From Candidatus Harrisonbacteria bacterium (GTDB lineage Bacteria; Patescibacteriota; Minisyncoccia; UBA6257; 1-14-0-10-40-38), in assembly GCA_023245035.1 (NCBI GenBank), contig JAHFLD010000003.1, positions 55,736 to 119,735 on the forward strand: a DNA stretch of 64,000 bases, in the 5' to 3' direction. How positions within the stretch are numbered: the stretch's first letter is position 1; each line of letters opens with the position of its first letter. Made by a program: the position numbers and the translations under genes. Positions 1 through 64,000 of this stretch are shown here, in pieces. A model generated the notes under the pieces. It searched no databases and had not been told where the DNA came from. It saw only the letters and a program-made list of their open reading frames with translations.

Positions 1-2
1 GC

Positions 3-206
3 GTGAGTAGTGTGACGGCAACTAAGGCGACTTGTGAGTTGGGCAAGGATTTTGATCAGCGCTCCCATTGCGTAATCGGGGCGGTCAAGGATTTTATTTC
101 TTATTTTCACTCGGATAGCCAGGCATTGCAGTTGTGCGCGGCACTCAATCCCGAGGTTCAAGAGACTTGTCGCGCTACGACCGTGGCCTACGCCAAGATT
201 CTTTGA
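3..206 (+). CDS. C-terminal fragment of a Cys-containing hypothetical protein; the start lies upstream of the window
   Basis: Open frame from the window edge to a TGA at 204-206. No recognisable motif. Confidence 0.3.
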   Translation: MSSVTATKATCELGKDFDQRSHCVIGAVKDFISYFHSDSQALQLCAALNPEVQETCRATTVAYAKIL

Positions 207-221
207 GCCGCTTTTGATCGC

Positions 222-245
222 ATAAAAACACCCGCGAGGCGGGTG
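222..245 (-). terminator. Rho-independent terminator for the minus-strand GT39 gene
   Basis: Perfect hairpin cacccgc-gag-gcgggtg (229-245) preceded on the plus strand by an A-run, which is a T-run on the minus strand, just downstream of the stop at 473. Confidence 0.5.
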
Positions 246-472
246 CTAGTGGTAAATAGCGTAAACAACGATGGAGGCGATAACGCAGGCAAAGATAAGG
301 AATATGTAGAAGGTGTTCAGGAGAGTTTCGCGATTACCGAGAATGCGGTCCAGAATGTTTTCCTTGCTTGGGCGGCGAGACATACGAATCTCCTTTCGAG
401 ATAGAACAGGAAGGAACTGTTTTTGAGTTTGCTCCAGTAGGGATTTTTTGGCAAGAGTTTTGCTTGATTATT

Positions 473-2176
473 TTAGGGGGTGAAGCGATAAACGCGAAAG
501 ACCACGGAATTGTTTTGGTTTTTGAGACTGGCATAAGGACTGCGATTTAGATCCAAATATGCGGCGAAGTTTTTTCCTTCGTTGCTCACACTATTCAACT
601 TAAGGGGCAGGCCTGGTTTGGGCAGGACGAAATAGGCCATTTTAAAACCACCGGCGGAAAAATAGTTTTTGCCATTTTGGGCCAGGATAGTTTGATAATT
701 TGATAGTTTAAGTACCGGCCAGGCTCGGTAGACCTGCAGACGATCCAGATACCAGAGTTGAGCAAAACTTTGCAGGTTGTCGTCGTAGACGATCATCCGC
801 GGGGCGAGTTTGTATTTTGCGGAGCGATTTTGCTTCAGGGTTTTCTTTTGAAGCTCGTCTAGAAATTTATAGCGCGGTTCTAAAGTCAGCGCCGGGGTCA
901 GATTTTTGAGTTCGTGTTCAAAATACTTTTCCAGCACCTGATAGCCGTAGGCGCGAGTCTCTTCGACGGTGGCGGCATAGGTCCAGGGGATGATGCCGCG
1001 AGGCAAGGAGACGTGATTAGTGTTTATGGAGTAGAGAAGTTCCATCGCGATGATTGATAGAAAAAAACCGAGAATGATTTTTTGGGTTTTTGGTTTGGCG
1101 CCGTTTATAAAACCGGCAATGGCGAGACCGATGACAAGTGCCATCGGGGGAGTGAGTATTGTTAAGAAGCGATAAGATGGGCCGATTAAGACAATAAGCA
1201 GAGTTAGAAATATCAGGGACAAAAACAAGAGAGGATTTGTGGGAGCGAATGGGTGACTTAATGAGTTTCTTTTTTTTAAGGTGGCAGAAATGAGCCAACC
1301 GAGACTGCCGAAGAATAAGATTAAAAAAATCGGCGAGTTGGTTAGAAAAAGTCGAGTCGGGAAAACGGCGAGACGATAGAGGAGGCTGCCGATTTCTTTG
1401 CCGGGGGTTTCGCTCCAGACTTGCGGGTGTTGGCCAAAAATATAGGACAGTTGAAAATCAAAATGACCGACCGTGCGATAGAGCATTAAGTTATAAATAA
1501 TTACGGGACTCGTGATTATGACTGTAAGCACAAGACTTTGCCAAAAAAAGCGAGATCTAAAAAGTTTTCGGTTGTAGATCGCAAGATAAACAAGGCAAAT
1601 CGGAATTAAGACAGCCGTGGTGTATTTGGTTAGCAGTCCAAGGCCAAGGCTTGCGCCGACAAGCAATAAAAAACGCGGATTTTTTCCGCTCCGCAGGAGA
1701 CCGTAGAGAGTGAGCAGGATGAAAAAAATAACATAAGATTCTTGCAGGCCGATGCGGGAGATGTATATATGATTGGTGTTCACCGCCAAAAATACAGCGG
1801 CGAGGAGACCAGTAGCCCTACCCATGATTTGCCGGCCGAGAAGGTAGATGAGATAAATTGAAGCGATGCCGAAGACGGCCGAGGGGAGGCGGAAGGCCCA
1901 AGTTGTTTGACCGAACGCGGACAGGAAGAGGTGCTGGATTATAAAAACGAGCGGCGGATGGTCGTGAAATGAAAGTTTGGTCCACCATGGAATGTTGCCG
2001 TCAAGCCATTCAAGCGGGGTGGTTTGTTTTGGCGCTTCGTCGAAATCAATCAGTTCCACGGAGCGAAAAGCGAGGAGGGATTCATCACCCAAGACATCGC
2101 CCTGATTCAGGCGATAAACGCGCAGGAATGAGCCAAGAAGAAGAATCAGAATTAAAACCAAATATTTAAACCGCAT
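473..2176 (-). CDS. Polytopic membrane glycosyltransferase, family 39 (ArnT/PMT-like, 4-amino-arabinose or mannosyl transferase fold)
   Basis: 567 aa with more than 10 predicted TM helices in the N-terminal two-thirds and a C-terminal soluble domain. The architecture is typical of the GT39/ArnT proteins common in CPR genomes. Confidence 0.7.
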   Translation of the reverse strand: MRFKYLVLILILLLGSFLRVYRLNQGDVLGDESLLAFRSVELIDFDEAPKQTTPLEWLDGNIPWWTKLSFHDHPPLVFIIQHLFLSAFGQTTWAFRLPSAVFGIASIYLIYLLGRQIMGRATGLLAAVFLAVNTNHIYISRIGLQESYVIFFILLTLYGLLRSGKNPRFLLLVGASLGLGLLTKYTTAVLIPICLVYLAIYNRKLFRSRFFWQSLVLTVIITSPVIIYNLMLYRTVGHFDFQLSYIFGQHPQVWSETPGKEIGSLLYRLAVFPTRLFLTNSPIFLILFFGSLGWLISATLKKRNSLSHPFAPTNPLLFLSLIFLTLLIVLIGPSYRFLTILTPPMALVIGLAIAGFINGAKPKTQKIILGFFLSIIAMELLYSINTNHVSLPRGIIPWTYAATVEETRAYGYQVLEKYFEHELKNLTPALTLEPRYKFLDELQKKTLKQNRSAKYKLAPRMIVYDDNLQSFAQLWYLDRLQVYRAWPVLKLSNYQTILAQNGKNYFSAGGFKMAYFVLPKPGLPLKLNSVSNEGKNFAAYLDLNRSPYASLKNQNNSVVFRVYRFTP

Positions 2177-2212
2177 GGCGTTGTTACGGATTTTGAATTA
2201 ATCATAGCTTAT

Positions 2213-2238
2213 ATAAAAACCCCTCGGTGAGGAGGGGT
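2213..2238 (-). terminator. Rho-independent terminator after tmk
   Basis: Hairpin cccctc-ggtgag-gagggg flanked on the plus strand by an A-run, which is a T-run on the minus strand, immediately 3' of the tmk stop. Confidence 0.5.
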
Positions 2239-2246
2239 TGGACTTG

Positions 2247-2888
2247 CTAGGCGACTAAATGGTCGGCGCGGGTTTTGATTTGGACTTGCACTTCGGCGAT
2301 CGGCGGCCCGCCGTCGATGCGGGCAAATCGGTGGCGATCTTTGTAGAGATCAAAGTAAGCCTTGAATCCTTCACGCACTTTTTCGTGAAAGGAGAGATCT
2401 TTGCCTTCAAACCGGTCACGCTTGCCGTTTACGCGATTCCGTTCCAGACCGATTCGGGGATCGATATCAATCCAGAAGGTGAAATCCGGAGTGAGGCCTC
2501 CCCGGGCGAATTTTTCCATTTCCATAAATTCGCTAGGCGTACAGGCTTCGCCGGTAAAACATTGGTAGGCGAATGTGCTGGCGGTGAATCGATCGCAGAT
2601 AACGATGTTTCCTTCTTCGAGCGCGGGTCGGATGACTCGTTCTACGTGATCTGTTCGGTCAGCGAGAAAGAGCAGCAGTTCCGTTCGCGGCAACATGGTC
2701 TCGTGATGCCTTGGATCCAGTAAAACATTCCGAATGTCGGTGCCAATGTTGGGCGTTCCACCCGGTTCCCGGGTGAGTACTACCGGATGTCCTTGACTGC
2801 GCAGATGTTGTGCCAGTAGTTTGGCCTGTCCGCTCTTGCCACTGCCTTCACCGCCCTCGAAGACGATGAAGGTTCCCTTTTTCTTCAT
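2247..2888 (-). CDS. tmk: Thymidylate (dTMP) kinase
   Basis: N-terminal FIVFEGGEGSGKSGQ P-loop, DRF motif and LID region. Length 213 aa is typical of Tmk. Confidence 0.9.
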   Translation of the reverse strand: MKKKGTFIVFEGGEGSGKSGQAKLLAQHLRSQGHPVVLTREPGGTPNIGTDIRNVLLDPRHHETMLPRTELLLFLADRTDHVERVIRPALEEGNIVICDRFTASTFAYQCFTGEACTPSEFMEMEKFARGGLTPDFTFWIDIDPRIGLERNRVNGKRDRFEGKDLSFHEKVREGFKAYFDLYKDRHRFARIDGGPPIAEVQVQIKTRADHLVA

Positions 2889-3011
2889 CTGACACTCCTT
2901 TTAAAATGAGCTTTTAAAAAACTGTTTTAAGTATAACAAAAACCGAGGGATTTTCCAGCGATGTTTTTATTTTGGATCCAAAGCGAGGTTAATTCTGATG
3001 CTAATCAATTT

Positions 3012-3085
3012 TGGTGGACCTAGCCGGGATCGAACCGGCGCCTCGGCAATGCGAATGCCGCGTAATACCACTTTACTATAGGCCC
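3012..3085 (-). tRNA. tRNA-Ala (anticodon CGC), CCA encoded
   Basis: The reverse complement folds as a cloverleaf: acceptor GGGCCUA with G3:U70 (the Ala identity element), anticodon loop UUCGCAU, T-loop GGTTCGATCC, 3' CCA. Confidence 0.85.
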
Positions 3086-3207
3086 GAAGCGAGGAGCGAA
3101 GCGAAGGCGTTAGTTTGCACTTCGTCCGAGCTAGGGAGATATATCGCTAGATATAGGCCCTATCGCAACCTAAAAATCCTAATCGTTTTTAACCGTAAAG
3201 ACAAATT

Positions 3208-3783
3208 CTATTTCATTCCCCTCAAGAGTTCACTCGTTGGTTCTTGAGGTGGACGCCATTCGCGAATTTCCAAATTGTGAAAACCTTCGTCGGCTGTCGG
3301 CTCTTCAAACAACTGAACCATTTTAAGAAATGTTCCTTCATTAAATGCTTCTTGGTTAAAACTACCTTCGCGTTTTTTGGAGGCGTAATCTTCGCGGGCG
3401 CGGCGGATGATTTCTTCGATCGGGGTTTTAAGGTAGACGGCGTCAACTTCTATTCCTTCATTTTTTAATCGCAACACACCCTCACGAGTTTGGCGTTGCA
3501 GGTTGGTTCCATCATAGAAAATGTTGTTAGTGTCTTTTGTTCTCACGACTTCCGCGAGTTTGCGGTTAAGCATGGTTGTGGCCAGTTCATTGCGGGCCGC
3601 AAAAAGTTCTTTGGCTTGATCTGGTTTGGAGTGGCGTTCCTTAATCAAGGCGTCCGCTTGTTTGAATTCTTCACTGGCGATGATTTCCGCAAGTAAGTTA
3701 TCGCGGCTGATAACACCATAACCTCGCGCGGCATATTCTTGAGCTAGGGTAGACTTGCCGGAGAAGGGGAGGCCGATAGACAT
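3208..3783 (-). CDS. P-loop kinase (AAA_33, polynucleotide-kinase or zeta-like ATP-binding protein)
   Basis: Walker A GLPFSGKST right after the Met at 3783. The longer ORF reaching 3855 starts with GTG and adds 24 aa of unlikely leader. Weak similarity to the T4 Pnk kinase-domain fold. Confidence 0.55.
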   Translation of the reverse strand: MSIGLPFSGKSTLAQEYAARGYGVISRDNLLAEIIASEEFKQADALIKERHSKPDQAKELFAARNELATTMLNRKLAEVVRTKDTNNIFYDGTNLQRQTREGVLRLKNEGIEVDAVYLKTPIEEIIRRAREDYASKKREGSFNQEAFNEGTFLKMVQLFEEPTADEGFHNLEIREWRPPQEPTSELLRGMK

Positions 3784-4236
3784 TGTCAGATGTTTGACGG
3801 GCATAGATTTACCATAGCACGTGGCTGGTTTGAGTAGAAAATATTTTTTACTCACAAGCGAGATCTTTGATTGATCTTCTATATATGAAGTTGAATGTGG
3901 TGGATAGATCCGGTCTGTGGGTCATCATTTTTGCGATAAAAAAAAGGGCGCAACGGGGAGCGTTGCGCCAAATACGGGTGAGGATATTAAGTTGTGTGGC
4001 AGGTCTAGGACATGCCGCTTTCCGGTTGTGGCCGGATTTGCCGATCTATTCTGCTTTCGATGAGCTGTTTCTATTTTAACGCCTTCAAGTTTTCCGTCAA
4101 TGCGAGTTATCCACATAGATCATAAAATGATATATCTGGCGAATGGTATACTGGTCAGATGTAAGCGCGTGCAGAAGGGCTTGCACCAAAGGTCGAAGGG
4201 AGTGAATGTTAGTAATTATTTAGTCTATAAAAAAAT

Positions 4237-4923
4237 ATGTTAGTTCAAAGTTGGGTTGATGTGTTGGTTGGTTCGCTTCAGGGATTGTATATTCAGGTGA
4301 TTAGTTTTTTGCCGTCGCTTCTCGGGGCCTTGGTGATTTTTGTCATCGGACTCGTGGTGGCTTACGGTTTGGAAAAGCTCGTGGAGCAAATCATCTACCA
4401 CTTGAAACTGGACAGCTTTTTGAAGCGGTTGGGTTTGGGGGTCTATTTTGAGCGCGCCAATTTGGAACTTAATGCCGGGCATTTTTTTGGAAAGCTCGTG
4501 TATTGGTTTATTTTGGTGGCATTCCTTTTGGCCTCATCCGACATTTTGGGTTTTTTCGCTCTTTCCGACTTCTTGAAGCAAGTCCTCGCGTACATCCCCA
4601 ATGTGGTGATTGCGGCGATGATTCTGCTCGCCTCGTTCGTGGTGGCTAAGTTCTTGCGCGGTTTGGTGCGCGCTTCGGTTTTGAGCGCGCGACTTCACGC
4701 GGCTAAGAGTCTTGGTACCGTGGCGTGGTGGGGAGTCATCGTTTTTGGATTTTTGTCGGCGCTCATCGAGCTTGGTGTGGCGGTGCCAATCATTCAAACT
4801 TTGATCACCGGTTTGGTGGCGATGCTCGCCTTGGCCGGAGGTTTGGCTTTCGGTTTGGGCGGCCGCGAACAAGCGGCGAATTTCTTGGAGAAGGTTCACG
4901 AAGAAATTCATCACAAGGAATAG
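4237..4923 (+). CDS. Hypothetical polytopic membrane protein with repeated conserved TM helices
   Basis: 228 aa, 5-6 hydrophobic helices, a glycine-rich C-terminal helix (GLAFGLGG). An ATG start with an AT-rich upstream region. Confidence 0.55.
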   Translation: MLVQSWVDVLVGSLQGLYIQVISFLPSLLGALVIFVIGLVVAYGLEKLVEQIIYHLKLDSFLKRLGLGVYFERANLELNAGHFFGKLVYWFILVAFLLASSDILGFFALSDFLKQVLAYIPNVVIAAMILLASFVVAKFLRGLVRASVLSARLHAAKSLGTVAWWGVIVFGFLSALIELGVAVPIIQTLITGLVAMLALAGGLAFGLGGREQAANFLEKVHEEIHHKE

Positions 4924-4945
4924 TTTTTTTTAAGCAGTGAAAAAT

Positions 4946-5009
4946 TAAAAAACCGCCAGTTTCGTTTTTCTCTGTGAGGGAGAGCGGCGAAACAAGGGGC
5001 GGTTTTTTA
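4946..5009 (+). terminator. Intrinsic terminator-like hairpin after the membrane protein gene
   Basis: aaaaaaccgcc ... ggggcggtttttt: GC-rich inverted repeat followed by a T-run. Confidence 0.45.
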
Positions 5010-5265
5010 ATTTGGTGGGCGGACGAGGTGCCGGTTGCTGAGGGGACCGATACATCATCTGGCGCCTTTCTGTATTTTAAAACCCTGGAGAGTGGGGAAA
5101 GGTTACGCGTATTACGAATGTACGAATCTGTACGAAAATACGAATAATAAATCCTTGAATTTAAGAGAATTCTGTTCTATTGACGGAAGAACTGCCATAT
5201 TTTATAATGCTTTTGTGTTCGTTCGGGTTCTTTGAAAATGTTCTCCATGTTGAAAAGGGGATTGT

Positions 5266-5892
5266 ATGAAGAAGTCTTTGCGTTCTTCCGATAGCAAGCT
5301 TCCTACGAAAGAACGATTAGCGATTATCGAGGGGATGATTCTTTGCGCTTGCAGGCCACAGTGGCTTTCTATCTCTTCGCGTCCACTATCTGTCCCGGGT
5401 GGTTATGGGTGTCAATCTTGTGGTGAGAGATTTGAATTTGATGCGCGTTTACATTCGCGTCGATTTCGCGCTAAAAGCCGTGTTTCGATGTCATTATCAA
5501 GTTCGACATCATATTCGCCTAGCGAGTTAGAAAAATTAATGAAAGAGGTAGAAACTGTCATAGAGTTAATGAAGCGGGATAAAGAGATGACCAGGGCGAG
5601 ATTTGACAGGCATAATTGTGATGTGGGACCTATGCATTCTTTGAGCTTGTTGAAAAAGCATGGGGTGACCATGGCCCTGATTGATGCGTTAGTGCTCGAG
5701 GTTGGAAGTGAAGATAACCCGCCGACTACTAGTGGCGGAGGGGCGATAAACTGTAATCTTTGCCGAGCGGGCGCGGAAAGGCCAGCTTGGATGGCGGTTG
5801 GCTATTACCCTCCCATTCGTCACAGAGAGACTTGTCCAATTTCTTTGCTCACTAGATTTTTTCCCGAGAAAATTCGAACACGATGTAGTTAG
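5266..5892 (+). CDS. Hypothetical protein, low-complexity and Cys-containing; may not be expressed
   Basis: A 208-aa ORF in a 1.6-kb region upstream of 23S that otherwise lacks convincing genes. No motif recognised. Confidence 0.25.
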   Translation: MKKSLRSSDSKLPTKERLAIIEGMILCACRPQWLSISSRPLSVPGGYGCQSCGERFEFDARLHSRRFRAKSRVSMSLSSSTSYSPSELEKLMKEVETVIELMKRDKEMTRARFDRHNCDVGPMHSLSLLKKHGVTMALIDALVLEVGSEDNPPTTSGGGAINCNLCRAGAERPAWMAVGYYPPIRHRETCPISLLTRFFPEKIRTRCS

Positions 5893-6829
5893 AGGATTTT
5901 GGTAAATTCCGTGGAGAGTTTTTCCGATTTACTTGCCCACTGATTGTGGGCATTTTTATTATTTCCCCGTCTAGCGTATCTATTGCTTGTGAGCCTATTG
6001 GCATAATGTGATTAGGCGCTATAATTTGTTTATTGAGCGTGAGATTTTAGGGTTATATGAGGTGGGGCCTTCCAAGAAGGTCCAAGCACTGCATCCCAAC
6101 AAAATCCCGCGCTCTTTTTTTTCATCTCTTGGGCGTAGAGACTGTTTCGGTCTATGCCCACAGGGGAGTTGCGAGGGTGTTGACATGCTTTTTGATCTGG
6201 CTATACTTACTTTTACCTAATGAAGATTTTGCGACATACCAGGTGCGGCTCCTGACGTCTGTCTTTTGTTCTCTTCGAGAACTAGCCGCCCGCGAGGCGG
6301 TTTTTCATTAGGGCAATGCGAATGACGCGAAAAGGTTTACGAAATCATTTTTCTGCCTCATACTTCGTGACTCATATATAGGAAGTTCTGCGCTATCTGG
6401 ACTGGAGGATCTCGAGAACAGATAGTGCGGCGCTTAGTCGCACAATTTAAAAACGACTGAACTTTGATAATTTTAGATTGGGTCTTTTGTGTTTTGAAGA
6501 AGAGAGTGATTATATCCGATGCTTTAGTCGGCATCTGGATGATCAATTTGGGATTTGTGGTTAAACGCGCCCGGGATTTATTCCGGGTGTTAAGGGCGTA
6601 TGGTGGATGCCTAGACACAAAGTAGCGATGAAGGACGTGGCGTGGCTGCGATAAGCTTCGGGGAGGTGCTTAGCAACCTTTGATCCGGAGATTTCCGAAT
6701 GGGAAAACCCAATGCGGTAAACCCGCATTACTTCGACCTTGAGTCGAAGTGCTTACCCGCTGAAGTGAAACATCTCAGTAGGCGGAGGAAAAGAAAACAA
6801 TGCCGTTGTGGAACAACGGCGATTCCCTT

Positions 6830-6863
<34 letters not shown>

Positions 6864-6876
6864 TGGTTGTGCTTCG

Positions 6877-6976
6877 CACACTATCAACGAATAGCGAATA
6901 AAAAACCGAATGTACGAATGGATTAAATCCTCATTCGTAAATTCGCAATAGATTCGTAATTCGCTGATGAGCGTGC
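6877..6976 (+). repeat. 100-nt hairpin insertion copy 1 in 23S (helix 9/10 region), IVS-like
   Basis: Identical over 100 nt to the copies at 7475 and 8109. Internally four CGAAT units followed by four ATTCG units, giving a long imperfect hairpin. Flanked by a short copy-specific inverted repeat. Confidence 0.8.
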
Positions 6977-7236
6977 GGAGCGTAGCTGGGGGTTGTAAGG
7001 TAGAGACTTCTTGCTCATCGCCCAGTTCTTGAATAGTCGAGGACTTGGCGATCCGCAGGAAAAGAGTAAAAAATTCGCTAGTTAGCCGAGGCCGTTGGAA
7101 AGCGGCGCCAGAGCGGGTGATAGCCCCGTAGGCGAAAACATGCGAACTCTTGTTTCTATTCTTGAGTACCTCGAGGCAAACAAACCTTGAGGGAATCCGG
7201 GAGTACTATCTCCTAAGGCTGAATATACTTTGTGAT

Positions 7237-7267
<31 letters not shown>

Positions 7268-7474
7268 AAAAAGAACCCCGGAAGGGGAGTGAAATAGAAC
7301 CTGAAACCATATGCTTACAAGGAAGTGGAGCCCAATCTCGTAGCAATACGAGCCGGGTGACGCTGTGCCTATTGAAGAATGAGCCAACGACTTATTCTGT
7401 ACTGCTCATCTAAGCCATCTCTGATGGTGAAGGTAAAGCGAAAGCGAGTCTTAATAGGGCGATGTCGTGCTTCG

Positions 7475-7574
7475 CACACTATCAACGAATAGCGAATAAA
7501 AAACCGAATGTACGAATGGATTAAATCCTCATTCGTAAATTCGCAATAGATTCGTAATTCGCTGATGAGCGTGC
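7475..7574 (+). repeat. 100-nt hairpin insertion copy 2 in 23S at the helix-25 position (E. coli about 540-550), a classical IVS site
   Basis: Inserted between ...TCTTAATAGGGCGATGTC and AAGCAGTACGGGATAGACCCGAAGCC, corresponding to E. coli ...TCTTAACTGGGCG / GGGTATAGACCCGAAACC. Confidence 0.8.
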
Positions 7575-8108
7575 GGGGCACGCACAAGCAGTACGGGATA
7601 GACCCGAAGCCAGACGAGCTTACCCTGGGCAGGATGAAGTCCCGAGAAATCGGGATGGAGGTCCGAACTGGTGGGTTGTGCAAAACCCTCGGATGACCTG
7701 GGGTAGGGAGTGAAAAGCTAATCGAGTTTGGTAATAGCTGGTTCTCTCCGAAATAGTTTTAGGACTAGCGCTTCGTAAAAAGTCGTGAGGGGTAGAGCTA
7801 CTGGTTCGGGGGTATAGGGCGAAAGCTCGACCTTCGAGTCAAACTCCGAATACTCACGATTACGCGAAGTAGTCAGTACGTGGGGGCCAAGCTCCATGTA
7901 CGCAAGGGGAACAGCCCAGATCGCAGTCTAAGGTCCCTAAATTCTTACTAAGTGTTAAAGGTAGTCATCACCCATAGACAGATAGGAGGTTGGCTTAGAG
8001 GTAGCCATCCTTTAAAGAGTGTGTAACAACTCACTATTCGACGGTTGGTGGCGCCAAAAATGTACCGGGGCTAAGTAAGATACCGAAGACGCGGGTGTGT
8101 GTGCGTAG

Positions 8109-8208
8109 CACACTATCAACGAATAGCGAATAAAAAACCGAATGTACGAATGGATTAAATCCTCATTCGTAAATTCGGAATAGATTCGTAATTCGCTGAT
8201 GAGCGTGC
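8109..8208 (+). repeat. 100-nt hairpin insertion copy 3 in 23S at the helix-45 position (E. coli about 1170), a classical IVS site
   Basis: Inserted between ACCGAAGACGCGGG and GGTAGGAGAGC, corresponding to E. coli CACCGAAGCTGCGG ... GGGTAGGGGAGCG. One substitution relative to copies 1 and 2. Confidence 0.8.
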
Positions 8209-8968
8209 TACGCGTACACGCGGTAGGAGAGCATTTCTAGTGCGCTGAAGCGTGAGCCGCGAGGCCGCGTGGAGCGCTAGGAAGAGAGAATGTTGGTATG
8301 AGTAACCACATTTCCTATGAGAAATAGGAACCCCGAAAATCCAAGGTTTCCGTGGCAATGACAATCAACCACGGGTTAGGCGATCCTAAGGCGATGGTGA
8401 AAACCGCAGCTGACGGGAAGCCGGTTAATATTCCGGCCCATGCATATTTGTGCGATGGAGTGACGGAGGAAAAAAGATTGAGCGCCTTAATGGTTTGGCG
8501 TCGGGCGTGTTAAGGGACGTACCCCTGGAAAATCCGGAGTACTGTGTTTAATCACGAGTTCCGCGCACGTACGTAAGGTGAAGTTTTTACTTCGCTAATT
8601 CAATCGAAGAGCCTTCCGAGAAAAACTTCTAAGTTTAGAATATGGATTTCGTACCGTAAACCGACACAGGTGGATAGGGCGAGTAGCCCAAGGGGAACGA
8701 GTGATTCTTCGTTAAGGAACTCGGCAAAAAAGCGGCCGTAAGTTAGCGATAAGGCCTGCCCTTCGCAAGAAGGGCCGCAGCGAAAGTATCTCTGGCGACT
8801 GTTTACCAAAAACACAGCTCCCTGCTAACTCGCAAGAGGATGTATAGGGGGTGACGCCTGACCGATGCGAGAAGGTCAACGGTGGCTGTGCCAGGTAGTT
8901 TACTCTGTCTGGTGCGGACTGCCCGAAGCCCTCGTCAATGTCAGCGATAACTATAATCGTTCTAAGGT

Positions 8969-9167
8969 TCTGTATTGGATTTCGATCTAATGCAGAAGGA
9001 TTGGGACGATTATGGTCTGGTAAAAAGTTTAATATTACATTGGTGCAAAATATAGCTACCTCATCATGCAGTAATGCGTGAATGATCCTACGCGACTCCA
9101 AGAGACTATACGTCGTGCCCCCGTAATTCGGGGTGAAGATATAGTCCTTCGCATAAAGGAAGTGAAG
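8969..9167 (+). other. ORF-less group-I-like intron in 23S near E. coli position 1917
   Basis: Removing 8969-9167 restores CTAAGGT|AGCGCAATTCC, matching E. coli CTAAGGTAGCGAAATTCC. The upstream exon ends in U and the insert ends in G. It contains the group I core segment GAAGATATAGTCC and a GCAGTAATGCGTG block shared with the second intron. Confidence 0.7.
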
Positions 9168-9828
9168 AGCGCAATTCCTTTTCGGGTAAGTTCCGAAGCG
9201 CACGAATGGCGTAACGACTGGAGAACTGTCTCAACGAAGAGCTCGGTGAAAATGCGATACCCGTGAAGACGCGGGTTACCTGCAGCAAGACGAAAAGACC
9301 CCGGAAGCTTTACTGTAGCTTGGTATTGTCTTTAGGATTTATATGCGTAGTGTAGTGGCGAGGATTTGAAGCGTTGATTTCGGTTGACGTGGATCCGACA
9401 ATGAAACAGCCATCTTATGAATTTTAAAGTCTAACCCCGGCGGAAAAAACGCCGCGGGACAGTGCCTGGTGGGCAGTTTTAATGGGGCGTTATCCTCCAA
9501 AAAAGTAACGGAGGAGTTTATTAAGGTTGGCTTAGCCCGGATGGAAATCGGGCCGGACGTGTAAATGCACAAGCCAGCTTAACGGCAAGACCTACAAGTC
9601 GCGCCGGTGCGAAAGCAGAAATTAGTGACCCGACCACTCGTCATAGAAGGGTGGAAGACAACGGATAAAAGTTACTCCGGGGATAACAGGCTAGTCTCCT
9701 CCGAGCGTCCACAGCGACGAGGAGGATCGGCACCTCGATGTCGGCTCGCCCTAGCGCGGGGGTGGAGAAGCTCCCAAGCGTGTGGCTGTTCGCCACTTAA
9801 AAGGGCACGTGAGCTGGGTTCAAACCGT

Positions 9829-10143
9829 TGATGTGCTAATTACACGCCATAGAAGCGTGAATTTATTGGCGCATGAGCGGTTTGAGTCCAGATCCACACA
9901 TCGATTATTGTTTTAGTCTTTTCGTTTCTGAAAAAGTATAGTCATCAATCAAATCACGGCGGTCTTAAGAAGTAATTTTTAAGAACCCAGTTAACTTATT
10001 TCGGTGAAACCCAATGTGGGCAATACCGAGGGAATTCTTTGCGAAGCAAAGATGCCCGTAGAGACTACACGTTAACCCCCTAAATCGCGTAAGCGATCGG
10101 GTGAAGATATAGTCCAATGCACGCAGTAATGCGTGGAAACATG
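9829..10143 (+). other. ORF-less group-I-like intron in 23S near E. coli position 2593
   Basis: Removing 9829-10143 restores GGGTTCAAACCGT|CGTGAGACAGG, matching E. coli GGGTTTAGAACGTCGTGAGACAG. The insert ends in G after a U-ending exon and contains GGGTGAAGATATAGTCC plus GCAGTAATGCGTG. Confidence 0.7.
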
Positions 10144-10260
10144 CGTGAGACAGGTTGGTCTCTATCTGTTGTAGGCGTTAAACACTTGAAGGGAGTCGAC
10201 CCTAGTACGAGAGGACCGGGTTGAACGAACCGCTGGTCGGCCGGCTTTGGTACCAACTGA

Positions 10261-10319
<59 letters not shown>

Positions 10320-10847
10320 ACCCTAAGATGAGGTGTTTTTGCGTGGCGCAAGCTGCGCGAGCGATCGGTCGTAGACCACGACCTTGATAGGCTCTCGGTG
10401 TACGCACAGCAATGTGTTTAGCCATGGAGTACTAATGATCGCAGTTACCCATTTCCCAAATTGATCATCCAGATGCCCATTAGATAAGAGTTCCGCTGGA
10501 ACTTATGTAATGCGGTGTCAGTAAACTTCTTTAAAAAAACAAAAGACAAACCGAGATCCGGAGAAGGGTCTGGCGCGCAAATGCTCTTGTCGGGATAGAT
10601 AATCCGACATCAGTCATCACTTGCCGACTGGCTTCGTCTGTCTAGCGAAGTTTGGTTTTGGCGGTGGCGTTCGGTTTTGGCTCCAGTCTGGTACTGTTAA
10701 TACCATGGCTGTCCGGCCCGAATGTAGCTAAGCATTGAGCACGGTTTTCCTTCTGCGGAGCTTGGTCGTTCCAATCAAACGACCGAGCTCCGCCCTTTCT
10801 CCGGGTTTCGGTGTTAACCTTACGAAAAAGATTTTCTTCAGCGATTT

Positions 10848-10962
10848 CCTGGTGATCTAGCGAAACGTGACCCACCTCTTCCCATTCCGAATAGAGAAGT
10901 GAAAGCGTTTCACTCCGATGATACTTGGCCTTTCGGGGCTCGGGAAAGTAGGATTTGCCGGG
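10848..10962 (+). rRNA. rrf: 5S rRNA
   Basis: CCTGGTGATCTAGCG...CCCACCTCTTCCCATTCCGAATAGAGAAGTGAAAGCG...GGGAAAGTAGGATTTGCCGGG aligns over its whole length to the bacterial 5S consensus (CCCATGCCGAACTCAGAAGTGAAAC...GAGAGTAGG). Lies 400 nt downstream of 23S. Confidence 0.85.
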
Positions 10963-11032
10963 AATTCATTGCAGAAAATTTTTTCCGATATACAGATTTT
11001 TTTATATATCATCATCGTGATAAGATTTGGCA

Positions 11033-11360
11033 TATGGAAAAGTTTTCCGGTGAACGGGGTGGCGAAAAGAATAAACTTATGGAGACGGAGGTTTTTAGTC
11101 GAATATGCCGAGTTCTTGTTTCCGAATTACATACTTTATATGCCGATATGGCTTTTGGGGCGACCGTCGAGGAAGTGAGGTCGGTTTTTAAATTTAAGGA
11201 TGGGGAAAAATTGCCGGCGAGCCGAATTGTTTTGGATAAAATCGCCAGAATCGTGGGTGAGCAGACGATTTCTTATACCATTAAGGATTTGCGTGAACTT
11301 TACGATGAGCTAACTGTCGGTTGGGAGAAGTTTGTGGCACCTCTTGAGGAGGGGAATTAA
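11033..11360 (+). CDS. Hypothetical small protein
   Basis: ATG-initiated sub-ORF of the listed 10899 ORF, whose 5' end overlaps 5S rRNA. No motif recognised. Confidence 0.3.
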
Positions 11361-11363
11361 AAT

Positions 11364-12233
11364 TTGACATTTGCACTTTTATGTGCGAGACTCGATGTAG
11401 CTCTTTTGATTGAATGGTGTGGTGGGAAGAGCGGCATATCTCTGCGACGGCTCTTTAATCGGGGAGACCCGACAGCTTACCGGACAATCAATTCTTTAGA
11501 TTTCTCCAAAGGTGCTGGCTTAGAAATAAGTCAGCATTTTTTTTGCGCGACTTTTATACGAGGAAAAATTGACTTTGGCGAGCTGTCGTTTTATTATTGC
11601 CACGGAACTTTGAAATCCAAAAACTTTTTTCTGGAGAAAAAGATGGCATGGATTGCTAAACTTTTCCTGTCTACTGATCAATTTATCCTTCGCTTTTGTA
11701 CTCGCTTGGCTCATTTACTTCAGCGGACGATGGGCATTACGAGCTACTTGCTGGCGAAAAACTTCGTGGTTTTGTCTCTAGTAGTGTTTGCCCTAGATAT
11801 TCTCAATTTTTTTCTGCCGATTCTTAGCCAGCCAACAGAGCTTTTGGCTTTGGTTGGTCTTGCGGGCATGCTCATTCTCACATTCCCGCAAACACTTTCT
11901 TTTATCAGTGAAATGAACAAGGTGCATGATGCTTTTTGTCGCGGAGAAATTCCTAATATTGCGATTGAGCGAGAGCAACCAAGTAGTCCTTTTGCCGTTG
12001 TTCGCGTTTACTTTCTGATGATGCAATGCCTAAGGTATTGGTCTTTCTTTTCGGATTTGAAAGCTTATCGCAGTTTTTTTCTTGAATTTTTTGACCGCTC
12101 TCTTTTTTTGTTTGTCGCTCTAGCCCTTTACTTTATGCTGGTCAGGCCACTGCCGCCGGGGACGACCAAGGTTGGCGAATGGGTCAAGGGATTCAGGTTG
12201 AGAGGCCAAAAGTTGGCGAGTCAGAAGGGTTAA
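11364..12233 (+). CDS. Hypothetical membrane protein
   Basis: 289 aa with several hydrophobic helices in the C-terminal half. No recognisable catalytic motif. Confidence 0.4.
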   Translation: MTFALLCARLDVALLIEWCGGKSGISLRRLFNRGDPTAYRTINSLDFSKGAGLEISQHFFCATFIRGKIDFGELSFYYCHGTLKSKNFFLEKKMAWIAKLFLSTDQFILRFCTRLAHLLQRTMGITSYLLAKNFVVLSLVVFALDILNFFLPILSQPTELLALVGLAGMLILTFPQTLSFISEMNKVHDAFCRGEIPNIAIEREQPSSPFAVVRVYFLMMQCLRYWSFFSDLKAYRSFFLEFFDRSLFLFVALALYFMLVRPLPPGTTKVGEWVKGFRLRGQKLASQKG

Positions 12234-12308
12234 ACATTTTGTTTAGCCACTTAGCGGGGTTTTAGACCCCGCTTTTTTTTGCGCGGTTTTTGCGATAGTA
12301 TTCAAGCA

Positions 12309-13070
12309 ATGGCTTCGCGCGGTTTGAAACAACTGATTTACGGTGTTTTGTATTTGGTGGTTTTTGGCGGACTGGCTTTTAGTATTTATTTTTTTAATTT
12401 CCGCGTAGGCGGAACTTGCGTTGACCTGCAACAAAACCAGCACGAGACGGGCGTTGATTGCGGAGGAGAGTGCGTTTCGTGCGAGATAAAAAATTTAGTG
12501 CCCATCAAGGTTGGATCGGTTTCGATTTTTAATTCCGGTTCGGTGGTTAACACGCTGACTCAAGTTTGGAATTTGAATTCCTCCTATGGCGCCCGCCGTT
12601 TTAATTATACGCTGTCTCTCTACGATGAAAGTGGGAATCTTTTGAAATCTTTTGAAAAGGTTTCTTTGGTTTATCCGGCGGAGTTTAAATATGTGCTGGA
12701 TACGGGCCTTGATTTTGGGGGTGTGATTCCGACGCGCGCGACTTTTAGGGTTAAAGAGGTTTTCTGGGAACCAATTGCCACCCTGGCTAGACCAAGAGTC
12801 AGTTATCGCGGAATAAAAGTCGAGACTCAAGCCTCCAAGATTGCCGTTTCCGGCCTGGTGGTAAACGAGAACCCCTTCGCGTTGCGTTCGGTGGCGGTGC
12901 AGGCGATTATTTTTGCTTCCAGTACCCACCCCGATCTTTTTTCGAAAACCGCGATTAATGATTTGATTCCCGGAGAAGAGCGCCCGTTTACAGTCTTTAT
13001 TCCGATTACGGCCTCGGTCGCTCCCATAGCACCGGATGAGGTTTCGCTGGCTTTAGAGCCCGCGAGATAG
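12309..13070 (+). CDS. Hypothetical membrane-anchored or secreted protein with Cys-rich CVDLQ...CGGECVSC motif
   Basis: N-terminal TM or signal-anchor (LIYGVLYLVVFGGLAFSIYFF) followed by a Cys cluster and a beta-rich domain. ATG at 12309 in frame with the listed 12279 ORF. Confidence 0.5.
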   Translation: MASRGLKQLIYGVLYLVVFGGLAFSIYFFNFRVGGTCVDLQQNQHETGVDCGGECVSCEIKNLVPIKVGSVSIFNSGSVVNTLTQVWNLNSSYGARRFNYTLSLYDESGNLLKSFEKVSLVYPAEFKYVLDTGLDFGGVIPTRATFRVKEVFWEPIATLARPRVSYRGIKVETQASKIAVSGLVVNENPFALRSVAVQAIIFASSTHPDLFSKTAINDLIPGEERPFTVFIPITASVAPIAPDEVSLALEPAR

Positions 13071-13078
13071 CTTGTATT

Positions 13079-14155
13079 ATGCTTTTGCATCTTCGCCGCC
13101 AGGATTGGATGCTGACCGGCGCCATTGTGCTCTTGGCGATGATGAGTTTGGCGGCTATTCGGAGCGCTAACGCCGCCTTGTTTTGGACCCAACTTATTTG
13201 GTTTGTGGTCGGTTTTTTGGCCGTCGTGCTTTTTTCTTTGGTTGATTGGCGGCCGCTGGTTAATTATCGTTGGGTGGTTTTTGGGTTTTACGCCCTGGCA
13301 GTGGTGCTTTTGATTGTGACGCTGATTGCCGCCCCAACGATTCGCGGGACCAAAGGTTGGCTAGTGCTCGGCAGTTTGCGCTTTCAAGTTTCGGAGTTGG
13401 CCAAAATTACCGTTCTGATCGTGTTGGCGCATTTTTTTGCCCGCCAGCATGTTTGGATCGCCAATATTCACACGATTATCCGCTCTTTTATTTACGTGGC
13501 CTTGCCGGCTTTGATTGTTATTAATGAGCCGGATTGGGGGTCGGCTCTGATTTTTTGGGCGCTCTGGGTTGGTTTTTTGCTAATCGCCGGTTTGCGGGTT
13601 CGCCATGTGATTATCGGTTTGGTGGCGCTGGCCGCGCTTTCTTTTGTTGGCTGGAACTTGGTGCTGCAAGATTATCAAAAGGAGCGGATCCTGGGATTTT
13701 GGCAGCCGGCTTATGATCCGCTCGGCGTGAATTACAATGTTATTCAATCCAAGATAGCGATTGGTTCGGCGGGACTTTTGGGGAAAGGCTTCGCCCAGGG
13801 AACTCAGGTGCGCCTGGGTTTTTTGCCCGAAGCATCAACCGATTTTATTTTCGCGGCGTTCACGGAGGAGTGGGGAATCTTGGGCGCGTTATTCTTGCTC
13901 ATGGTTTTTTTCTTTATTATTTTTAGGATTTTGCTCATTGGCTGGCGCGCGCCGGACAATTTTTCTCGCTTTGTGTGCCTGGGGACGGTGCTGGTATTTC
14001 TGGTGGAATTTTTTTTGAACATCGGTTCCAATCTCGGCTTGGTGCCGGTTATCGGCGTAACCTTTCCTCTTTTTAGTTACGGCGGTTCCAGTCTTTTGAC
14101 CAAGATGATGCTCATTGGTATCATCCAGAGCATCGTCCGACGTTCTTCGTTTTAA
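13079..14155 (+). CDS. rodA: SEDS-family peptidoglycan glycosyltransferase (RodA/FtsW)
   Basis: 10 TM helices and the conserved SEDS blocks (SELAKI..VLAHFF; AIGSAGLLGKGF..G; TDFIFAAF; FPLFSYGGSSLL). Confidence 0.85.
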   Translation: MLLHLRRQDWMLTGAIVLLAMMSLAAIRSANAALFWTQLIWFVVGFLAVVLFSLVDWRPLVNYRWVVFGFYALAVVLLIVTLIAAPTIRGTKGWLVLGSLRFQVSELAKITVLIVLAHFFARQHVWIANIHTIIRSFIYVALPALIVINEPDWGSALIFWALWVGFLLIAGLRVRHVIIGLVALAALSFVGWNLVLQDYQKERILGFWQPAYDPLGVNYNVIQSKIAIGSAGLLGKGFAQGTQVRLGFLPEASTDFIFAAFTEEWGILGALFLLMVFFFIIFRILLIGWRAPDNFSRFVCLGTVLVFLVEFFLNIGSNLGLVPVIGVTFPLFSYGGSSLLTKMMLIGIIQSIVRRSSF

Positions 14156-14164
14156 TTTTTAAAC

Positions 14165-15142
14165 ATGCGAGATCGCCGTTTATTTTTTTTGGCCACCGGA
14201 ATCTTTTTATTTTTTGTTTTGATTTTATTGGGTTCGGTTCAAGCAGAAAGCAAGCCCGATTTTTTTTCCGTAAGTTCCGGCGAAAGCTTGCATGAGATTG
14301 CCGGCAGGCTCAAGGAGCAAGATCTGATTCGTTCGCGGCTGATGTTTGAGATTTACGCCCATCTTTCGGGAGCGGCTTCCGGTGTTAAGTCTGGCGGATA
14401 TTTTTTGGACGCCGCATCAACGACGCCGGAGATCGCGCGAATGCTTAGGAATGGACCCGAAACTCGCGAGATTTTGGTTGTGGAAGGAGCTACGCTTGGC
14501 GAAGTTGATAAGATGCTAGCGGGGGCTGGTGTTATCGTCGCTCATTCTTTGCAGGCGTTGTTGCCCGTCGAGCTCATGGGTGAATTTCCATTTATTTCAG
14601 GCGCCACTTCTCTGGAGGGTTTTCTTTTTCCGGATACTTACCGTTTTTTGATGGGAACCTCGCCACGCGAGGTGGCGAGGATTTTTTTGCGTAATTTTGA
14701 ACGGCGGGTCGCCGATCTGATTTCGCTCAAATCGCCAAAACTTTACGCGACAATTATCAAGGCTTCGCTTTTGGAGAAGGAGGCGATTCGGTTTAAAGAC
14801 CGGGCTTTGATCTCGGGAGTAATTGACGCGAGAATCGCGGCGCGGATTCCGTTGCAGATTGACGCGACTGTTGGCTATCTCCGTTGCGCCGGTGTCTTTT
14901 TGGATTGCCCGCCGCTTCGCCGCGCCGATTATTCAGTTAATTCTCCTTTTAATACTTACAAAGTTTTGGGCTTGCCCCCGGCGCCAATCGCTAATCCGGG
15001 ACTGGAAGCTATTCGAGCGGCCTTGCATCCGGAGGGTTCCGGCTTTTGGTACTATCTTTCCGATCCGAAAACAGGCAAGATATTTTTTTCCGAGACGTTT
15101 GACGAGCACAATGAAAAAAGAGCCAAATATCTCGGTCTTTAG
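14165..15142 (+). CDS. mltG: Endolytic murein transglycosylase MltG (YceG family)
   Basis: N-terminal TM anchor plus the YceG-like domain. The gene follows rodA. Confidence 0.75.
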   Translation: MRDRRLFFLATGIFLFFVLILLGSVQAESKPDFFSVSSGESLHEIAGRLKEQDLIRSRLMFEIYAHLSGAASGVKSGGYFLDAASTTPEIARMLRNGPETREILVVEGATLGEVDKMLAGAGVIVAHSLQALLPVELMGEFPFISGATSLEGFLFPDTYRFLMGTSPREVARIFLRNFERRVADLISLKSPKLYATIIKASLLEKEAIRFKDRALISGVIDARIAARIPLQIDATVGYLRCAGVFLDCPPLRRADYSVNSPFNTYKVLGLPPAPIANPGLEAIRAALHPEGSGFWYYLSDPKTGKIFFSETFDEHNEKRAKYLGL

Positions 15143-15261
15143 TCTGTTTTGCGGGGGTTGTGGGTAGGGTATTGACACGCATAACCCTTCTCGTGTTAAA
15201 TGACAGGTATACTTATAAAAACGGACAGAGCCACGTCGCGCGGCGTTTTTTTGTTCTAAAA

Positions 15262-18200
15262 ATGTCTAAACTACCGACGAAATCGTTTTCATCTCACCCG
15301 GGCGCATTTATAAACATTCCTAATCTCGTCGAAATTCAAACCACCTCTTATCGGTGGTTTCTGACCGATGGGTTGAAGGAGCTTTTGGCCGAGGTTTCTC
15401 CGGTCAAGGATTTTACCGGCAAGGATCTGGAGCTTTACTTCCTTGATTACTACTTTGATGAGCCAAAGTATGACGAGGAGTTTTCTAAAACCAAGGCTTT
15501 GACCTATGAGGCTCCGTTGCGGGTCAAGTTGAAGCTGGTCAATAACCGATTAAAAGAAGAAAAGGAGCAGGAGGTATACTTTGGCGATTTTCCGCTCATG
15601 ACGGAGCGGGGAACCTTTATTATTAACGGCGTTGAACGGGTGGTTGTTTCCCAGCTTATCCGGTCATCGGGAGTTTATTTCACCGCCAACTTGTGGCGCG
15701 GTAAGAAGTTGTTCGGAGCCAAGATTATTCCCAACCGCGGAGCTTGGCTTGAATTTGAAACCGACAGCGATGGTACCATCGGAGTTAAGATTGATCGCCG
15801 CCGCAAGGCCTACGCGACCAGCTTGTTGCGGGTTTTCGGCCTGACTACGGACGCGCAAATTTTAGACGCGTTTAAAGATCTTGATCCACAGGCGTTTGAA
15901 TATATTTCGGCGACGCTTAAAAAGGATCCGGCGAAGGAGGCCGATGAGTCTTATTTTGAGATTTATAAGAGAATTCGTCCGGGAGATTTGGCGTCCATTG
16001 AAAACGTGCGGGCGCTCATTGATGCCATGTTCCAACGGTTGGATCGCTACGATCTTTCGGTAGTTGGCCGTTTTAAACTTAATCAACGACTTCATATTGC
16101 CGACAAGCGAAAGAAGGATGCGCGGCTTTTGGATGCCGAGGACATGATTTTGATTCTTAAAGAAATCGCCCGACTTAATGCCGAGCAGACTGCCGAGCCG
16201 GATGATATTGACCATTTGGGTAATCGGCGGGTGCGTCCGGTGGGGGAGTTATTGCAAGGAAGATTGCGGGTCGGTTTTGCCCGCCAGCGCAGGATTATTC
16301 AGGATCGGATGTCGACGCTTGACATCAACACTCTGACGCCGGTGCAGTTGGTCAATATTAAGCCGCTGATTTCCGTGGTCAAAGAATTTTTCTCGTCTTC
16401 CCAGCTTTCGCAATTCATGGATCAGGTCAATCCGCTGGCGGAAATTGAGCATAAGCGGCGTATTTCGGCGATGGGTCCCGGAGGATTGGCTCGCGAGCGA
16501 GCGGGGTTTGAGGTTCGCGACGTGCATCGATCTCATTATGGCCGGATTTGCCCAATCGAAACTCCGGAGGGATCTAACATCGGATTGATTAACCATTTGG
16601 CGAACTTTTCCCGCTTGAACAGTCTTGGTTTTTTGGAGACTCCTTACGCGGTGGTTAAAGATGGCAAGATTACCAAGGAAATTGTTTGGTTGAATGCACT
16701 AGAGGAAGAGCGGTTTAACATTGCTCACGCGGGAGTGCCTTTTACCGCCGAGGGAGAACTTATCGGCGAGGTGATTGAGGCGCGAATCAACGGCGAACCC
16801 GGAACCTGTTTTCGAGCGGAGGTTAATCTTATTGACGTAGCGCCGCACCAGGCGATTAGTTTGGCGACGGCTCTTATTCCATTTTTGGAACATGACGATG
16901 CCGCTCGGGCGTCCATGGGTTCCAACATGCAACGTCAAGCCGTCGTTTCGGTGCACCCGCAGGCGCCCTATGTCGGTACCGGCATGGAGGAGCGGGCGGC
17001 CCTGGACTCCGGTTATATCGTTCGAGCTCCGCAGGAGGGCGTGGTGACTTCGGTTTCCGCAAGCGAAGTAGTGCTTAAAACCAAGTCGGATACTATCCGC
17101 TACCCGCTGATGAATTTTAAGCGCTCCAACCAATTTACCTCCATTTCTCAGCGACCGCTGGTAGAAAAAAATCAGAAGGTAAAGAAGGGCGATATGTTGG
17201 CCGATGGGCCGGCGATTGACAATGGCGTGCTGGCGCTCGGACAGAACTTATTAGTGGCTTTTGTTTCGTGGGGCGGCGGAAACTTTGAAGACGCTATCGT
17301 GCTTTCGGAGCGCGTGGTTCAGCAAGACCGCTTTACTTCAATTCACATTGAGGACTTTGATATCGATGTTCGTGATACCAAGCTGGGACCGGAGATGACG
17401 ACGCCGGACATCCCGAATGTTTCCGAAGAAAAACTTAAGAATCTTGACGAAGAGGGAATTATTAGAGTTGGCGCCGAGGTGAAGGCGGGCGATATTTTGG
17501 TCGGTAAGATTTCACCAAAAGGCGAGAGTGATCTGACCTCCGAGGAGCGTTTGTTGCGCGCCATCTTTGGCGAGAAGGCGAGAGACGTTAAGGATACGTC
17601 GCTCACAGTGCCTCACGGCAAGTATGGCCGAGTGGTCGGGATTAAGATTTTTTCCCGAGATCGGGGAGACAAGCTGGATCCAGGAGTTATCAGTCGAATT
17701 CAGGTGCAGGTGGCCCAGTTGCGCAAGGTGCGAGCCGGTGACAAGCTGGCCGGGCGACATGGAAACAAGGGTGTCATTTCCCAGGTTCGGCCGGTGGAAG
17801 ATATGCCCTATCTGGAGGATGGGACGCCGGTTGATGTGGTACTGAATCCTTTGGGCGTGGCTTCGCGTATGAACCTGGGCCAGATTTTGGAAACACACTT
17901 GGGTTGGGCGGCCTACACTCTTGGTTATCGGGCGGTAACGCCGGCGCTCGCGGGAGCCACCGAAGAACAGATTCGTGGCGAGTTATTGAAGGCTGGTTTG
18001 CCGGAGGATGGCAAGGTTACGCTATATGACGGCCGAACGGGTCAATCATTTCATCGCAAGGTGACGGTTGGAGTTATTTATGTAATGAAGCTGAACCACT
18101 TGGTGGAAGATAAGATTCACATGCGATCCATCGGCCCGTATTCTTTGATTACGCAACAGCCATTGGGCGGTAAGGCGCAGTTTGGCGGTCAGCGCTTTGG

Positions 18201-18435
18201 CGAAATGGAGGTCTGGGCGCTTGAGGGTTATGGCGCGGCTTATACTCTGCAGGAAATGCTGACCAACAAGTCGGACGACATTATGGGACGATCTTCAACC
18301 TATGAATCAATCATTAAAGGTGAAGCCATTAAGACGCCGAATATTCCGGCTTCGTTTAATGTGCTAATGAGCGAGCTCAAGGCTTTGGGATTGAGCGTTG
18401 AATTGGTCGACCATCAAGAGCCGCCGGAGAGGTAA
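15262..18435 (+). CDS. rpoB: DNA-directed RNA polymerase subunit beta
   Basis: Hallmark RpoB blocks throughout (TSYRWF; GRFKLNQRL; NPLAEIEHKRRISAMGPGGL; FGEMEVWALEGYGAAY). ATG at 15262; the listed ORF begins earlier at a non-ATG codon. Confidence 0.95.
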   Translation: MSKLPTKSFSSHPGAFINIPNLVEIQTTSYRWFLTDGLKELLAEVSPVKDFTGKDLELYFLDYYFDEPKYDEEFSKTKALTYEAPLRVKLKLVNNRLKEEKEQEVYFGDFPLMTERGTFIINGVERVVVSQLIRSSGVYFTANLWRGKKLFGAKIIPNRGAWLEFETDSDGTIGVKIDRRRKAYATSLLRVFGLTTDAQILDAFKDLDPQAFEYISATLKKDPAKEADESYFEIYKRIRPGDLASIENVRALIDAMFQRLDRYDLSVVGRFKLNQRLHIADKRKKDARLLDAEDMILILKEIARLNAEQTAEPDDIDHLGNRRVRPVGELLQGRLRVGFARQRRIIQDRMSTLDINTLTPVQLVNIKPLISVVKEFFSSSQLSQFMDQVNPLAEIEHKRRISAMGPGGLARERAGFEVRDVHRSHYGRICPIETPEGSNIGLINHLANFSRLNSLGFLETPYAVVKDGKITKEIVWLNALEEERFNIAHAGVPFTAEGELIGEVIEARINGEPGTCFRAEVNLIDVAPHQAISLATALIPFLEHDDAARASMGSNMQRQAVVSVHPQAPYVGTGMEERAALDSGYIVRAPQEGVVTSVSASEVVLKTKSDTIRYPLMNFKRSNQFTSISQRPLVEKNQKVKKGDMLADGPAIDNGVLALGQNLLVAFVSWGGGNFEDAIVLSERVVQQDRFTSIHIEDFDIDVRDTKLGPEMTTPDIPNVSEEKLKNLDEEGIIRVGAEVKAGDILVGKISPKGESDLTSEERLLRAIFGEKARDVKDTSLTVPHGKYGRVVGIKIFSRDRGDKLDPGVISRIQVQVAQLRKVRAGDKLAGRHGNKGVISQVRPVEDMPYLEDGTPVDVVLNPLGVASRMNLGQILETHLGWAAYTLGYRAVTPALAGATEEQIRGELLKAGLPEDGKVTLYDGRTGQSFHRKVTVGVIYVMKLNHLVEDKIHMRSIGPYSLITQQPLGGKAQFGGQRFGEMEVWALEGYGAAYTLQEMLTNKSDDIMGRSSTYESIIKGEAIKTPNIPASFNVLMSELKALGLSVELVDHQEPPER

Positions 18436-18468
18436 TTTTTTGCCGAATATCTTTAATTTAACTTCACT

Positions 18469-21400
18469 ATGAATTTTAACGCCATCAAATTAAAAATTGC
18501 TTCTCCGGATGAAATCTTGCAGTGGTCTCACGGCGAGGTGATTAAACCCGAGACAATTAACTATCGCACCCAGCGGCCGGAGAAGGATGGGCTTTTTTCC
18601 GAGCGTATTTTTGGTCCAACCAAGGATTGGGAATGTTATTGCGGTAAGTATCGCCGTTCGCGATACAAGGGTATTGTTTGCGATAAGTGCAATGTTGAAG
18701 TTACTCGTTCCGCGGTGCGCCGCGAGCGGATGGGACACATTATGCTAGCCGCGCCGGTAGCGCATATTTGGTTTTTAAAAAATGCTCCTTCAAAGATTAG
18801 TCTCTTCTTAGATGTCTCGGTTCCTAAGTTGGAGCGAGTTATCTATTACACGGCTTACATTGTGACCGGAGTTAATGAGGCCAACAAAAAGAAGATTGCC
18901 GAAGAGTTGGAGCGGGAGTTTAAGTCGCGCAAAAAGAATATCGCCGAAGAGGGGGTGAATCTGGAGACTCTTCGCTCGGCCATGAGCGATGTGGAGGAGC
19001 AGTTGGAAAAATTGGCGGTGGGAACTATTTTGACCGAGGCCGAATTTCACTCCTTGTCTTTGCGTTTTGCGAATGCTTTTGAGGCTGGGACCGGCGCGGA
19101 GGCGGTGCGCAAGATTTTGGCGGCCATTGATTTGAAATCTTTAGTGCAGGCTCTTTTGAAGGAGCTGGTTATCCAAAAAGATTCTTTGCGGGAGGTGCGG
19201 ATCTTACGCCGACTCAAACTGGCGCAATCAATGTTGCGCAATAATTTGCGACCCGAGTGGATGATTCTTTCGGTCTTGCCGGTTCTGCCGCCAGATTTGC
19301 GCCCGATGGTGGCGCTCGACGGGGGACGCTATGCCACTTCGGACTTGAACGATCTTTATCGCCGAGTCATCAACCGCAATAACCGTTTAAAAAAGTTGAT
19401 GGAGCTCAAGGCGCCCGAAGTTATCGTGACCAATGAGAAGAGAATGCTTCAGGAGGCGGTGGACGCGCTGGTAGACAACTCGGCGCGATTCGGCACGCAA
19501 CAGATGTCGGCGCAAAAGCGGCCACTCACATCGCTAGCGGATCAGCTGAAGGGCAAACAGGGGCGTTTCCGGCAGAACCTGCTTGGAAAGCGAGTGGATT
19601 ATTCCGGGCGTTCGGTGATTGTGATCGGGCCGGAGCTGAAACTGGGCCAGTGCGGGTTGCCAAAGCGGATGGCTTTAGAGCTGTTCAAACCCTTTGTTAT
19701 CAGCAAGATTATTGAACGCGGTTTGGCGCATAACATTCGCAATGCTAACCGTTTAATTGAGCAGACAACTCCGGAAGTTTGGGAAATTTTGGAGGAGGTG
19801 ATTCAAAACCGCAAGGTGCTTTTGAATCGCGCTCCGACGCTGCATCGGCTGGGTATTCAGGCTTTTCAGCCTCTTTTGATTGAAGATTTGGCAATTCGGA
19901 TTCCACCGATGGTTTGCCAGGCTTTTAACGCTGACTTTGATGGCGACCAGATGGCGGTTCATTTGCCGCTTTCTGAAGATGCCCAGCGGGAAGCTTCGGA
20001 GATCATGCTTTCCAGCCGCAACCTCTTAAAGCCGGCGAGCGGCGATCCAATCGCGACTCCCAGCCAAGATATTGTTTTGGGTTGCTATTTTTTGACCAAA
20101 ATTGACGAAGCCGGGTTTGGAACCGGTCGGCGTTTTTCCGATAACAACGAGGCCTTGTTGGCGCACGAAAACGCCATAGTTGAGATTAATGCCCTAATTA
20201 AGATCGGACCGGCGCGAGCGGAATTGGAGACTTCGGTCGGGCGACTGATATTTAATGCCGTTCTTCCCACTGGGTTTCGTTATGTAAATGAACTGATGAA
20301 TAAAAAAACCCTCTCACGCTTGGTGGGAGAAATTATCAACGCCTATGGCATTGAGGCGTCGGCTGACGTGCTCGACAACATCAAAAAAGTTGGTTTTGAA
20401 TATGCCACTAAGTCCGGAACGAGCTGGGGTATGGCCGATTTGCAGACGCCGCCGGAGAAGGAGTTGTTGGTTAAGGGCGCGGAGGTGGAGATTGGTATTA
20501 TTCGCCAACAGTTTGCCGAGGGTTTGCTGACCGATTCCGAACGCCGGAGCCGGGTAGTGGCGGCCTGGAAAAAAGTGGTGGACAAGCTTAACAAAGAGAT
20601 CGTTCCCAAAACACTTTCGGCGCATAGTTCGGTTTATTCCATTATTGATTCCGGCGCCCGTGGTTCCTGGTCACAGCCGGGACAGATGATGGGTATGAAA
20701 GGATTGGTGCAAAATCCAAAGAACGAAGTTATTGAGTTGCCGGTGCGCTCGTCTTTTAAACAGGGCTTGGGTGTGCTGGAATACTTTATTTCCACGCACG
20801 GGTCGCGAAAAGGTTTGACCGATACGGCTCTTAAGACCGCGTCGGCCGGTTATTTGACCCGCCGCTTGGTAGATGTCGCGCAAGATGTGATTGTTCAAGA
20901 AAATGATTGTAAGACCGATAAGGGCGTTGAGATACGGCGCGCGGACGGATTGTCTTTCGGCAGTTCTTTCGCGAGCAGACTTTTTTCTCGCACCTTGTTG
21001 CAGGATGTTAAGATTGAACGCAAGATTTTGGCGCGAGCGGGGGAGATTGTCGATCGGCAGATGTCTTATGATATAGAAAAAGCGGCGGTTGATTCGGTTT
21101 GGGTTCGTTCGCCGATGACTTGCGAGACCCTATTCGGCGTTTGTTCGCAGTGTTATGGCTATGATTTGGGGACCAACAAAAAAGTGGCGATTGGGTCGGC
21201 TGTCGGTATTGTGGCCGCGCAATCAATCGGTGAACCGGGAACCCAGCTAACCATGAGAACTTTCCACATCGGTGGTGTTGCCGGCGCGGACATTACGCAT
21301 GGCTTGCCTAGAATTGAGGAGTTATTTGAAGCTCGACCGCCCAAGGGTAAGGCCTTGTTGGCCGATGAAGATGGCGTGGTGGCGGCCATTGAAAACAAGG

Positions 21401-22032
21401 GCGCCTTTAATATAGTCCGGTTTGCTCCCAAGGATGCGACCAAAAAAGCCAAGCCGGTGGAATACCAAGTTCCCCGCAATGTTGAGATTTTTGTTAAAGA
21501 GGGCGAAGAGGTGGCCAAGGGCACGATCTTGTCGGAGGGACACGTTGATCTCAAAGAACTTTTTGAGCTCAAAGGGCGGATTGAAGTGGAGCGTTACGTA
21601 GTGGATGAGGTACAGAGGATTTATTTAAGCGAGGGCGCGAGTATCAGCAACAAGCACATTGAGCTAATTATTCGCCAAATGTTTTCGCGGGTGAAGATTA
21701 AAGAATCCGGCGATACTAATTTTGTTGAGGGAGACGTGGTGGAGAAGTCGGTATTTTTCGAGATTAACCGCCGGATGCGTCGCGCCGAAAAACTTCCGGC
21801 TAAGGGCAAGACGATGTTGCTGGGTATTACCAAGGTTGCCCTGTCTACCGAGAGCTTCTTGTCCGCCGCCTCATTTATTGAAACCGCCAAGGTTTTAATT
21901 AACGCGGCCATCGAAAGCAAGGTTGATAAGCTCCGTGGACTTAAAGAGAATGTGATTATTGGTCGTCTGATTCCGGCTGGCACCGGTTACGGAGTGGATC
22001 GCGATACGGGAGCGCGAAGCCAGGCGGAATAG
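18469..22032 (+). CDS. rpoC: DNA-directed RNA polymerase subunit beta-prime
   Basis: Zn-finger CYCGKYRRSRYKGIVCDKC, catalytic NADFDGDQMAVH, bridge helix and trigger loop blocks. 1187 aa. Confidence 0.95.
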   Translation: MNFNAIKLKIASPDEILQWSHGEVIKPETINYRTQRPEKDGLFSERIFGPTKDWECYCGKYRRSRYKGIVCDKCNVEVTRSAVRRERMGHIMLAAPVAHIWFLKNAPSKISLFLDVSVPKLERVIYYTAYIVTGVNEANKKKIAEELEREFKSRKKNIAEEGVNLETLRSAMSDVEEQLEKLAVGTILTEAEFHSLSLRFANAFEAGTGAEAVRKILAAIDLKSLVQALLKELVIQKDSLREVRILRRLKLAQSMLRNNLRPEWMILSVLPVLPPDLRPMVALDGGRYATSDLNDLYRRVINRNNRLKKLMELKAPEVIVTNEKRMLQEAVDALVDNSARFGTQQMSAQKRPLTSLADQLKGKQGRFRQNLLGKRVDYSGRSVIVIGPELKLGQCGLPKRMALELFKPFVISKIIERGLAHNIRNANRLIEQTTPEVWEILEEVIQNRKVLLNRAPTLHRLGIQAFQPLLIEDLAIRIPPMVCQAFNADFDGDQMAVHLPLSEDAQREASEIMLSSRNLLKPASGDPIATPSQDIVLGCYFLTKIDEAGFGTGRRFSDNNEALLAHENAIVEINALIKIGPARAELETSVGRLIFNAVLPTGFRYVNELMNKKTLSRLVGEIINAYGIEASADVLDNIKKVGFEYATKSGTSWGMADLQTPPEKELLVKGAEVEIGIIRQQFAEGLLTDSERRSRVVAAWKKVVDKLNKEIVPKTLSAHSSVYSIIDSGARGSWSQPGQMMGMKGLVQNPKNEVIELPVRSSFKQGLGVLEYFISTHGSRKGLTDTALKTASAGYLTRRLVDVAQDVIVQENDCKTDKGVEIRRADGLSFGSSFASRLFSRTLLQDVKIERKILARAGEIVDRQMSYDIEKAAVDSVWVRSPMTCETLFGVCSQCYGYDLGTNKKVAIGSAVGIVAAQSIGEPGTQLTMRTFHIGGVAGADITHGLPRIEELFEARPPKGKALLADEDGVVAAIENKGAFNIVRFAPKDATKKAKPVEYQVPRNVEIFVKEGEEVAKGTILSEGHVDLKELFELKGRIEVERYVVDEVQRIYLSEGASISNKHIELIIRQMFSRVKIKESGDTNFVEGDVVEKSVFFEINRRMRRAEKLPAKGKTMLLGITKVALSTESFLSAASFIETAKVLINAAIESKVDKLRGLKENVIIGRLIPAGTGYGVDRDTGARSQAE

Positions 22033-22084
22033 ACTTTTTGAGTTGACTTATCTCAATTGATTCTATAGATTACAGTTATATTTT

Positions 22085-22513
22085 ATGGATGTTATAGATG
22101 ATGTTCGCAAAGAATATGAGTTGGCTTTTATGTTGGCTCTGCCCGAAGAGGAGGCGGAGCTGGAAAAGGCCTTGCTTGAAGCCAAGGTAGAGATTCGCGC
22201 TCGGCGTCCTTTGGCGGCGGTGCGACTGGCGTACCCGATAAAAAAACAAAACACCGCCCATTTTGGCGCTTGGAAGTTTGTGGCTTTGCCGAATTCGGTG
22301 CAGGCAATACGGCTTTCGCTGGGATTGCGTTCAAAAGTAATTCGCTTCTTGATTACGGCGGTTGCTCCGGAGCGGCAGGTTCCGGCACCGGTGAAACCGG
22401 AAGTTAAAGAGGCCGCCACGCCGGCAAAGCCGACGAAAGCTCGAGCGCGAGTTAAGCCTCAAGTTTTGAGCAACGAGGCGCTTGAGGAAAAGCTAGTAGA
22501 AATTTTGAAGTAG
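22085..22513 (+). CDS. rpsF: 30S ribosomal protein S6
   Basis: YELAFML...RLAYPIKK...HFGAW matches the S6 signature. Canonical rpsF-ssb-rpsR order. Confidence 0.8.
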   Translation: MDVIDDVRKEYELAFMLALPEEEAELEKALLEAKVEIRARRPLAAVRLAYPIKKQNTAHFGAWKFVALPNSVQAIRLSLGLRSKVIRFLITAVAPERQVPAPVKPEVKEAATPAKPTKARARVKPQVLSNEALEEKLVEILK

Positions 22514-22517
22514 CTCC

Positions 22518-22979
22518 ATGAATCTCAACAAAGTTTTTATCTTGGGCAGACTGACCGCCGATCCGCAGTTGCGTTCAACGCCAAGCGGCCAGCAAGTTGG
22601 ATCTTTTGCCGTGGCGACTAACCGCGTGTGGAATGACAAGAGTGGCCAGAAGCAGGCGGCAACCGAGTATCACAGCATTGTGGTGTGGGGAAGACAGGCG
22701 GAGGTTGCCTCCAAGTTCTTGCGAAAAGGCGGACTGGTGCTGGTTGAGGGCAGGATGCAGACCCGTTCTTGGGATGACGCTCAGGGCCAGAAGCGCAAGA
22801 CCACAGAGATTGTCGCCGAGCGGATTCAGTTGGGACCCCGACCAACCGGCTCTCAAGGCAATTTTGGCGCTGAAACTCCGACTGCCGATCCATTTGCTTC
22901 GCCGACCGATGACAAGAAAGAAGATATTCCAATTATTAGCGTTGACGAGGAGACCTCGAAGGATGACCTACCGTTTTAA
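22518..22979 (+). CDS. ssb: Single-stranded DNA-binding protein
   Basis: OB-fold blocks (VFILGRLTADPQLR; HSIVVWGRQAE; LVLVEGR) and the acidic C-terminal tip DDLPF. Confidence 0.9.
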   Translation: MNLNKVFILGRLTADPQLRSTPSGQQVGSFAVATNRVWNDKSGQKQAATEYHSIVVWGRQAEVASKFLRKGGLVLVEGRMQTRSWDDAQGQKRKTTEIVAERIQLGPRPTGSQGNFGAETPTADPFASPTDDKKEDIPIISVDEETSKDDLPF

Positions 22980-22984
22980 CTTCT

Positions 22985-23191
22985 ATGACTATGCACCAAT
23001 GTTATTTCTGTTCGCAAAATATAAACACGATTGATTACAAGGAGGCCGAGTTGTTGCGCAAGTTTATTTCTTCGCAGGCTAAAATTATTGATCGCCGTTA
23101 TACTAATACTTGCGCTAAGCACCAGCGAGCGCTGGCTCAGGCGATTAAGCGGTCGCGTTTTTTGGGTCTTTTGCCGTACGTGCGGCGATAG
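22985..23191 (+). CDS. rpsR: 30S ribosomal protein S18
   Basis: IDYKEAELLRKFIS...KHQRALAQAIKRSRFLGLLPY matches S18. Confidence 0.9.
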   Translation: MTMHQCYFCSQNINTIDYKEAELLRKFISSQAKIIDRRYTNTCAKHQRALAQAIKRSRFLGLLPYVRR

Positions 23192-23210
23192 TTTTTAGAC
23201 GTTGTTTGTC

Positions 23211-23747
23211 ATGCCATCCGATGTCGTTTTTTCAGGTTTACTTCGAACCATCGTTAGCGGAAACGTTGTTTTTGAATCGCTGACGGTTTTTTTTGCCGCT
23301 TATTTACCGTACGTTACCATTTTGGCGGCGGTTTTTCTTTTGTTTCGGGAGACGCTTTGGCGGCGGCGGCTTTACAACATATTGCTGGTTGGGCTTTCGG
23401 GTATCTTGGCCTACGGCGTGGTGACCCCGATTTTTCGTTTCTTTTTACCCCGTCCTCGCCCATTTGTCGCGCTTGATTTTACCCCGCTTGTCGCGGTAGA
23501 TATTACTCCGTCTTTTCCCTCCGGACACGCTATTTTCTTTTTTGCCATAGCGACCGCTTTTTATTTTTTGCGCCCGCGCGCCGGTTTTTGGTTTTTGATA
23601 GTTGCTGGAATTATCAGCGTGGCTCGGGTGGCGGCCGGAATTCATTGGACATTTGATATTATCGGCGGCGCTTTATTGGGAATCTTGTGCGGTTATGCCG
23701 CTAAACTTATTTTGCCTCATTTGAACTTTCCTAAGAGCGAGTCTTAA
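23211..23747 (+). CDS. PAP2-family phosphatase (undecaprenyl-diphosphatase-like)
   Basis: PAP2 motifs PSGH (..PSFPSGHAIFFF) and SRxxxxxHxxxD (SVARVAAGIHWTFDI) in a 6-TM protein. ATG at 23211 is preferred over the TTG at 23202. Confidence 0.7.
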   Translation: MPSDVVFSGLLRTIVSGNVVFESLTVFFAAYLPYVTILAAVFLLFRETLWRRRLYNILLVGLSGILAYGVVTPIFRFFLPRPRPFVALDFTPLVAVDITPSFPSGHAIFFFAIATAFYFLRPRAGFWFLIVAGIISVARVAAGIHWTFDIIGGALLGILCGYAAKLILPHLNFPKSES

Positions 23748-23753
23748 AAATAT

Positions 23754-25532
23754 ATGAGCGCTAGATCGGCTGATCAAATTCGTACAGCTTTTCTGGAATT
23801 TTTTAAAGCGCGGGCTCACGCGGTGGTGCCGTCTTCGTCTTTGATACCCGACGATCCGTCGGTGCTTTTGACCACCGCCGGCATGCAACAGTTTAAAAAA
23901 TATTACACCGGCGAAGCGGATCCGGTGCGGGACTTTGGGAGTCACAACACCACTTCGGCGCAAAAATCTTTTCGGACTTCGGATATTGACGAGGTGGGGG
24001 ATGAGCGACACCTGACTTTTTTTGAAATGCTGGGAAATTTTTCGTTCGGCTATAAGGCGGGTGAACGGCGTTTGCCAAAGGACGGATATTTTAAGCGCGA
24101 GGCGATTGCTTACGCGCATGAGTTTCTCACCAAGACTCTCGGACTTCATATTTCTTACGTGACGGTTTTTCAGGGAATGCCCGGCGTGCCCAAAGACGAA
24201 GAGTCTATAGCCATCTGGAGAGCGCTTGGCGTGACTGATATTCGCGAGGAGTTGTGGGATGTTTTTTGGGGGCCAACGGGATCGGCCGGTCCCTGCGGGC
24301 CAACGACCGAGATCTATTGCAAAAACGGCGCCGGAGACGATATTGAAGTTTGGAACATAGTTTTCAATCAGTTCTTTTTCTCCGGATCGCGCGAGGAGTT
24401 GCAGGCCGGAAGTTCCGGTAAGATTTTGGAGCCTCTTAAAACACCCGGTGTGGATACGGGCATGGGTTTGGAGCGCTTGGCGATGATCGCGCAGGGAACA
24501 AAAACTATTTTTGAGACGGATTTATTTAAGTCAATAATTTCTTTGCTGCCCCAAGGGATGGACGAGCGGATTGGGCGTATTTTTGCGGATCACTTGAGGG
24601 CCGTGGCGTTTTTGATTGGCGACGGGGTGCGACCTTCCAACAGAGATGCTGGTTATGTTTTGCGGAGACTCTTACGGCGGCTGATGGTCTATGGAGTTGG
24701 ATGGGAGATTGAACCGCTTTTCCGCGCTGTGGTAGCGCAATACAAGCAAGCTTATCCAGAACTTTCATTGGAAATTATCAACGAGGTTTATCGTTTGGAG
24801 AGGGATAAGTTTTCGAAAACTTTGTCGCAGGGACTTCGTGAACTCGATCGTTTGCAAAAAATAAATGCCGCCTCGGCTTTTAAACTCTACGAGAGTTTTG
24901 GTTTGCCCTACGAGATTATTAAGGAAAAAGCAGGGGCTCGCGGCGAAGAGCTTCGGCGAGATCTTTTTGATGCCGAGTTTAAGAAGCACCAAGAAATTTC
25001 GCGGGCAGGCAGTCAAAAAAAATTCGGCGGGCACGGACTTTTGCTTGATACCGGCGAACTAAAGGCGGGGAATGAGGAGGAGCTAAAAAAAGTAACGCGA
25101 TTGCACACGGCAACGCACATGCTTCAACAGGCTTTGCGCGTCGTTTTGGGGAACGAGGTGCGTCAAGCGGGTTCGGATATCACCGCGGAGCGAACGCGTT
25201 TTGATTTTACCTTTTCGCGCAAGCTGACTTTGGAGGAGGTGAAAAAAGTGGAGGAGCTGGTTAATCAAAAGATCGGCCAGGCCTTACTGATGCAAAAGGT
25301 GATTTTGCCGAAGGCGGAGGCGGAAAAAACCGGAGCGCTTTATTCCTCTAAGGAAAAGTATCCCGATCCGGTAAATGTTTATTTTTTGGGTGAATCTTTG
25401 GGTACGGCGTGGAGCAAGGAGTTTTGCGGGGGGCCGCATGTTGCAAACAGCCGCGAAATTGGGCGGTTCAGGATTTTAAAGGAAGAGGGCGTGGCCGCTG
25501 GCGTTCGCCGGATTCGAGCCACGGTCGGTTGA
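23754..25532 (+). CDS. alaS: Alanyl-tRNA synthetase, short form with catalytic and editing domains but no C-Ala domain
   Basis: Class II AlaRS motifs (FKARAH; GNFSFGYK; GPCGPTTEIY; GVDTGMGLERL), editing-domain HTATHMLQ and CGGPHV. Only 592 aa. Confidence 0.9.
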   Translation: MSARSADQIRTAFLEFFKARAHAVVPSSSLIPDDPSVLLTTAGMQQFKKYYTGEADPVRDFGSHNTTSAQKSFRTSDIDEVGDERHLTFFEMLGNFSFGYKAGERRLPKDGYFKREAIAYAHEFLTKTLGLHISYVTVFQGMPGVPKDEESIAIWRALGVTDIREELWDVFWGPTGSAGPCGPTTEIYCKNGAGDDIEVWNIVFNQFFFSGSREELQAGSSGKILEPLKTPGVDTGMGLERLAMIAQGTKTIFETDLFKSIISLLPQGMDERIGRIFADHLRAVAFLIGDGVRPSNRDAGYVLRRLLRRLMVYGVGWEIEPLFRAVVAQYKQAYPELSLEIINEVYRLERDKFSKTLSQGLRELDRLQKINAASAFKLYESFGLPYEIIKEKAGARGEELRRDLFDAEFKKHQEISRAGSQKKFGGHGLLLDTGELKAGNEEELKKVTRLHTATHMLQQALRVVLGNEVRQAGSDITAERTRFDFTFSRKLTLEEVKKVEELVNQKIGQALLMQKVILPKAEAEKTGALYSSKEKYPDPVNVYFLGESLGTAWSKEFCGGPHVANSREIGRFRILKEEGVAAGVRRIRATVG

Positions 25533-25642
25533 CAATTATAGTATTTAGCAGATATAATTTGGCCAGTTCTTTGAGAGATGAGCCTTAGGTTCCGCAGTGT
25601 TTGCGGAATAAGGGGCGGGTTAATCAAAGACGGGAGAGTCTT

Positions 25643-26254
25643 ATGTCTCGGCCAAAGAGTCAGTTTTTGTCATCGCTGGGAGTTCTTTTTGAACTCTTCA
25701 AGGCGGTGACTGATAGGGTGTTGGAGAAGGGCGGTAGTGACGAGGACATTGCTCGGATTGGGAAAGATCCCGAACTCGCGGAGGGGATTGCGAAGATGAT
25801 TCTCGCCTCCTGCGCCGAGACGAAGCCTTATAAAATCGCTTTCATCGTTGAATCATCCCGGACTCTCAAAAAGATGATTGTGGATGGCAGATACGACGGT
25901 GGTAGCTCAGGCATCATCGCGGAAGAGTTTCCGATCGAAGCTACGGGAAAGCAGGAGGTTGTACTCGAGCTTCTTCACTTTAACCGTCGCATTTCCACCG
26001 AAGATGCACTTATTGAGATCGAGCGGCGTGGCCTGGAGCCTGCTAAGTTTATACACTTGCTTGCTTTTGGTAAGCACCATCCCGAGCTTCAGCTTCAGTT
26101 TTCGATCGTTGCTCTGGGTTCTGTGTTGCCACCACTCGGTGGTTTTCGCGTACCTTGTCTTAACGCGTGTTCCGGTCGACGCTGCTTGATTCTGGAATGG
26201 GGAGATTGCGTCTGGGACGAGAATTACCGTTTTCTGGTTGTGCACAAGTCCTAG
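25643..26254 (+). CDS. Hypothetical protein
   Basis: ATG at 25643 with a GGGAGAG Shine-Dalgarno-like sequence upstream. No motif recognised. Confidence 0.4.
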   Translation: MSRPKSQFLSSLGVLFELFKAVTDRVLEKGGSDEDIARIGKDPELAEGIAKMILASCAETKPYKIAFIVESSRTLKKMIVDGRYDGGSSGIIAEEFPIEATGKQEVVLELLHFNRRISTEDALIEIERRGLEPAKFIHLLAFGKHHPELQLQFSIVALGSVLPPLGGFRVPCLNACSGRRCLILEWGDCVWDENYRFLVVHKS

Positions 26255-26282
26255 GATTGGACCCTTGGTAGCTTAGTTCTTT

Positions 26283-26313
26283 TCGCCCGACATTACGCCG
26301 GGCGATTTTTTTA
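26283..26313 (+). terminator. Rho-independent terminator
   Basis: tcgcccg-acattacgc-cgggcga followed by TTTTTTTATTTT. Confidence 0.6.
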
Positions 26314-26355
26314 TTTTCACTAGGTTTGGGTTGGCGAAGAGTTTATACTTGTTGA

Positions 26356-27567
26356 GTGAGATTTTGGCCTTCAGTTCTACCTTTAGTTTTTGGCGCTAAT
26401 CACGGAGAGCGGTTTTTTGTAATTTGCTTTGAAGCCTCGGGCGTGCGCCTGTATCGCCTGGAGGCGAGGCGAGAAACAAAAACACTCAAGGTGCTTAGCG
26501 CTCTATATACGCCGGTTGCTTCACCCACATATTCCGTTTTGGTTGCGGCGGCGCGACAGATGAGTCGCCGGTTTTTGGATTTTAAAACTTCGCGGGTGTT
26601 GGTGCTTACCGGGGCGCGTTTGGCGACGGTTATTTTGGGAGGCGCGAGCATGGCCCGGGAAGATGCCGAACGCGAAATTGACGAGACGGAGTTGGAGAAC
26701 TCTTTTGTGCAGGCGCTCTGGCAGGCTTTTGACCGCGAGCGAGCCTCGGCGGGCATTAAGATGCGAGTCCATGACTTGGAGGTGGCGGTGGCGGATGTGA
26801 GGTTGCTACGCACCGTGCTTGATGGGCACGCCGTTCCTAATCCAATCGGTTTTTCGGCCAAAGAAATTTCTTTTTCTTTTGAAATTGTTTTGAGCCCCAA
26901 GTATTTTTTGCGCCAGCTTTATGAGTTTATTTCCGAGGAGCAATTGGTTTTTATCTCCGATCGGGGGGCGGTTTACGCGCAGTTTCTTACGCGATCCACG
27001 GAGAAGCTACCGGAGTTTTCTTTATTGTATGCCGACCTGCGACACGGCGATTTATATGCTGGCGGTCTTCAAGGTTTGCGTTTTTTGGGCGAGGTGGCGT
27101 GGGGGAGGGAGGCGATCGGGCAATCTTTGCAAAACGATTTTTGTTTGCCGCTGTCTTCGGTTGAGGCGTTTTATCGCCGTTTGGTGGCGGCTGATTTTGG
27201 GCCCGGGGTTTTGCGCGGCGCTAAAAAATCTTTTTCGGGGGCGCTCGCAAAGTGCTTGGCGTCGCTTTACGAACGCGATAGCGGTATTTTTTCCCGTCCC
27301 TTGTTTTTGGCCTCGTCGTTTGATCTTCCCCGCTGGTTTTTTGAGAAGTCGGTGCGTTTAGCCCCCTGGCCGCCGTTGGACATCAAGTTGGCGGAGGTTG
27401 CCGGGTTGCCACTTGCTCCCAAAATCATTCTTGCCTCCGGAGTTAGCGCTCCTTCCCGCGCTCTAGCCGATCTTTTGGTTTTTCATGCCGCTTTTTCTTT
27501 GACGCCGTCTCGTGATAAAATTGACAGAGTGGCAAGGAGGCACGCTCGCTGGCTTCTAGCTTCATAA
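26356..27567 (+). CDS. Hypothetical protein, possible actin-fold ATPase (FtsA/PilM-like)
   Basis: 403 aa. An N-terminal FFVICFEASGVRLYRL beta-hairpin resembles the phosphate-1 motif of actin-fold proteins, and a C-terminal LASGVSA segment resembles the adenosine motif. Starts at a GTG. The stop lies 4 nt before the next gene, suggesting an operon. Confidence 0.45.
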   Translation: MRFWPSVLPLVFGANHGERFFVICFEASGVRLYRLEARRETKTLKVLSALYTPVASPTYSVLVAAARQMSRRFLDFKTSRVLVLTGARLATVILGGASMAREDAEREIDETELENSFVQALWQAFDRERASAGIKMRVHDLEVAVADVRLLRTVLDGHAVPNPIGFSAKEISFSFEIVLSPKYFLRQLYEFISEEQLVFISDRGAVYAQFLTRSTEKLPEFSLLYADLRHGDLYAGGLQGLRFLGEVAWGREAIGQSLQNDFCLPLSSVEAFYRRLVAADFGPGVLRGAKKSFSGALAKCLASLYERDSGIFSRPLFLASSFDLPRWFFEKSVRLAPWPPLDIKLAEVAGLPLAPKIILASGVSAPSRALADLLVFHAAFSLTPSRDKIDRVARRHARWLLAS

Positions 27568-27570
27568 CCC

Positions 27571-29124
27571 ATGGCTTTGATTAAAAGAATTTTTGCCCGA
27601 CCGGAAGAAGACTCCGCCGCTCTGATTGAGCGCTTGGCGGAAATTGAAGCGCGGCAAGTTGTGATAAGCATTCCGCGCTCTTCGGTCTTACTTGAATCTC
27701 GTTCTTCGTTTACGCTCTTGAGGCGCGAAGCTCTCGGACTCAAAAAAACAATTTTGATTGAATCGGTTGATTCGGAGGTTCTTACCGCCGCTCGTGGCGC
27801 CCGTCTTAGGGCCCGCAATCCATTTGGAGAGAGAAGAGGCAAGCGTTTGGCCGATATTGTTGCCGCCACCGCTTCGCGAGCCGCCGAGGTTTCGGCGCGG
27901 GATTTTTTTGAAGACGAAGAAGAAGAGGAAGTCTCAAGACCAGCGCGGCGCGGCGGATCTGTCAACGCTAAAATTCCAACTCGCCGCTTCTGGGCTAGAT
28001 TGGTTTTTTGGACAACCGGAATTTTGGCGCTTCTTGGCGCGATTTATTTGGTAATGGTTGTTCTGCCTAAGGCGGAGATTAAGATTACGGCGCGACGAGT
28101 GCCGTGGAAGTTTGACGGCTCGGTTACGGTGGATAAAAATTTGTCGCGTCTGACCGCGGAGACTGTTTCCGTTCCCGGGCAGCTTTTTGTTCAAAAGAAA
28201 AATTTTGATTCGGCGTATCCGGCGAGCGGCAAAAAAGAAGTTTCCCGCGCCGCGAGCGGGCAGATTACTATTTATAATACCTACTCATCCGAGCCCCAGG
28301 CTTTGGTTCTGCGAACTCGTTTTCGGGCGCCGGATGGAAAAATTTTCCGTTTAGCCAAGAGCTTGGTAGTTCCCGGGGCGAAGGTGGTGAATGGCAAGAT
28401 CGTGCCTTCAAGCATTGAGGCGGAAGTTGTGGCCGATAAAACCGGAGCGGATTACAACATCGGCCCGATAGAAAAATTCGTCATTCCGGGTTTTGAGGGG
28501 ACGCCGAAGTTTGCCGCTTTTTACGCGGAGTCCAAAACCGCGATGAGTGGCGGAGTGGTGGGGGTGGTTCCGTTTCCTACTTCGGCCGATATTGAAAATG
28601 CCAAGACGGCGGCGCTGACGACTATTCGCGATGCTCTGACCGCGGCCTTGCTGACTCAAGCCCCCAAGGATTTGAAGGTGGTTAGCGGGGCGACTGATTT
28701 TAAGCTGATTACCCAAAGAATTAGGGATACGGTCGATGCCGACGGGCGTTTTTCGATTTTTACCGAGGCTCAAATGACGATGATGGCTTTTCGTGAAAAA
28801 GATCTGGTGACAATGTTGCAAGCCAAGGCCGAAAAAGAGGCCGGTCAGGGACTTTTTTTGAAGCATTATTCTCTGGAGTACGGCACGCCGAGGTTTGTTG
28901 TTTCTGCTGGACGGCTGGAGCTCTTGGTGGTTTATCGCGCGGAGTTGGTTCGGGATGTGGATCTGGCGGCTTTGCGGCGGCTGGTTCTGGGGAAGTCGGA
29001 GACCGAGCTTAAGGTGGCAGTGCTGGCTTTGCCGGGGTTAGAGAGCGCCCAAATTTCGCTTTGGCCCTTTTGGGTGAGAAGCGTTCCGAACCGCGAGGAG
29101 CGGGTGGCGATTAATATCCAGTAG
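27571..29124 (+). CDS. Hypothetical bitopic membrane protein with an acidic stretch (EDEEEEE) before a single TM helix and a large extracytoplasmic domain
   Basis: 517 aa: a cytoplasmic N-terminal region of about 150 aa, a TM helix (LVFWTTGILALLGAIYLVMVV), then a beta-rich C-terminal domain. Confidence 0.5.
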   Translation: MALIKRIFARPEEDSAALIERLAEIEARQVVISIPRSSVLLESRSSFTLLRREALGLKKTILIESVDSEVLTAARGARLRARNPFGERRGKRLADIVAATASRAAEVSARDFFEDEEEEEVSRPARRGGSVNAKIPTRRFWARLVFWTTGILALLGAIYLVMVVLPKAEIKITARRVPWKFDGSVTVDKNLSRLTAETVSVPGQLFVQKKNFDSAYPASGKKEVSRAASGQITIYNTYSSEPQALVLRTRFRAPDGKIFRLAKSLVVPGAKVVNGKIVPSSIEAEVVADKTGADYNIGPIEKFVIPGFEGTPKFAAFYAESKTAMSGGVVGVVPFPTSADIENAKTAALTTIRDALTAALLTQAPKDLKVVSGATDFKLITQRIRDTVDADGRFSIFTEAQMTMMAFREKDLVTMLQAKAEKEAGQGLFLKHYSLEYGTPRFVVSAGRLELLVVYRAELVRDVDLAALRRLVLGKSETELKVAVLALPGLESAQISLWPFWVRSVPNREERVAINIQ

Positions 29125-29196
29125 GTTCCATAAATCGCTGTTTTTTCGGGTTGGAGTTGACTTCGGTTGGGCTTTTTTGTTAATATCCCTACTTGC

Positions 29197-29409
29197 ATGC
29201 TTGATCGGAATATTCCCGCTCGCGAGGGGCGTGTCGAAGAATCGCTTCCCGGAACTATGTTTCGGGTGAAACTTTATGATGGCAATGTCGTCTTGGCCCA
29301 TCTTGCGGGCAAGATGCGTCTCCATTATATTAAGATACTTCCCGGAGATCGCGTGCTTTTGGAATTGAGTCCCGATGGCGAGCGTGGCAGAATTATCCGC
29401 CGATTATAA
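29197..29409 (+). CDS. infA: Translation initiation factor IF-1
   Basis: S1-like OB signature ([32 protein letters not shown]...[21 protein letters not shown]). ATG at 29197; the listed ORF starts at a TTG 30 nt upstream. Confidence 0.9.
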
Positions 29410-29422
29410 TTAGGTTATTTTT

Positions 29423-29536
29423 ATGAAGGTTCGTTCATCAGTCAAACCAATTTGCAACAAGTGCAAGACGGTTCGCCGCCGCCGCCGGGTTTTGGTTATC
29501 TGTACCATTCCGAAGCACAAGCAACGGCAGGGATAA
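29423..29536 (+). CDS. rpmJ: 50S ribosomal protein L36
   Basis: Translates to [37 protein letters not shown] (37 aa), the L36 zinc-ribbon. Below the 60-aa ORF cutoff, so not in the supplied track. Sits between infA and rpsM as in most bacteria. Confidence 0.85.
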
Positions 29537-29584
29537 AAATTAAATTTTGCCGGAGGACGATCAGCGATTAACCAATCAAACACC

Positions 29585-29968
29585 ATGAGACTTCTAGGTA
29601 TCAACATCCCTGATAACAAGCGCATTATTATCGCGTTGGCTTATCTTTATGGAATTGGGCCTACGAGGGCGGCGGAGATTTTGACGGCGACCAAAATAAA
29701 TCCGGATAAACGCGCCAGCACGCTCGACTTAAACGAGGTGAACAAGATCAAGGAGTATGTAGAAAAGCATTTCAAAATTGAGGGTGAATTGCGGCAAATC
29801 ATTAAACAGAACATCGCTTTGCTTAAGGATCTGCAAACTTATCGCGGGGCGCGCCACGCCCGACGTTTGCCGGTTCGCGGTCAGAGAACTAAGACTAATT
29901 CTCGCACCGTTCGCGGCAATGTTCGCAAGACGGCCGGAAGCGGCAAGCGAAAGGTGGCATTGAAGTAA
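29585..29968 (+). CDS. rpsM: 30S ribosomal protein S13
   Basis: RLLGINIP...YGIGPTRA...YRGARHARRLPVRGQRTKTN matches S13. Confidence 0.95.
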   Translation: MRLLGINIPDNKRIIIALAYLYGIGPTRAAEILTATKINPDKRASTLDLNEVNKIKEYVEKHFKIEGELRQIIKQNIALLKDLQTYRGARHARRLPVRGQRTKTNSRTVRGNVRKTAGSGKRKVALK

Positions 29969-29997
29969 AATCGCCTTTATTGTAGGATTACAAACCC

Positions 29998-30450
29998 ATG
30001 GGAAAGAAAAAAGTTGCCAGTCAAACATCGGATGAGGCCATCAAAGAGAAGGATGCTTTGGATGTGGCTTTTCAAAAAACTGCCGGAAAGTCGGCCAGCA
30101 ACCGCCACGAACGCGGCAAGGTTTTTATTAATTGCTCTTATAACAACACTTTGATTTCCATTACCGATGACAAGGGCGGTGTGGTGGCTTGGAGCTCCGC
30201 CGGCGCCTTGGGTTTTAACGGCCCTAAAAAGGCGACCCCATTCGCGGCTTCAAAGGTGGTGGCGGCGCTAGCCGAAAAGGTTAAAAAGGCAGGTCCTTTT
30301 AACGTGGAAGTTCTGGTTAACGGCATCGGCGGGGGACGGGATTCGGCGGTTAGATCGCTCGCCGCGCGCGGTTTTAATATTCTTTCCATCCGCGATGTGA
30401 CGCCGATTCCGCACAACGGTCCGCGCCCGCCAAAAGTTCGGCGAGTGTAG
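29998..30450 (+). CDS. rpsK: 30S ribosomal protein S11
   Basis: NNTLISITD..GGVVAWSSAGALGFNG..KKATPFAA...GIGGGRDSAVRSLAARGFNI matches S11. Confidence 0.95.
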   Translation: MGKKKVASQTSDEAIKEKDALDVAFQKTAGKSASNRHERGKVFINCSYNNTLISITDDKGGVVAWSSAGALGFNGPKKATPFAASKVVAALAEKVKKAGPFNVEVLVNGIGGGRDSAVRSLAARGFNILSIRDVTPIPHNGPRPPKVRRV

Positions 30451-30471
30451 TCAAGAATTTACAACACTCAA

Positions 30472-31095
30472 ATGTTTAATACTCAAGAAAAAAAAGAACG
30501 CGCTCTCGGAGTTAAGCTTTTTTTAAAGGCTTCGCGTTGCGCTTCGCCAAAATGCGCCACGGTTCGCCGTCCGACTCGGCCGGGAATGCACGGCGCTGCT
30601 CGTCGGCGCGCCCCGTCGGAGTATGGGCGCCAACTTCTGGAGAAGCAAAAATTCCAGTTTGCCTACGGCTTGAGGGAGGCTCAAGTGCGTTCGCTTTTCA
30701 AAAAAGCGCTTAAAGATCCGGCGGCTACCGGAATGACTTTTGCCAACTTATTGGAGGCTCGTTTGGATAATGTTTTGTATCGCCTGGGATTTACCGCCTC
30801 TCGCTCGGTGGCTCGCCAAGTTGTCGGCCATGGCCATATTTTTGTGAAGGGCCGACGGGTTTCCATTTCTTCCTATTCGGTAAGAGTTGGAGACGTTATC
30901 AGTCTGCGCCCGCAGTCCAAGGATCACCCGGTGTTCAAAGAGATAACCGAGCGGCTTAAGAACTATGAACCGCCGGCGTGGCTGAAGCTCAACAAGGATG
31001 CCGTGTCCGGATCGGTGGTTTCCGCTCCTCGGGTTGATGAACCGCCGTTTGACGTCGGGCTCGTAGTCGATTACTATTCAAAAATAGTTAAATAG
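30472..31095 (+). CDS. rpsD: 30S ribosomal protein S4
   Basis: N-terminal zinc-ribbon-like CASPKC and the S4 RNA-binding domain (LEARLDNVLYRLGF..SRSVARQVVGHGHIFVKGRRV). Confidence 0.95.
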   Translation: MFNTQEKKERALGVKLFLKASRCASPKCATVRRPTRPGMHGAARRRAPSEYGRQLLEKQKFQFAYGLREAQVRSLFKKALKDPAATGMTFANLLEARLDNVLYRLGFTASRSVARQVVGHGHIFVKGRRVSISSYSVRVGDVISLRPQSKDHPVFKEITERLKNYEPPAWLKLNKDAVSGSVVSAPRVDEPPFDVGLVVDYYSKIVK

Positions 31096-31111
31096 TTTAT
31101 AATAAAAACTT

Positions 31112-31882
31112 ATGTACGATAAACTCGTTTCGCGGGTTGCTATTAAGACCGTTTCCGAAAGTCCGACCGAGGGGATTTTTGAGATAGAGGGCTTGTATAC
31201 CGGCTATGGTCTGACGGTGGGCAATGCCTTGCGGAGAGCCCTGCTTTCTTCCTTGCCCGGAGGTGCCATTACTTTGATTAAAATCAAAGGCGTCGGCCAT
31301 GAGTTTTCAACCTTGCCGGATGTGATCGAGGATGTAGTGGAGATTACCTTGAATCTTAAGAAAATTCGGTTTCGAATGCACAGCAGAGACCCACAGGTTT
31401 TGAGTCTAAAATTTAAGGGCGAGGGAGCGGTGACTGGCAAGGATATTGAGGCGAATTCAGAGGTTGAGGTGATTACTCCCTTGGCCCACATCGCCACTTT
31501 GACTTCCAAAAATGCCGAGTTGGATATTGAGTTAACAGTGGAAAAGGGATTGGGGTATGTGCCGCTTGAGGCGCGCAAGATGGAAAAATTACCGATTGGA
31601 GTGATTGCCTTGGATGCTATTTTTACTCCGGTTACCAAAGTTAATTTTACGGTGGAAAATATGCGGGTTGAGGACCGGACTGATTTTAACCGTTTGCGTT
31701 TCGTAGTTGAAACCGACGGGAGCATTACGCCTTCAACCGCCATGGCTAAGGCGGCTCATATTTTGCAGGATCATTTTAAGGTAGTGGCAGAAATGCCTCG
31801 CATGGAGGTTCAACCGATGGCGGTTGTTCCAAAGTCCGCGGAAGCTAAAAAGCCTCGGGCTAAAAAGACGGCCAAAAAGTAA
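31112..31882 (+). CDS. rpoA: DNA-directed RNA polymerase subunit alpha, N-terminal domain only, lacking alpha-CTD
   Basis: GNALRRALLSSLPGGAI...GVGHEFST matches the alpha-NTD. 256 aa ending in a Lys-rich tail, with no helix-hairpin-helix CTD. Confidence 0.85.
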   Translation: MYDKLVSRVAIKTVSESPTEGIFEIEGLYTGYGLTVGNALRRALLSSLPGGAITLIKIKGVGHEFSTLPDVIEDVVEITLNLKKIRFRMHSRDPQVLSLKFKGEGAVTGKDIEANSEVEVITPLAHIATLTSKNAELDIELTVEKGLGYVPLEARKMEKLPIGVIALDAIFTPVTKVNFTVENMRVEDRTDFNRLRFVVETDGSITPSTAMAKAAHILQDHFKVVAEMPRMEVQPMAVVPKSAEAKKPRAKKTAKK

Positions 31883-31898
31883 GCGCTATAAGATATTT

Positions 31899-32231
31899 AT
31901 GAGGAAATTCAACCGGGTTACAAGTCGTCGAAAGTTGTTTCGCAAGAGCTTACTCACCAGCTTAATTGATCATAAGCGGATTGAGACGACGGTGGCTCGG
32001 GCCAAAGAAATCCGGCCGTTGGTTGAAAAAATGGTGACGATGGCTAAGCGCAAGGATGTGGCTCATTTTCGCTTGCTTTGCGCTAAGCTGCCCAAACATG
32101 CCGCGGAGCGTCTTTATCACGACATCGCCCCGCTCTATGTAAAACGAGATGGCGGTTATACCAGAATTATCAAACAGGCGACTTCGCGCAAACGAGATGC
32201 CGCGCCGCTCGCCGTGATTGAATTTGTTTAA
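31899..32231 (+). CDS. rplQ: 50S ribosomal protein L17
   Basis: RKLFRKSLLTSLIDHKRIETTVARAKEIRPLVEKMVTMAK...GGYTRIIK matches L17. ATG at 31899 within the listed ORF. Confidence 0.9.
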   Translation: MRKFNRVTSRRKLFRKSLLTSLIDHKRIETTVARAKEIRPLVEKMVTMAKRKDVAHFRLLCAKLPKHAAERLYHDIAPLYVKRDGGYTRIIKQATSRKRDAAPLAVIEFV

Positions 32232-32239
32232 TTTTTTTT

Positions 32240-32590
32240 ATGAACAACGTTATTGATGCCAGCAAGCAAAGTCTCGGTCGGCTCGCTTCCCAGATCGCGG
32301 TGACGCTTCAGGGAAAGCATGGTCCGGACTATAATCCGCGTCTACCCGGCGCCGTTAAGGTGGTGGTTAAAAATATCGCCAAGATGCGGGTGACCGGTGA
32401 CAAGGCTAAAAATAAGATATATTATCGGCACACCGGCTACATGGGGCATCTGCGAAAACTTTCGTATGAGCAAAAGTTTGCCAAGTCGCCGAGTCAGGTT
32501 TTGCGAGAGGCGGTTTACAACATGTTGCCTAAAAATCGTTTGCGGAGAGTTCGTCTAAATAGACTTCATCTTTATGACCACGAAAATTAA
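32240..32590 (+). CDS. rplM: 50S ribosomal protein L13
   Basis: SLGRLASQIAVTLQGKH..YYRHTGYMG...MLPKNRL matches L13. Confidence 0.9.
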   Translation: MNNVIDASKQSLGRLASQIAVTLQGKHGPDYNPRLPGAVKVVVKNIAKMRVTGDKAKNKIYYRHTGYMGHLRKLSYEQKFAKSPSQVLREAVYNMLPKNRLRRVRLNRLHLYDHEN

Positions 32591-32981
32591 ATCCCAGCGT
32601 TATTATGAAGCTTTGGGTGGCAGAAAGACCGCTCACGCCAGAGTTCGCATTGCGGAAGGAGTTCCGGGCATGTCGGTTAATGGCGCCGACTATACTCTTT
32701 ATTTTAAGACTCCTAAACAACGGGCGGCGTTGCTGGCTCCCTTTAAAATGCTCAATATTGCCGAGAGGTTTAATGCCTCGGTAATGGTTCACGGCGGTGG
32801 AATTAACGCTCAAGCCGAGGCGGCCCGCAACGCCATCGCCAAGGCGATTATTAAGTTTGATGAATCGCTCAAGAAGCGATTGCGCCGTTTTGGCTATGTG
32901 ACTCGCGACGCGCGCATGGTGGAGCGGAAGAAGTATGGGCATAAGAAGGCCAGACGCGCCCCGCAGTGGAAGAAGCGGTAA
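32574..32981 (+). CDS. rpsI: 30S ribosomal protein S9
   Basis: GGRKTAHARVRI..G...VNG...YVTRDARMVERKKYGHKKARRAPQWKKR matches S9. Overlaps the rplM stop by 17 nt. Confidence 0.9.
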   Translation: MTTKIKSQRYYEALGGRKTAHARVRIAEGVPGMSVNGADYTLYFKTPKQRAALLAPFKMLNIAERFNASVMVHGGGINAQAEAARNAIAKAIIKFDESLKKRLRRFGYVTRDARMVERKKYGHKKARRAPQWKKR

Positions 32982-33079
32982 GTTCGGCTCGTCTTTTGCT
33001 CGAACTTCTTTGCCGGAAAAACAGCGCATGTCATTCCAGCTTCGTGTATCCGGCTTTCTGTTTTCTGTTAAAATGCGGT

Positions 33080-33529
33080 ATGCTCACTCGAATGAAGCGC
33101 TTCTCATTGTTTATTCTCTCTCGCCATTTTTTTGTAGCGGCACTTTTGGGGCTGTTGGGATTTCACCTGATCGCGCTTTCGTTTCATTGGTATTGGATTT
33201 ATCGATTTGCCTTGATTGATGTTATTCCCCATTTTTTGGGAGGTTTTGTGGTGGCTAACTTTTTCTATCTGTTTTTTATGAGCTCGCCATCGCCTCGGAT
33301 TTTCGCCCCAAGTATTTTGATCCGAGGCCTGCTTATTTTTCTTTTTGCCTTGGGAGTCGGTGTCTTTTGGGAATTTTTTGAATTTTTGGTGGATCGTTGC
33401 TTGGTTAGCTTGCCGTCATATCGCAACCAGCTGGGACTTACGGATACCATGAAGGATCTCGCGGTTGATGCTTGGGGCAGTTTGGTGTTTATCGGCCTTT
33501 ATATTTTGGCTTGGAGGGGACGAGAATAA
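33080..33529 (+). CDS. Hypothetical small membrane protein
   Basis: ATG at 33080 gives a protein of about 149 aa with 4 hydrophobic helices. Confidence 0.4.
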   Translation: MLTRMKRFSLFILSRHFFVAALLGLLGFHLIALSFHWYWIYRFALIDVIPHFLGGFVVANFFYLFFMSSPSPRIFAPSILIRGLLIFLFALGVGVFWEFFEFLVDRCLVSLPSYRNQLGLTDTMKDLAVDAWGSLVFIGLYILAWRGRE

Positions 33530-33582
33530 GGCGGCTATTTTCTTTGCCAGAGTTTTTGCCTATACTGGGAACACCTTTGATT

Positions 33583-34590
33583 ATGTTTACCCGCAAAATT
33601 GGTATTGATTTAGGTACTGCCAATACGATTGTTTTTGTGCCCGGCAAGGGATTTATCATCAACGAGCCGACAATTGTGGCTTTGAGTTTGCCGGAAAACA
33701 GCGTGCTAGCCGTTGGCCAGGAGGCCAAGGAAATGATTGGTCGAACACCGGACGATATTTCCGCCTATCGCCCCCTAAAGGATGGAGTAATCGCCGATTA
33801 TTACATTACCAAGGCGATGCTCAAGTATTTTATCAGTCGCGCGGTTGGCAGGTTTAATATTTTTCGGCCGGAGGTGGTGATTTCGGTTCCGGCTGGTATC
33901 ACGCCCACCGAGCGGCGAGCGGTGGTCAACGCCGCCCGCGAGGCTGGAGCCAAAGAGGCCTTTGTCGTCAAAGAGCCGATTTTGGCGGCGCTGGGTGCCG
34001 GCATTCCAATTAATGCCCATGTTGGCAATATGATTATCAACATCGGTGGAGGCACGGCGGAGGTGGCCGTGGTTTCGCTTGGCGGTATTGTTTCCTGGTC
34101 CAGTTTGCGGGTGGCCGGAAACAAGTTTGATCAAGCGATTATAGATTACGTGAAGCGCAAACATTCGCTCGCGATTGGAGAGCAGACAGCGGAAACCGTG
34201 AAGATAGAAGTTGGTTCGGCGCTGGCTACCAAGGAGCAGTTGCAGTTTGAACTTCGCGGACGAGATCTGGTTTCCGGTCTGCCACGCGATATAAGCATCA
34301 AGTCCAACGAAATCGCCGAAGCGCTCACGCCGTTTTTACTGGAAATCGCCTCGTCGGTGCAAAATGTTTTTAACTCAACGCCGCCGGAATTGGTGGCCGA
34401 CATCATGGAGAAGGGAATAATTCTTTCCGGCGGCGGCAGTCAGCTTCGGCACCTGGATGAATTTTTTCATAGGCTTACCGGAGTGCCGACTTATCTGGCT
34501 GAGGATCCTCTTTTTTGTGTGGCCAAGGGCGCCGGTTTGATTTTGAATCATTTGGATGTTTATAAGCGGACCTTGCTTACCAAGAGATAA
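33583..34590 (+). CDS. mreB: Rod shape-determining protein MreB (paralog 1)
   Basis: Actin-fold motifs IGIDLGTANT, DGVIADY, NIGGGTAEVAV, ILSGGGSQL. ATG at 33583. Confidence 0.9.
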   Translation: MFTRKIGIDLGTANTIVFVPGKGFIINEPTIVALSLPENSVLAVGQEAKEMIGRTPDDISAYRPLKDGVIADYYITKAMLKYFISRAVGRFNIFRPEVVISVPAGITPTERRAVVNAAREAGAKEAFVVKEPILAALGAGIPINAHVGNMIINIGGGTAEVAVVSLGGIVSWSSLRVAGNKFDQAIIDYVKRKHSLAIGEQTAETVKIEVGSALATKEQLQFELRGRDLVSGLPRDISIKSNEIAEALTPFLLEIASSVQNVFNSTPPELVADIMEKGIILSGGGSQLRHLDEFFHRLTGVPTYLAEDPLFCVAKGAGLILNHLDVYKRTLLTKR

Positions 34591-34634
34591 ATGCGACGCA
34601 TCCAAATGCATAAGTCCGTGCTAAACTGGGTCTT

Positions 34635-35348
34635 ATGGCTTTGGTTAACGAATTGCGCCAAGATTTTGAGAAGCTGATTTCCCGTTCACGATTGGCCCAT
34701 GGCTATCTTCTTTTTGGACAGTCGCTGGTTCGCCAGCGGGATTTTGCCCACAGTCTGGCGCGATTTTTGGAGACTGGCGCTTGGGATGGCAAGGATCCAT
34801 TGCTTGATTTTTTGGCCTTCAACGCCGCCGATCAGGATGAGGGCGGCATTGATAGGGTTCGTTTATTTCGCGCCGAAGTTTTTGTGAAGCCGTTTCGCGC
34901 TTCACGGCGAGTTATTTTGATTGACGCCGCGCACAAACTTACCCAGATTGCCCAGCAAGCTTTGCTTAAAGTCCTGGAAGAGCCACCGGAGCACGCCGTG
35001 ATTTTTTTGAGCGTTCATGATCCGCAGACACTTTTTCCGCCAGTTGTATCGCGGTTGCAGAGATTGTATCTAAGCGGGGAGCCGGAGTTTGCCGATAAGC
35101 ACCATTTTCGCGAAGAGGTTCCCTTGTTCTTGCGCGCCGATTCCAAAGGACGAAAGGAAATGCTTAAGGCGTTTACCGAGGAGGAGCGTCCGCTCATGGA
35201 TTTTGCCGTGGCTCTTTTGGAGCATCTGCGAGCCGATGCCGCGAAGAATTTTCGGGTGCTTGGAGCCCTCTCCTATAGACTCATGCAAATGCATCGGTAT
35301 ACTACTAATCAACGGTTGCAAATTGAAGCCGCCGTTTTACATGTTTAA
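34635..35348 (+). CDS. holB: DNA polymerase III delta-prime subunit (HolB-like clamp-loader subunit)
   Basis: AAA+ fold with a degenerate Walker A, a Walker-B-like VILIDAAHKL, and the sensor motif LKVLEEPP characteristic of delta-prime/tau. Confidence 0.7.
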   Translation: MALVNELRQDFEKLISRSRLAHGYLLFGQSLVRQRDFAHSLARFLETGAWDGKDPLLDFLAFNAADQDEGGIDRVRLFRAEVFVKPFRASRRVILIDAAHKLTQIAQQALLKVLEEPPEHAVIFLSVHDPQTLFPPVVSRLQRLYLSGEPEFADKHHFREEVPLFLRADSKGRKEMLKAFTEEERPLMDFAVALLEHLRADAAKNFRVLGALSYRLMQMHRYTTNQRLQIEAAVLHV

Positions 35349-35448
35349 TCTTTATATGGATAAAGCCTTCGGTCTCTTTATGGTCTTGCTTTTCGTTGGT
35401 TTGGTGATTTATTTCTTGCCGCTTGTTTGCCGAGTCGGTTAATTTTTC

Positions 35449-36000
35449 ATGGAACTACTTCTTACAACTTTTGAAAATCGGACTAAGGATTTTTTGAGTG
35501 TTTTGCGAACCGAACTGGGTGGAATCCGCACCAATCGTCCCAACGCGCAATTGGTGGAAGATCTTAAAGTTGATTATTTTGGTCAGCTGTTGCCGGTCAA
35601 ACAACTGGGATCCATCGGCATCAATCCGCCGCGCGAGGTGGTGGTGACGGCTTGGGATCGCAACGCGGCGGCGGCCATCGCCAAGGCGGTTCAAAATTCT
35701 TCACTTGGCATCACGCCGACGGTTGATGGCGGTGCCGTCCGCTTTCAGTTGCCGCCGCTAACAGCCGAACGTCGAGAAGAGTTGGCCAAACTCGCCAAGG
35801 CGATTGCCGAGAAAATCCGGATTCGTCTGCGTGGCGCCAGAGACGAGGCGAACAAAGAAGTCGCGGCTCTTTTTGACGCCAAGGAGCTGAGCGAGGATCA
35901 GAAGTTCAAGGCCAAGAAACAAGTTCAGGAGATTACCGATGCCACGAATCAAGCCATTGAAGATTTGGTCGCGAAAAAAATCACCGAAATACACGAATGA
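35449..36000 (+). CDS. frr: Ribosome recycling factor
   Basis: LRTELGGIRTNRPNAQLVEDLKVDYFGQ..PV.QL matches RRF. 183 aa. Confidence 0.9.
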   Translation: MELLLTTFENRTKDFLSVLRTELGGIRTNRPNAQLVEDLKVDYFGQLLPVKQLGSIGINPPREVVVTAWDRNAAAAIAKAVQNSSLGITPTVDGGAVRFQLPPLTAERREELAKLAKAIAEKIRIRLRGARDEANKEVAALFDAKELSEDQKFKAKKQVQEITDATNQAIEDLVAKKITEIHE

Positions 36001-37034
36001 CTATTTTTCTATTGCTTATTGGAATTTCGGTTTTAATTTTTATTCATGAGCTCGGGCATTTTTTGTGCGCCAAGGCATTCGGGTTGTACGTGGAGGAGTT
36101 CGGTTTTGGATTTCCGCCACGGTTGTTTGGCAAAAAAATAGGGGAGACCGTCTATAGCTTTAATCTTTTGCCGTTTGGCGGATTTGTGAAGATTTTTGGC
36201 GAGCGGGCGGATTTGAACGACGAAGAAGGGAAGCAGCCGCAAATTCCACCGGAGCGCAATTTTTCGCGCCAAAGCATTTGGAAGCGTTTTGTGATTATCG
36301 CGGCCGGAGTGGTGATGAACTTTTTTTTGGGCTGGGTTTTGCTGTCGTTCCTTTTCTTTACCGGTCTTTCTGGTCCGGTGATAGTTTCCGATGTTGCAGT
36401 CGGTTCGCCGGCGGAGGCGGCGGGTTTTAAAACCGGCGACGGCTTGGTTGATTTTCGGAGTTCCACGGCCTTTGTTGATTTCGTAGCTCAACATCGCGGC
36501 GAGGCGGTGACTTTTTCGATACTTCGAGCGACGACCACCTTGTCGGTTGTCGCTACTCCGGATTTGAATCCCGCAGTGGGGCGCGGCGCCTTGGGTGTGG
36601 CGGTTTCGGAATCCGGCTTTCCCGAACTTGGTTTTTTTGGCGCCATCAAGGCTGGACTATTTACCGCGGCGCAGACGATTTGGCTGATTATCTCATCGCT
36701 TGGCGTTTTGATTGCCGGTTTGTTTGTTGGTCGGGCGCCGGCGCAGGCCTTTGTCGGACCGATTGGTATTTTTCAAATTGCCGCGCAGAGCGCGCGGTTT
36801 GGTTTACTGCACTTGGTACAACTGGTGGCGCTAATTTCTTTGAATCTTGCCGTCTTAAACGCGGTGCCGTTCCCGGCGCTTGACGGCGGGCGGATGCTTT
36901 TTTTACTGATTGAAAAAATAAAGGGGAGCGCTCTTTCGGCCAAGCGGGAGATGATAGCGAACGCCATTGGGTTCTGGTTGCTTATCTTGCTTATGATTTT
37001 TGTGACGGCGCGGGATGTGATTAAGCTGTTTTAG
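35997..37034 (+). CDS. rseP: Site-2 protease, M50 family zinc metalloprotease (RseP-like)
   Basis: HELGHF zinc motif in the first TM helix, LLPFGGFV, a PDZ-like middle region, and a C-terminal LDGG motif. Start overlaps the frr stop. Confidence 0.85.
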   Translation: MTIFLLLIGISVLIFIHELGHFLCAKAFGLYVEEFGFGFPPRLFGKKIGETVYSFNLLPFGGFVKIFGERADLNDEEGKQPQIPPERNFSRQSIWKRFVIIAAGVVMNFFLGWVLLSFLFFTGLSGPVIVSDVAVGSPAEAAGFKTGDGLVDFRSSTAFVDFVAQHRGEAVTFSILRATTTLSVVATPDLNPAVGRGALGVAVSESGFPELGFFGAIKAGLFTAAQTIWLIISSLGVLIAGLFVGRAPAQAFVGPIGIFQIAAQSARFGLLHLVQLVALISLNLAVLNAVPFPALDGGRMLFLLIEKIKGSALSAKREMIANAIGFWLLILLMIFVTARDVIKLF

Positions 37035-37109
37035 AGATAAAAAATATGGAGTAAGAGGTGGGGAAAACGGTGTCCCGATTGTCATGCCAGCGAAGGCTGG
37101 CATCTTAGT

Positions 37110-37150
37110 GTTATCCCTTGACGGATTTGGATATAATATGCTATATTAGC
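37110..37150 (+). promoter_or_regulatory. Putative sigma-70-type promoter for the GC-rich inserted gene
   Basis: TTGACG (37118-37123) followed by TATAAT and TATATT hexamers in an AT-rich stretch. Spacing to either -10 element is non-ideal (8 or 19 nt). Confidence 0.3.
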
Positions 37151-37267
37151 AAATGTTCGTTAGGGCTCTTTTAAAACCGAAAACTGGTCTTTCGAAACAC
37201 TGTGTTTCCGCCAGATTTTGCCATAAAAGAGCTTCGTTTCCGCTCAAACCGGAAGGGTGTGGATTTC

Positions 37268-38023
37268 ATGTCTACGCAAGATTCAAGTCCGTGGGAAAGG
37301 CTGATGAAGCTCATCGCCTCCATCGTTCTTCTGGTCCAAGAGGGGAGTCGGAACCTCAAGGAGGTCATGGAGTTTGCCGACTTCTTTCAGATCGTGAAGG
37401 ACAGGTCGGGATTCTTCGCCGACTTCAAGGCCTTCCTCGCCTCGCGCGCCCTTGGCGCAAAGTCCGAGACGGCTCCCTTCGTCAACTTCGCCTCCATCTG
37501 GAGGCAAGTCTACGTCAAGCTCGGCATCAAAGCCGACTTCTGGGATCTGGCCATTGAATACCGTCCCGGATACTGGCCAATCGTAGTATACGAGGACATG
37601 ACTCCGCAGAAGGTGATGAACGCCATCAAGGGGGCCAATCTCTTCCTCACATGGCAATACGCCACCGATCTTGATGCCGCTATCACCAAGAATGACCGAG
37701 ACCCCAAGACTGGATTCTACGTGGTCTACGTGAAAGCAAGCCAAGAAGCCGACCCCGAGTTCAAGAATCTCTCGGCCAACCAGCTCAAGAAGCAGAACAT
37801 CAAGGGAATCACCCTCCTTGAGCGGATTCTCCTTGAGGTCTTCCACTTCATCCTCTCGGATGGCCAGCATCTAGACATCCAGAGCTTCACGCTCTGCTCC
37901 GGTTCGTGGAACTCCTACGGTAATGTGCCGCACGTGAGCTGGCACGATGGTAAGATGGATGCCAGTTGGCACAATCCTGAGCGTCGGGCTGACTGGCTGC
38001 GGTCTCGAGTAGTAGTTTCGTAG
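37268..38023 (+). CDS. Hypothetical protein with atypical GC-rich codon usage, likely horizontally acquired
   Basis: About 251 aa from the ATG at 37268 (a GTG alternative at 37202). Third codon positions are strongly C/G-biased, unlike neighbouring genes. GGAAGG Shine-Dalgarno-like sequence 12 nt upstream. No recognised motif. Confidence 0.6.
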   Translation: MSTQDSSPWERLMKLIASIVLLVQEGSRNLKEVMEFADFFQIVKDRSGFFADFKAFLASRALGAKSETAPFVNFASIWRQVYVKLGIKADFWDLAIEYRPGYWPIVVYEDMTPQKVMNAIKGANLFLTWQYATDLDAAITKNDRDPKTGFYVVYVKASQEADPEFKNLSANQLKKQNIKGITLLERILLEVFHFILSDGQHLDIQSFTLCSGSWNSYGNVPHVSWHDGKMDASWHNPERRADWLRSRVVVS

Positions 38024-38044
38024 CCCTTCGCTCTTTTCCACTTA

Positions 38045-38076
38045 CGCCCCACACAAATGTGTGGGGCGTTTTCTTA
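38045..38076 (+). terminator. Rho-independent terminator
   Basis: cgccccacac-aaat-gtgtggggcg perfect 10-bp stem followed by TTTTCTT. Confidence 0.7.
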
Positions 38077-38121
38077 TCTTTGTTATTTGCAGAAGCACTT
38101 TTAAATCTATAGAATAACCAC

Positions 38122-39402
38122 ATGTTGCAGTCGGAACTTTTTACTAAAACTCGCAAGGAGGCGCCAAAGGACGAGGAGGCGATTAATGCCCAGCTTTTAG
38201 CACGCGGTGGGTTTGCGCGAAAAATGTCGGCCGGAGTTTATACCTATTTGCCGCTGGGTTTTCGGGTACTGCAGAAAATAGCCCAGGTGGTGAGAGAGGA
38301 GATGAATGCCATCGGAGGCGAGGAGCTGTTGTTTCCCGCGCTTATCGCGAGGGAGCACTGGGAAAAATCCAAGCGCTGGGGATTGAGGGTCGGCTACGAG
38401 TTCAAGTCGCCGGCGGGCGATGAGGTTGGTTTGGGCTGGACGCACGAAGAGGCGTCGGCTTTTGCCGCGGCGCAGTTTATAGAATCCTATAAGGACTTGC
38501 CCCGAGCCGTGTACCAGATCCAAAATAAGTTTCGGGCCGAGGCTCGCGCCAAGAGCGGACTATTGCGCGGGCGGGAGTTTTTAATGAAAGATCTTTACAG
38601 TTTTCATGCCGATAAGGCGGATCTGGATTTGTATTATCAAAAAGTTATCGCGGCTTATAAAAAAGTTTTTGTGCGACTCAATGTTCCGGTGCGATTGACC
38701 GAGGCCGGAGGCGGAGCCTTTACCGACGAGTATACCCACGAGTTTCAAGCTCTTTCTCCAGCGGGCGAGGACACGGTTTATTATTGCCCAAAGTGTGATT
38801 GGTCGCAGAACGAGGAGGTCGCGAAGGTTAAGGATGGCGAGAGGTGTCCCGCCTCTACGGCGGGCGAGCCCGCTTCTTCGGCTAACGAGCCTGCTTCTTC
38901 AGTTTGCGGTGGGACGGTTGCGATTGCTCGTGGAATTGAAGTCGGCAACGTTTTCAAACTTGGCACCAGGTATAGCGAGGCTTTTGGCGTGCAATTCACC
39001 GATCAGACCGGAAGCAAAAAACCGGCGGTGATGGGCTCTTACGGTATTGGCGTGAGTCGATTGCTCGCGACGCTGGTGGAATTACATCACGACGAAAGAG
39101 GTATTATCTGGCCAAAGGAGGCTTCGCCTTTTGCGGTTCATCTTCTGGTTCTGGGCGCCGAAGATACGGCAGTTGAGGCGCGGGGCCGAAAGGTGTACGA
39201 TTCGCTAACCAAGCGGGGAGTGGAGGTGCTTTATGATGATCGCGCCGTTTCGGCTGGAGAAAAGTTTGGCGATGCCGATTTGTTGGGCATAAGTCTTCGG
39301 GCGGTGGTTAGCGCTAAAACCGGAGACAAGATTGAGCTCAAGCGGAGGGACTCCAAAGAGGTTAAGCTTGTAACGCTTGAGGAGGCGATGGAGATGTTGT
39401 AG
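38122..39402 (+). CDS. proS: Prolyl-tRNA synthetase (class II), with a Cys-containing insertion
   Basis: ProRS signature (YTYLPLGFRVLQKI..REEM; motif 2 FRAE.R...GLLRGREFLMKDLYSFH; motif 3 region GGGAFT). Carries an insertion CPKCDWSQ...ERCPAS..(GEPASSA NEPASS)..CGG between motifs 2 and 3. Confidence 0.88.
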   Translation: MLQSELFTKTRKEAPKDEEAINAQLLARGGFARKMSAGVYTYLPLGFRVLQKIAQVVREEMNAIGGEELLFPALIAREHWEKSKRWGLRVGYEFKSPAGDEVGLGWTHEEASAFAAAQFIESYKDLPRAVYQIQNKFRAEARAKSGLLRGREFLMKDLYSFHADKADLDLYYQKVIAAYKKVFVRLNVPVRLTEAGGGAFTDEYTHEFQALSPAGEDTVYYCPKCDWSQNEEVAKVKDGERCPASTAGEPASSANEPASSVCGGTVAIARGIEVGNVFKLGTRYSEAFGVQFTDQTGSKKPAVMGSYGIGVSRLLATLVELHHDERGIIWPKEASPFAVHLLVLGAEDTAVEARGRKVYDSLTKRGVEVLYDDRAVSAGEKFGDADLLGISLRAVVSAKTGDKIELKRRDSKEVKLVTLEEAMEML

Positions 39403-39465
39403 ATGTTCTAGGCGCGGCGCTACTATACTTAAAAAAATTAAAACACTTAGAACTTTTTAGTCACT

Positions 39466-40512
39466 ATGTCGCGATTCGGACTTATCAGAAAAAATATCGG
39501 AATTGATCTTGGCACCAGCAATGTTCTGGTTTATTTGGATAAGCGGGGAATTGTAATCAATGAGCCGTCGGTCGTGGCGCTTAACACCAAGACCAATCAG
39601 GTGGTGGCAGTGGGCACCGAGGCGAGGGATATGCTGGGGAGGACGCCGAGCCACATTACCGTGGCGCGTCCCTTGGTTAATGGCGTCATTGCCGATTTTG
39701 AAGTTACGCAGGAAATATTGCGGCATCTTTTGCGGCGAGTAAGCAAGGATAGTATTTTTGTGAACTATCGCCGGGCGGTGGTCGGGGTGCCGAGTAATTT
39801 AACGGAGGTGGAACGCAAATCGGTAGAGGACGCGGTTATCGGCGCCGGAGTCTTTCAGGCTTTGTTGATTGAAGAGCCGCTGGCGGCCGCCTTGGGCGCT
39901 CGGTTGCCAATCAACGAGCCGACGGCCAACATGGTGGTGGATATCGGCGGGGGCACCACCGAGGTGGCGATTATCTCCATGGGCGGTATCGTAACCGCCA
40001 AGAGTCTCAAAATAGCCGGAGATAAGTTTAACGACGATATTATTCGTTTTGTGCGCGATGAGTTTAAGATCGCGATTGGTGAGCCGACCGCGGAAGAGGT
40101 CAAGATCGCGGTTGGTTCGGTTTTGCCGGTTGAAGAGCGTTTGGAAATTTCGGTTCGCGGACGGGATTTGACGACCGGTTTGCCGCGCGAGATTTTAATC
40201 AAAGACCCACACGTGCGCGCCGCCATCGGCAAGTCTTTTAAAGTTATTGTGGACGCGATTCGGGAGGTAATTGAGTCCGCGCCGCCGGAGTTGGCCGGCG
40301 ATATTCTAAAGCGGGGCGTTTATCTTTGCGGCGGCGGCAGTTTGTTGCGCGGAGTTGCCGAATATATTTCCAAAGATTTGATGGTGATGGCCACCGTGGT
40401 GGATGATCCGCTGACTTGCGTGGTGCGGGGAACCGGAGTAGCGATTGAGCACTTTGCCAAGTATCGTCCAGTCTTGCAGGATCCTTCGGAGCCACGTACG
40501 ATAAGATTGTAA
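39466..40512 (+). CDS. mreB: Rod shape-determining protein MreB (paralog 2, in the mreBCD-PBP2 cluster)
   Basis: IGIDLGTSNV, NGVIADF, DIGGGTTEVAI, YLCGGGSLL. About 50% identical to paralog 1 by eye. Confidence 0.9.
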   Translation: MSRFGLIRKNIGIDLGTSNVLVYLDKRGIVINEPSVVALNTKTNQVVAVGTEARDMLGRTPSHITVARPLVNGVIADFEVTQEILRHLLRRVSKDSIFVNYRRAVVGVPSNLTEVERKSVEDAVIGAGVFQALLIEEPLAAALGARLPINEPTANMVVDIGGGTTEVAIISMGGIVTAKSLKIAGDKFNDDIIRFVRDEFKIAIGEPTAEEVKIAVGSVLPVEERLEISVRGRDLTTGLPREILIKDPHVRAAIGKSFKVIVDAIREVIESAPPELAGDILKRGVYLCGGGSLLRGVAEYISKDLMVMATVVDDPLTCVVRGTGVAIEHFAKYRPVLQDPSEPRTIRL

Positions 40513-40569
40513 AGGCCGATATTTTCGGCGATTGACCGCGTTTAAAATCTTCGCCGACTGTTTTAACTT

Positions 40570-41286
40570 GTGGTACGAAAATTTTTTCAACTTACATTAT
40601 TGATTCTTTTGGCTTACGCTGCTTTTTTTGGCGTGGCTCGGCTGATGCCGCGGAGCGGTTTGGGCGCGTTGATTTCCGACGCGGCACTGTTGCCGGTGGC
40701 CGTAGTCAAAAACTTTTCCACGACTTCTTCGATCTATCGCGATCTTTTGGACTTGCTGCGGGAGAATCAGAGTTTGCGGGCTCAACTGGCGGCGAATACT
40801 TTGACGACGCCCCTCCTATTGCCGTCGGATCGCAGGGTTATCCTGGCCAGAGTTTATTCGGCTTACCCGTTTAACGATCGCGGACTTTTGAGCATTAATG
40901 TCGGGAGTTTAGAGGGGGTGCGGGAAAAGACGCCGGTGACGATTGACGGCACCTTGTTGTTTGGGGTGGTGGAGCAGGTTTTTAAGGACTATAGCCTAGT
41001 GAGGACGATGTACGATCCGGAGTGGAAGTCGGCAGTCAAACTTGGTTCTCGACGCGTGGATGCCTTGCTTAAGGGCGGACGCGAGCCACGGCTTACTTTG
41101 ATAGTTAAGGGCAAGCCGGTCGCGGAGGGCGACTCAATTTATTCCGCTAGCCGCGATTTTCCCTATGGCTTGGCGGTTGGAGAGGTTGGCAAGCTGCAAT
41201 CCGGTCAGGCCGATGCTTTTGATGAAGCTCCGGTAGTTTTCCCGTACGAACTTTCCGACATTAACGAAGTTTATCTCTTGCTATGA
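40570..41286 (+). CDS. mreC: Rod shape-determining protein MreC
   Basis: N-terminal TM, coiled-coil (LLRENQSLRAQL), then two beta-barrel-like repeats. Immediately downstream of mreB. Confidence 0.75.
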   Translation: MVRKFFQLTLLILLAYAAFFGVARLMPRSGLGALISDAALLPVAVVKNFSTTSSIYRDLLDLLRENQSLRAQLAANTLTTPLLLPSDRRVILARVYSAYPFNDRGLLSINVGSLEGVREKTPVTIDGTLLFGVVEQVFKDYSLVRTMYDPEWKSAVKLGSRRVDALLKGGREPRLTLIVKGKPVAEGDSIYSASRDFPYGLAVGEVGKLQSGQADAFDEAPVVFPYELSDINEVYLLL

Positions 41287-41350
41287 TGGTTTACCCGGTT
41301 TCTGATTTGTGTCGCGAACCCCGCCAAGCACAGAAGTTAAATATTTATTT

Positions 41351-41833
41351 ATGAGATCTTTTTGGCCATGGCTCCTATTGGGAATTGTCTTTGTTTTTTT
41401 GGTTTTTCTACAGACAACTTCCTGGCTGATGGTTTTTGGCATTAGACCAAATTGGACCTTGTTGTTACTGACGACTCTTTCCTTTTTTGTCGGCAATTTC
41501 TTTTTGTTTATCGCGGCGGTAATTTTTACCGGATTGGTCATTTTTTCAGCTTCATCTTTTTTGCCGGTATTGGTGATTTCTGTTTTGGGTCTCTTGGCTT
41601 TTTGGCTGGGACATAGTTTGCCCGGAAAGCCATTTTTCAATAATTCCTTTATACTCGTCTTAGGAACATTTGTTTTTTATGGGTTAACCAATGCGGTTTT
41701 TTTGTCGGGCCATCCTTCGTTGGTCGCGGCCGAGGCTTTGATAAATGCTTTCTTTGGTTCTTTGTTTTTTTTGTCGCTTCGGTTTTTATTTAGAGACTCT
41801 CATGAAAAAAAGGCGCGAGTTGCAATTCGATGA
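41351..41833 (+). CDS. mreD: Rod shape-determining protein MreD (putative)
   Basis: 160-aa polytopic membrane protein (5 hydrophobic helices) located between mreC and PBP2. Identified by position and topology only. Confidence 0.5.
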   Translation: MRSFWPWLLLGIVFVFLVFLQTTSWLMVFGIRPNWTLLLLTTLSFFVGNFFLFIAAVIFTGLVIFSASSFLPVLVISVLGLLAFWLGHSLPGKPFFNNSFILVLGTFVFYGLTNAVFLSGHPSLVAAEALINAFFGSLFFLSLRFLFRDSHEKKARVAIR

Positions 41834-43667
41834 AGTTGTTTTTGGCGGTTCGGATGCCGATCGAGCGCGGTCGCTGGAGTTGCCGCCGTCAAAAGCTACT
41901 TTTGTTTTAGTCGCTGTTTTTATAGCGGCGCTTTTACTCTTGGTGTTGGGACGAATTCTTTTTCTTTATCCGGCCCAAGCGGCTTTTTATGCCGCCAGAG
42001 CCAATGCTAACGCGCATGAGGCGGTTATAGTTCCGGCGCGGCGCGGGGTTATTACCGACCGTTTTGGAGCGGTTTTGGCCAAGAGTAAGAGCTCTTTTTC
42101 GGTGGTGATGGATGTTACTCGTTTGCCCAGAGGCGAGCATCCCGAGGTTTATCTTGCGCAATTGGCGGAGATTTTAGGGTTGGATCCGGCGGTGTTAACC
42201 GAGGCTTTTTACAAGACTGATTTTGAAAAATCCAGCGTAGTGCCTTTGGCGAGGAACATCACCTCCGAAGAGGCTATTGCCGTCGACGGATTAAATATTC
42301 CGGTATTCAAGGTTATAGACGATTTTGAAAGAGAGTATGTTAAAGGTCCGATCTACGCTTCTGTTTTAGGGTATGTCGGCGCGGACACGGTGACTAAACT
42401 GCCGGTTGGTAAGACTGGCGTGGAGGCGGTTTACGACGATGTTCTGCGTGGGTTGGATGGGACTTCGCTTTTGTACCGCGACGCGCGGGGAAAGGTTTTT
42501 GACAGTCGGGTAACTCAAGATCCGGAGCCGGGCGCGACTTTGAAATTAACAATTGACGCCGACTTACAGGAGTATTTTTATGACCGAATGCGGGCTGGAT
42601 TGCGATCCTTGGGTAAAACTTCCGGCGTTGGTTTGGCGATTGATCCTAAGACCGGCGAGATTTTATCTTTAATAAGCCTGCCTTCTTTTGACAGTAACGT
42701 TTTCGCGCAGAAGGCTTTGAGCGATGATCGGACTGCCTTGTTGCGCGATCCGCTGAAGCCGCTTTTTAATCGGGCGGTTTCCGGAGCCTACAACCCCGGT
42801 TCGGCGATTAAGCCGTTGGTGGCTCTGGCCGCGCTCAAGGAGGGGATTGTGACACCAGAGGAGCAATTTTTTTCCGCGGGGTTTATTGAAGTTGCCAATC
42901 CTTATAACCCCGACCAGCCGAGTCGTTTTGTTGATTGGAAGGCCCACGGATGGGTGGATGTTAAATCAGCCCTGGCTCGTTCCAGCAATATTTATTTTTA
43001 TGCCGTTGGCGGAGGGCTCTTAAATGGGCAAAAAAATTATCGCGGACACGCTGGTTTGGGAATTGCTAAACTTCGGGAGTATTGGCAGAAGTTTGGTTTT
43101 GGCCAAAAGACCGGCGTTGATTTGACCGCGGAAAACAGCGGTTTTTTACCAGACCCGGATGAAAAAGAAAAGCGTACCGGGCAGATTTGGCGGATTGGCG
43201 ATACTTATAACGCCAGTATCGGTCAGGGGGATTTGTTGGTAACACCGCTTCAACTTATCGCGTTTACGGCTTCTATAGCGAGCGGAGGCAGGCTTTATCG
43301 ACCCCATTTGGTGGCTTCGGCGGAGAGTACTTCGCCGGTTTTGGATTATTCTTCTTGGACTAACGAGTTGGCTTTGGTGCGCGAGGGAATGGAGGACGCG
43401 GTTCGCAAACCATATGGCACGGCTTCGTTGCTTTATGATTTGCCGATGTTTGTCGCCGGCAAGACCGGCAGTGCGCAGTTTGCCAACAATACCAAGACCA
43501 ATGCTTTTTTTGTGGGCTATGCTCCGGCGCATGATCCGCGGATCGCGCTGTTGGTATTGGTTGAAGACGCCAAAGGGGGCAGTTTGAACGCGGTGCCAAT
43601 CGCCAAGGAGGTTTTGGCGTGGTATTATGAGCATAGAATTGCGAGTTCTCCTGATATTAAGAATTAA
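41802..43667 (+). CDS. mrdA: Penicillin-binding protein 2, class B transpeptidase
   Basis: N-terminal TM, a dimerisation domain, and transpeptidase motifs SAIKP (SxxK), SSN, KTGSAQ (KTG). ATG at 41802. Confidence 0.9.
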   Translation: MKKRRELQFDEVVFGGSDADRARSLELPPSKATFVLVAVFIAALLLLVLGRILFLYPAQAAFYAARANANAHEAVIVPARRGVITDRFGAVLAKSKSSFSVVMDVTRLPRGEHPEVYLAQLAEILGLDPAVLTEAFYKTDFEKSSVVPLARNITSEEAIAVDGLNIPVFKVIDDFEREYVKGPIYASVLGYVGADTVTKLPVGKTGVEAVYDDVLRGLDGTSLLYRDARGKVFDSRVTQDPEPGATLKLTIDADLQEYFYDRMRAGLRSLGKTSGVGLAIDPKTGEILSLISLPSFDSNVFAQKALSDDRTALLRDPLKPLFNRAVSGAYNPGSAIKPLVALAALKEGIVTPEEQFFSAGFIEVANPYNPDQPSRFVDWKAHGWVDVKSALARSSNIYFYAVGGGLLNGQKNYRGHAGLGIAKLREYWQKFGFGQKTGVDLTAENSGFLPDPDEKEKRTGQIWRIGDTYNASIGQGDLLVTPLQLIAFTASIASGGRLYRPHLVASAESTSPVLDYSSWTNELALVREGMEDAVRKPYGTASLLYDLPMFVAGKTGSAQFANNTKTNAFFVGYAPAHDPRIALLVLVEDAKGGSLNAVPIAKEVLAWYYEHRIASSPDIKN

Positions 43668-43686
43668 ATTTAGTTAAGCACGATTT

Positions 43687-44658
43687 ATGATGCACGGACC
43701 CGAACTGCGCCAGGATTTAGTTTCTCATGATTGGATTGTTATCTCCGATTTTAAAGGCAAGCCGCACGAGTTTAATCGCGATAAGGCGCGGAGCGTGACC
43801 TCTTTGGACAAGTGCCCTTTTGAGGAGCGACATACTTCGCCCTTGTTGCTTTTTCCCAAAGACAGCGACTGGTCATTGCAGGTTTTTGAAAACAAGTTTC
43901 CGGCTTTTATTCCGAGCGGCACCTGTTCCCATATTTTTTCTCGTGGCCCCTACCGGGTGGCGCAGGGGATTGGACATCATGAGCTGGTGGTAACTCGGAA
44001 TCATCAGGCTGATTTTGGCGATCTGCCACAACAAGCGGCCGAGGAGGTTTTTCAGGCTTTTCAGGAGCGTTATCGGAAGTTTCTAAAGAATCGCTGTATT
44101 TCTTACGTGGCCATGTTTCACAATTGGGGACCGCTTGCCGGGGCGTCGGTTTACCATCCGCATTATCAGATTATTGCCATTCCTATCGTTCCGCCGGATG
44201 TGGAGCATTCGCTCGTCGGTTCAACGAGTTATTTTAAAAAACATCGGGAGTGCGTGCATTGCGCCATGATCCGTTGGGAATTGGAGCAGAAGTCGCGGAT
44301 AGTCTACGAAAACGAAGAGGCGGTCGTGTTTGCTCCTTTTGCTTCGCGCAGCAGTTTTGAGTTGCGGATTTTTCCCAAGGAGCATTTGCCGTATTTTGAA
44401 ACAACCCAGGAGCGCACGCTTGGTTATGTGGCCGAGGCTTTGCGCGAGGCGATCCACCGCTTGAAAACCAAGCTTCACGATCCGGATTACAATTTTTTTA
44501 TTCACACTTCACCGGTGCGCAATCGCAAACGCTACGGGCATTACCATTGGCACATTGAGATTTTGCCCAAGCTTAGTACCTTTGCCGGTTTTGAGCTTGG
44601 CACCGGAATAGATATTAATCCCACCGATCCGGATTATGCCGCGCAGGCTTTGCGCTAA
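43687..44658 (+). CDS. galT: Galactose-1-phosphate uridylyltransferase-like HIT-family nucleotidyltransferase (GalT family)
   Basis: CPFEER zinc-site Cys, catalytic HPHYQI (HxHxQ), a second half-site HWHIEILP. 323 aa. Confidence 0.8.
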   Translation: MMHGPELRQDLVSHDWIVISDFKGKPHEFNRDKARSVTSLDKCPFEERHTSPLLLFPKDSDWSLQVFENKFPAFIPSGTCSHIFSRGPYRVAQGIGHHELVVTRNHQADFGDLPQQAAEEVFQAFQERYRKFLKNRCISYVAMFHNWGPLAGASVYHPHYQIIAIPIVPPDVEHSLVGSTSYFKKHRECVHCAMIRWELEQKSRIVYENEEAVVFAPFASRSSFELRIFPKEHLPYFETTQERTLGYVAEALREAIHRLKTKLHDPDYNFFIHTSPVRNRKRYGHYHWHIEILPKLSTFAGFELGTGIDINPTDPDYAAQALR

Positions 44659-44663
44659 AACTT

Positions 44664-45176
44664 ATGAATCAAGAGTTGCTGACCATATTGCTCGCTATGT
44701 CGCCGATTTCTGAGCTGAACGGATCTATTCCGATCGCGGTTTTGGGTTTTAAATTTTCTTTAGTGAAGGCCTACGTTTTAAGTGTTTTGGGCGGGGTGAT
44801 CTTGGTCTTGCCGCTCTCTTTTGTTTTGCGCCATCTGACCGGTTTTTTTCGCCGACACTTGCCGATAGCTGATCGTTTTTTTGGCTGGCTGTTTGAGTAT
44901 ACGCGCGCCAAGCACGCGCGGGATTTTTCCCCCAAAGAAGAAATGACTCATGAGTTTAGCCATGGTTTTTTTAACCGGCGCGAATTTTATAAGGTTCTGG
45001 CCTTGTTCGGCTTTGTGGCTTTGCCGGGGCCGTTTTCCGGTGTGTGGAGCGCCTCGCTCGCGGCCTTTGTCTTTGGCATACCTTTCTGGCAATCAATCGT
45101 GGCGATTACTTTGGGCAATATTATTTCCGGCATTTTTCCGGCACTCGTGGTGGCGGGAGTTATTCATTTTTTATAA
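44664..45176 (+). CDS. Small multidrug-export-family membrane protein (COG2426-like)
   Basis: 170 aa, 4 TM helices, conserved LNGSIPIA and GxxSG segments typical of that family. Confidence 0.55.
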   Translation: MNQELLTILLAMSPISELNGSIPIAVLGFKFSLVKAYVLSVLGGVILVLPLSFVLRHLTGFFRRHLPIADRFFGWLFEYTRAKHARDFSPKEEMTHEFSHGFFNRREFYKVLALFGFVALPGPFSGVWSASLAAFVFGIPFWQSIVAITLGNIISGIFPALVVAGVIHFL

Positions 45177-45184
45177 TTGATACC

Positions 45185-45904
45185 ATGAGGCCAATTCTTG
45201 CTTTTAACTGGAAGATGAATCCGCAGACCGAGGAGGAGGCGGCGAGGCTTGCCGCGGCGAGCGACGAGACTGGGGTTATTGTTTTTCCGCCCTTTCCGTT
45301 AATTCACGTGGTGCGAAACCAACTCACGAAGGCAATGCTTGGCGCGCAGGATGTTTCGGCGGCGGATGGCGGGGCTCATACCGGCGAGGTTTCTCCGGAG
45401 ATGCTTAAGGCCTTGAATGTAAGTTCGGTAATCGTCGGTCATTCCGAGCGGCGTAAGCTGGGGGAGGACGACGCGCTGGTGGCCAGCAAAGCTTTGCAAG
45501 CGGCACGGCAGGGCATTTCGCCCTTGCTTTGTGTGGGAGAAAGTGAGGCGGAGCGAAGCGATGGACTAGAAGTTGAGGTTGTAACCCGTCAGCTTAAGAC
45601 CGTTTTTGACCTGCTTGGGCGTGAAGGTCTCGGATCGCGACTGATGGTGGCTTATGAGCCGATCTGGGCGATTGGAACCGGGGAGAATGACGCGCCCGAG
45701 GATGCCAACCGCGTGGCGGAGATAATCCTTAAGGTGGCCGAAGGTTTTAACTTATTCCCGCGGGTTTTATATGGAGGGTCTGTAACTTCAGCTACGGCCG
45801 GACGTTATATTGGAAAGCATTCTACTTTGAGCGGTTTTTTGGTTGGCGGGGCGAGTCTTAAGCCAGAAGAGGTGCGGAATATGATTACCGAGTTTCTGCT
45901 ATAA
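45185..45904 (+). CDS. tpiA: Triosephosphate isomerase
   Basis: NWKMN, GHSERR, AYEPIWAIGTG and GGS motifs. ATG at 45185 within the longer listed ORF. Confidence 0.9.
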   Translation: MRPILAFNWKMNPQTEEEAARLAAASDETGVIVFPPFPLIHVVRNQLTKAMLGAQDVSAADGGAHTGEVSPEMLKALNVSSVIVGHSERRKLGEDDALVASKALQAARQGISPLLCVGESEAERSDGLEVEVVTRQLKTVFDLLGREGLGSRLMVAYEPIWAIGTGENDAPEDANRVAEIILKVAEGFNLFPRVLYGGSVTSATAGRYIGKHSTLSGFLVGGASLKPEEVRNMITEFLL

Positions 45905-45927
45905 TTTTGTATTTTATAAAAAATATT

Positions 45928-46689
45928 ATGGACAAAAAAAACTTTAGCGAGGGAGTGGGTCAGTTTCTAGTTCGGGTTTTGCTGGTAGTTTTAATTGTGG
46001 TTGGGTTCAATCTCTTTTATTTTTTGAAGAGTCGGGCGGTAGCGGTGGTGCCGGCGCGGAGTATTGTGGTTTCGGCCGAGGGCAAGGCGGTAGTTTCGCC
46101 GGATATAGCCAAAATTTCTTTTTCGGCGGTGACGGAGGGCAAGGATCCGGCGGTTTTGCAGAAAGAGAATACCAAGAAGATGAACGATGCCATAGCGTAT
46201 TTGAAATCTCGGGGCATTGAAGCCAAAGACATAAAAACATCGCAGTATAATCTTTCGCCGAGATATGATTATCGCGCTTCGGATGGTGGTCGGCCGGTTT
46301 TGTCGGGCTATGTGCTGACCCAATCCGTTTTGGTTAAGGTTCGTAAATTAGAGCAGGCGGGGGAGGTGTTGGCAGGTCTTACGCCTTTGGGCATAAATGA
46401 GATTAACAGTCTTCAGTTTGACATTGATGATCCGGAGATTTTTATTCAGGAGGCCAGAGCGCAGGCGTTTGCCAAGGCTCGCGCCAAAGCCAAAGAGATG
46501 GCGCGGGAAAACGGCGTGCGTTTGGGCAAGGTGATAACCTTCACCGAGTCGCAGGGCGGGTATCCGCGACCTTATTATGACTTGAAGGCGGGAGCGATCT
46601 CGCAGGAGAGTCTGCCGCCGGTGCCGACACTTGAGGCCGGAACACAGGAGGTGACGGTGCAGGTGAGCGCGACCTACGAGTTACGGTAA
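45928..46689 (+). CDS. SIMPL-domain (DUF541) periplasmic protein
   Basis: Signal-anchor plus the characteristic SIMPL architecture (S.EG.A......A.ISF.V........A...N......I...L...GI....I.T....L.P.Y). ATG at 45928. Confidence 0.75.
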   Translation: MDKKNFSEGVGQFLVRVLLVVLIVVGFNLFYFLKSRAVAVVPARSIVVSAEGKAVVSPDIAKISFSAVTEGKDPAVLQKENTKKMNDAIAYLKSRGIEAKDIKTSQYNLSPRYDYRASDGGRPVLSGYVLTQSVLVKVRKLEQAGEVLAGLTPLGINEINSLQFDIDDPEIFIQEARAQAFAKARAKAKEMARENGVRLGKVITFTESQGGYPRPYYDLKAGAISQESLPPVPTLEAGTQEVTVQVSATYELR

Positions 46690-46772
46690 AAACTTTCCGT
46701 TTATACAAGTCATCTACTTTGTTGCTCGCTCCGCTTCTCCTGCGCTGTAGCGACAATGCTACAGCTTAGTCG

Positions 46773-46995
46773 CTGCTCGTTCGCGCCGCGTAGCTGAGCT
46801 TGCATAAACGGAAAGGAAACTTATTTATCTTTCGGTCGTGTGCTCGCGAGTGCCTTGCATCTCATCTTTTTTAGGAAGAAAATGAAACATAACTACCTTT
46901 TGATTCTGTGTACGTTCTTTTTCGCTCGCGCCGCGTAGCTGAGCTCGTATAAACGGAAAGGAAACTTATTTATCTTTCGGTCGTGTGCTCGCGAC
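46773..46995 (+). repeat. Two direct copies of a 72-nt element separated by about 75 nt in a 760-bp non-coding region
   Basis: Copy A (about 46774-46850) and copy B (about 46923-46995) share CGCGCCGCGTAGCTGAGCT(T/C)G(C/T)ATAAACGGAAAGGAAACTTATTTATCTTTCGGTCGTGTGCTCGCGA. An inverted partial (CTTTCCGTTTATAC, 46694-46707) and a perfect hairpin (GCTGTAGC-GACAAT-GCTACAGC, 46744-46765) lie upstream. Confidence 0.8.
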
Positions 46996-47451
46996 CTTTT
47001 TCCTATCTCTTATCTCGTACTTCATGTTTCTTTCCCAAAGCTTCTTGACTTTATAAGTCCACCTGTGCTAGGGTCTTTAGGAATGGGTGTTGGTATTCCC
47101 CGACGATGATATCGATGGAGGAATGCTTGATTTACCGATCTATTTGTGGCATTGGCCCCGCGCAAGCGGGGCTTTTGCTTTTTTGGCATATCCAACTTGT
47201 CTTTTCGTGATTTTTTTCGGCGAGGCTACCGCGCGTATTCGTCTTCTTTTCCAATTCCGCAAAAAATCCAGCGTTTTTAAAAAAACTTCTTACTTCTCCA
47301 CTGTGAACGATTTGCGCTTAGACCAGAGCTAATCTAAAATTATTGCAGTGTGCGCTTCGTTAGGCTTTCTTGAGGACTGCTAGGACGCGCACTCATTCAT
47401 TACAAATAGAATTGGAGGTCACCCCTAACAGTCCTCAAGGTAGCGTAGCGT

Positions 47452-48399
47452 TTGGCGAGTATTAATTTTATGTTTGAAGAACATGTTCCTTTGGCGCGTT
47501 ATAGTTATTATAAGATCGGCGGCCCGGCCCGCTATTTTTATCGTCCGAGCACGATAGAGCAACTGACCGAGGGGGTGGAAACTGCCGGTCGGATGGGTTT
47601 GCCGATTTTTGTTTTGGCTGGAGCCACCAATCTTTTGATTCATGACCAGGGTTTTGCCGGGCTGGTTCTAAAGCCGGAGTTATTGGGTATTACCCGTGTG
47701 GGCTATGCGCTTGAGGTCGGCGCCGGAGTGCCAATGCACGATGTTCTGGAATTTGCCGCGGAGCACGGTCTTGCCGGACTGGAATGGGCCGGTGGTTTGC
47801 CGGGAACTTTGGGCGGCGCGATTCGTGGCAATGCCGGCGCTTTTCGTGGCGAGATAAAAGATGCGGTGGCGACGGTGACGAGTGTCGCGACTAATGAGCC
47901 ATATGTTAACTTGCGGACCAGAACCGCTTCCGAGTGCGAGTTCGGTTACCGAACCAGCGTTTTCAAAGGGGCGGCGCGCAAGGAGATTATTATCGGCGCG
48001 ACTTTGGTTTTGCGTCCGGGGGATCCGGCTTTGATTCGCGAGCAAATGAAGGAAAAAATAACCTATCGCGCTCTGCGACATCCGCTAGAGTATCCGAATA
48101 TCGGAAGTATTTTTAAAAATGTTGACTGGCGGGCGGTGCCGTTGGAGCATCAGGAGTTGCTCCGGCCGCATCTTAAAACCGATCCTTTTCCGGTGGTGCC
48201 GGTGGCGTATTTGATTTCGCAGACCGGTTTGCGTGGTGTGGCGAACGGGGGAGTGATGATCTCGCCAAAACATCCTAATTTTATTGTGAATGTTTTAAAT
48301 GGTCGCGCCGCCGAAGTTCGCGGTCTGATTCAGTTGGTAAAGGAATCGGTAGGTGAAAAATTCGGAATTCAACTTGAAGAGGAGGTTGTGTCGGTTTAG
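47452..48399 (+). CDS. murB: UDP-N-acetylenolpyruvoylglucosamine reductase
   Basis: FAD-binding YKIGGPA...FVLAGATNLL and the MurB C-terminal domain. 315 aa. Confidence 0.85.
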   Translation: MASINFMFEEHVPLARYSYYKIGGPARYFYRPSTIEQLTEGVETAGRMGLPIFVLAGATNLLIHDQGFAGLVLKPELLGITRVGYALEVGAGVPMHDVLEFAAEHGLAGLEWAGGLPGTLGGAIRGNAGAFRGEIKDAVATVTSVATNEPYVNLRTRTASECEFGYRTSVFKGAARKEIIIGATLVLRPGDPALIREQMKEKITYRALRHPLEYPNIGSIFKNVDWRAVPLEHQELLRPHLKTDPFPVVPVAYLISQTGLRGVANGGVMISPKHPNFIVNVLNGRAAEVRGLIQLVKESVGEKFGIQLEEEVVSV

Positions 48400-48430
48400 A
48401 AGCGGAGCAAGGGGAGCGGGTGGAGGGCTA

Positions 48431-48475
48431 AACCCGACCCGCTCCGCGGGTCGGGGGAGCACGGGTTGTTTTTTG
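48431..48475 (+). terminator. Terminator-like GC-rich hairpin plus T-run after murB
   Basis: aacccgacccgctccgcgggtcggg...cgggtt inverted repeats followed by GTTTTTTG. Confidence 0.45.
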
Positions 48476-48529
48476 AATTTTGGCGGCGCTTCCCGCAACT
48501 TTTTATCATGGCTAGCTGGTATTAATAAT

Positions 48530-48883
48530 ATGAACATCAACATTAAGGCGACGCAGGTGGATTTAACACCGGCACTCAAAGAGTATGTGGAAGAAAAGTT
48601 TGGATCATTAGCCAAGTTTCTTAAGCGATGGGAGGCCGAGTCTCCGGTGGAGGTCTGGGTGGAGGTGGCGCGAACCACGCGACATCATCACAAGGGCGAG
48701 GTATTCCGAGCGGAGGGGGATGTTAAAGTTCCGGGATATATCTTTCGGGCGACGGAGGAGGATTCGGATATTCGTTCGGCGGTTGATCGGGTTCGTGACA
48801 AGTTGCAGGCGGAGATTGTTAAGTATAAGGAGATGCATACCGACTCTAAGCGGGGTGTGTCGACAGATCCTGGCCAAAAATAG
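48530..48883 (+). CDS. hpf: Ribosome hibernation-promoting factor (RaiA/HPF, short form)
   Basis: MNINIKATQVDLTPALKEYVEEKF..L..........V.V.....HHHKGEVFRAE..V matches the HPF/YfiA signature. ATG at 48530; the listed ORF has a spurious N-terminal extension. Confidence 0.85.
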   Translation: MNINIKATQVDLTPALKEYVEEKFGSLAKFLKRWEAESPVEVWVEVARTTRHHHKGEVFRAEGDVKVPGYIFRATEEDSDIRSAVDRVRDKLQAEIVKYKEMHTDSKRGVSTDPGQK

Positions 48884-49011
48884 TAAATTTTTAGTTCTTG
48901 GGATTAGTTTTCCACAGCCCTTGACATGGCTTGAAGTCTAGTGCTACTATTGCCAAGTACCTTGAAATCGTTTTTTGTACTTTTTTCCATTCCAATGGGA
49001 GGCGGTTCTTT

Positions 49012-49854
49012 ATGCTGGCTGATCGCAGGGAAAAGTTCTGGATGCTGGGAGTATTGGTTCTTATGGGCTTGGCCGCTTGGCTGTGCCTCAAGTCCAATAA
49101 TGTCTCTAATAACTCTCCGGTTTCGGTGCTTACGGGCGACGAGTCGCGGCAAAAGATTGCCGCTCCGGTTTGCGGACACGAGTCGCTGATCGGTGAGTTG
49201 CGCGGCAAGATCGCTGATCTTGAGCGCCAGCTCGCTGAAGAAAAGGCGTTGACTCGCAAGTTCCTTCTCGAGAGCCTTGAGGCCAAGAAGGAGCGCGATG
49301 AGGCGCTTGCGGCATTGAAGGCCGTTCGGAATGCCGAGGGTGAACGAACAGAAAAGACAAAAGATCGCTTCCGCGATCTCTTGGACGGCTTGAACGCGAT
49401 TAAGGATCCCGCCGAGCGCGAAGTCGCAAGATTTCGTTTGAAGCGTGATCTGGAGGAGCAGTTCTGGCCGTTGCTCGTGGCGTACGGTGATCCCCTCAAA
49501 GCTCTCGATGTCTTTGGGCTTGTAACGAGCATCAGAGATTCGGGAGAGGTTGGGGGAATCACGGTGGAGAGTCTGGCAAAGGCCGAGGGTGTTACCGCCC
49601 AGCCGGAGACTCAAAGCCCGCTTGTGGCCGACATCCGCCGTGTTGGCGGTGTCCGGCAGTACTGGGAGAAACGGATGGACGAGATCTTCGAAGGCCGAGG
49701 CGCGAAAGCGATTTCGGATATGAGGAACCTCTATCCACTCCCCGAGGGAATCAAAAGCCCCAGCGAAATGATTCCCCTCGAAGACCCAAGGAGCATCGCG
49801 AGACGGGATTGGCAATTGCGCAATCCATTCCCGCCTTGCTTCTGGGAGGACTGA
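49012..49854 (+). CDS. Hypothetical membrane-anchored coiled-coil protein, GC-rich with atypical codon usage
   Basis: ATG at 49012 with GGAGGCGG upstream. TM helix (WMLGVLVLMGLAAWLCL), then coiled-coil (IADLERQLAEEKALTRKF...), then a C-terminal globular part. Confidence 0.5.
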   Translation: MLADRREKFWMLGVLVLMGLAAWLCLKSNNVSNNSPVSVLTGDESRQKIAAPVCGHESLIGELRGKIADLERQLAEEKALTRKFLLESLEAKKERDEALAALKAVRNAEGERTEKTKDRFRDLLDGLNAIKDPAEREVARFRLKRDLEEQFWPLLVAYGDPLKALDVFGLVTSIRDSGEVGGITVESLAKAEGVTAQPETQSPLVADIRRVGGVRQYWEKRMDEIFEGRGAKAISDMRNLYPLPEGIKSPSEMIPLEDPRSIARRDWQLRNPFPPCFWED

Positions 49855-49871
49855 ACCTGAGGAGGTTCTTC

Positions 49872-50216
49872 ATGAGGATCCTTTCCGCTCTTCTCGTCGT
49901 GGGATTGCTCGCGTCGTTCGCGAGCGCCCAAACCTCGTCCATCCGCATCGCTGGATCCAACGGTGGCCACACCGCCACCTTCTCCGGGTCCACCAGCACG
50001 ACTCCGGGGAGCGCGCTCCTCGGCGTGAGTGGGACGGTCACCATCGATGGCACCGTCTACACCCTTGGCACGCAGCTGCCGGGGATGGGCGGCAGCAACC
50101 CCGAACGCGGTATTTGGTGCTACAAGTGGAAGCTCTCCAATGGAGAGACGTTTACCTTGTGGCGAGGTTGCTCCGGCGGAACCGGCGGGTTCGTCGGTAC
50201 CATCAAGCTGACCTAA
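49872..50216 (+). CDS. Small secreted Gly/Thr/Ser-rich protein, GC-rich with atypical codon usage
   Basis: Strong Shine-Dalgarno GAGGAGG 8 nt upstream of the ATG. Signal peptide MRILSALLVVGLLASFASAQ, a 114-aa mature part rich in G/T/S with 2 Cys. Confidence 0.55.
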   Translation: MRILSALLVVGLLASFASAQTSSIRIAGSNGGHTATFSGSTSTTPGSALLGVSGTVTIDGTVYTLGTQLPGMGGSNPERGIWCYKWKLSNGETFTLWRGCSGGTGGFVGTIKLT

Positions 50217-50263
50217 GGGTTGGCTGACGCTCTCTTGGAGACGTCCAGGAGTAGCGACACAGG

Positions 50264-50304
50264 CCCCCGACGCGATAAAATCGCGTCGGGGGTGTTCTTT
50301 TTTT
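50264..50304 (+). terminator. Rho-independent terminator
   Basis: cccccgacgcgat-aaaa-tcgcgtcggggg 13-bp stem followed by TGTTCTTTTTTT. Confidence 0.75.
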
Positions 50305-50385
50305 AAAAGTGCGGTGGACTTGGCGAGATTTTCTGAAATAAATGACAATTTGCGATTTGCCTGAATTAAAGTAGAATATACCCAC

Positions 50386-52746
50386 ATGTTGCGACGATTG
50401 TTGGGGATTTTTGGTACCCGGCCGACCGGACAGGCCGATGTTTCTTTGATTAACGCCCTGGAGCCCGAGTTGCGGGATTTTTCCGGTGAGCGTTTACGGG
50501 ATGAGAGTAAGAAGTTGGCTGATGAAATCAAGGGTGTTGCCGAAGAAGGTTTGTTTGCCGAACTCACGCGACATTTGCCGCGAGCTTTTGCCTTGGTCCG
50601 CGAGGCGGCGCGACGAACGCTCAATCAGCGTCATTTTGATGTTCAACTCATGGGCGGCATGGCTTTGTTTGAGGGAAAGATTGTGGAGATGCGAACCGGC
50701 GAGGGAAAGACTTTGGCCGCCACCGCGCCAGCTTATCTGCATGCCTTGGCTGGTCGCGGAGTTCACGTGGTAACCGTCAATGAGTATTTGGCCAAACGTG
50801 ACGCGGTTTGGATGGGACAGGTTTATCACGCGCTTGGCCTTTCGGTGGCTTGCTTGGTGCACGAGGGAGCTTTGATGTATGACCCGCATTATCGGATCGC
50901 CGATGCCGAGGCCCGAGCCGCGGATGTCGCGCGGGACGCGACCGGAGCTTTTTTGGTTCACCAGGAGTATCTGCGCCCGGTTTCTCGGCGCGAGGCTTAT
51001 CTGGCGGATATTACTTATGGCACCAATCATGAGTTTGGTTTTGATTATTTGCGAGACAATTTGGCATATTCGCCGCAGGCGCAGGTTCAGCGCGGACACC
51101 ATTACGCGATTATTGACGAGGTGGATAGTATTTTGATTGATGAGGCGAGAACGCCGCTTATAATTTCCGCGCCGGATCAAGAATCAAGTTCTTACTACAA
51201 GACCTTTGCCCGCTTGGTGGCTAACTTGGCGCCGGCAGAGGATTACACGGTGGACGAAAAACTTCGTTCGGCCGACATTACCGAATCGGGAATCAATAAA
51301 GTTGAGCGAGCGCTCAATTTAAAAAATATTTTTGATCCGGAAAATTTGCGCCTGACGCACTATTTGCAGGAAAGTTTGCGCGCCAAGGCCTTGTTTTTAA
51401 AGGATCGGGATTATGTAGTTAAGGACGGACAGATTGTGATTGTCGATCAATTCACAGGACGATTGATGGTTGGCCGGCGTTATTCGGGCGGTTTGCATCA
51501 GGCGATTGAGGCCAAAGAGGGCGTTTTGGTTCAACAGGAATCCCGAACTTACGCTCAAGTTTCCATTCAGAATTATTTTCGTCTTTACCGCAGGTTGGGC
51601 GGCATGACCGGCACGGCGCAAACCTCGGCCGAAGAGTTTGATAAGGTTTACAAGTTGGAGGTGGTGACCGTCCCGACTCATCGCCCAATGGTTCGTAAAG
51701 ACGAGCCGGATCTGATTTATAAAAATTTAGAGGCGAAGTACGCGGCGATTATCGCCGACATTCGCGCGCGACACGAAAAGGGCCAACCGGTTTTAATCGG
51801 CACGGTGTCCATCGAAAAAAATGAAGAACTTTCAAGGCGGTTAACTCGAGCCGGTTTGCCCCACGAAGTTTTGAACGCCAAAAATAACGAGCGCGAGGGT
51901 TCGATTATTGCTCAGGCGGGGCGAGCGGGAGCGATTACGGTCGCGACCAACATGGCCGGGCGGGGAGTGGATATTATTTTGGGCGGTAATCCACCGGAGG
52001 CGCAATCGGCGGAAAAAGTTAAAACTGCCGGTGGCTTGCATGTGGTGGGCACGGAGCGGCACGAGTCGCGGCGTATTGATAACCAGTTGCGGGGGCGCGC
52101 GGGGCGGCAGGGCGATCCGGGCTCGTCGCAATTCTTCCTTTCGCTCGAAGATGACTTGATGCGAATTTTTGGCGGTGGACGCATTAAGGGACTAATGGAG
52201 CGGCTTAACGTGCCGGAAGATATGCCAATTCAGGCGAATCTTCTGAATCGGGCTATTTCACAGGCGCAGGCCAAGGTGGAGGGGGCTAACTTTGATTCAC
52301 GAAAGCATTTACTGGATTATGACGATGTCTTAAACAAGCAAAGGACGGCGATTTATAAGAAGCGACAGGAGTTGCTTTCGGCCAACGTTCCCCAGCCGGT
52401 ACTGGGCGCTTTGGATATGTTTTGGATGAATCACCTGGAGGATATGGAGGCGCTGGCGGAGTCGGTGCGGCTTCGGGCTTATGGCCAGCATGATCCACTG
52501 GTGGAATATCGACGCGAAGGGCATGGATTTTATCAGACCATGTTGCGAAATTTTGAGGAGTGGCAAATAGAAAACGCGGAAAAACTCGCGGGGTTACCAA
52601 CGAATAACGAATCTGGCGCGAACCTTTCTCTTGCGTCAACCCTAAACCCTTTACCCTCAACCCCGAAATCAGATACAAAGCGCAACGATCCTTGCCCCTG
52701 CGGGAGCGGGAAAAAGTTCAAGAAGTGCCATGGGCTAAACCAATAA
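50386..52746 (+). CDS. secA: Preprotein translocase ATPase SecA
   Basis: DEAD-motor blocks (MRTGEGKTL; HVVTVNEYLAKRD; DEVDSILIDEARTPLIIS; TGMAGRGVDI), C-terminal zinc finger CPCGSGKKFKKCHG. 786 aa. Confidence 0.95.
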   Translation: MLRRLLGIFGTRPTGQADVSLINALEPELRDFSGERLRDESKKLADEIKGVAEEGLFAELTRHLPRAFALVREAARRTLNQRHFDVQLMGGMALFEGKIVEMRTGEGKTLAATAPAYLHALAGRGVHVVTVNEYLAKRDAVWMGQVYHALGLSVACLVHEGALMYDPHYRIADAEARAADVARDATGAFLVHQEYLRPVSRREAYLADITYGTNHEFGFDYLRDNLAYSPQAQVQRGHHYAIIDEVDSILIDEARTPLIISAPDQESSSYYKTFARLVANLAPAEDYTVDEKLRSADITESGINKVERALNLKNIFDPENLRLTHYLQESLRAKALFLKDRDYVVKDGQIVIVDQFTGRLMVGRRYSGGLHQAIEAKEGVLVQQESRTYAQVSIQNYFRLYRRLGGMTGTAQTSAEEFDKVYKLEVVTVPTHRPMVRKDEPDLIYKNLEAKYAAIIADIRARHEKGQPVLIGTVSIEKNEELSRRLTRAGLPHEVLNAKNNEREGSIIAQAGRAGAITVATNMAGRGVDIILGGNPPEAQSAEKVKTAGGLHVVGTERHESRRIDNQLRGRAGRQGDPGSSQFFLSLEDDLMRIFGGGRIKGLMERLNVPEDMPIQANLLNRAISQAQAKVEGANFDSRKHLLDYDDVLNKQRTAIYKKRQELLSANVPQPVLGALDMFWMNHLEDMEALAESVRLRAYGQHDPLVEYRREGHGFYQTMLRNFEEWQIENAEKLAGLPTNNESGANLSLASTLNPLPSTPKSDTKRNDPCPCGSGKKFKKCHGLNQ

Positions 52747-53024
52747 TTTATTTCTAAATTATTGGTCGCTCGAACATTTTGTGGGACGTTTATCAGAATT
52801 TTTTAGGGAGAAATATGAATATTGTTATGGGAAGCAAGGACGAGAAGTTTTATAGAATTGTCGTGAGCGACGTCGGAATCTATTCGGCAGTTGATCGTGG
52901 CGATACGGCGCGAGAGGGGGAGTTACGCCAAAAACTTGAGCAGTGGAGTTTTTGAAATCCCTATAGTAGAAATCAGGGAGTGAATTTTACCTTCCTTTAG
53001 GATTGGTGGCGCTCGCCTTGTAGT

Positions 53025-53903
53025 CTAATCGCAGAAGCAGAATTCCGGCTGGACGGCTGTTTGACCGCAGGTGACTGGAATGGAGGTGTTGGCAACTGTG
53101 ACGCCGCCGGTGGAGCACTGCAGGCCGTGCGCCGAACAGACGCTGGTACAGGAGGTCGCGCCGAAGATGGCAATGACTTGATAACCGCGGCCGCCGCCGT
53201 CGTAATTGGCGGCTTCGTTTACTTGACCGTTAACAATGGAGTAATTATTCAAATAGAGACTTTTCCATTGGGTGCCCGAGCTGCCAAGATCGTAAAGCGG
53301 CGGGGTGCCGGCTGGAATAAGATTGGAATCAAAAGTTGCGGCCGAGACACGGGTGGCGGCGGAGGTTACTTGGCGCTGGGCGCTGTAGGCGGGATTGGTG
53401 GTGTTGTATTGCAGGGTGATGTTGATTTGCACCAGGTCGTGTCCGGGAGGGGAGCTGAACTTGGTATAGACCAAACCTCCGGCTGGAACGGTAACCGCGT
53501 CGGTGGTAAGTACTCTGGCGGCGGGGAAATTACATTGAGCCGGATCGGTTAGCGAGGCGCCTTCGGCGATCTTGATGGCGCCAAGCTCGGCGTAAACGCA
53601 GGTTGGATCCTTGAGGCGATCCTTCATCCGAAGTTTGAGGACGTTGCGAGTCGTTCCGGTCTGGGCGTCATTGTTGCTAAAATCGTCGTTAACAATGACC
53701 GCGCTTGATTCGCGCACCAACTGTTGGATTCGTTGCATAGACAAGTTCAGCTGGCTGGTGACTTCGCTTGACGAAGATTGGCGAACTTGCACTTTGGTTG
53801 CCGTGCTTAAAATATTGGCGAAGAGAGTTGCCATCACGGTTGTGATGCCCATGTAGATTAATAGTTCCAGCAAACTAAAACCGCTTTGGTGGTTGGGCCT
53901 CAT
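53025..53903 (-). CDS. Type IV pilin-like protein with prepilin N-terminal cleavage/methylation domain
   Basis: N-terminus MRPNHQSG|FSLLELLIYMGI is a class III signal peptide with the G-F-x-x-x-E motif. C-terminus carries 8 Cys in 40 aa. Confidence 0.7.
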   Translation of the reverse strand: MRPNHQSGFSLLELLIYMGITTVMATLFANILSTATKVQVRQSSSSEVTSQLNLSMQRIQQLVRESSAVIVNDDFSNNDAQTGTTRNVLKLRMKDRLKDPTCVYAELGAIKIAEGASLTDPAQCNFPAARVLTTDAVTVPAGGLVYTKFSSPPGHDLVQINITLQYNTTNPAYSAQRQVTSAATRVSAATFDSNLIPAGTPPLYDLGSSGTQWKSLYLNNYSIVNGQVNEAANYDGGGRGYQVIAIFGATSCTSVCSAHGLQCSTGGVTVANTSIPVTCGQTAVQPEFCFCD

Positions 53904-53930
53904 GGGGTTTGGCTATTATTGTAGCATATT

Positions 53931-54542
53931 TCAGACGGCTGTCGGATCAAAAAAGAGGATGCTGATGGTTTTAGCCAGAATTTTCCAGTCAAGGGCGAGC
54001 GACTGTCTTTGCAGATAATGCTGGTCGAGGGTTAACTCTTCCAAAAATTTTAGTTTTGAGGCGCCGTTGACTTGAGAGAGTCCGGTCACGCCGGCTTTGA
54101 CCAGGACCAAGTGGGCGTATTGCTTGGGGTAGTGGACGACTTCTTCCGGTTCGTGGGGTCGGGGGCCAACCAGAGAGAGTTCACCGCGCAGAACATTCCA
54201 AAGTTGAGGAAATTCGTCCAGGCGGAATTTACGAATTAGTTTTCCGGTCTTGGTAAGACGAGGATCGTTTCTGATTTTGAAGAAGGGCCCGTCCCCGCGT
54301 TCGTTTAAGTGGCGCAGAGATGGCTTTAGCAGTTCGGCGCCGTCTACCATGGAGCGGAATTTTAATATCCGGATGGTTTTCCCGCGACTGACTCGATTTA
54401 GTTTCACCAAAATCGGGCCGGGAGATTCAATTTTTATGGCCAGGGCGATGAAGGGAGTCAGCGGTGCTATGGCGAGCAATCCCACGATGGCGCCAGCAAT
54501 GTCGGTTAGCCGTTTTAGGGTGTGATACATCTTTCGGTTCAT
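53931..54542 (-). CDS. Bacterial sugar transferase (undecaprenyl-phosphate hexose-1-phosphate transferase, WbaP/PglC family)
   Basis: Single N-terminal TM then the conserved PF02397 core (KFRSM....E; RDPR.T..G...R...LDELPQL.NVL.G.MSLVGPRP). ATG at 54542, or 54530. Confidence 0.8.
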   Translation of the reverse strand: MNRKMYHTLKRLTDIAGAIVGLLAIAPLTPFIALAIKIESPGPILVKLNRVSRGKTIRILKFRSMVDGAELLKPSLRHLNERGDGPFFKIRNDPRLTKTGKLIRKFRLDEFPQLWNVLRGELSLVGPRPHEPEEVVHYPKQYAHLVLVKAGVTGLSQVNGASKLKFLEELTLDQHYLQRQSLALDWKILAKTISILFFDPTAV

Positions 54543-54562
54543 CACATGGTATCCTATTTTGC

Positions 54563-55681
54563 ATGAAAGTGGCACTCCTGCATGATTATCTAAATCAATA
54601 TGGCGGGGCCGAGCGGGTTCTTGCTGAATTGTTAAAAATCTTTCCCCGGGCCTCGGTTCATACGTTGTTGCATGACCCAGAGCGGGTGGGGAACGATCTA
54701 GCGGAGCGCGTTTTTTTGCGCCGAGGCCGAGCCAGTTTGCTTGATTTTGCCTGGATTCGTTCACATCACCGACTTTTTATTCCTTTGATGCCGTCTGTGG
54801 CGGAGCGGATGCCGCTTGCCACGGATTTGGATTTGCTCGTTTCTGACAGCGCCGGATTTGCCAAGGGGATTGGCGCCCGCGCCATCGCTCGACTAGGGCG
54901 CAAGCCTTTTCATGTTTTGTATTGCCACACGCCTTTGCGTTATGCCTGGGAGGCCAGATCTTATTTCGCAAACCGATTTTTTACCGGGGTTTTTGCTCCG
55001 GCTTTTAATTTTTTGCGAGAGTGGGACTTGGCGATGGCGCAGAGGCCGAATGTTATTTTGGCTAATTCCAATTTTATTGCCGGTAAGATTCAAAATTATT
55101 ACCGGCGCGAGGCGGTTACGCTGTATCCGCCTTATGACCCGGAGCGTTTTTATTTTGATTCCACGGCAACTCGCGGAGATTATTTTTTAGCAGCGGGGCG
55201 ACTTTTGGCTTATAAGCGCTTTGATTTGGTTCTGCGAGCTTTTGAACTTTTGCCGTTTCCGCTCGTGATTGCCGGAGCCGGACCGGAGCTTGGAGCTTTA
55301 CGAAAGTTGGCTTATAAGAATTCGCGAGTCAGCTTCGCGGTTTCTCCGACCGACAATGAGTTGCGCGGACTTTATGCCGGAGCCAGAGGCTTAATCTTTC
55401 CTAATGTTGAAGATTTTGGCTTGATACCGGTGGAGGCTCACGCGTGTGGGACGCCGGTTTTAGCTTTTGCCGGCGGTGGCGCCTTGGAAACCGTCATCCC
55501 AGAATTGAACGGTCTGTTTTTTAAGGAGCAGACGGCGAAGTCGCTCGCTCAAGCGGTGCGGGATTTGGCGCTAATTGATTTTTCGGCCAAGGAAATCGCT
55601 AGAACGGCCAATCGTTTTACGCCGGAGCGTTTTAGGGCCGAATTTACGGCTCGTTTGCCTCGGGATTTGCGTTCCAACTAG
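54563..55681 (+). CDS. Glycosyltransferase family 4 (GT-B, RfaG-like)
   Basis: MKVALLHDYLNQYGGAERV N-terminus and EDFGLIPVEAHACGTPVLA (E-x7-E-like GT4 motif). Transcribed divergently from the sugar transferase. Confidence 0.8.
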   Translation: MKVALLHDYLNQYGGAERVLAELLKIFPRASVHTLLHDPERVGNDLAERVFLRRGRASLLDFAWIRSHHRLFIPLMPSVAERMPLATDLDLLVSDSAGFAKGIGARAIARLGRKPFHVLYCHTPLRYAWEARSYFANRFFTGVFAPAFNFLREWDLAMAQRPNVILANSNFIAGKIQNYYRREAVTLYPPYDPERFYFDSTATRGDYFLAAGRLLAYKRFDLVLRAFELLPFPLVIAGAGPELGALRKLAYKNSRVSFAVSPTDNELRGLYAGARGLIFPNVEDFGLIPVEAHACGTPVLAFAGGGALETVIPELNGLFFKEQTAKSLAQAVRDLALIDFSAKEIARTANRFTPERFRAEFTARLPRDLRSN

Positions 55682-55705
55682 CTTTTGTGTACAATTGCCT
55701 CTCGT

Positions 55706-56518
55706 ATGACCGAGAACCCAACTACTACTTCGCTCAAGACGGAGGCCGCCGATCAAGCCGTGCTTCAGGACTTTGAGTTGATGGCCAAGGCTGGTATGAT
55801 TTACGGCCGAAAAAAATCCAAAACCAACCCCAAGATGGCGCGGTATATTTTTGGCATTCGAAATGGAGTCCAGATTATTGACATCGCCCAAACCGCTCAT
55901 TTAATCAAAAAAGCCGGAGAATTTTTGCAAACTGCTCTTAAAGATGGCGGATCGGTGATGCTGGTCGGAACCCGGCCGGCTTCCAAAGATATTGTTAAGG
56001 CCTTTGGTTTGAAATTTGGCTTGCCTTACGTTGAGGAGCGATGGCTCGGCGGGACGCTGACTAATTTTGAGGCGATTTCCAAACGATTGAATTATTATCT
56101 CGGATTGAAACAGGATAGCGCTTCCGGTCGTCTGGAAAAGTATACGAAGAAGGAGCGGATTTTGCTGGAGAAAAAAATTGAGAAGCTGACCAAGTTTTTT
56201 AGCGGACTGGAAAAATTTACCGAAAAACCCAAGGCCCTTTTGGTGGTTAATCCGGTTTATCATATAACCGCTGTTCGCGAGGCTAATCGTTTGAATATTC
56301 CGGTGGTGGCGCTAATGAACACCGATGCGGATCCGGATCGGGTTGTTTTTCCGATTCCGGTTAACGACAACTCCAAGGCCAGCATCCAGATGGTTTTTGA
56401 TCGGCTGGAGACTTTTGTGGCGGCTGGAATTCGCGAACGAGCGGCGCGTCCGGTCATGGCGAATTTGACCAAGCCCTCAGGCGGAGCCGTTGGTATGGCC
56501 GGAGGTTTAAAACTTTAG
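55706..56518 (+). CDS. rpsB: 30S ribosomal protein S2
   Basis: AGMIYGRKKSKTNPKMARYIFG.RNG..IID..QT, ..GG..LFVGT, EERWLGGTLTNF matches S2. ATG at 55706. Confidence 0.9.
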   Translation: MTENPTTTSLKTEAADQAVLQDFELMAKAGMIYGRKKSKTNPKMARYIFGIRNGVQIIDIAQTAHLIKKAGEFLQTALKDGGSVMLVGTRPASKDIVKAFGLKFGLPYVEERWLGGTLTNFEAISKRLNYYLGLKQDSASGRLEKYTKKERILLEKKIEKLTKFFSGLEKFTEKPKALLVVNPVYHITAVREANRLNIPVVALMNTDADPDRVVFPIPVNDNSKASIQMVFDRLETFVAAGIRERAARPVMANLTKPSGGAVGMAGGLKL

Positions 56519-56594
56519 CGGTTTTTGTTTTGCGAGGCGGTTTTGCTATGATTGATTCGGTTGCCGGAGTTTTATAATTTTTTTATATTAAGGC

Positions 56595-57035
56595 ATGACA
56601 AATCAAGTTCAAGAATTGCGGACACAGACCGGAGCCGGAGTGATGGATTGCAAGAAGGCGCTTGAGGATGCCGGTGGAGATCTAGCTAAGGCTTTGGTTT
56701 TAATTAAACAGCGCGGTTTGCTTAAGGCCGAGAAAAAAGCGGAAAGAGTTACCAGCGCCGGTTTGTTGGAGTCTTATATTCACAACGGACGGGTTGGTGT
56801 TTTACTGGAATTGCGTTGCGAAACGGATTTTGTGGCGCGAACGGATTCGGTTAAAGAGCTGGCTAAAAACTTGACTATGCAAGTTGCGGCGATGGGTGCC
56901 ACGAGTGTCGGTGAACTTTTACTCCAGCCGTTTATTCGCGATGCCTCAATGACGGTGGAGATGTTAGTTAAAGGCGTGGTGGCCAAGGTGGGGGAGAATA
57001 TTCGGATAGAGCGTTTTACGCGTTACGAACTTTAG
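56595..57035 (+). CDS. tsf: Elongation factor Ts (short form)
   Basis: LRTQTGAGVMDCKKALEDAGGDLAKA...LLKAEKKA.R.TSAGL matches the EF-Ts N-terminal UBA-like domain plus a single core subdomain. 146 aa, directly after rpsB. Confidence 0.85.
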   Translation: MTNQVQELRTQTGAGVMDCKKALEDAGGDLAKALVLIKQRGLLKAEKKAERVTSAGLLESYIHNGRVGVLLELRCETDFVARTDSVKELAKNLTMQVAAMGATSVGELLLQPFIRDASMTVEMLVKGVVAKVGENIRIERFTRYEL

Positions 57036-57041
57036 CACCCC

Positions 57042-57371
57042 ATGTACGAATTCATTCTTCAGCTTCTAGTTTTTTCCAGTTTGAGTTTTGCTATCTATAT
57101 TTTGGCGCGCGCTTTGCCGCGAGTAAATTCAGAGGAGGATCGGGCGGCCGCTTCCGGGAGGCTTGATCGAATTGTCGCTAAGATTCCGTTTCATAAGATC
57201 GACGTTCAACTGACCTCTTTTTTGGAGAAATTTTTGCGGCGGGTTAGGGTGGTTTTGCTTAAAGTGGATAACCTGCTTTCGCATCATGTCCGCCGTTTAC
57301 GGGCGAGCAAGGAGGAGCAATCTTCGGAGAAGCGTTCCGGTCTTTTTGGCGGTGATAACAAGTCGGAGTAG
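57042..57371 (+). CDS. Hypothetical small membrane protein
   Basis: 109 aa with one N-terminal TM helix. No motif recognised. Confidence 0.35.
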   Translation: MYEFILQLLVFSSLSFAIYILARALPRVNSEEDRAAASGRLDRIVAKIPFHKIDVQLTSFLEKFLRRVRVVLLKVDNLLSHHVRRLRASKEEQSSEKRSGLFGGDNKSE

Positions 57372-57415
57372 CTTGCTGTTTTGGTTATTTTTTCTTACAC
57401 TGGTTACTGTTCTCT

Positions 57416-57499
57416 GGGCAGGTGGCAGAGCGGTCAAATGCACGTGGCTGTAGACCACGCGCCCTTGTGGCTACGGGGGTTCGAATCCCTCCCTGCCCA
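57416..57499 (+). tRNA. tRNA-Tyr (anticodon GTA), long variable arm, no encoded CCA
   Basis: Acceptor GGGCAGG/CCTGCCC, anticodon loop CTGTAGA, long extra arm, T-loop GGTTCGAATCC. Confidence 0.85.
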
Positions 57500-57795
57500 C
57501 ATCTTTCTTGTTTTTTTGTGCGTACCTTTGTTGCTCGTTGTGTTTCCTGCTAAGCAGGATATGCCTTGATACTGCTTAGCAGATTACTCACTCGCGCCTC
57601 GGTTCGCGCAAAAAAATATCAAGAAATCTTCGGGGTTAAAATAAAATTTATCTAGTTGGATTGGGAGGGTGTTTTTCGCTTCGGCTGGATGTTGTCCGGC
57701 GAGCTTGCCTTTCTCTGCTTATTTAACTTACTATTGGCCTAGTTCTTTTAGCTCGTTCTTTGACACGATTCTTTTTACTAAGGAGATCTTTTCGA

Positions 57796-59466
57796 ATGTT
57801 CATACCGGAGTTCAAACCCCAGCCGGGAGTCGCCCTGCTGTCGGTTTACGACAAGACTGGAATTGTGGAGTTTGCCAATGGCCTGATTGCCATGGGCTGG
57901 AAGATTATCGCTTCCGGCGGTACCGCCAAGGTTTTGCGCGAAGCCGGTTTGTTGATCGGGGACGTGTCGGAACTGGTTCATGGCGAGCCGATTCTCGGTC
58001 ATCGCGTGGTAACGCTTTCGCGCGAGATTCATGCCGGACTCTTGGCGCAAGACACTCACGAGCACGCGCTGGAACTTAAGAAGCTGGGAATTCCGCGGAT
58101 TGACTTGGTTTGCGTGGACTTGTACCCGCTTAGGGAGGCGATTGAAGCTCCGAATCGAACGATTCACTCGGTGATTGAGATGACCGATATTGGCGGGCCG
58201 ACGCTTTTGCGGAGCGCCGCCAAGGGTAACCGGATTGTGATTTCCCGAAGCATCGACCGGAGCGCCGTGCTTAGATGGCTTCAAAAAGGGATGCCAAACA
58301 AGGAGCAGATGCTGCGCCATTTGGCCGCCAGAGCGGAAGATGAAGTGGCAAGGTATTGCACCTGGTCGGCTTGGTTTCTTAGCGATGGGCGTTTTGATGG
58401 GTTGCTAGGCGAGCGGGCATTGAATTGCAAGTATGGCGAGAATCCTTGGCAGGAGGGGGCGGCGTTCTATACCGCCGGCAAGAAGGTTGACCATCTGGCG
58501 CTTGATAAGTTTATGGCCAGGCTCGGAACCGATCCGAGTTACAACAATTTGTGCGACTTGGATCGCGCGTTGCAGACCATGACGCACATGGCTGTCGCTC
58601 TTAATGCCGGGCCTTTAGCCATATCCGAGAAGAGTATCAAGCTGGCTTTGGCCGTTAAGCATGGTAATCCGTGCGGCGCGGCTTGGGGTTTTGGTTTGAC
58701 TGAAGAGGCGGATGTCGTTCGGCGAATGGTAGCGGGTGATCCGCGGGCAATCTTTGGCGGCCTGGTGATGACTAACTTTGTTTTGACGGATGCTTGCGTT
58801 GAGTTGCTTTTGCATCACGGCTTGCCTAGGGGACAGAAGCGGGTTTTGGATGTTGTGGCCGCGGCGGGTATTACTGAGGAAGCTCTTAAGCTATTGGAGC
58901 GTAAAAACGGCAAGTGTCGAGTGATGATTAATTCTGATTTGGATGACTGGTCATTGCTTGCTCGCTTGGACGATGCTCCGCGTTTTAGGATGGTGCGCGG
59001 CGGGTTCTTGGCGCAACCGAACTACGTCTTCGCGCTTCGCGATTGGGACCAGTATCAATTTGCTTGGCCAAAGAAGACTACTTCCGAAGAAAAGCTTCGC
59101 CTGATAGAAGATATGTTTATGGCGTGGGCGATCGGATCTACAAGCAACAGCAATACCGTGACATTGGTTCGCGACCGGACTTTGATTGGCAATGGAGTCG
59201 GTCAGCAAGATCGGGTTAGCTGTGCTGAACTGGCCGTGAAGCGAGCGCGGTCGGCGGGACACGCTACCAAGGGTGCCGTAGCTTACAGTGACAGCTTCTT
59301 CCCGTTTGTTGACGGTCCAGAGGTTTTGATCAAGGCCGGTATTGCCGCCATTATGGTATCAAGCGGTTCGGTGAACGATGAGAAGGTGGTGAAGTTGTGC
59401 GCGAGACGGGGGATTGGGTTGCTGATGCTTCCGGATGCCGAGTGCAGGGGTTTCTTTGGTCATTGA
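57796..59466 (+). CDS. purH: Bifunctional AICAR transformylase / IMP cyclohydrolase
   Basis: MGS-like N-terminal domain (ALLSVYDKTGIVEFA; IASGGTAKVL) and AICARFT domain blocks (DIGGPT; YGENPWQ; SYNNL.D; KHGNPCG; FGG; YSDSFFPF). AGGAG ribosome-binding site 10 nt upstream. Confidence 0.9.
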   Translation: MFIPEFKPQPGVALLSVYDKTGIVEFANGLIAMGWKIIASGGTAKVLREAGLLIGDVSELVHGEPILGHRVVTLSREIHAGLLAQDTHEHALELKKLGIPRIDLVCVDLYPLREAIEAPNRTIHSVIEMTDIGGPTLLRSAAKGNRIVISRSIDRSAVLRWLQKGMPNKEQMLRHLAARAEDEVARYCTWSAWFLSDGRFDGLLGERALNCKYGENPWQEGAAFYTAGKKVDHLALDKFMARLGTDPSYNNLCDLDRALQTMTHMAVALNAGPLAISEKSIKLALAVKHGNPCGAAWGFGLTEEADVVRRMVAGDPRAIFGGLVMTNFVLTDACVELLLHHGLPRGQKRVLDVVAAAGITEEALKLLERKNGKCRVMINSDLDDWSLLARLDDAPRFRMVRGGFLAQPNYVFALRDWDQYQFAWPKKTTSEEKLRLIEDMFMAWAIGSTSNSNTVTLVRDRTLIGNGVGQQDRVSCAELAVKRARSAGHATKGAVAYSDSFFPFVDGPEVLIKAGIAAIMVSSGSVNDEKVVKLCARRGIGLLMLPDAECRGFFGH

Positions 59467-59574
59467 AAGTGGTTTCAAAGCTCGGGTTTTTACCCGGGCT
59501 TTTTTATTGGCGCATCACTTTCTATTTATCGTTTTTTGTGGTATTTTTTTTCTGTTCTGTGAGAGATTTTTTTT

Positions 59575-59645
59575 GCCCCTTTAGCTCAATGGCAGAGCGA
59601 TGCTTTTGTAAAGCATGGATGTCAGTTCGATTCTGACAAGGGGCT
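59575..59645 (+). tRNA. tRNA-Thr (anticodon TGT), no encoded CCA
   Basis: Acceptor GCCCCTT/AAGGGGC, D-arm GCTCAATGGCAGAGC, anticodon stem ATGCT/AGCAT with loop TTTGTAA, T-loop GTTCGATTC. Confidence 0.85.
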
Positions 59646-59684
59646 CAAATTTATTAGTTTTGAGTACCTTCACCAAAGGGGGTA

Positions 59685-60128
59685 TTGTGGTATTATGTAG
59701 AATGCATGGATACTTGTATGGGTTGCAGAAAAACTCTTTCTGAGCGTCATCAAGTTAAATATTGTTCGAATAAATGTCAGACTGATTATCAATATAAATA
59801 CTGGGTGAAGCGCTGGAAGAATGGTTTTGTGAGTGGGGGTGTCGGAATTACTGTAAGAACTGTTTCTTCTCATTTAAAGCGGTACTTGAGCGAAAAATTT
59901 AATGATCGCTGTTCTATGTGTTGTTGGAATAAAAGACATCCAATAACTGGCGTTGTCCCTTTAGAAATTGATCACATCGATGGGAATGCAGAGAATAATA
60001 TTGAAAGAAATTTGAGACTACTTTGTCCGAATTGCCATGCCTTGACCCCTTTTTATAAGAATCTTAATAAGGGCAATGGGAGAAAATGGCGTATGGATAA
60101 ATATCTTCGCAACAAACCTACTAAATAA
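59685..60128 (+). CDS. HNH endonuclease
   Basis: Two CxxC pairs and the HNH core EIDHIDGN...N...NLRLLCPNCHA. The gene is markedly AT-rich relative to its surroundings and starts 40 nt after tRNA-Thr(UGU). Confidence 0.75.
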   Translation: MWYYVECMDTCMGCRKTLSERHQVKYCSNKCQTDYQYKYWVKRWKNGFVSGGVGITVRTVSSHLKRYLSEKFNDRCSMCCWNKRHPITGVVPLEIDHIDGNAENNIERNLRLLCPNCHALTPFYKNLNKGNGRKWRMDKYLRNKPTK

Positions 60129-60173
60129 TACTTAAGATTTGAGAGCCGACTCCAGGTTTAGCTTGGTCTCTCT

Positions 60174-60719
60174 TTGTCTCTGTTCAATATTCATATGAAC
60201 CAGCCCCTTGTAATCAAAACTTTTGTGGCGATAAAAAATATCCGCTATTTGAATGTTTTTAACCGCCCAGCGCGAGGCCAGGCGATGGTCGGTATAATTA
60301 TATTTTCATTTTCGATTTGGTTTCTTGCTAATTCGGAGTTGGGGATCGGATTATATCTTTTTTTTGGTGTGGTTTTTGCGGTGACTTTTTATATCGCGGT
60401 GGTCCAGGTAATTAGGTTAAGACCCGGAATTATTGAGGCCACGGCCCGGGGGAATCTATTTGAGACCGAGAGATCTTACGATGGAACCAAAACTTTTTCT
60501 TCAAAAATACCCTCCATTGGCGGAGTTGTTGGCGTGGCTTTGTACGCCTTTCTTTCGCGTTTTGAGAATTCTGTTGTGGCTGGAGCCTTGCTTGGAATTA
60601 TTATGACCATAGGGCCTGCTTTGATTTTAGGCGTTAGTCTTGCCTATATTTATCTGGAACATAAGATTCAACGCCAGATATTGGTGCAGAGATATGAGGT
60701 TCTGAAAGTTAAGGAGTGA
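60174..60719 (+). CDS. Hypothetical membrane protein
   Basis: 181 aa with 4 hydrophobic helices. No motif recognised. Confidence 0.4.
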   Translation: MSLFNIHMNQPLVIKTFVAIKNIRYLNVFNRPARGQAMVGIIIFSFSIWFLANSELGIGLYLFFGVVFAVTFYIAVVQVIRLRPGIIEATARGNLFETERSYDGTKTFSSKIPSIGGVVGVALYAFLSRFENSVVAGALLGIIMTIGPALILGVSLAYIYLEHKIQRQILVQRYEVLKVKE

Positions 60720-60816
60720 GCTCGGGGAATAACTTGGAGCTATCAAGCGAGTGCGCTCATTGAAAGATTTGGCTATTTTACCTATACTCTCTGGAGTTCT
60801 TTGTGATTGCTGTTTT

Positions 60817-60871
60817 GCCAATGTAGCTCAGATGGTAGACCCGCCTGCCGGACGGGCAGGGCAACTCCATG
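60817..60871 (+). pseudogene. Partial 5' copy of tRNA-Thr(GGU): nt 1-34 interrupted by a 21-nt palindromic insert
   Basis: 60817-60839 is identical to nt 1-23 of the intact tRNA at 61120, and 60861-60871 is identical to nt 24-34 (GCAACTCCATG). The 21-nt insert CCCGCCTGCCGGACGGGCAGG (60840-60860) forms a hairpin. The sequence then diverges into the GIY-YIG ORF. Confidence 0.8.
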
Positions 60872-61129
60872 TATTATGTTTATGTTCTTAAAAGCTTAAG
60901 TGATCAAAAGCATTACACTGGAATGTCTATTGATCTTGAAAAAAGACTACGAAAGCATAATCGCGGCGCCAAGGGAACTCCATCAACTCGATCTCGCGGC
61001 CCGTTCTCATTAGTTTATTGCGAGAGAGTAGCTACTAGGGTAGAAGCAAGAAGAAGGGAGAAGTTTTTGAAATCAGGATTTGGCAGGGAGTTTATAAAGA
61101 ATTTTGTTGAAAAAGATTTGCCAATGTAG
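60869..61129 (+). CDS. Minimal GIY-YIG nuclease-domain protein (86 aa)
   Basis: MYYVYVLKS...HYTGMS.DLEKRLRKHN matches the GIY-YIG catalytic core (GIY..YIG..R..H.N). The start codon is the ATG of the tRNA anticodon-loop copy, and the stop TAG lies inside the first 10 nt of the intact tRNA-Thr. AT-rich. Confidence 0.7.
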   Translation: MYYVYVLKSLSDQKHYTGMSIDLEKRLRKHNRGAKGTPSTRSRGPFSLVYCERVATRVEARRREKFLKSGFGREFIKNFVEKDLPM

Positions 61130-61195
61130 CTCAGATGGTAGAGCAACTCCATGGTAAGGAGTAGGTCGCCGGTTCAATTCCGGCCATTGGCTCCA
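61120..61195 (+). tRNA. tRNA-Thr (anticodon GGT), CCA encoded
   Basis: GCCAATG TA GCTCAGATGGTAGAGC A ACTCC ATGGTAA GGAGT AGGTC GCCGGTTCAATTCCGGC CATTGGC T CCA. Confidence 0.9.
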
Positions 61196-61394
61196 AGATC
61201 AGCGCCGTAATTTCACCGGTTCCCGGTTGCCGCTTTGGGGCGGCATTGCGATTTCTAAACGCTCAAGCCTTCGCGTAGAAATCGGGAACAATTCCGGCCA
61301 TTGGCTCCACCGGAAATGAAAGAAGGATGGGTCGGAGGGGTCGTTTTTTGTTTTTCTTGCTTTTTTGATCCCGATGTTTTAGAGTGTTCTAACT

Positions 61395-61565
61395 ATGTCC
61401 GAATCCAAGTTTTCTAAAAATCTCATTAAATTGCGCTGTGGCACCTGTAAGCGATTTAATTATTACACGCGCAAGAATGTGAAGCTGGTAACGCGCAAAA
61501 TTGAGTTGAGTAAGTTTTGCAAGTTTTGCCGGAAACATACCACCCACAAGGAGGCGAAGAGGTAG
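61395..61565 (+). CDS. rpmG: 50S ribosomal protein L33
   Basis: Translates to MSESKFSKNLIKLRCGTCKRFNYYTRKNVKLVTRKIELSKFCKFCRKHTTHKEAKR, the L33 CxxC...CxxC zinc ribbon. 56 aa, below the ORF-track cutoff. Confidence 0.8.
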   Translation: MSESKFSKNLIKLRCGTCKRFNYYTRKNVKLVTRKIELSKFCKFCRKHTTHKEAKR

Positions 61566-61681
61566 GATTTTTATTAAGTCTAGAAATATAGCGAGTTAGT
61601 TATCGCGGATTTTTTTTAGGGTCTTGGTTGCCTAGCTTTTTTGTTTGGGTTAGGCTTGTTATTGGGTATCTTTTATAGTCT

Positions 61682-61752
61682 GGGAGCTTAAGTAAGTGGC
61701 ATACTGGCGGTCTCCAAAACCGCACTCGGGGGTTCGATTCCCTCAGCTCCCG
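61682..61752 (+). tRNA. tRNA-Trp (anticodon CCA), no encoded CCA end
   Basis: Acceptor GGGAGCT/AGCTCCC, anticodon stem GCGGT/ACCGC with loop CTCCAAA, T-loop GGTTCGATTCC. Confidence 0.85.
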
Positions 61753-61760
61753 CAGTAGAT

Positions 61761-61964
61761 ATGAATTTCATTTGCTCAATTCTAGATGTTTTTATTATAC
61801 CGCTTAGCTATCTATTTATCATCCCTCTATCTTTGGGCATTGCGTATGATAGTCTAAAATCTAAAGATGAATCAAAACGAGAGAAGTTTTTTATTTTTGG
61901 CTTATTAGCTTGGTTTGTCGGTGGGCTGTCCTATGGTGAGTCGCCCGTTAGTTTTTGTTCTTGA
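61761..61964 (+). CDS. Hypothetical small AT-rich membrane protein
   Basis: 67 aa, two hydrophobic segments, AT-rich. Possibly spurious. Confidence 0.25.
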   Translation: MNFICSILDVFIIPLSYLFIIPLSLGIAYDSLKSKDESKREKFFIFGLLAWFVGGLSYGESPVSFCS

Positions 61965-62264
61965 TTTTTTTCTATTTGGCGTCCAGGTCTTATTTACTTT
62001 TTTTCTTATGGCGTGTTAGCTTTAATATAGCTTTTATTCTTATGAACAAAAAAACTAAAGTTGCTCGGAAGAAGCATCGCAGAAAGCAGGGGAGGAAAGT
62101 TCCTTCTTTGCGACATCGATAAACTAAGACCGCCCTATTGTGTTGGGGCGGTTTTAGTTTGGGATTAAAAAAAATTGTGCTGTTCCGTTTTTTAGGAAGC
62201 TCCGATGTTGCAATCGGAGCACTTGTTGTTTCTAAACTCGCTACGTTCGTTAAGAAAAACTAAG

Positions 62265-62336
62265 TGCGCGTGGAAGGAATCGAACCTTCGACCCCAGTCT
62301 TATCAGGACTGTGCTCTACCACTGAGCTACACGCGC
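62265..62336 (-). tRNA. tRNA-Ile (anticodon GAT)
   Basis: Reverse complement GCGCGTG TA GCTCAGTGGTAGAGC A CAGTC CTGATAA GACTG GGGTC GAAGGTTCGATTCCTTC CACGCGC A. Confidence 0.85.
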
Positions 62337-62378
62337 GTTATTTTTTTATGCTTTGCGTATTACGGGTGCTTGGTGGAT

Positions 62379-62597
62379 CTATTGTGGCGTAACATGATCC
62401 ACGGCCTGTTTGAGAGCCGAGACGTCCAAAGTTTCACCAATTTGGGTTTTTGGGGTTTTTCCCGAGAGTGCGTCGCTCGTTTCTCGCATGAGTGTTCGCA
62501 CTGATTGGATAGTATATCCCAGGAGAATTAAAAGTAAAATACTGGCGATTACCCAGAGTATGGTTTCGTTTCGCTTGGGCGTGATGTCTTTAAGCAT
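62379..62597 (-). CDS. Hypothetical small bitopic membrane protein
   Basis: 72 aa, one TM helix (ILWVIASILLLILLGYTI). Lies directly downstream of the PilO-like gene. Confidence 0.4.
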   Translation of the reverse strand: MLKDITPKRNETILWVIASILLLILLGYTIQSVRTLMRETSDALSGKTPKTQIGETLDVSALKQAVDHVTPQ

Positions 62598-62600
62598 AGA

Positions 62601-63191
62601 TTAATTTTTGGAAAAGAGTTTTCCGCTTACGGCCAACGAGGACTTATTTTCTTCGCCGCTCACATTGACGGAATCAAGACTCATAAGGTAGGGGAGTTTT
62701 TTTAACTTGTCCATAAAAGAGATCAAGGTTTCTATGGCGCCGTCGGTGGTTAATTGAAAGGCGATGCCGGGAAGCGAATTGTCTTCGGCTTCAAACTCGG
62801 TGCCTAAGGTCATCACGGCGTTCACTCCCAGCTTTTGCGCTTCCAGGCGAATTTCTTTGGGAACTTTTAAGAGGCGGTCGCGGGTTGGCAGAATTTGATT
62901 GAGAGTTGCCCGTTCTATTTCAGTTCCCCCAAAGGCTTTCTTTAGTTCCGCGAGATTGTTTACCGAATCCCCATAGGCGCCAATGGCGCGATTTTTTTCC
63001 ACAACCAGACTGATTTTATTGGCGGTTCCGGTTCGCAGAAAGATGGTGGCGGTAATAATCAGAATACCGACAAAAAAAGTGATGCCGATATGTGTCAGCA
63101 AGCGCATGCCAAAACTTGAGGCGCTTTTTTCGTTGGGCATTTTTTTTGAATAAGCCTTCCGCCGGATTAACTTTTCATAAAATCCAGTCAC
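62601..63191 (-). CDS. Hypothetical bitopic membrane protein, possible type IV pilus assembly PilN/PilO-like
   Basis: 196 aa: a short cytoplasmic N-terminus, one TM helix, then a periplasmic alpha/beta domain. Called from architecture only. Confidence 0.4.
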   Translation of the reverse strand: MTGFYEKLIRRKAYSKKMPNEKSASSFGMRLLTHIGITFFVGILIITATIFLRTGTANKISLVVEKNRAIGAYGDSVNNLAELKKAFGGTEIERATLNQILPTRDRLLKVPKEIRLEAQKLGVNAVMTLGTEFEAEDNSLPGIAFQLTTDGAIETLISFMDKLKKLPYLMSLDSVNVSGEENKSSLAVSGKLFSKN

Positions 63192-63252
63192 GGGGGTGAA
63201 AAGGATTAGGTAAAGAATTAGGCGGCGGGTCTAGTGAATGATAGCATATTTT

Positions 63253-64000
63253 TATGGAGGCTAATGAGGAGCGTTATTTTCACGCGCTCGCCGTCGCGCT
63301 TGACGGGAGCTATCGCGCCTTGCAGTCTTTGTCGGAAAAGCACGCTTCTTGGAAGAAGGCTTGGCTTGCGCTCGGACGACCGCATCAAGAAGTTGAGAAG
63401 TTGTGGCGCGAGGTTGCTCACACCGGAACGCGCTTGATATTGCGCAATGATCCGGAATTTCCGTCTTCTCTGTCGCAGATTCCCCAGCCGCCGTTGGCGC
63501 TTTACATTCGCGGGAAGCTTCCTGATTTTTCGAAGGCCATAGCGATTGTCGGGACTCGCCGAGCGACTGCGGAGGGCAGGGCGCTGGCTTCGTCTTTGGC
63601 CGAGGATTTTGTCCGCGCGGGTTTTGTGGTGGTAAGCGGATTGGCGTTGGGAATTGACGCCGCCGCTCATGAGGGCGCGGTCCGCGTCCAAGGTTCAACG
63701 GTGGCGGTGATCGCGAGCGGGGCGGATGTTATTTCTCCGCGACAAAATGAGCGTTTGGGCGAGTCGTTGCTCGCGCGAGGCGCCATTGTTTCGGAATATC
63801 CCTGCGGGTCTGAAGCCATTGCATATCGTTTTTTGGAGAGAAATAGGATTGTAAGCGGACTCGCTTTGGGAGTGGTGGTGATTGAAGCTCCGGAGTCTTC
63901 GGGGGCGCTCGTAACCGCGAGATTTGCCCTGGAGCAGGGAAGGGATGTTTTTGTGGTTCCGGGGAGCGTGAGACATCCGAATTACCGAGGTTCTCACGCT
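63253..64000 (+). CDS. dprA: DNA processing protein DprA (Smf), 3'-truncated by the window end
   Basis: In-frame ATG at 63253 with no stop to the window end. Translation contains the DprA Rossmann-fold blocks (LYIRG....AIVGTRRAT..G; GFVVVSGLALGIDAAAHEGA; STVAVIASG; RNRIVSGLALGVVVIEA.ESSGALVTARFALEQGRDVF.VPG). Not in the supplied ORF track because it lacks a stop. Confidence 0.75.

Follow-up and report, generated by a model that had tools for sequence, protein, structure and literature searches.

The window analyzed here, the whole 64,000-nt stretch of DNA presented above, contains an interval at 46690-47450 between a gene encoding a SIMPL-domain protein (PF04402) and murB (PF01565, PF02873). 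The sequence-only reading of this DNA had recognized no credible ORF between the two genes, and this holds. None of the five small ORFs of the interval showed a Pfam match, including an 81-aa ORF annotated at 47087-47332. This public gene call is not credible; it overlies covarying RNA structure, and in the closest relative the conservation stops at the terminator of the first small RNA described below. ARAGORN found six tRNAs elsewhere in the window and no tmRNA, and left 46690-47450 empty. The left part of the interval (46690-47044), a spacer or 3′ UTR that follows the SIMPL gene and evolves fast, harbors a direct repeat and a palindrome, and the right part (47045-47452) appears to hold two separate conserved small-RNA genes, which we call A and B. 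On the strength of the comparisons below, the 760 nt that were originally flagged are probably a composite of two unrelated things: a non-conserved recent repeat, and two conserved RNAs that pair with each other. The initial proposal of a small RNA at this locus was thus right in that the interval is non-coding and carries predicted small-RNA genes, but the repeated units are not those RNAs.

The two near-identical direct repeats are 73 nt each (46777-46849 and 46922-46994; their ends had previously been placed 1-4 nt off) and agree at 70 of 73 positions (96%, three mismatches). The copies start 145 nt apart, so that 72 nt lie between them (46850-46921); this spacer is unique and showed no significant similarity to the flanks on either strand, whether direct or inverted. 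A blastn comparison of copy 1 with copy 2 gave an E-value of 6e-30, and the window contains exactly two matches to each of three sub-patterns of 18-32 nt, where 0.00-0.03 would be expected from shuffled sequences. Together, these results exclude chance. TRF reported no tandem array at the repeat.

An inverted partial copy and a perfect 8-bp hairpin had also been noticed, and both are present. The inverted copy (46693-46709) is 94% complementary to 46799-46815 and to 46944-46960, with 14 of 14 positions matching against 46947-46960, and the hairpin arms, GCTGTAGC at 46744-46751 and GCTACAGC at 46758-46765, can be read directly. What had been missed is that these are parts of one long hairpin, an imperfect palindrome of 123 nt (46693-46815) that begins 4 nt past the SIMPL stop codon, in which 46693-46709 and 46799-46815 form the outer 17-nt arms and 46744-46765 the perfect 8-bp tip. 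Its minimum free energy is -49.2 kcal/mol on the plus strand and -56.1 on the minus strand, with folding z-scores of -4.75 and -5.3, respectively, and 0 of 200 shuffles folded as well. The 3′ arm of the palindrome sits within repeat copy 1. The repeated unit and the inverted repeat do not share their limits, as the former begins 22 nt inside the latter and extends 34 nt beyond it.

Two smaller features were also found here. Copy 2 alone ends with a terminator-like hairpin, GGTCGTGTGCTCGCGACC followed by TTTTT (46979-47001); three terminator-like sites were found against an expectation of 2.0 ± 1.6, which is not significant. Behind the sequence AGGAAG lies an 18-codon ORF, MKHNYLLILCTFFFARAA (46882-46938), which starts in the spacer, stops inside copy 2, and lies in the frame of a longer ORF (46840-46938). 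Comparison with relatives gave no support for this 18-codon ORF.

We compared the left part with the same locus in other genomes. In the closest relative (L002/L203), MurB and the SIMPL protein are 87% and 84% identical, respectively, to those encoded in the window. Its DNA aligns with the window only at the 3′ end of the SIMPL gene (86%), at A (96%), and at B with the start of murB (94%), and nothing in 46690-47044 aligns, palindrome and repeat included. Searches by nhmmer with the repeat unit and with the 355-nt region against 81 and then about 200 related loci returned noise only, the exact repeat core had zero matches in genome, metagenome and viral contig collections, and a blastn search of the 355-nt region against phages and plasmids gave no match. 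When SIMPL homologues were searched for one-copy intermediates, only an identical strain and the L002/L203 lineage were found, and the next SIMPL relative is 61% identical. The sequence-only reading had regarded a lack of conservation in relatives, together with a lack of transcription, as the mark of degenerate debris; for the repeat part, no conservation was found. Absence at 87% protein identity indicates no constraint at that distance, and leaves room for a very young lineage-specific function.

We take the repeat to be a recent local duplication peculiar to this lineage, with no demonstrated function. Measured against a perfect complement of the palindrome's left arm, each copy has a single T>C change that the other lacks, which fits a recent duplication that is now decaying. 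A 73-nt piece, consisting of the right arm of the palindrome and 34 nt beyond, would have been duplicated in a single recent event, the new copy landing 145 nt downstream, and the copies would since have been drifting apart. A simple tandem duplication is not what the pattern gives, because a clean 73-nt copy is accompanied by an unrelated 72-nt spacer, so that the two 145-nt periods resemble each other only in their first halves. At most, the repeat part may aid the termination or stability of the SIMPL transcript.

Four other explanations of the repeat have to be weighed against this. Given that the data are metagenomic and that short-read graphs break at the repeat, the duplicated segment might be an assembly artefact, either a collapsed or expanded repeat or a merger of two strain alleles. 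We regard this as extremely improbable. The copies differ at three positions, so both sequences are present in the data, and the same gene spacing is seen on four contigs of 50-200 kb. Moreover, the Logan breaks lie exactly k-1 into the shared 46-nt exact block on both sides: contig L082 (SRR14366769) ends at 46833, 30 nt into the block, and contig L001 starts at 46965, with the last 30 nt of the block in copy 2. Breaks at these points are what a k=31 graph produces where a repeat is real, and the repeat is therefore not an artefact of assembly. It is also improbable that the repeated units are functional here, as tandem structured sRNAs or as a promoter/operator or terminator module for the SIMPL gene or sRNA A. 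The 96% identity despite an unrelated spacer could mean selective retention, copy 2 has its terminator-like hairpin with a T run, and a 14-17-nt motif, CTTTCCGTTTATAC, occurs three times (once inverted) and could provide protein-binding sites. However, the original suggestion of a structured sRNA made in two tandem copies finds no support in the folding of the single units, which was no better than that of shuffles (z-scores over both strands, +0.34, -1.0, +0.7 and -0.55), and the accompanying suggestion of a duplicated promoter/operator fares no better, with no sigma-70-like promoter inside the units. The units are absent from the closest relative, the roughly 200 loci and every collection searched, and having no homologues they offer no covariation test. 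The substitutions fall in the palindrome arm, where they weaken the plus-strand pairing, and the count of terminator-like sites is not above expectation. The complementarity of sRNA A, and that of the B loop, to the repeat region did not exceed that seen in shuffles (z ≥ 0).

It is likewise unlikely that the palindrome and repeat are the remnant of a MITE/REP-like element, or of an integrated element whose 73-nt copies were attachment sites and whose interior was mostly deleted. The 17-nt inverted repeats that delimit a 123-nt unit, and the additional solo arm, could be read in this way, and the window has another short repeat family, three 116-nt copies inside the LSU rRNA gene, which implies that this genome tolerates small repeated insertions. 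On the other side, multiple dispersed copies bounded by terminal inverted repeats were seen neither in the 64-kb window, the part of the genome that was searched for further copies, nor in any collection, including phages and plasmids. The inverted repeat does not bound the repeated unit, there are no integrase or transposase genes nearby, and the copies contain no tRNA-like sequence. Finally, the 18-aa hydrophobic ORF might encode a small membrane toxin of a type I toxin-antitoxin-like locus, with the repeats acting as antisense or regulatory RNA; Ibs/Sib and Ldr/Rdl of E. coli are tandemly repeated loci of this type. The ORF has a hydrophobic core and is placed among intergenic direct repeats, with the Shine-Dalgarno-like AGGAAG about 6 nt upstream. 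We nevertheless consider this very improbable. Only the last five or so codons lie within the repeat, and copy 1 has an in-frame stop seven codons upstream; the ORF is mostly in the unique spacer and so is not what was repeated. The region being unique, the ORF has no known homologue; no Pfam match and no promoter-like site on either strand was found, and the locus lacks the Ibs/Sib-like arrangement of a conserved hydrophobic ORF in each unit together with an antisense RNA gene. We therefore return to the recent local duplication as our preferred reading. As such, the repeat would be of little consequence, a young lineage-specific duplication in a quickly turning-over spacer.

The right-hand 400 nt, which had been passed over, are not debris but two conserved RNA genes, as judged by comparison with homologues. 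The RNAs at 47045-47186 and 47347-47452 are conserved, but they are two different RNAs that are predicted to pair with each other and not the tandem copies of one RNA that had been envisaged. The predicted promoter of sRNA A (47045-47074, plus strand) can be read directly as a -35 box TTGACT (47045-47050), an 18-nt spacer ending in TGC, and a -10 box TAGGGT (47069-47074). In an alignment of 28 homologues, T1, A2 and T6 of the -10 box are invariant, and most have TATAAT or TATACT preceded by TTGAC. The predicted RNA (about 47081-47186, plus strand, about 105 nt) begins with a pairing patch, a1 (GAAUGGGUGU, 47081-47090), followed by hairpin 1 (about 47092-47127) with a conserved tip, ACGAUGAUAUCGA, a second patch, a2 (UCUAUUUGUGG, 47139-47149, extended to 47128-47149 in this lineage), and an intrinsic terminator (47154-47173) with its U run. 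The folding z-score of A is -3.75, and 20 of 22 base pairs are changed on both sides among homologues. The -35/-10 boxes with invariant TAnnnT and the G+C-rich hairpin with its U run occur in all 28 aligned homologues. A total of 124 homologues were detected, in which promoter, hairpin and terminator are conserved. The nhmmer profile, which includes the window sequence itself, finds a single copy of A in the window with E=1e-20. A and B are separated by a non-conserved spacer (47187-47346) that cannot be aligned with that of the closest relative (L002).

sRNA B (about 47347-47452, plus strand, about 100 nt) is predicted to end 20 nt before the murB ATG at 47470. It is preceded by a promoter-like site that can be read directly (TTGCGC at 47312-47317, 17 nt, TAAAAT at 47335-47340). 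The hexamers of both A and B are weak and were not picked up by a promoter scan of the window; among relatives, promoter-like sites with at least 9 of 12 matches occur upstream of B in 35% of cases versus 8% of shuffles, a roughly 4-fold excess. B folds into a stem of about 25 bp (arms 47358-47384 and 47424-47450), and the apical loop that it closes, about 36 nt long (47385-47423), is almost invariant. The loop contains two patches, b1 (GCACUCAUUC, 47389-47398) and b2 (UUACAAAUAGA, 47400-47410), and ends in an invariant, Shine-Dalgarno-like element, GGAGGUCACC (47414-47423). The folding z-score of B is -4.26, and 17 of 22 stem pairs are changed on both sides, while the loop contains invariant residues. 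The B motif occurs at 181 or more loci, and a scan for B independent of murB gave at least 120 metagenome loci; within the window, B is single-copy. In 6 of 58 genome loci, B is encoded on the opposite strand and has a TATAAT box of its own, and at two loci (L034 and L028) A and B converge on one shared terminator, from which we conclude that A and B are separate genes. A start-like codon after GGAGGUCACCAC is present in about 40% of B homologues. A coding reading of B (a Shine-Dalgarno sequence with AUG or UUG) was rejected, with no conserved ORF and some cases of AUG-UGA.

On comparative sequence evidence, A and B co-evolve so as to base-pair. Patch a1, the 5′ end of A, is complementary to b1, and a2, just before the terminator, to b2, each helix being about 10 bp. 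The a2:b2 duplex energy was -9.64 kcal/mol for RNAs of the same genome versus -5.41 for RNAs of different genomes, and the corresponding a1:b1 values were -12.77 and -11.95. With 108 unique pairs, both differences reached permutation p≤2e-4; neither this test nor the Fisher test takes phylogeny into account, although many independent haplotype pairs are present. A contiguous a2:b2 helix of at least 8 bp was found in 83% of same-genome pairs versus 24% of mixed pairs, and there are dozens of distinct complementary a2/b2 haplotype pairs, for example, CAAUUUGUG/CACAAAUUG, UCUGUUUG/CAAACAGA, GUUAUGUUUG/CAAACAUAAC and UCUUCUGUG/CACAGAAGA. Counted in a fixed register, all 10 positions of the a1:b1 helix are paired at 84-100%, and one position switches from A-U (17 cases) to G-C (8 cases), with 3 discordant. 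For the RNAs of the window itself, the energies are -14.6 (a1:loop) and -19.6 (a2:loop) kcal/mol. RNAcofold of A with B predicts no complex, the tool being unable to place intermolecular pairs inside a closed hairpin loop. Sites in the window complementary to a1 or a2, with G-U allowed, number in the hundreds and are uninformative. Two of the properties expected of an sRNA pair are in evidence: A has its own predicted promoter and terminator, and the complementarity appears to be kept by compensatory change.

In most loci A lies 40-200 nt upstream of B, and murB lies directly downstream of B on the same strand in 73 of the 75 murB-carrying metagenome loci listed; elsewhere, hpf, secA or rplC follows B. 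This fixed position ahead of murB, hpf and secA points to a possible connection with the growth of the envelope or with ribosome hibernation. It also introduces the question of whether B is an RNA in its own right, or an attenuator or translational operator that acts in cis as the 5′ leader of the murB(-hpf) mRNA and is regulated by A as an ordinary trans-acting sRNA. In about 94% of loci, murB follows B directly on the same strand, its start codon lying 20-200 nt away, and in the window the ATG at 47470 comes too soon after the end of B at 47452 to leave room for a separate murB promoter. The stem is followed by a U run in several homologues, and the lower 3′ strand of the stem is often GG-rich and could be the ribosome-binding site of murB. 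However, at 6 of 58 genome loci and at 2 of the 75 listed metagenome loci, B runs opposite to murB and has a promoter of its own. Where murB is missing, B precedes hpf, secA or rplC at a distance of up to about 460 nt, and the invariant part of B is the loop and not the murB-proximal part. The leader is thus a possible but doubtful explanation.

As for two separate RNAs, we tentatively propose, as a possibility that we hold at well short of even confidence, that A and B together form a device of two RNAs, not described before and shared across the class Parcubacteria/Paceibacteria. This device would be a two-piece housekeeping RNA or a switch that shows or hides GGAGGUCACC, and in either case it would couple murB and hpf to some signal. 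In free B, the invariant CACUC of b1 would pair with the invariant GGAGG(U) of the same loop, and the GAGUG of A would compete for CACUC, so that binding of A would re-fold the B loop. The re-folding would expose the Shine-Dalgarno-like GGAGGUCACC or, in the lineage of the window, cover it, and this change would alter the action of B on a partner; candidates are the 30S subunit, a protein, and the murB-hpf message, which as a rule begins directly after B. CACUC and GGAGG are both invariant, so covariation cannot test the internal pairing, and the switch mechanism, in which A opens the internal CACUC:GGAGG pairing of B, is a rather doubtful model. We infer the transcription of A and B, the internal CACUC:GGAGG pairing, the switch, and the effect on murB or hpf.

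To our knowledge, almost nothing is known about gene regulation in these ultra-small bacteria. A and B are conserved across a large bacterial class whose members are ultra-small and uncultivated; they are absent from Rfam 15, and public gene calls put a spurious 81-aa ORF over A. The covariation of two patches is unusually direct evidence, from sequence only, of an RNA-RNA interaction, and it supplies ready natural compensatory mutants. If the proposal is true, cell-wall synthesis (murB) and ribosome hibernation (hpf) would both be tied to some signal through the A/B device. A and B would then count among the first conserved riboregulators to be defined in the Candidate Phyla Radiation, and would bring their own record of RNA-RNA covariation with them.

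We also compared the locus with known families and systems. At the gathering threshold, Rfam 15 gave nothing at A, B or the repeat for the whole window and 16 related loci, and at E≤10 (the window, L079 and L053) it gave scattered, mutually inconsistent sub-threshold matches to miRNA precursors and terminator-like ends of sRNAs. Nothing relevant was found in the literature on sRNAs of Parcubacteria, Patescibacteria or CPR, or with motif strings. CRISPR repeats are 23-50 nt long and have cas genes nearby. With its intergenic direct repeat and palindrome, the left part resembles REP/BIME, MITE, E. coli SIB/LDR, CRISPR and TIGR elements; it differs from all of them in having just two 73-nt copies, and no associated genes were found. 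TIGR arrays have 36-nt units with box C/D motifs, split variable spacers and an adjacent Tas gene (PMC12045711). A CRISPR or TIGR array was rejected, with two 73-nt copies only, no TRF array, and SIMPL and MurB as neighbors.

For A and B, SRP, 6S, RNase P, two-piece tmRNA, box C/D and K-turn RNAs were rejected by eye, the defining motifs being lacking. The raiA-motif RNA lies upstream of raiA/hpf in Firmicutes and Actinobacteria. Like this motif and the housekeeping hairpin RNAs 4.5S/SRP RNA and 6S RNA, B is a long hairpin of ~100 nt with a conserved apical region, and it occurs in essentially every Parcubacteria locus examined, in an hpf/secA neighborhood. Unlike SRP RNA, however, B has no GNRA tetraloop or symmetric-loop motifs (the loop was read by eye); unlike 6S RNA, it has no central bubble flanked by two stems; and it is much smaller than the raiA motif. 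SroC-GcvB, RosA-RoxS/FsrA and RsaI-RsaG are sRNA-sponge or decoy pairs, and A and B resemble them as two non-coding RNAs that are each other's main detectable partner. Sponges are usually by-products of mRNAs or tRNA spacers with narrow conservation, whereas A and B are predicted to have dedicated genes that lie side by side and co-evolve throughout a class of Patescibacteria. CopA-CopT, hok/Sok and RNA I-RNA II form two-helix antisense complexes at hairpin loops, and in a similar manner a linear segment of A would pair into the closed loop of B; as the pairing would be split into two helices of no more than one turn each, the threading problem would be avoided. Those pairs are cis-encoded by overlapping genes with perfect complementarity and are plasmid-borne, whereas A and B are trans-encoded and chromosomal, and their complementarity appears to be kept through compensatory change.

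DsrA/RprA-rpoS, GlmZ-glmS and RNAIII-hla involve trans-encoded sRNAs that open a self-inhibitory leader structure, a process known as anti-antisense activation. As in these systems, A is short, has a Rho-independent terminator, and has a 5′ end predicted to pair with the CACUC strand that opposes a Shine-Dalgarno-like GGAGG; the A:B pairing is also short (about 10 bp) and imperfect, and the two genes are separate. In contrast to these systems, B has no start codon at a fixed distance from GGAGG and would itself be an independent hairpin RNA, which in many genomes has a promoter of its own and is sometimes inverted relative to murB. A and B also differ from them in using two adjacent patches in permuted order, and in that their genes are always neighbors.

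The window comes from the Patescibacteria (Parcubacteria/Paceibacteria), and its relatives by MurB are Liptonbacteria, Harrisonbacteria, Paceibacterota and similar MAGs. The source contig, an ENA assembly, is 123.8 kb long. The LSU rRNA gene of the window, which carries a group I intron (Rfam match at 9936-10136), measures 3868 nt, compared with 2925 nt for the model, and contains three copies, 93-98% identical, of an element of about 116 nt (6866-6981, 7464-7579 and 8098-8213). This element includes CUGAUGAG and small internal hairpins, has no sequence kinship with the 73-nt repeat described below, and may represent a family of small rRNA insertions.

The interval 46690-47450 follows a SIMPL-domain gene (45928-46689) and precedes murB, whose ATG is at 47470; hpf and secA are located farther downstream. 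The direct repeats that the sequence-only reading had given as 72 nt long were recovered, from the sequence and by repeat search, as 73-nt copies at 46777-46849 (copy 1) and 46922-46994 (copy 2), which are identical at 70 of 73 positions (E=6e-30) and enclose a unique 72-nt spacer. Within the 64-kb window, each sub-pattern of the unit that was counted has exactly two occurrences, where about 0 would be expected. The 17-nt inverted partial copy (46693-46709) and the perfect 8-bp hairpin (46744-46765) of that reading were found as well; together, this tip and the inverted arms outside it make up one long imperfect hairpin at 46693-46815, far more stable than shuffles on both strands (z of -4.75 and -5.3). 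Given that arms and tip belong to one palindrome, copy 1 starts within its 3' arm. Among the Logan contigs, an independent assembly of another data set (SRR14366769), one ends 30 nt into a 46-nt block that the two copies share without mismatch, and a second begins 30 nt ahead of the end of this block; breaks of this kind mark a true repeat in a k=31 graph. Both copies are present in the data, since they differ at three positions.

We then compared the interval with related loci. The closest relative found (L002, identical to L203) has 87% identity in MurB and 84% in the SIMPL protein. It aligns with the window over the 3' end of the SIMPL gene (86%), over 47045-47186 (96%) and over 47347-47500 (94%), so that the latter two blocks are more tightly held than coding DNA, and it shows no alignment over 46690-47044 or 47187-47346. 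This pattern indicates complete turnover of the spacers at that distance, and conservation of the repeat in relatives, on which the sequence-only reading had made its proposal depend, was not seen in L002. The search for further copies of the unit was likewise negative in the rest of the window and in related loci (81, then about 200); the exact core had no match in genome, metagenome or viral contigs, and blastn of the repeat region gave none in phages or plasmids. Single repeat units fold no better than shuffles and contain no promoter-like site, the count of terminator-like sites is not above expectation, TRF detected no tandem array at the repeat, and the 72-nt spacer is related to neither flank in either orientation. 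Every test tried spoke against a conserved or mobile element as the identity of the repeat. CTTTCCGTTTATACAAG, the left palindrome arm, perfectly complements the inferred ancestral unit, from which each copy differs by one private T>C change; therefore, the duplication postdates the palindrome and is recent, and the copies are drifting. Both T>C changes (46693-46709 against 46799-46815 and 46944-46960) give an A-C mismatch in the plus-strand RNA and a G-U wobble in the minus-strand RNA, in agreement with the lower folding energy of the minus strand, although two events are not significant. We take the repeat to be a recent local duplication within a 3' UTR or spacer that evolves quickly, and found no evidence that it has a function. 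The earlier proposal of small RNAs holds in part: predicted sRNA genes do occur in the interval, but outside the repeats.

Small ORFs were considered as well. An 18-codon hydrophobic ORF (MKHNYLLILCTFFFARAA, 46882-46938), mostly in the unique 72-nt spacer and behind an AGGAAG ribosome-binding-like site, has a type I toxin-like composition without comparative support; it has no Pfam match and no counterpart at copy 1, where there is an in-frame stop. An 81-aa ORF (47087-47332) in the public gene calls of the source contig and one Logan contig is probably spurious: it runs across sRNA A and the A terminator, matches no Pfam family, and in the closest relative its conservation stops at the terminator.

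The first conserved block (47045-47186) is predicted to be a complete small transcription unit, sRNA A. Its promoter reads TTGACT, 18 nt ending in TGC, and TAGGGT; among relatives the form is TTGAC...TGnTATAAT, with T1, A2 and T6 of the -10 box invariant, and we infer a start site at about 47081. Next come a long hairpin, whose tip ACGAUGAUAUCGA is conserved, and a G+C-rich terminator hairpin with a U run (47154-47173). The second block, sRNA B (about 47347-47452), consists of a stem of about 25 bp, in which 47358-47384 pairs with 47424-47450, and of the nearly invariant loop that this stem closes, G.GCACUCAUUCAaCACAAAUAGAAUUGGAGGUCACC; upstream of B, promoter-like sites are about 4 times as frequent as in shuffles. 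Each RNA is present in a single copy in the window. Covariation in homologous intergenic regions, another proposed check, was present: changes on both sides were observed in 20 of 22 predicted pairs of A and in 17 of 22 of B. A and B appear to be separate genes, since in six of 58 genome loci B is encoded on the other strand and has a TATAAT box to itself, and the two converge on a single terminator in loci L034 and L028. The inverted copies (L004, L022, L028, L034, L043 and L066, at about 3800-3950 each) occupy the usual site upstream of murB, each with a promoter to itself. The two arms of B form a long inverted repeat, and recombination between them could turn the loop around where it stands. 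Partial B-like fragments lie downstream of the full B in L119 (GGGAGAGGTCACCACTTGCAGC, about 60-110 nt) and L136 (GAGCACTCACC..., about 70-130 nt), which suggests that halves of B are now and then duplicated locally. In about 40% of the B homologues, AUG, UUG or GUG stands some 6-7 nt after GGAGGUCACCAC, and two of these (L043 and L017) show an AUG-UGA 'start-stop'; no conserved ORF follows GGAGGUCACCAC in the homologues, and the start-like codon may be no more than a by-product of the base pairs that close the stem.

A and B are also predicted to pair with each other. The first ten bases of A (a1, GAAUGGGUGU, 47081-47090) are complementary to b1 in the apical loop of B (GCACUCAUUC, 47389-47398), and a2 (UCUAUUUGUGG, 47139-47149), immediately 5' of the A terminator, is complementary to b2 (UUACAAAUAGA, 47400-47410); the energies computed against the B loop of the window are -14.6 and -19.6 kcal/mol, respectively. 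For 108 unique combinations of A and B, drawn from genome and metagenome loci, and with kinship ignored, same-genome pairs were more stable than different-genome pairs both for a2:b2 (-9.64 versus -5.41 kcal/mol) and for a1:b1 (-12.77 versus -11.95 kcal/mol), with permutation p<=2e-4 in both cases. In 83% of same-genome and 24% of mixed pairs, a2 and b2 can form an uninterrupted helix of at least 8 bp, and a1:b1 keeps a fixed register with 84-100% pairing across all ten positions and an A-U to G-C switch at one, kinship being ignored here too. There are many different yet matching a2:b2 haplotype pairs, and the number of distinct compensated A/B states is large. In the lineage of the window, A carries a 13-nt insertion, GCUUGAUUUACCG, within 47128-47149 (3633-3654 in L002), that lengthens the predicted A:B pairing across GGAGGUCA (-19.6 kcal/mol for 21 bp with bulges); most of the other lineages have a pairing that ends just short of GGAGG.

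In RNAalifold, the invariant GC-CUC of b1 was paired with the invariant GAGGU of B's own loop. The GAGUG of A would compete for the CACUC of B, and binding of A would re-fold the B loop so that UUGGAGGUCACC became single-stranded; in the lineage of the window, the insertion would instead let A pair across GGAGGUCA. Such shared competition between A's GAGUG and B's GGAGG would explain why the CACUC half of b1, the A segment that pairs with it, and GGAGG are frozen, and why b2 and a2, each with the other as sole partner, drift and compensate. Candidate downstream effects are binding of ribosomes or of a protein, or regulation of the murB-hpf message, whose start usually lies directly behind B. 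A scan of metagenome contigs with the B-loop pattern, independent of murB, matched at least 120 loci. Among the matches listed, A is present in 77 of 120, mostly 40-200 nt upstream of B on the same strand, and murB in 75 of 120, directly downstream of B and on the same strand in 73 of these 75. The alternative, in which B is simply the murB leader, is weakened by the loci in which B is inverted and by those that have B without murB, where hpf, secA or rplC follows instead. B was absent from the non-Patescibacteria MurB loci examined.

Finally, we compared these elements with known families. At the gathering score, Rfam 15 returned nothing for the repeat or for either RNA, whether in the window or in 16 relatives, and nothing consistent at E<=10 for three homologues; ARAGORN found nothing in the interval, and a literature search located no description of either RNA. 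In TIGR arrays, which belong to a guide-RNA system associated with the CPR, the units are 36 nt long, of the box C/D kind, and stand beside Tas genes (PMC12045711); neither such units nor a Tas gene were seen, and this identity was rejected for the repeat. The repeat is ordinary, and A and B are a predicted new base-pairing sRNA pair for which the comparative support is unusually clear.

Follow-up and report, generated by a model that had tools for sequence, protein, structure and literature searches.

How a pair of genes with unusual codon usage came to lie between two housekeeping genes of a groundwater Paceibacteria (CPR) genome ('Harrisonbacteria'-like), and what the pair might do there, is the question raised by the hpf-secA interval of the 64,000-nucleotide stretch of DNA analysed here (the window). 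CPR bacteria are believed to live as episymbionts that make contact with their hosts through surface and secreted proteins, and most proteins of these kinds are ORFans. An earlier reading made from the letters only (the sequence-only reading) had placed two open reading frames, ORF1 and ORF2, between hpf and secA and had taken them for a self-contained unit of atypical composition, probably from the same donor as an insert at 37.3 kb. Both frames and both flanks were found at the positions collected in Table 1, and public assemblies of this genome, in which genes were called independently, contain the same two genes, of 280 and 114 amino acids. The neighbourhood consists of murB, hpf, secA and other housekeeping genes. 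The upstream gene hpf has host-like composition (GC3 0.585) and lacks a Shine-Dalgarno (SD) site, with TATTAAT directly 5' of its ATG.

Table 1. Features of the hpf-secA interval, with positions in the window
Feature	Positions	Strand	Details
hpf (ribosome hibernation factor)	48530..48883	+	upstream flank; Pfam Ribosomal_S30AE, PF02482, E=3.9e-17
Sigma-70-type promoter of the ORF1-ORF2 operon	48921..48950	+	TTGACA, 18 nt, TACTAT; TG before the -10 box
Inferred 5' leader	48957..49011	+	~55 nt; ~90% identical in the sister species
ORF1 Shine-Dalgarno site	48997..49004	+	GGGAGGCG; 9 nt 5' of ATG; -10.2 kcal/mol
ORF1, 280 aa	49012..49854	+	gene calls; dN/dS; alignment with orthologue P0002
ORF2 Shine-Dalgarno site	49859..49865	+	GAGGAGG; 6 nt 5' of ATG; -12.2 kcal/mol
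ORF2, 114 aa	49872..50216	+	predicted signal peptide and mature all-beta protein of ~94 aa
First 3' hairpin	50225..50259	+	just 5' of the terminator; folding analysis
Intrinsic terminator	50263..50303	+	14-pair G+C-rich stem (50263-50293), 3-nt loop, U tract
secA promoter	50350..50377	+	TTGCGA, 16 nt, TAGAAT; same arrangement in L001
secA	50386..52746	+	downstream flank; Pfam SecA domains; 90% aa identity to the sister species

Relatives were searched for a hpf-secA junction that lacks the insert. Thirty-nine relatives with hpf upstream of secA were found (SecA 53-72% identical), the distance between the two genes being usually 30-460 nt, and neither ORF1 nor ORF2 is present in any of them (0/39); the pair is not syntenic in all relatives. 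A sister species (contig L001; SecA 90% identical) carries the pair at the same locus. The pair is an insertion at the hpf/secA junction, in all likelihood gained in this lineage, and the wider family can do without it. To date the insertion we compared the two species at synonymous sites: dS is 1.33 for ORF1 and 1.18 for ORF2, against 1.0-1.6 for seven neighbouring genes, and about two thirds of the synonymous sites have turned over since the species split. Because the dS of the pair equals that of the flanking genes, the insert predates the split; it has been inherited vertically since and is not recent, contrary to the recent transfer that the sequence-only reading implied. In the scenario that we propose, the ORF1-ORF2 operon would have entered the hpf/secA intergenic junction in the common ancestor of the two sister Paceibacteria species and would since have been passed on vertically under purifying selection. 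The latter is consistent with the comparison of the two species: dN/dS is 0.20 for ORF1 and 0.14 for ORF2, third codon positions are the main place of substitutions in both (70/56/133 mismatches at the three codon positions of ORF1), and the SD sites, start codons and stops are kept. Both ORF1 and ORF2 are real genes.

Homologues were sought among ~15 billion proteins, using a word-indexed set of 5.8 billion clusters, full HMMER against 1.84 billion representatives, IMG/VR and JGI contigs, and were found in the one sister species only, at the same position; the IMG/VR and JGI contig scans added nothing beyond it. Run with HMMER against the 1.84 billion representatives, the ORF1 profile matched only its orthologue and a repetitive coiled-coil protein, P0005 (E=4e-5); the latter match is limited to a VCG(H/R)xxLI...DLE(R/E)Q heptad stretch and was rejected as compositional. 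No paralogues of ORF1 or ORF2 were detected by phmmer among all ORFs of the window and of 89 loci. Furthermore, Pfam, PHROGs, NCBIfam and PADLOC gave no meaningful match for ORF1, ORF2 or the 37-kb ORF, a PDB sequence search with both profiles returned chance or coiled-coil matches only, Foldseek of the ORF1 and ORF2 models against PDB gave nothing below E=0.5, and a literature search found no pertinent published work. The pair resembles ORFan genomic islets acquired by horizontal transfer in being lineage-restricted, intergenic and of atypical GC3. It differs from them in that no integrase, tRNA, direct repeats or donor was found, and in a composition that, over a long residence, has not drifted towards that of the host. 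Neither direct nor inverted repeats were found to flank the insert, no tRNA gene lies close to it, its neighbourhood contains no mobility genes, and no donor lineage was identified, homologues being confined to the two sister species.

By their layout, which is conserved in L001, ORF1 and ORF2 form one bicistronic operon that has a promoter, a leader, SD sites and a terminator to itself. Its promoter is the top promoter match (10/12) within 47-53 kb and is kept in the alignment with the sister species, and the leader that follows shows no significant structure (fold z-scores +0.6 and -0.5). The two ORFs are separated by 17 nt, which include the ORF2 SD, and no promoter or terminator signal was seen between them. 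The impression that both genes have strong SD sites, rare elsewhere in the window, was confirmed by predicted pairing with a generic anti-SD: the two sites are the strongest among 43 gene starts, 36 of which pair more weakly than -5 kcal/mol, and most host genes in the window look leaderless. In L001 the position of the ORF1 site is occupied by GGGAGCGG, and the ORF2 site is identical. Downstream of the pair, the terminator anticipated as a 13-bp stem proved to have 14 pairs, 10 of them G-C, followed by TTCTTTTTT; it is the best terminator in 47-53 kb, with a folding z-score of -6.7. Five of its 14 pairs are changed on both sides in the sister species, a compensatory pattern that leaves pairing at 100% in both species. 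At the position of the first 3' hairpin L001 carries a hairpin of different sequence. The secA promoter marks the right edge of the insert, and since its -10 box ends 8 nt before the ATG at 50386, a leaderless secA mRNA is implied. An Rfam scan of 48.3-50.5 kb gave nothing relevant.

We then examined the GC-rich codon usage on which the sequence-only reading had based its view of the pair. GC3 is 0.655 in ORF1 and 0.80 in ORF2, against a host median of ~0.55, and the only other ORF of the window above 0.65 is the 37.2-kb ORF (0.72-0.74). At four-fold sites, chi-square comparison with host genes of the + strand gave p=3e-6 for ORF2, p=1e-4 for the 37-kb ORF and p=0.2 for ORF1, the only deviation of ORF1 being at two-fold codons that end in a pyrimidine (C/(C+T) is 28/49 in ORF1 and 836/2534 in the host). 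The composition of ORF2 is thus strongly anomalous and that of ORF1 modestly so, at two-fold pyrimidine codons but not at four-fold sites. Four-fold sites resemble those of minus-strand host genes. An origin of the C-rich third positions in a former minus-strand location was nevertheless rejected, as C and G are both enriched at two-fold sites, which is the case in neither strand class. The idea that GC3-rich codons mark highly expressed surface genes was likewise rejected, since neither pilin homologues (11 relatives) nor ribosomal-protein genes are GC3-rich.

The GC3 of the pair remains high in both sister species, between which only ~25-32% of the conserved four-fold sites are unchanged beyond chance. 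By simple arithmetic, passive decay would require an ancestral GC3 of ~0.93-0.98 for ORF2 but only ~0.73-0.76 for ORF1; a maintained, gene-specific codon bias fits better than a fading donor signature. This bears on the alternative that the pair is native, either ancestral and lost elsewhere or born in this lineage, its GC3-rich and SD-led character being kept by selection, e.g. in a distinct expression regime. The persistence of high GC3 in both species through extensive synonymous turnover speaks for such an origin, as does a promoter of host type with an extended -10 box. Moreover, the family of the 37-kb ORF is GC3-rich in seven CPR hosts whatever the GC3 of the host (gene/host 0.58/0.36, 0.92/0.55, 0.81/0.50, etc.), which points to a bias intrinsic to the gene. 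However, the pair is missing in the 39 relatives, where the junction is empty or filled by unrelated genes, and the genes for ribosomal proteins, RNA polymerase and EF-Ts lack the bias, so that ordinary translational selection is no explanation. We regard a native origin as possible but rather improbable.

That a single GC-rich donor recently passed on the pair together with the 37.3-kb insert by horizontal transfer, as the sequence-only reading implies, appears unlikely. The three ORFs are indeed alike: compared with the host, C3 and G3 are enriched in all of them, each has its own promoter, SD-like site and terminator, and at four-fold sites ORF1 and ORF2 do not differ significantly from the 37-kb ORF (p=0.29-0.32; ORF1/ORF2 p=0.03). 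The similarity of four-fold composition is, however, outweighed by the histories of the genes. The family of the 37-kb ORF is CPR-wide and has 67 proteins, which lie at different loci in different genomes; the homologue in the sister species is only 53% identical and stands at another locus, and the copy in the window is a mosaic of two alleles. ORF1 and ORF2, in contrast, have no other homologues than those of the sister species, occupy one locus in both species and share their dS with the flanks; furthermore, no donor lineage was found. The pair and the 37-kb insert were gained at different times.

More interesting than the pair itself is the junction into which it was inserted. Immediately upstream of secA, five other relatives (L009, L017, L021, L022 and L039) carry other ORFans with a GC3 of 0.74-0.86, each such cassette equipped with a TTGACA/TAnAAT promoter, an SD and a terminator, and in L017 and L039 two cassettes stand in tandem. 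The hpf/secA junction is a recurrent slot for unrelated GC3-rich cassettes. Integron cassette arrays are similar in that several unrelated small genes are stacked at one site, as in L017 and L039, but here every cassette brings a promoter of its own, the boundaries share no attC-like motif (a comparison of the slot cassettes gave no shared boundary k-mers) and no integrase occurs in the loci examined. A wider and quite speculative reading, to which we give a minor chance, is that these Paceibacteria carry a distinct pool of self-contained expression cassettes with a GC3-rich bias; the bias seems to be maintained and not eroded, a sign that the leaderless housekeeping genes may be accompanied by a second regime of expression that is SD-led. 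In such a cassette a GC3-rich gene, either an ORFan or one confined to the CPR, may be preceded by a consensus TTGACA/TGnTAnAAT promoter, a long leader and a strong SD and closed by a strong terminator, and the cassettes may settle at transcription-unit boundaries such as hpf/secA, and even between S10 and L3 in a ribosomal-protein operon. ORF1-ORF2 may then be a member of the pool that is old and domesticated, and the 37-kb ORF one that is still mobile and recombining. The slot pattern offers a concrete, testable handle on the gain of accessory genes in tiny genomes and bears on the coexistence of two modes of translation initiation in these cells. The pair by itself is an ordinary accessory islet; it is also a clean, datable example of a putative lineage-specific envelope module kept under purifying selection.

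As for the products, ORF1 is predicted to be a membrane protein of type II (N-in/C-out) that exposes a coiled-coil stalk and an all-alpha head outside the cell. It consists, in order, of a basic N-terminus, a TM anchor, a linker, the conserved motif VCGHExLIGEL, a long helix or coiled coil (approximately residues 56-128) and an all-alpha C-terminal domain that ends in NPFPPxFWED. The hydrophobic segment spans residues 9-27; MLADRREK is followed by FWMLGVLVLMGLAAWLCLK (KD19 1.97), and the same pattern of N-terminal charge and hydrophobic helix is present in the orthologue P0002. With a single N-terminal helix, positive charges before it and no signal-peptidase site, the protein has the features of a type II signal anchor. 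The AlphaFold2 model, of low confidence (pLDDT 56; two-sequence alignment), places a helix at residues 3-29, and its secondary structure agrees with the TM helix, coiled coil and further domain, here helical, recognised by the sequence-only reading.

For ORF2 the prediction is a beta protein of ~94 amino acids that is secreted by the Sec route. Its signal-like segment comprises residues 1-19, with a Sec-type signal peptide of residues 1-20 ending ASA|QT, and the mature part contains 21% Gly, 17% Thr and 12% Ser, as expected of the signal-peptide protein rich in G, T and S that had been described; it ends in ...GGFVGTIKLT. The AlphaFold2 secondary structure is all-beta at low confidence (pLDDT 54-56 for the two models; two-sequence alignments), and the fold is probably a small up-and-down beta-barrel. 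A role as adhesin, which had also been suggested, receives no backing: ORF2 has no LPXTG sorting signal, lipobox or C-terminal TM, and Pfam, NCBIfam, PHROGs, PADLOC and PDB yielded neither a known domain nor any other meaningful match.

Both products would thus leave the cytoplasm, as predicted from sequence, and their most likely role would be that of a module of the cell envelope or surface, with an ORF1 stalk that might hold ORF2 or work with it; we infer this partnership from conserved adjacency and SD-coupled spacing only. Overall, we consider it fairly probable that the pair is a vertically kept bicistronic accessory operon whose exported products likely form an envelope module.

More specific functions are less plausible. 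ORF2 might be a secreted inhibitor or ligand-binding barrel of the PliC/MliC/ACP lysozyme-inhibitor or avidin type that protects the episymbiont's cell wall, and ORF1 would then be its partner in the membrane. The periplasmic PliC/MliC/ACP inhibitors and the avidin-like 8-stranded barrels are among the closest known systems; ORF2 has no sequence-family match to them, their signature motifs were not seen and the model is of low confidence. We hold this function to be distinctly unlikely. Still less probable is a Sec-dependent bacteriocin with ORF1 as cognate membrane immunity or accessory protein, an idea close to the bacteriocin-like peptide with two Cys of the sequence-only reading. ORF2 is small, predicted to be secreted and Gly-rich, and adjoins a membrane-protein gene. 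On the other hand, the Cys pair is not conserved in the orthologue, which replaces C83 by R and C100 by A, no bacteriocin or immunity family was matched, no transporter or processing gene lies nearby, and loci of this kind are not usually inherited vertically in two species under purifying selection.

A phage origin was also considered. In lambdoid phages, extra genes known as 'morons' bring their own promoter and terminator, are of deviant composition and lie between genes that are adjacent in relatives. The pair is similarly self-contained, atypical in composition, placed between genes that are neighbours in relatives, and dispensable to the wider family; unlike a moron, it stands in a CPR chromosome between housekeeping genes, with no phage genes nearby and no PHROG or IMG/VR match. 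The reading as a remnant phage lysis cassette, i.e. a two-component spanin made of a type II coiled-coil i-spanin and a small secreted o-spanin, has hardly any likelihood. The gene order is Rz/Rz1-like, an N-terminal TM helix and coiled-coil ectodomain being encoded beside a small signal-peptide protein. However, the ORF2 signal peptide ends ASA|QT and has no lipobox Cys, which together with the missing phage context effectively refutes this reading: there is no homology to spanins, no PHROG match, no holin, endolysin or other lysis or phage gene nearby, and nothing in IMG/VR. Moreover, a spanin would find no target in CPR cells, which by the usual description are without an outer membrane. 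Finally, GC3-rich DNA yields long spurious frames, and antisense ORFs of 303 and 297 amino acids exist at the same locus, but the notion that ORF1 and ORF2 are themselves chance frames in GC-rich DNA is refuted, with next to no residual probability, by the dN/dS of 0.14-0.20 in the annotated frame, the third-position peak of substitutions and the conserved SD sites, starts and stops.

The window comes from a Paceibacteria genome (Parcubacteria, 'Harrisonbacteria'-like CPR). In GTDB with one genome per species, the nearest SecA (89% identical) belongs to a Hainich groundwater MAG, and the SecA proteins of all remaining relatives, all Paceibacteria or Patescibacteria MAGs, are at most 72% identical. 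The sole homologues found of ORF1 and ORF2, the gene pair between hpf and secA, lie on a 3-kb Hainich contig of the sister species (L001) in the identical order hpf, ORF1, ORF2, secA. Compared with L001, mismatches per codon position were 70/56/133 for ORF1 and 17/16/58 for ORF2, with dN/dS of 0.20 and 0.14, respectively (secA, 0.06). ORF1 and ORF2 are real genes, and the alternative of non-genes falls; long antisense ORFs at the insert were rejected as by-products of GC-rich third positions.

Features of the hpf-secA region, the 37.3-kb cassette and the corresponding slot in relatives
Feature	Sequence	Position	Details
murB	window	47452-48399	gene order around insert
hpf	window	48530-48883	upstream neighbour of ORF1
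sigma-70-type promoter	window	48921-48950	TTGACA, 18 nt, TACTAT, TG upstream; best in 47-53 kb
ORF1	window	49012-49854	280 aa; also called in public assemblies of same genome
ORF2	window	49872-50216	114 aa; also called in public assemblies of same genome
intrinsic terminator	window	50263-50293	14-pair stem and U tract; best in 47-53 kb
secA	window	50386-52746	downstream neighbour of ORF2
37.3-kb cassette	window	37118-38072	promoter TTGACG, 18 nt, TATATT; leader ~120 nt; ORF 37268-38023; terminator
slot ORFan	L009	558-1067	opposite strand
slot ORFans	L017	4716-5916	opposite strand
slot ORFan	L021	5477-5839	opposite strand
slot ORFan	L022	5383-5865	opposite strand
slot ORFans	L039	5041-5920	opposite strand

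The promoter and the terminator enclose the pair, whose genes are spaced by 17 nt with the second Shine-Dalgarno (SD) sequence inside the spacer. The promoter, the ~55-nt leader and both SD sites are kept in L001. The terminator, which the sequence-only reading had placed at the end of the pair, is present and differs from that of L001 by five compensatory double changes with pairing still at 100%; an additional hairpin of differing sequence lies upstream of it in both species. A folding test of the leader gave no significant structure and an Rfam search of the operon region found nothing. ORF1 and ORF2 form a single operon. Further upstream, the stretch 47045-47173 between murB and the SIMPL-domain gene begins with a strong promoter-like site (TTGACT...TGCTAGGGT, 47045-47074) and ends with a good terminator (47154-47173). 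It has no match in Rfam and could encode a small RNA of ~90 nt instead of the 81-aa ORF called there.

Using tblastn, murB, hpf, ORF1, ORF2 and secA were searched against 80 relatives' loci. In 39 of them hpf precedes secA on the same strand, mostly with a gap of ~30-460 nt, and none of the loci outside the sister species has ORF1 or ORF2; junctions without the insert, proposed as a check on the insertion, are thus abundant. The pair is a gain, though an old one. Synonymous divergence (dS) between the sister species is 1.33 for ORF1 and 1.18 for ORF2, equal to that of the flanks (1.0-1.6 for secA, Bac_transf, GT4, rpsB, tsf and one hypothetical gene), so the pair was already in the common ancestor of the sister species and has diverged in step with its flanks. 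At conserved four-fold sites the third base is identical in 49-51% of cases for ORF1/ORF2 vs 28-32% expected from independent draws, and in 54% vs 27% for secA. Two of the nearest outgroups have, directly downstream of hpf, a small conserved ORF on the minus strand with the motif ...RQV(D/E)LI(G/N)KIW(E/K)EL... (L006 1312-1551, L022 3236-3508); the window is without it.

ORF1 and ORF2 have a third-position GC (GC3) of 0.655 and 0.80, respectively, vs a host median of ~0.55, the sole further outlier in 64 kb being the ORF of the 37.3-kb cassette (37-kb ORF, 0.72-0.74). At four-fold sites ORF2 (p=3e-6) and the 37-kb ORF (p=1e-4) differ sharply from host plus-strand genes and ORF1 does not (p=0.2); two-fold pyrimidine-ending codons of ORF1 are C-enriched (28/49 vs 836/2534). 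Both C and G are enriched at two-fold sites of all three ORFs, as in neither host strand class, a pattern for which simple strand inversion does not account. Predicted pairing with a generic anti-SD, the window having no 16S gene, is -10.2 kcal/mol for ORF1 and -12.2 kcal/mol for ORF2, the two strongest among 43 starts, 36 of which are weaker than -5 kcal/mol. Thus the GC-rich codon usage and the strong SD sequences, rare elsewhere, that had been noted by eye hold by GC3, by site-class counts and by start comparison. Housekeeping starts mostly have no SD and carry a TAnAAT box 12-15 nt upstream of the ATG (e.g. 31112, 38122, 45185, 50386, 55706), a box found in many host genes (secA, proS, rpoA, tpiA, rpsB), which indicates that leaderless mRNAs are probably widespread in the host. 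Within the 23S rRNA gene (6585-10452), which spans 3868 nt vs a 2925-nt model, there is a group I intron (9936-10136) as well as other inserted sequence; the 5S gene lies at 10848-10963.

In L001 the GC3 is still high (ORF1 0.64, ORF2 0.74; secA 0.49). By rough arithmetic, passive amelioration would require an ancestral GC3 of ~0.93-0.98 for ORF2 and only ~0.73-0.76 for ORF1, an awkward fit to a single donor, which suggests, as a calculation and not a measurement, that the bias has been maintained, at least in part. Native genes whose bias is maintained would share this feature; the junction survey stands against a native origin.

Recent transfer from the same donor as the 37.3-kb insert (the shared donor being the suggestion of the sequence-only reading) agrees with the similar composition; the histories differ. 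The 67 homologues of the 37-kb ORF are confined to CPR (Parcubacteria, Magasanikbacteria, Falkowbacteria, Paceibacterota) and sit at differing housekeeping junctions; the window copy lies between rseP and proS, and the sister-species copy, a 53% identical protein, at a different location. All copies examined are GC3-rich relative to the host (0.58/~0.36, 0.59/0.45, 0.69/0.55, 0.71/0.50, 0.92/0.55, and 0.81/0.50 in L093). In the window copy two alleles are joined as a mosaic: the 5' part resembles the sister-species allele, and the 3' part and terminator resemble that of another genome (terminator 100% identical, proteins 60%). The scattered loci and mosaic alleles show the 37-kb ORF to be mobile and recombining within CPR, unlike the ORF1-ORF2 pair, which is limited to two species and stably inherited. 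The sequence observations and the insertion stand, and a shared donor is not supported. In L093 (GCA_030647465.1, 7130-9280) the homologue and two small ORFs lie between rpsJ (S10) and rplC (L3), breaking an otherwise conserved ribosomal-protein operon. The leader of the 37.3-kb cassette is 84-90% identical to that of the sister-species paralogue (proteins 53%), and its long-range pairing (GCTCTTTTA...TAAAAGAGC) means that it may be a cis-regulatory RNA.

Unrelated ORFans occupy the slot directly upstream of secA in five relatives, two in tandem in each of L017 and L039. Their GC3 is 0.74-0.86 vs host medians of 0.47-0.59 (0.67-0.86 for the ORFans at the coordinates in the table), and all are equipped with a leader, an SD, a strong terminator and a promoter close to consensus (TTGACA...TGnTAnAAT). 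Searches against Pfam-like libraries gave no match except for the lipoprotein-like gene common to L009 and L022, with a weak PHROG match, and no boundary motif or repeat common to the cassettes was found. Their architecture is like that of phage 'morons', but the hpf-secA cassettes sit in the chromosome. As an accessory islet the pair is ordinary, though built of new protein families; it exemplifies a recurrent class of GC3-rich, SD-led cassettes, of somewhat more interest than the pair alone.

ORF1 has a basic N-terminus, a hydrophobic helix (residues 9-27) with no peptidase site and a variable linker, before an invariant VCGHExLIGEL motif opens a long helix (~residues 56-128); its C-terminal half is all-alpha and terminates in a conserved NPFPPxFWED. 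By the positive-inside rule, it would be an N-in/C-out signal-anchor protein. For ORF2 a typical Sec signal is predicted (MRILSALLVVGLLASFASA followed by Q); Gly, Thr and Ser make up 50% of the mature protein (~94 aa), which has amphipathic beta-hairpins; the two Cys remarked on earlier are not kept, the orthologue having R and A. Other listed identities were a lysozyme-inhibitor-like barrel, a bacteriocin and a spanin remnant; AlphaFold2 models of both proteins are of low confidence (pLDDT 54 and 56), and Foldseek with both found nothing. Best supported is a lineage-specific, vertically retained envelope or surface operon that was gained at a permissive site where two transcription units meet. 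One product is predicted to be membrane-anchored and the other secreted, and as putative partners the two probably act jointly outside the cell.

A pilin-like gene downstream (53025-53903, minus strand) has an N-terminal methylation motif and a GC3 of 0.65 (C3 0.48), and is 95% identical to that of the sister species with a dS (0.65) that is about half of the local baseline (~1.2); among 11 other relatives, none of its homologues is GC3-rich. Possible causes are strong codon selection or a later exchange between the two sister species. The stretch 59500-62500 has a low GC content (0.37-0.45). It includes four tRNA genes and small ORFs rich in AT, among them a GIY-YIG-like one (60869-61129, GC3 0.32), and deviates in the opposite direction to the GC-rich inserts, as a second type of compositional island.

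Follow-up and report, generated by a model that had tools for sequence, protein, structure and literature searches.

Selfish nuclease genes and insertion scars probably accreted in a conserved tRNA/rpmG cluster of a Candidatus Harrisonbacteria bacterium

The region 59575-62336 is probably a conserved cluster of Patescibacteria (CPR), consisting of tRNA-Tyr, tRNA-Thr(UGU), tRNA-Thr(GGU), rpmG and tRNA-Trp, in which selfish nuclease genes and scars of insertions have accreted. An ORF of 86 aa is placed in tRNA-Thr(GGU): a broken 5' part of the tRNA lies upstream of the ORF and the complete tRNA follows it, and therefore the function of the tRNA is preserved. The duplications of tRNA fragments together with a palindrome are the strongest evidence for an invasion and were overlooked in the initial annotation. 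The pattern of a spare tRNA copy with a GC-rich palindrome recurs at many different tRNA genes of other microbes; no description of a split tRNA with a palindrome-marked spare copy was found in the searchable literature.

All positions refer to the window, which is the whole stretch of 64,000 nt analysed (Candidatus Harrisonbacteria bacterium, GCA_023245035.1, contig JAHFLD010000003.1, 55,736-119,735, forward strand).

The conserved tRNA/rpmG cluster

The following genes form the skeleton of the cluster.

57416..57500, + strand: tRNA-Tyr(GUA) (ARAGORN, Rfam), just outside 59575-62336, where the conserved CPR tRNA cluster begins
57760..59466, + strand: purH (AICARFT/IMPCHase; Pfam 2e-42), between tRNA-Tyr and tRNA-Thr(UGU), host-like composition
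59575..59646, + strand: tRNA-Thr(UGU) (ARAGORN; Rfam 69 bits)
61120..61195, + strand: tRNA-Thr(GGU), intact (ARAGORN; Rfam 70 bits)
61395..61565, + strand: rpmG, ribosomal protein L33 (Pfam L33 3e-16; TIGR01023 62 bits)
61682..61753, + strand: tRNA-Trp(CCA) (ARAGORN, Rfam)
62264..62336, - strand: tRNA-Ile(GAU) (ARAGORN; Rfam 75.5 bits), convergent; the cluster ends here

The four tRNAs (Thr-UGU, Thr-GGU, Trp and Ile-GAU) and rpmG named in the initial annotation are thus present, and the Rfam scores of the cluster tRNAs range from 59 to 75 bits. The neighbourhood had been called conserved, and indeed the order tRNA-Thr(UGU)...tRNA-Thr(GGU)-rpmG-tRNA-Trp is kept in the distant CPR relatives L104, L109, L184 and L186, to whose rpmG genes the one of the window is 53-66% identical. 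The DNA between these elements differs from genome to genome. The gene purH is 82% identical to that of the nearest MAG, in which it also follows tRNA-Tyr; in L104 tRNA-Tyr is located 175 nt before tRNA-Thr(UGU), while in the window purH sits between the two.

The drop of the GC content claimed for the nuclease and small ORFs is confirmed and has almost no parallel in the window. The GC content falls from 0.50 to 0.36-0.39 at these stretches, and 400-nt windows across the whole window (mean 0.496, sd 0.042) are below 0.40 only at 59451-60400, at 61501-62250 and in one other patch, 41251-41700. The composition is non-uniform at the codon level as well, with GC3 values of 0.31 for the HNH gene, 0.32 for the GIY-YIG ORF and 0.31 for a 67-aa ORF, compared to 0.50-0.61 for rpsB, tsf, purH (0.61), rpoB, rpoC and rpmG.

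These values bear on another reading, which we regard as unlikely: both nucleases could be normal host genes with vertical inheritance. In that case the HNH protein would be conserved in CPR and have a functional tie to the tRNA-Thr/rpmG operon, the GIY-YIG protein would act in repair or RNA processing as a Slx1-like enzyme expressed together with tRNAs, and the low GC content would result from a Lys/Asn-rich composition or from low expression. The host gene rpmG has a low overall GC content too (0.42, through GC1), which speaks for this reading. However, GC3 is largely independent of the amino-acid content and separates the two nucleases from the host genes including rpmG (GC3 0.61).

A GIY-YIG ORF between two copies of tRNA-Thr(GGU)

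The GIY-YIG cassette mentioned in the initial annotation was found again, and it comprises the following elements upstream of the intact tRNA-Thr(GGU).

60760..60788, + strand: sigma-70-like promoter match TTGAAA-17-TATACT (consensus match only), 28 nt upstream of the tRNA fragment
60814..60839, + strand: upstream tRNA-Thr(GGU) copy, part 1, 3 leader nt and positions 1-23
60840..60860, + strand: 21-nt GC-rich palindrome CCCGCCTGCCGGACGGGCAGG, interrupts the spare copy where D-loop and D-stem meet
60861..60871, + strand: upstream tRNA-Thr(GGU) copy, part 2, GCAACTCCATG, positions 24-34, perfect 11-nt repeat (family D2)
60869..61129, + strand: minimal GIY-YIG nuclease ORF, 86 aa, Slx1/UPF0213-like (PF01541 1.3e-13)

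Part 1 is a perfect 26-nt direct repeat of 61117-61142 (family D4), and the palindrome-interrupted spare copy spans in all positions -3 to +34 of the tRNA. The ATG of the ORF is formed by the last three bases of GCAACTCCATG, which are anticodon-loop positions 32-34 of the spare copy, and its stop codon TAG is U8-A9-G10 of the intact tRNA. The catalytic residues Y5, Y16, R26, H30 and E64 are invariant. Searches against PDB match UPF0213 (1e-12) and SLX1 (1e-5), and the protein is without a DNA-binding domain. The promoter match is probably the original tRNA-Thr(GGU) promoter, which now would drive the cassette.

None of the six CPR relatives examined has the cassette at tRNA-Thr(GGU). This absence, the target duplications which flank the ORF and the location of its nearest kin at other tRNA genes argue against an ordinary host gene, although stand-alone UPF0213/Slx1-like proteins are widespread and have no known mobility (PMC1564403).

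It is very improbable that the duplication arose in the assembly, as an artefact or chimera at the repeated tRNA sequence of a metagenome-assembled genome. The contigs of several homologs stop near the cassette (L013, L014), which shows that assemblers struggle at such repeats. However, two other independent assemblies have the cluster arrangement with 100% identity, and a third matches it with 99.6% identity as far as the 3' end of the tRNA (L010-L012). The arrangement is reported on contigs of up to 155 kb, and dozens of unrelated samples show this architecture with different tRNAs.

Homologous loci and possible mechanism

We compared 80 metagenome loci which encode homologs of the GIY-YIG protein (some counts are over 81 loci). 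About half of the 80 show the same design, with 17 different tRNA types and a conserved palindrome CCYGCC..GGCRGG. Within 200 nt of these ORFs there are 48 tRNAs, with 17 different anticodons and every one on the strand of the ORF, which corresponds to a density of 1.56/kb versus 0.088/kb elsewhere. The ORFs stop inside the tRNA at recurring offsets (-9 and -20 to -22), and tRNA-derived direct repeats flank the ORF in 50 of 81 loci. At least 16 loci have GC-rich palindromes of 15-41 nt in the spare copy, located at stem/loop junctions, namely after tRNA index 9, 11-12, 18, 21-23, 32 or 39; at least 10 loci share an identical CCTGCCTGCCGGCAGGCAGG, and CCYGCC..GGCRGG is enriched about 25-fold within 300 nt of the homologous ORFs. 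The closest protein relatives of the GIY-YIG protein of the window are located in tRNA-Asn and tRNA-His genes.

The 86-aa ORF was probably inserted into tRNA-Thr(GGU) by a duplicative event of the break-repair type. The ORF would be transcribed from the tRNA promoter and translated from the anticodon-loop ATG of the spare copy to U8-A9-G10 of the intact tRNA. Since this stop codon lies within the intact tRNA, maturation by RNase P would cut the mRNA 7 nt before it, which may keep the output of nuclease low, as was proposed for T4 segB. For its spread, the nuclease would break the DNA of tRNA genes, and recombinational repair would copy the ORF along with tRNA sequence. Such repair would yield tandem tRNA duplications, as seen experimentally for SegB. 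The palindrome may mark and inactivate the spare copy and split the repeat into short blocks of homology.

Among the closest known systems is SegB of the phages T4/T6, a free-standing GIY-YIG homing endonuclease of a tRNA gene cluster, which cleaves tRNA genes and whose ORF is parted from its stop codon by tRNA maturation (PMC2330249), and which drives tandem amplification of tRNA and segB (PMC13096335). As in SegB, the GIY-YIG gene is found among tRNA genes of the same strand, its family is associated with many tRNA isotypes, and the ORF runs into the next tRNA, so that tRNA maturation separates it from its stop codon (PMC2330249). Tandem duplications of tRNA plus nuclease gene are also common to both (PMC13096335). 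However, SegB has about 220 aa with a DNA-binding region, whereas the protein of the window consists only of the 86-aa catalytic domain and belongs to the Slx1/UPF0213 branch, and the match to TIGR01453 (E 1.4e-3) is below the cut-off, so that the link to SegB is not significant beyond the superfamily. The GIY-YIG protein of the window has no PHROG match and no tblastn match in 50,697 phage records; unlike segB its gene is chromosomal in bacteria, and one tRNA copy carries the conserved palindrome, which is unreported for SegB.

By its single minimal domain the protein resembles the UPF0213/Slx1-like proteins BH0048 (PDB 1ZG2; profile E 1e-12) and EF2693 (PDB 1YWL; 9e-12). Stand-alone proteins of this kind are described as a minimal, possibly ancestral GIY-YIG form (PMC1564403). 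They are without assigned function, reported link to tRNA genes or mobility, unlike the clades described here, whose genes lie inside duplicated tRNA genes and are accompanied by a palindrome.

Several points count against a homing nuclease. About 29 of the 81 homolog loci, a separate clade, have neither tRNA nor palindrome, and the intact tRNA copy adjoining the ORF should remain a target of the nuclease. To our knowledge every characterised GIY-YIG homing enzyme has a DNA-binding domain, unlike the 86-aa protein.

Mobile elements of fungal mitochondria offer an analogy only, as genomes, targets and nuclease architecture are different. The atp6 element of Allomyces is a mobile endonuclease ORF which carries a replacement piece of its target gene; there, too, the ORF lies in an essential gene which is kept functional by a duplicated segment. 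Fungal mitochondria also contain mobile GC-rich palindromic clusters, and short GC-rich palindromes accompany endonuclease ORFs.

A third insertion scar

Downstream of the intact tRNA-Thr(GGU) two further elements were identified.

61196..61288, + strand: 93-nt insert with hairpin TGCCGCTTTGGGGCGGCA, between tRNA-Thr(GGU) and a repeat of the tRNA 3' end
61289..61309, + strand: 3' end of tRNA-Thr(GGU) from T-loop to CCA, repeated perfectly over 21 nt (family D8)

Insert and repeat are a third, independent insertion scar. In the strain variant L012 another insert, about 130 nt long and likewise delimited by a similar repeat, is found at this position.

A repeated tRNA 3' end is the classic signature of integration at tRNA 3' ends, and the exchange of the insert in L012 is in line with this. 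The repeats could accordingly be attL/attR-type scars of integrase elements, with the GIY-YIG ORF and the 93-nt insert as cargo left after deletion of an island, and the GIY-associated tRNA-Asn of L015 is closely followed downstream by a serine recombinase and phage-like genes. Nevertheless we consider this explanation quite improbable. In the window there is no integrase or recombinase ORF in or beside the cluster, and the inserts are short (about 93-130 nt). What the cassette has duplicated is the 5' part of the tRNA, and integrases do not usually leave a copy that ends in the anticodon loop. Between the two tRNA copies, more than 40 homolog loci hold only the ORF of about 250 nt, at reading-frame-precise offsets, and larger integrase-bearing elements bounded by the cassette repeats were found in none of the 80 loci. 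The conserved palindrome inside one copy is left unaccounted for.

The HNH gene beside tRNA-Thr(UGU)

The second nuclease is located directly downstream of tRNA-Thr(UGU).

59718..60128, + strand: free-standing HNH endonuclease gene of the phage tRNA-array type, 136 aa (P0083; PHROG HNH families)

The gene reported to lie 40 nt after tRNA-Thr(UGU) is real; its start, according to homologs and gene callers, is the ATG at 59718, which changes the spacing to 71 nt. The HMM search suggested earlier gave a Pfam HNH score just below threshold (20.1 versus 21.4 bits), while PHROG HNH families match at 1e-15.

The 1812 homologs with 60-74% identity show a very strong conservation. In ten CPR loci (L098, L099, L103, L104, L107, L109, L184-L186 and L188) tRNA-Thr(UGU) is directly upstream of the HNH gene, which amounts to 11 of 11 CPR loci with the window, often within the order rpsB-tsf-hyp-tRNA-HNH; these loci were found via the HNH gene itself. 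The fixed position is also what a host gene would show, and like the strong conservation it speaks for the reading as a host gene. The HNH proteins are, however, 61-74% identical between CPR loci where RpsB is only 35-44% identical, and the rank of HNH identities does not track that of RpsB/Tsf. In the higher-GC hosts (the window, L099, L104 and L109) the GC3 of the HNH gene is 0.26-0.50 versus 0.50-0.68 for host genes (0.52-0.68 in the latter three); in two AT-rich hosts it is not distinct from the host.

The viral relatives have tRNAs within 1.5 kb in 64 of 66 loci, and in 38 of 49 distinct genes a same-strand tRNA is directly adjacent, most commonly Thr(UGU). The records of T5 hegA and of the phages Ro1 and OC show the same tRNA-adjacent design, with only a few nt between the gene and the preceding tRNA of the same strand, and F-Tfl ORFs (F-TflI/II/IV) were reported in the tRNA cluster of T5 (PMC2330249). 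The HNH core is homologous to hegA (35% identity, E 6e-7) and to a protein of Raoultella phage Ro1 (49.5% identity), and the CPR protein is a distant relative of hegA, with 136 aa versus 227 aa. Unlike the phage genes, the CPR copies are located in cellular chromosomes, always beside tRNA-Thr(UGU) in the loci examined, and form a tight group of their own (60-74% mutual identity, 31-57% to viral proteins).

Because its conservation exceeds that of RpsB, its GC3 is low in four higher-GC hosts and its relatives reside in phage tRNA arrays, we read the HNH gene as mobile or selfish, and a site-linked homing-type gene fits better than an ordinary vertically inherited one. Both nucleases are putative homing-type enzymes; a conspecific empty/filled pair was found for neither gene. 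The repeated invasion by homing-type nucleases proposed initially is supported for the GIY-YIG ORF (target duplication, absence in six relatives), and for the HNH gene we keep it as the more likely reading in spite of the conserved order. Nucleases conserved in the same order across distant relatives had been named as a sign of an ancestral origin, and formally this is seen for HNH (11 of 11 CPR loci), but not for the GIY-YIG ORF, absent in six.

Variable ORFs and a probable terminator

The remaining features occupy the slot between HNH and tRNA-Thr(GGU) and the DNA after tRNA-Trp.

60195..60719, + strand: membrane-protein ORF, 174-181 aa, in the variable slot
61761..61964, + strand: 67-aa AT-rich ORF, candidate gene
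62042..62122, + strand: 26-aa basic ORF
62120..62161, no strand assigned: 18-bp perfect hairpin flanked by A-tract and U-tract (dG -28.1 kcal/mol, z -8.0)

The membrane-protein ORF has no match in Pfam, NCBIfam or PHROG and eight homologs (26-40% identity) among 1.84e9 representatives. In relatives the same slot contains DUF192, a 138-aa ORF, a 205-aa ORF, or is empty.

The 67-aa ORF noticed earlier after tRNA-Trp exists and has a low GC3; it is an orphan, with only itself matched among 5.8e9 proteins and no family match in Pfam, NCBIfam and PHROG searches. The AT-rich orphan DNA after tRNA-Trp is part of the accretion in the cluster. The 26-aa ORF, described as having its own terminator, does exist, as does the hairpin, but as a gene it is unsupported: Pfam and NCBIfam searches gave no family match, matches in PDB are weak and composition-driven (E 0.06), and it is absent from the CPR relatives compared. 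From its position, the hairpin probably serves as an intrinsic terminator in both directions, for the + strand cluster on one side and for the convergent tRNA-Ile on the other, rather than for the 26-aa ORF alone.

Genes and base composition of the tRNA/rpmG cluster

The four tRNA genes and the rpmG gene named in the initial annotation are all present. ARAGORN and Rfam concur on the tRNAs, and rpmG is secure from Pfam and from the TIGR01023 equivalog (62.3 bits, cut-off 23.95). An exact look-up of the L33 protein sequence returned no record. The host of the window belongs to the Patescibacteria (CPR).

Genes of the cluster and its surroundings (window coordinates)
57416-57500, tRNA-Tyr, just upstream of the noted stretch (ARAGORN and Rfam)
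59575-59646, tRNA-Thr(UGU)
59718-60128, HNH gene
60869-61129, GIY-YIG ORF
61120-61195, intact tRNA-Thr(GGU)
61395-61565, rpmG (bL33)
61682-61753, tRNA-Trp
61761-61964, 67-aa ORF (orf67)
62042-62122, 26-aa ORF
62264-62336, minus strand, tRNA-Ile(GAU)

The drop in GC content that had been noted by inspection was borne out by calculation. Sliding 400-nt windows have a mean GC of 0.496 (sd 0.042), and GC drops below 0.40 nowhere but at 59451-60400, at 61501-62250 and in one unrelated patch, which is the sole other one in the 64 kb (41251-41700, around the junction of the ORFs 40570-41286 and 41309-41833). The drop is more than an effect of amino-acid composition, since GC3 is 0.31 in the HNH gene, 0.32 in the GIY-YIG gene and 0.31 in orf67, compared to 0.50-0.61 in rpsB, tsf, purH, rpoB and rpoC. 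Both nuclease genes are foreign in composition. The low GC of rpmG sits in GC1, and its GC3 of 0.61 is host-like.

The purH gene (57760-59466, within 57501-59574) is uncommon in CPR genomes. It follows tRNA-Tyr in the window and in L001, a relative at 82% identity; in the CPR locus L104 the distance from tRNA-Tyr to tRNA-Thr(UGU) is 175 nt. The purH GC3 of 0.61 is host-like, and therefore an insertion, if there was any, is old. Relatives of purH at 43-55% identity lie in unrelated contexts and not beside these tRNAs. Since, in addition, the contig of the 82% relative ends inside purH, synteny based on this gene is uninformative, and loci of HNH homologs were used instead.

A GIY-YIG cassette at tRNA-Thr(GGU)

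The initial annotation missed that the GIY-YIG ORF is flanked by tRNA fragments. A spare copy of tRNA-Thr(GGU), broken by a palindrome, lies upstream, and the ORF runs into the intact tRNA gene.

Anatomy of the cassette and of the DNA behind it
60814-60839, first part of the spare copy, a perfect copy of 61117-61142 (3 leader bases and tRNA positions 1-23)
60840-60860, GC-rich palindrome of 21 nt, CCCGCCTGCCGGACGGGCAGG
60861-60871, second part of the spare copy, repeating tRNA positions 24-34
60869-60871, ORF start ATG, formed by anticodon-loop positions 32-34 at the end of the spare copy
61127-61129, ORF stop TAG, formed by U8-A9-G10 of the intact tRNA-Thr(GGU)
61196-61288, insert of 93 nt directly after the intact tRNA-Thr(GGU)
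61289-61309, perfect 21-nt repeat of the tRNA-Thr(GGU) 3' end

Two independent assemblies show exactly this arrangement, and the N-terminus typical of the family, MYYVYVLKS, begins exactly at the ATG. A promoter-like site precedes the spare copy by 28 nt. The leader can form a hairpin; the region is not unusually stable in RNA folding (z +0.86). Only tRNA-Thr(GGU) is duplicated: no repeats of 9 nt or more of the Thr-UGU, Trp, Ile and Tyr tRNAs could be identified around those genes, and the window contains no second copy of the GIY-YIG or the HNH gene. The cassette is absent from the same site in six relatives, all of them distant (L104, L109, L184, L185, L186 and L188); a conspecific pair of empty and filled sites was not found.

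[quoted passage not shown] This explanation was rejected, as Rfam reported only tRNAs at E<=1 and as the insert is a protein ORF behind which an entire tRNA stands and not just the 3' half of one. A split or permuted tRNA was rejected as well, because the fragments (positions 1-34 and the last 21 nt) are unable to make a tRNA.

A separate observation concerns the DNA behind the intact gene. The strain variant L012, a third assembly, shares 99.6% identity with the window as far as tRNA-Thr(GGU) extends; its positions 471-626, which correspond to 61196-61309, carry a different insert of ~130 nt, behind which the tRNA 3'-end repeat returns together with 6 flanking nt (CTCCGGCCATTGGCTCCACAAATG). 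Insertions therefore have a second hot spot at the 3' end of this tRNA gene, and it varies between strains. No tyrosine or serine recombinase ORF was detected between or beside the repeats among the window ORFs with Pfam.

The GIY-YIG assignment was confirmed with PF01541 (51.5 bits, cut-off 22.6, E 1.3e-13). The catalytic residues Y5, Y16, R26, H30 and E64 are invariant in 56 sequences and present in the window protein. The domain takes up residues 1-71 of the 86-aa protein, which lacks a C-terminal DNA-binding domain of the I-TevI or SegB type, and all 82 homologs are likewise single-domain proteins of 78-125 aa. The match to TIGR01453 (group I intron endonuclease) stays below the cut-off (18.7 bits, cut-off 56). 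A profile search groups the protein with stand-alone UPF0213 proteins and SLX1, which form a minimal branch of the GIY-YIG superfamily (PMC1564403). There is no PHROG match, and no relatives were found in cultured phages and plasmids; eight IMG/VR contigs encode relatives, several of them together with the same palindromes as described below.

Recurrence of the cassette at other tRNA genes

A metagenome scan confirmed 531 stretches with homologs of the GIY-YIG ORF, from which 80 loci were fetched for analysis. In these 80 loci 48 tRNAs lie at most 200 nt from the ORF, every one of them on the ORF strand, which corresponds to a density of 1.56 tRNAs per kb compared to 0.088 per kb elsewhere. 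The adjoining tRNAs represent 17 different anticodons, and the cassette anatomy recurs at many different tRNA genes. The nearest relatives of the window protein (61-64% identity) are located at a tRNA-Asn and at a tRNA-His-like gene; closely related ORFs therefore occupy different tRNA genes.

Direct repeats derived from the tRNA flank the ORF on both sides in 50 of 81 loci. Gap-tolerant alignment revealed that one tRNA copy is intact and that GC-rich palindromes (15-41 nt) interrupt the other, which is partial or full-length. The parts are arranged in two ways: the window type, in which the spare copy precedes the ORF and the intact tRNA follows, and the reverse order of intact tRNA, ORF and spare copy, which is mainly found at tRNA-Arg(ACG) in GC-rich genomes. 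The stop codon lies within the tRNA at offset -9 (TAG as U8A9G10) in eight loci besides the window, and offsets of -20 to -22, with the TAG in the D-loop, recur as well. According to a rough tree the association with tRNAs and palindromes is seen in the upper clades (~45 loci) and is absent from one large clade (~30 loci).

The length of the duplicated segment varies between loci from ~24 to ~130 nt, which is more in keeping with repair of a break than with a transposase of fixed stagger. In the tRNA-Arg locus L021 (2356-2500 and 2856-2969) the duplication spans ~55 nt of leader or promoter and the whole tRNA. Tandem GIY-YIG ORFs, each followed by a tRNA copy, were seen in the homolog loci L040 (1-500) and L035 (239-1000); the spare copies carry the palindrome, and in L040 the last copy is intact. 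At two further loci from different samples the same GIY-YIG/tRNA-Asn unit is followed by different DNA, namely a serine recombinase and small phage-like ORFs in L015 (4277-8252) and a Fic protein in L017 (3534-4978). Larger elements therefore also integrate at a tRNA gene that the GIY-YIG unit occupies.

The companion palindrome

The palindrome is tightly linked to the GIY-YIG ORF. In the 66 kb that lie no more than 300 nt from the ORFs, 39 instances of the motif CCYGCC..GGCRGG were counted, compared to five in the other 212 kb. Elsewhere in the window only one generic CCCGCC..GGCGGG hairpin was found, at 38848 and without the trailing CAGG. The palindromes take related forms: one, CCTGCCTGCCGGCAGGCAGG, is identical in at least ten loci; the other is (T/C)CCGCC-NNN-GGCGG(A/G), often followed by CAGG. 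An origin from the ORF sequence was ruled out, as the motifs are rare inside the ORFs.

Some spare copies contain two palindromes. The insertion points are stem/loop junctions, located after tRNA index 9, 11-12, 18, 21-23, 32 or 39; index 21-23 is the commonest position and also that of the window. This bias suggests that structure is recognised, as for SLX1. The variant CCTGCCTACCGGTAGGCAGG (L112, 339-358; L066, ~370; both homolog loci) differs from the common form by symmetric paired changes that keep a perfect palindrome, which suggests selection on the palindrome itself. Two effects are clear: the spare copy is inactivated, and the direct repeat is cut into blocks of ~10-40 nt, and therefore its deletion by recombination should slow.

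A possible mechanism

The phage endonuclease SegB uses the T-psi-C motif to cleave tRNA genes, and segB is co-transcribed with tRNAs whose maturation cuts the transcript between the last codon and the stop codon (PMC2330249). SegB also drives a recombination-dependent tandem amplification of a unit of tRNA and segB (PMC13096335), which the tandem units of L040 and L035 resemble. By analogy to SegB, the GIY-YIG nuclease would break the DNA of a tRNA gene, and repair would copy the ORF together with tRNA sequence, so that a duplication is left behind. RNase P would cut the window transcript 7 nt before the stop codon of the ORF; such a cut would produce a non-stop mRNA and therefore a low nuclease output.

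As a tentative and on balance rather doubtful proposal, some Slx1/UPF0213-like minimal GIY-YIG clades might be unrecognised mobile elements of ~250 nt inside tRNA genes. The bare domain would read DNA structure (stem/loop junctions of extruded tRNA-gene DNA) and not sequence. The target tRNA would be duplicated, the host would keep a working copy, and the conserved palindrome of 15-22 nt (CCYGCC..GGCRGG) would be inserted into the spare copy or used there as a site. Such a two-part system of nuclease and palindrome, loosely comparable to RAYT/REP, may have spread across CPR, Bacteroidota, Omnitrophota and GC-rich soil bacteria and onto phages.

The HNH gene beside tRNA-Thr(UGU)

Homologs and gene callers place the start of the HNH ORF at ATG 59718 (136 aa), which is 71 nt behind tRNA-Thr(UGU) and not 40 nt as initially given. 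Its identity as an HNH gene is backed by matches to PHROG HNH families (1e-15, 1e-14 and 5e-14) and by a DH..N..N..CPNCH motif with two Cys pairs; the score with PF01844 is just below the cut-off (20.1 bits, 21.4). Most of the 1812 homologs are 60-74% identical.

Ten further CPR loci, collected by way of their HNH genes, all have tRNA-Thr(UGU) immediately in front of that gene (L098, L099, L103, L104, L107, L109, L184, L185, L186 and L188). The usual context is rpsB-tsf-hyp-(tRNA-Tyr)-tRNA-Thr(UGU)-HNH, and tRNA-Thr(GGU)-rpmG-tRNA-Trp comes next in L104, L109, L184 and L186, as in the window. The hypothetical ORF after tsf (57042-57371 in the window; also in L001, L104 and several CPR relatives) encodes 109-161 aa, is ~33% identical to the L104 copy and has no Pfam match; it looks like a conserved CPR gene. 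The window Tsf is short (146 aa).

The initial annotation had taken the nucleases for invaders of this neighbourhood. For the HNH gene the conserved order in distant relatives, which that annotation had named as the sign of an ancestral gene, speaks for an ancestral position; three results speak for mobility. First, HNH identity is 61-74%, against 35-44% for RpsB and 36-64% for Tsf, and the ranking of HNH similarity departs from theirs. Second, HNH GC3 is low compared to the host in L109 (0.26 vs 0.52-0.68), in L099 (0.42 vs 0.52-0.64) and in the window (0.31 vs 0.50-0.61); it is unremarkable in the AT-rich hosts of L098 and L107. Third, relatives at 31-57% identity were found in 66 viral loci, 64 of them with tRNAs within 1.5 kb. 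A tRNA on the same strand directly adjoins 38 of 49 distinct viral HNH genes, most commonly tRNA-Thr(UGU) (15 cases). Plain vertical descent is disfavoured by the identity excess, the low GC3 and these tRNA-adjacent viral relatives.

The same design is present in cultured phages. Raoultella phage Ro1 has a tRNA-Thr(tgt) whose end lies 1 nt ahead of the HNH CDS, and Ochrobactrum phage OC has an HNH gene that directly adjoins tRNA-Thr(TGT). T5 hegA, which follows tRNA-Ile2 of the T5 tRNA region at a distance of 24 nt, is a distant relative in the core only (35% identity over residues 21-119, E 6e-7), and the HNH endonuclease ORFs called F-Tfl have been described from the T5 tRNA cluster (PMC2330249). 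On the strength of the three results, the phage design and this report, we read the HNH gene from its sequence and context as a putative site-linked, homing-type gene of the known phage kind.

Relation to the nucleases of phage tRNA clusters

Phages are already known to carry free-standing GIY-YIG and HNH genes in their tRNA clusters, and the HNH gene adds a new member of this kind from CPR chromosomes. The GIY-YIG cassette differs from the phage genes in protein architecture, chromosomal residence, regular duplication of the target and the companion palindrome. A prior description of GIY-YIG gene, tRNA duplication and palindrome together was not found in the searchable literature, which is not proof that none exists.

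The tRNA/rpmG neighbourhood of these ultra-reduced CPR genomes hosts both kinds of free-standing nuclease of phage tRNA clusters, which ties the chromosomes of CPR bacteria to the gene pool of phages. A testable role is provided for a part of the stand-alone UPF0213/Slx1-like GIY-YIG family, the function of which has been open since at least 2006. The recurrent unit of spare copy, palindrome, ORF and intact tRNA offers an explanation for tRNA pseudogene fragments and for contig breaks in metagenome assemblies, and it could mislead tRNA annotation. A nuclease stop codon inside the next tRNA would be a simple natural coupling of toxic-gene expression to tRNA processing.

Variable slots, small ORFs and terminator

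The contents of the slots between the conserved genes vary. Between the HNH gene and tRNA-Thr(GGU) the window encodes a membrane protein of a rare family (174-181 aa, eight homologs); this slot is empty in L184, is taken by a DUF192 gene in L104 and by different ORFs in L109 and L186. The gap between tRNA-Thr(GGU) and rpmG measures ~43 nt in L104 and L184; L109 and L186 have ORFs there, 131 and 621 aa long. Behind tRNA-Trp the window has 510 nt of AT-rich orphan DNA (61754-62263), and L104 has ~680 nt of GC-rich, ORF-poor DNA (4290-4970) without an Rfam match at the gathering threshold; therefore that region is not conserved either.

The 67-aa ORF matched only itself among 5.8 billion proteins. 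An SD-like motif precedes only 10 of 40 large ORFs, and therefore a Shine-Dalgarno test is uninformative for the small ones. Over its full length the 26-aa peptide MNKKTKVARKKHRRKQGRKVPSLRHR can be aligned with the 26-aa mS161 (PDB 9fi8, E 0.06) and also with Toxoplasma mS75 (9hqv), sharing the ends MNKK...SLR.R; the equal length is curious. This likeness to mitoribosomal peptides is probably due to Lys/Arg composition, and a bS22-like or other ribosomal peptide is unsupported by Pfam, NCBIfam and PDB. The initial annotation had given this ORF a terminator of its own. Both the ORF and the hairpin exist; the ORF has no Pfam or NCBIfam match and no tblastn match in relatives. The hairpin is a perfect 18-bp stem (dG -28.1, z -8) that has an A-tract at one flank and a U-tract at the opposite one and is placed between convergent transcription units, from which we infer a bidirectional terminator.
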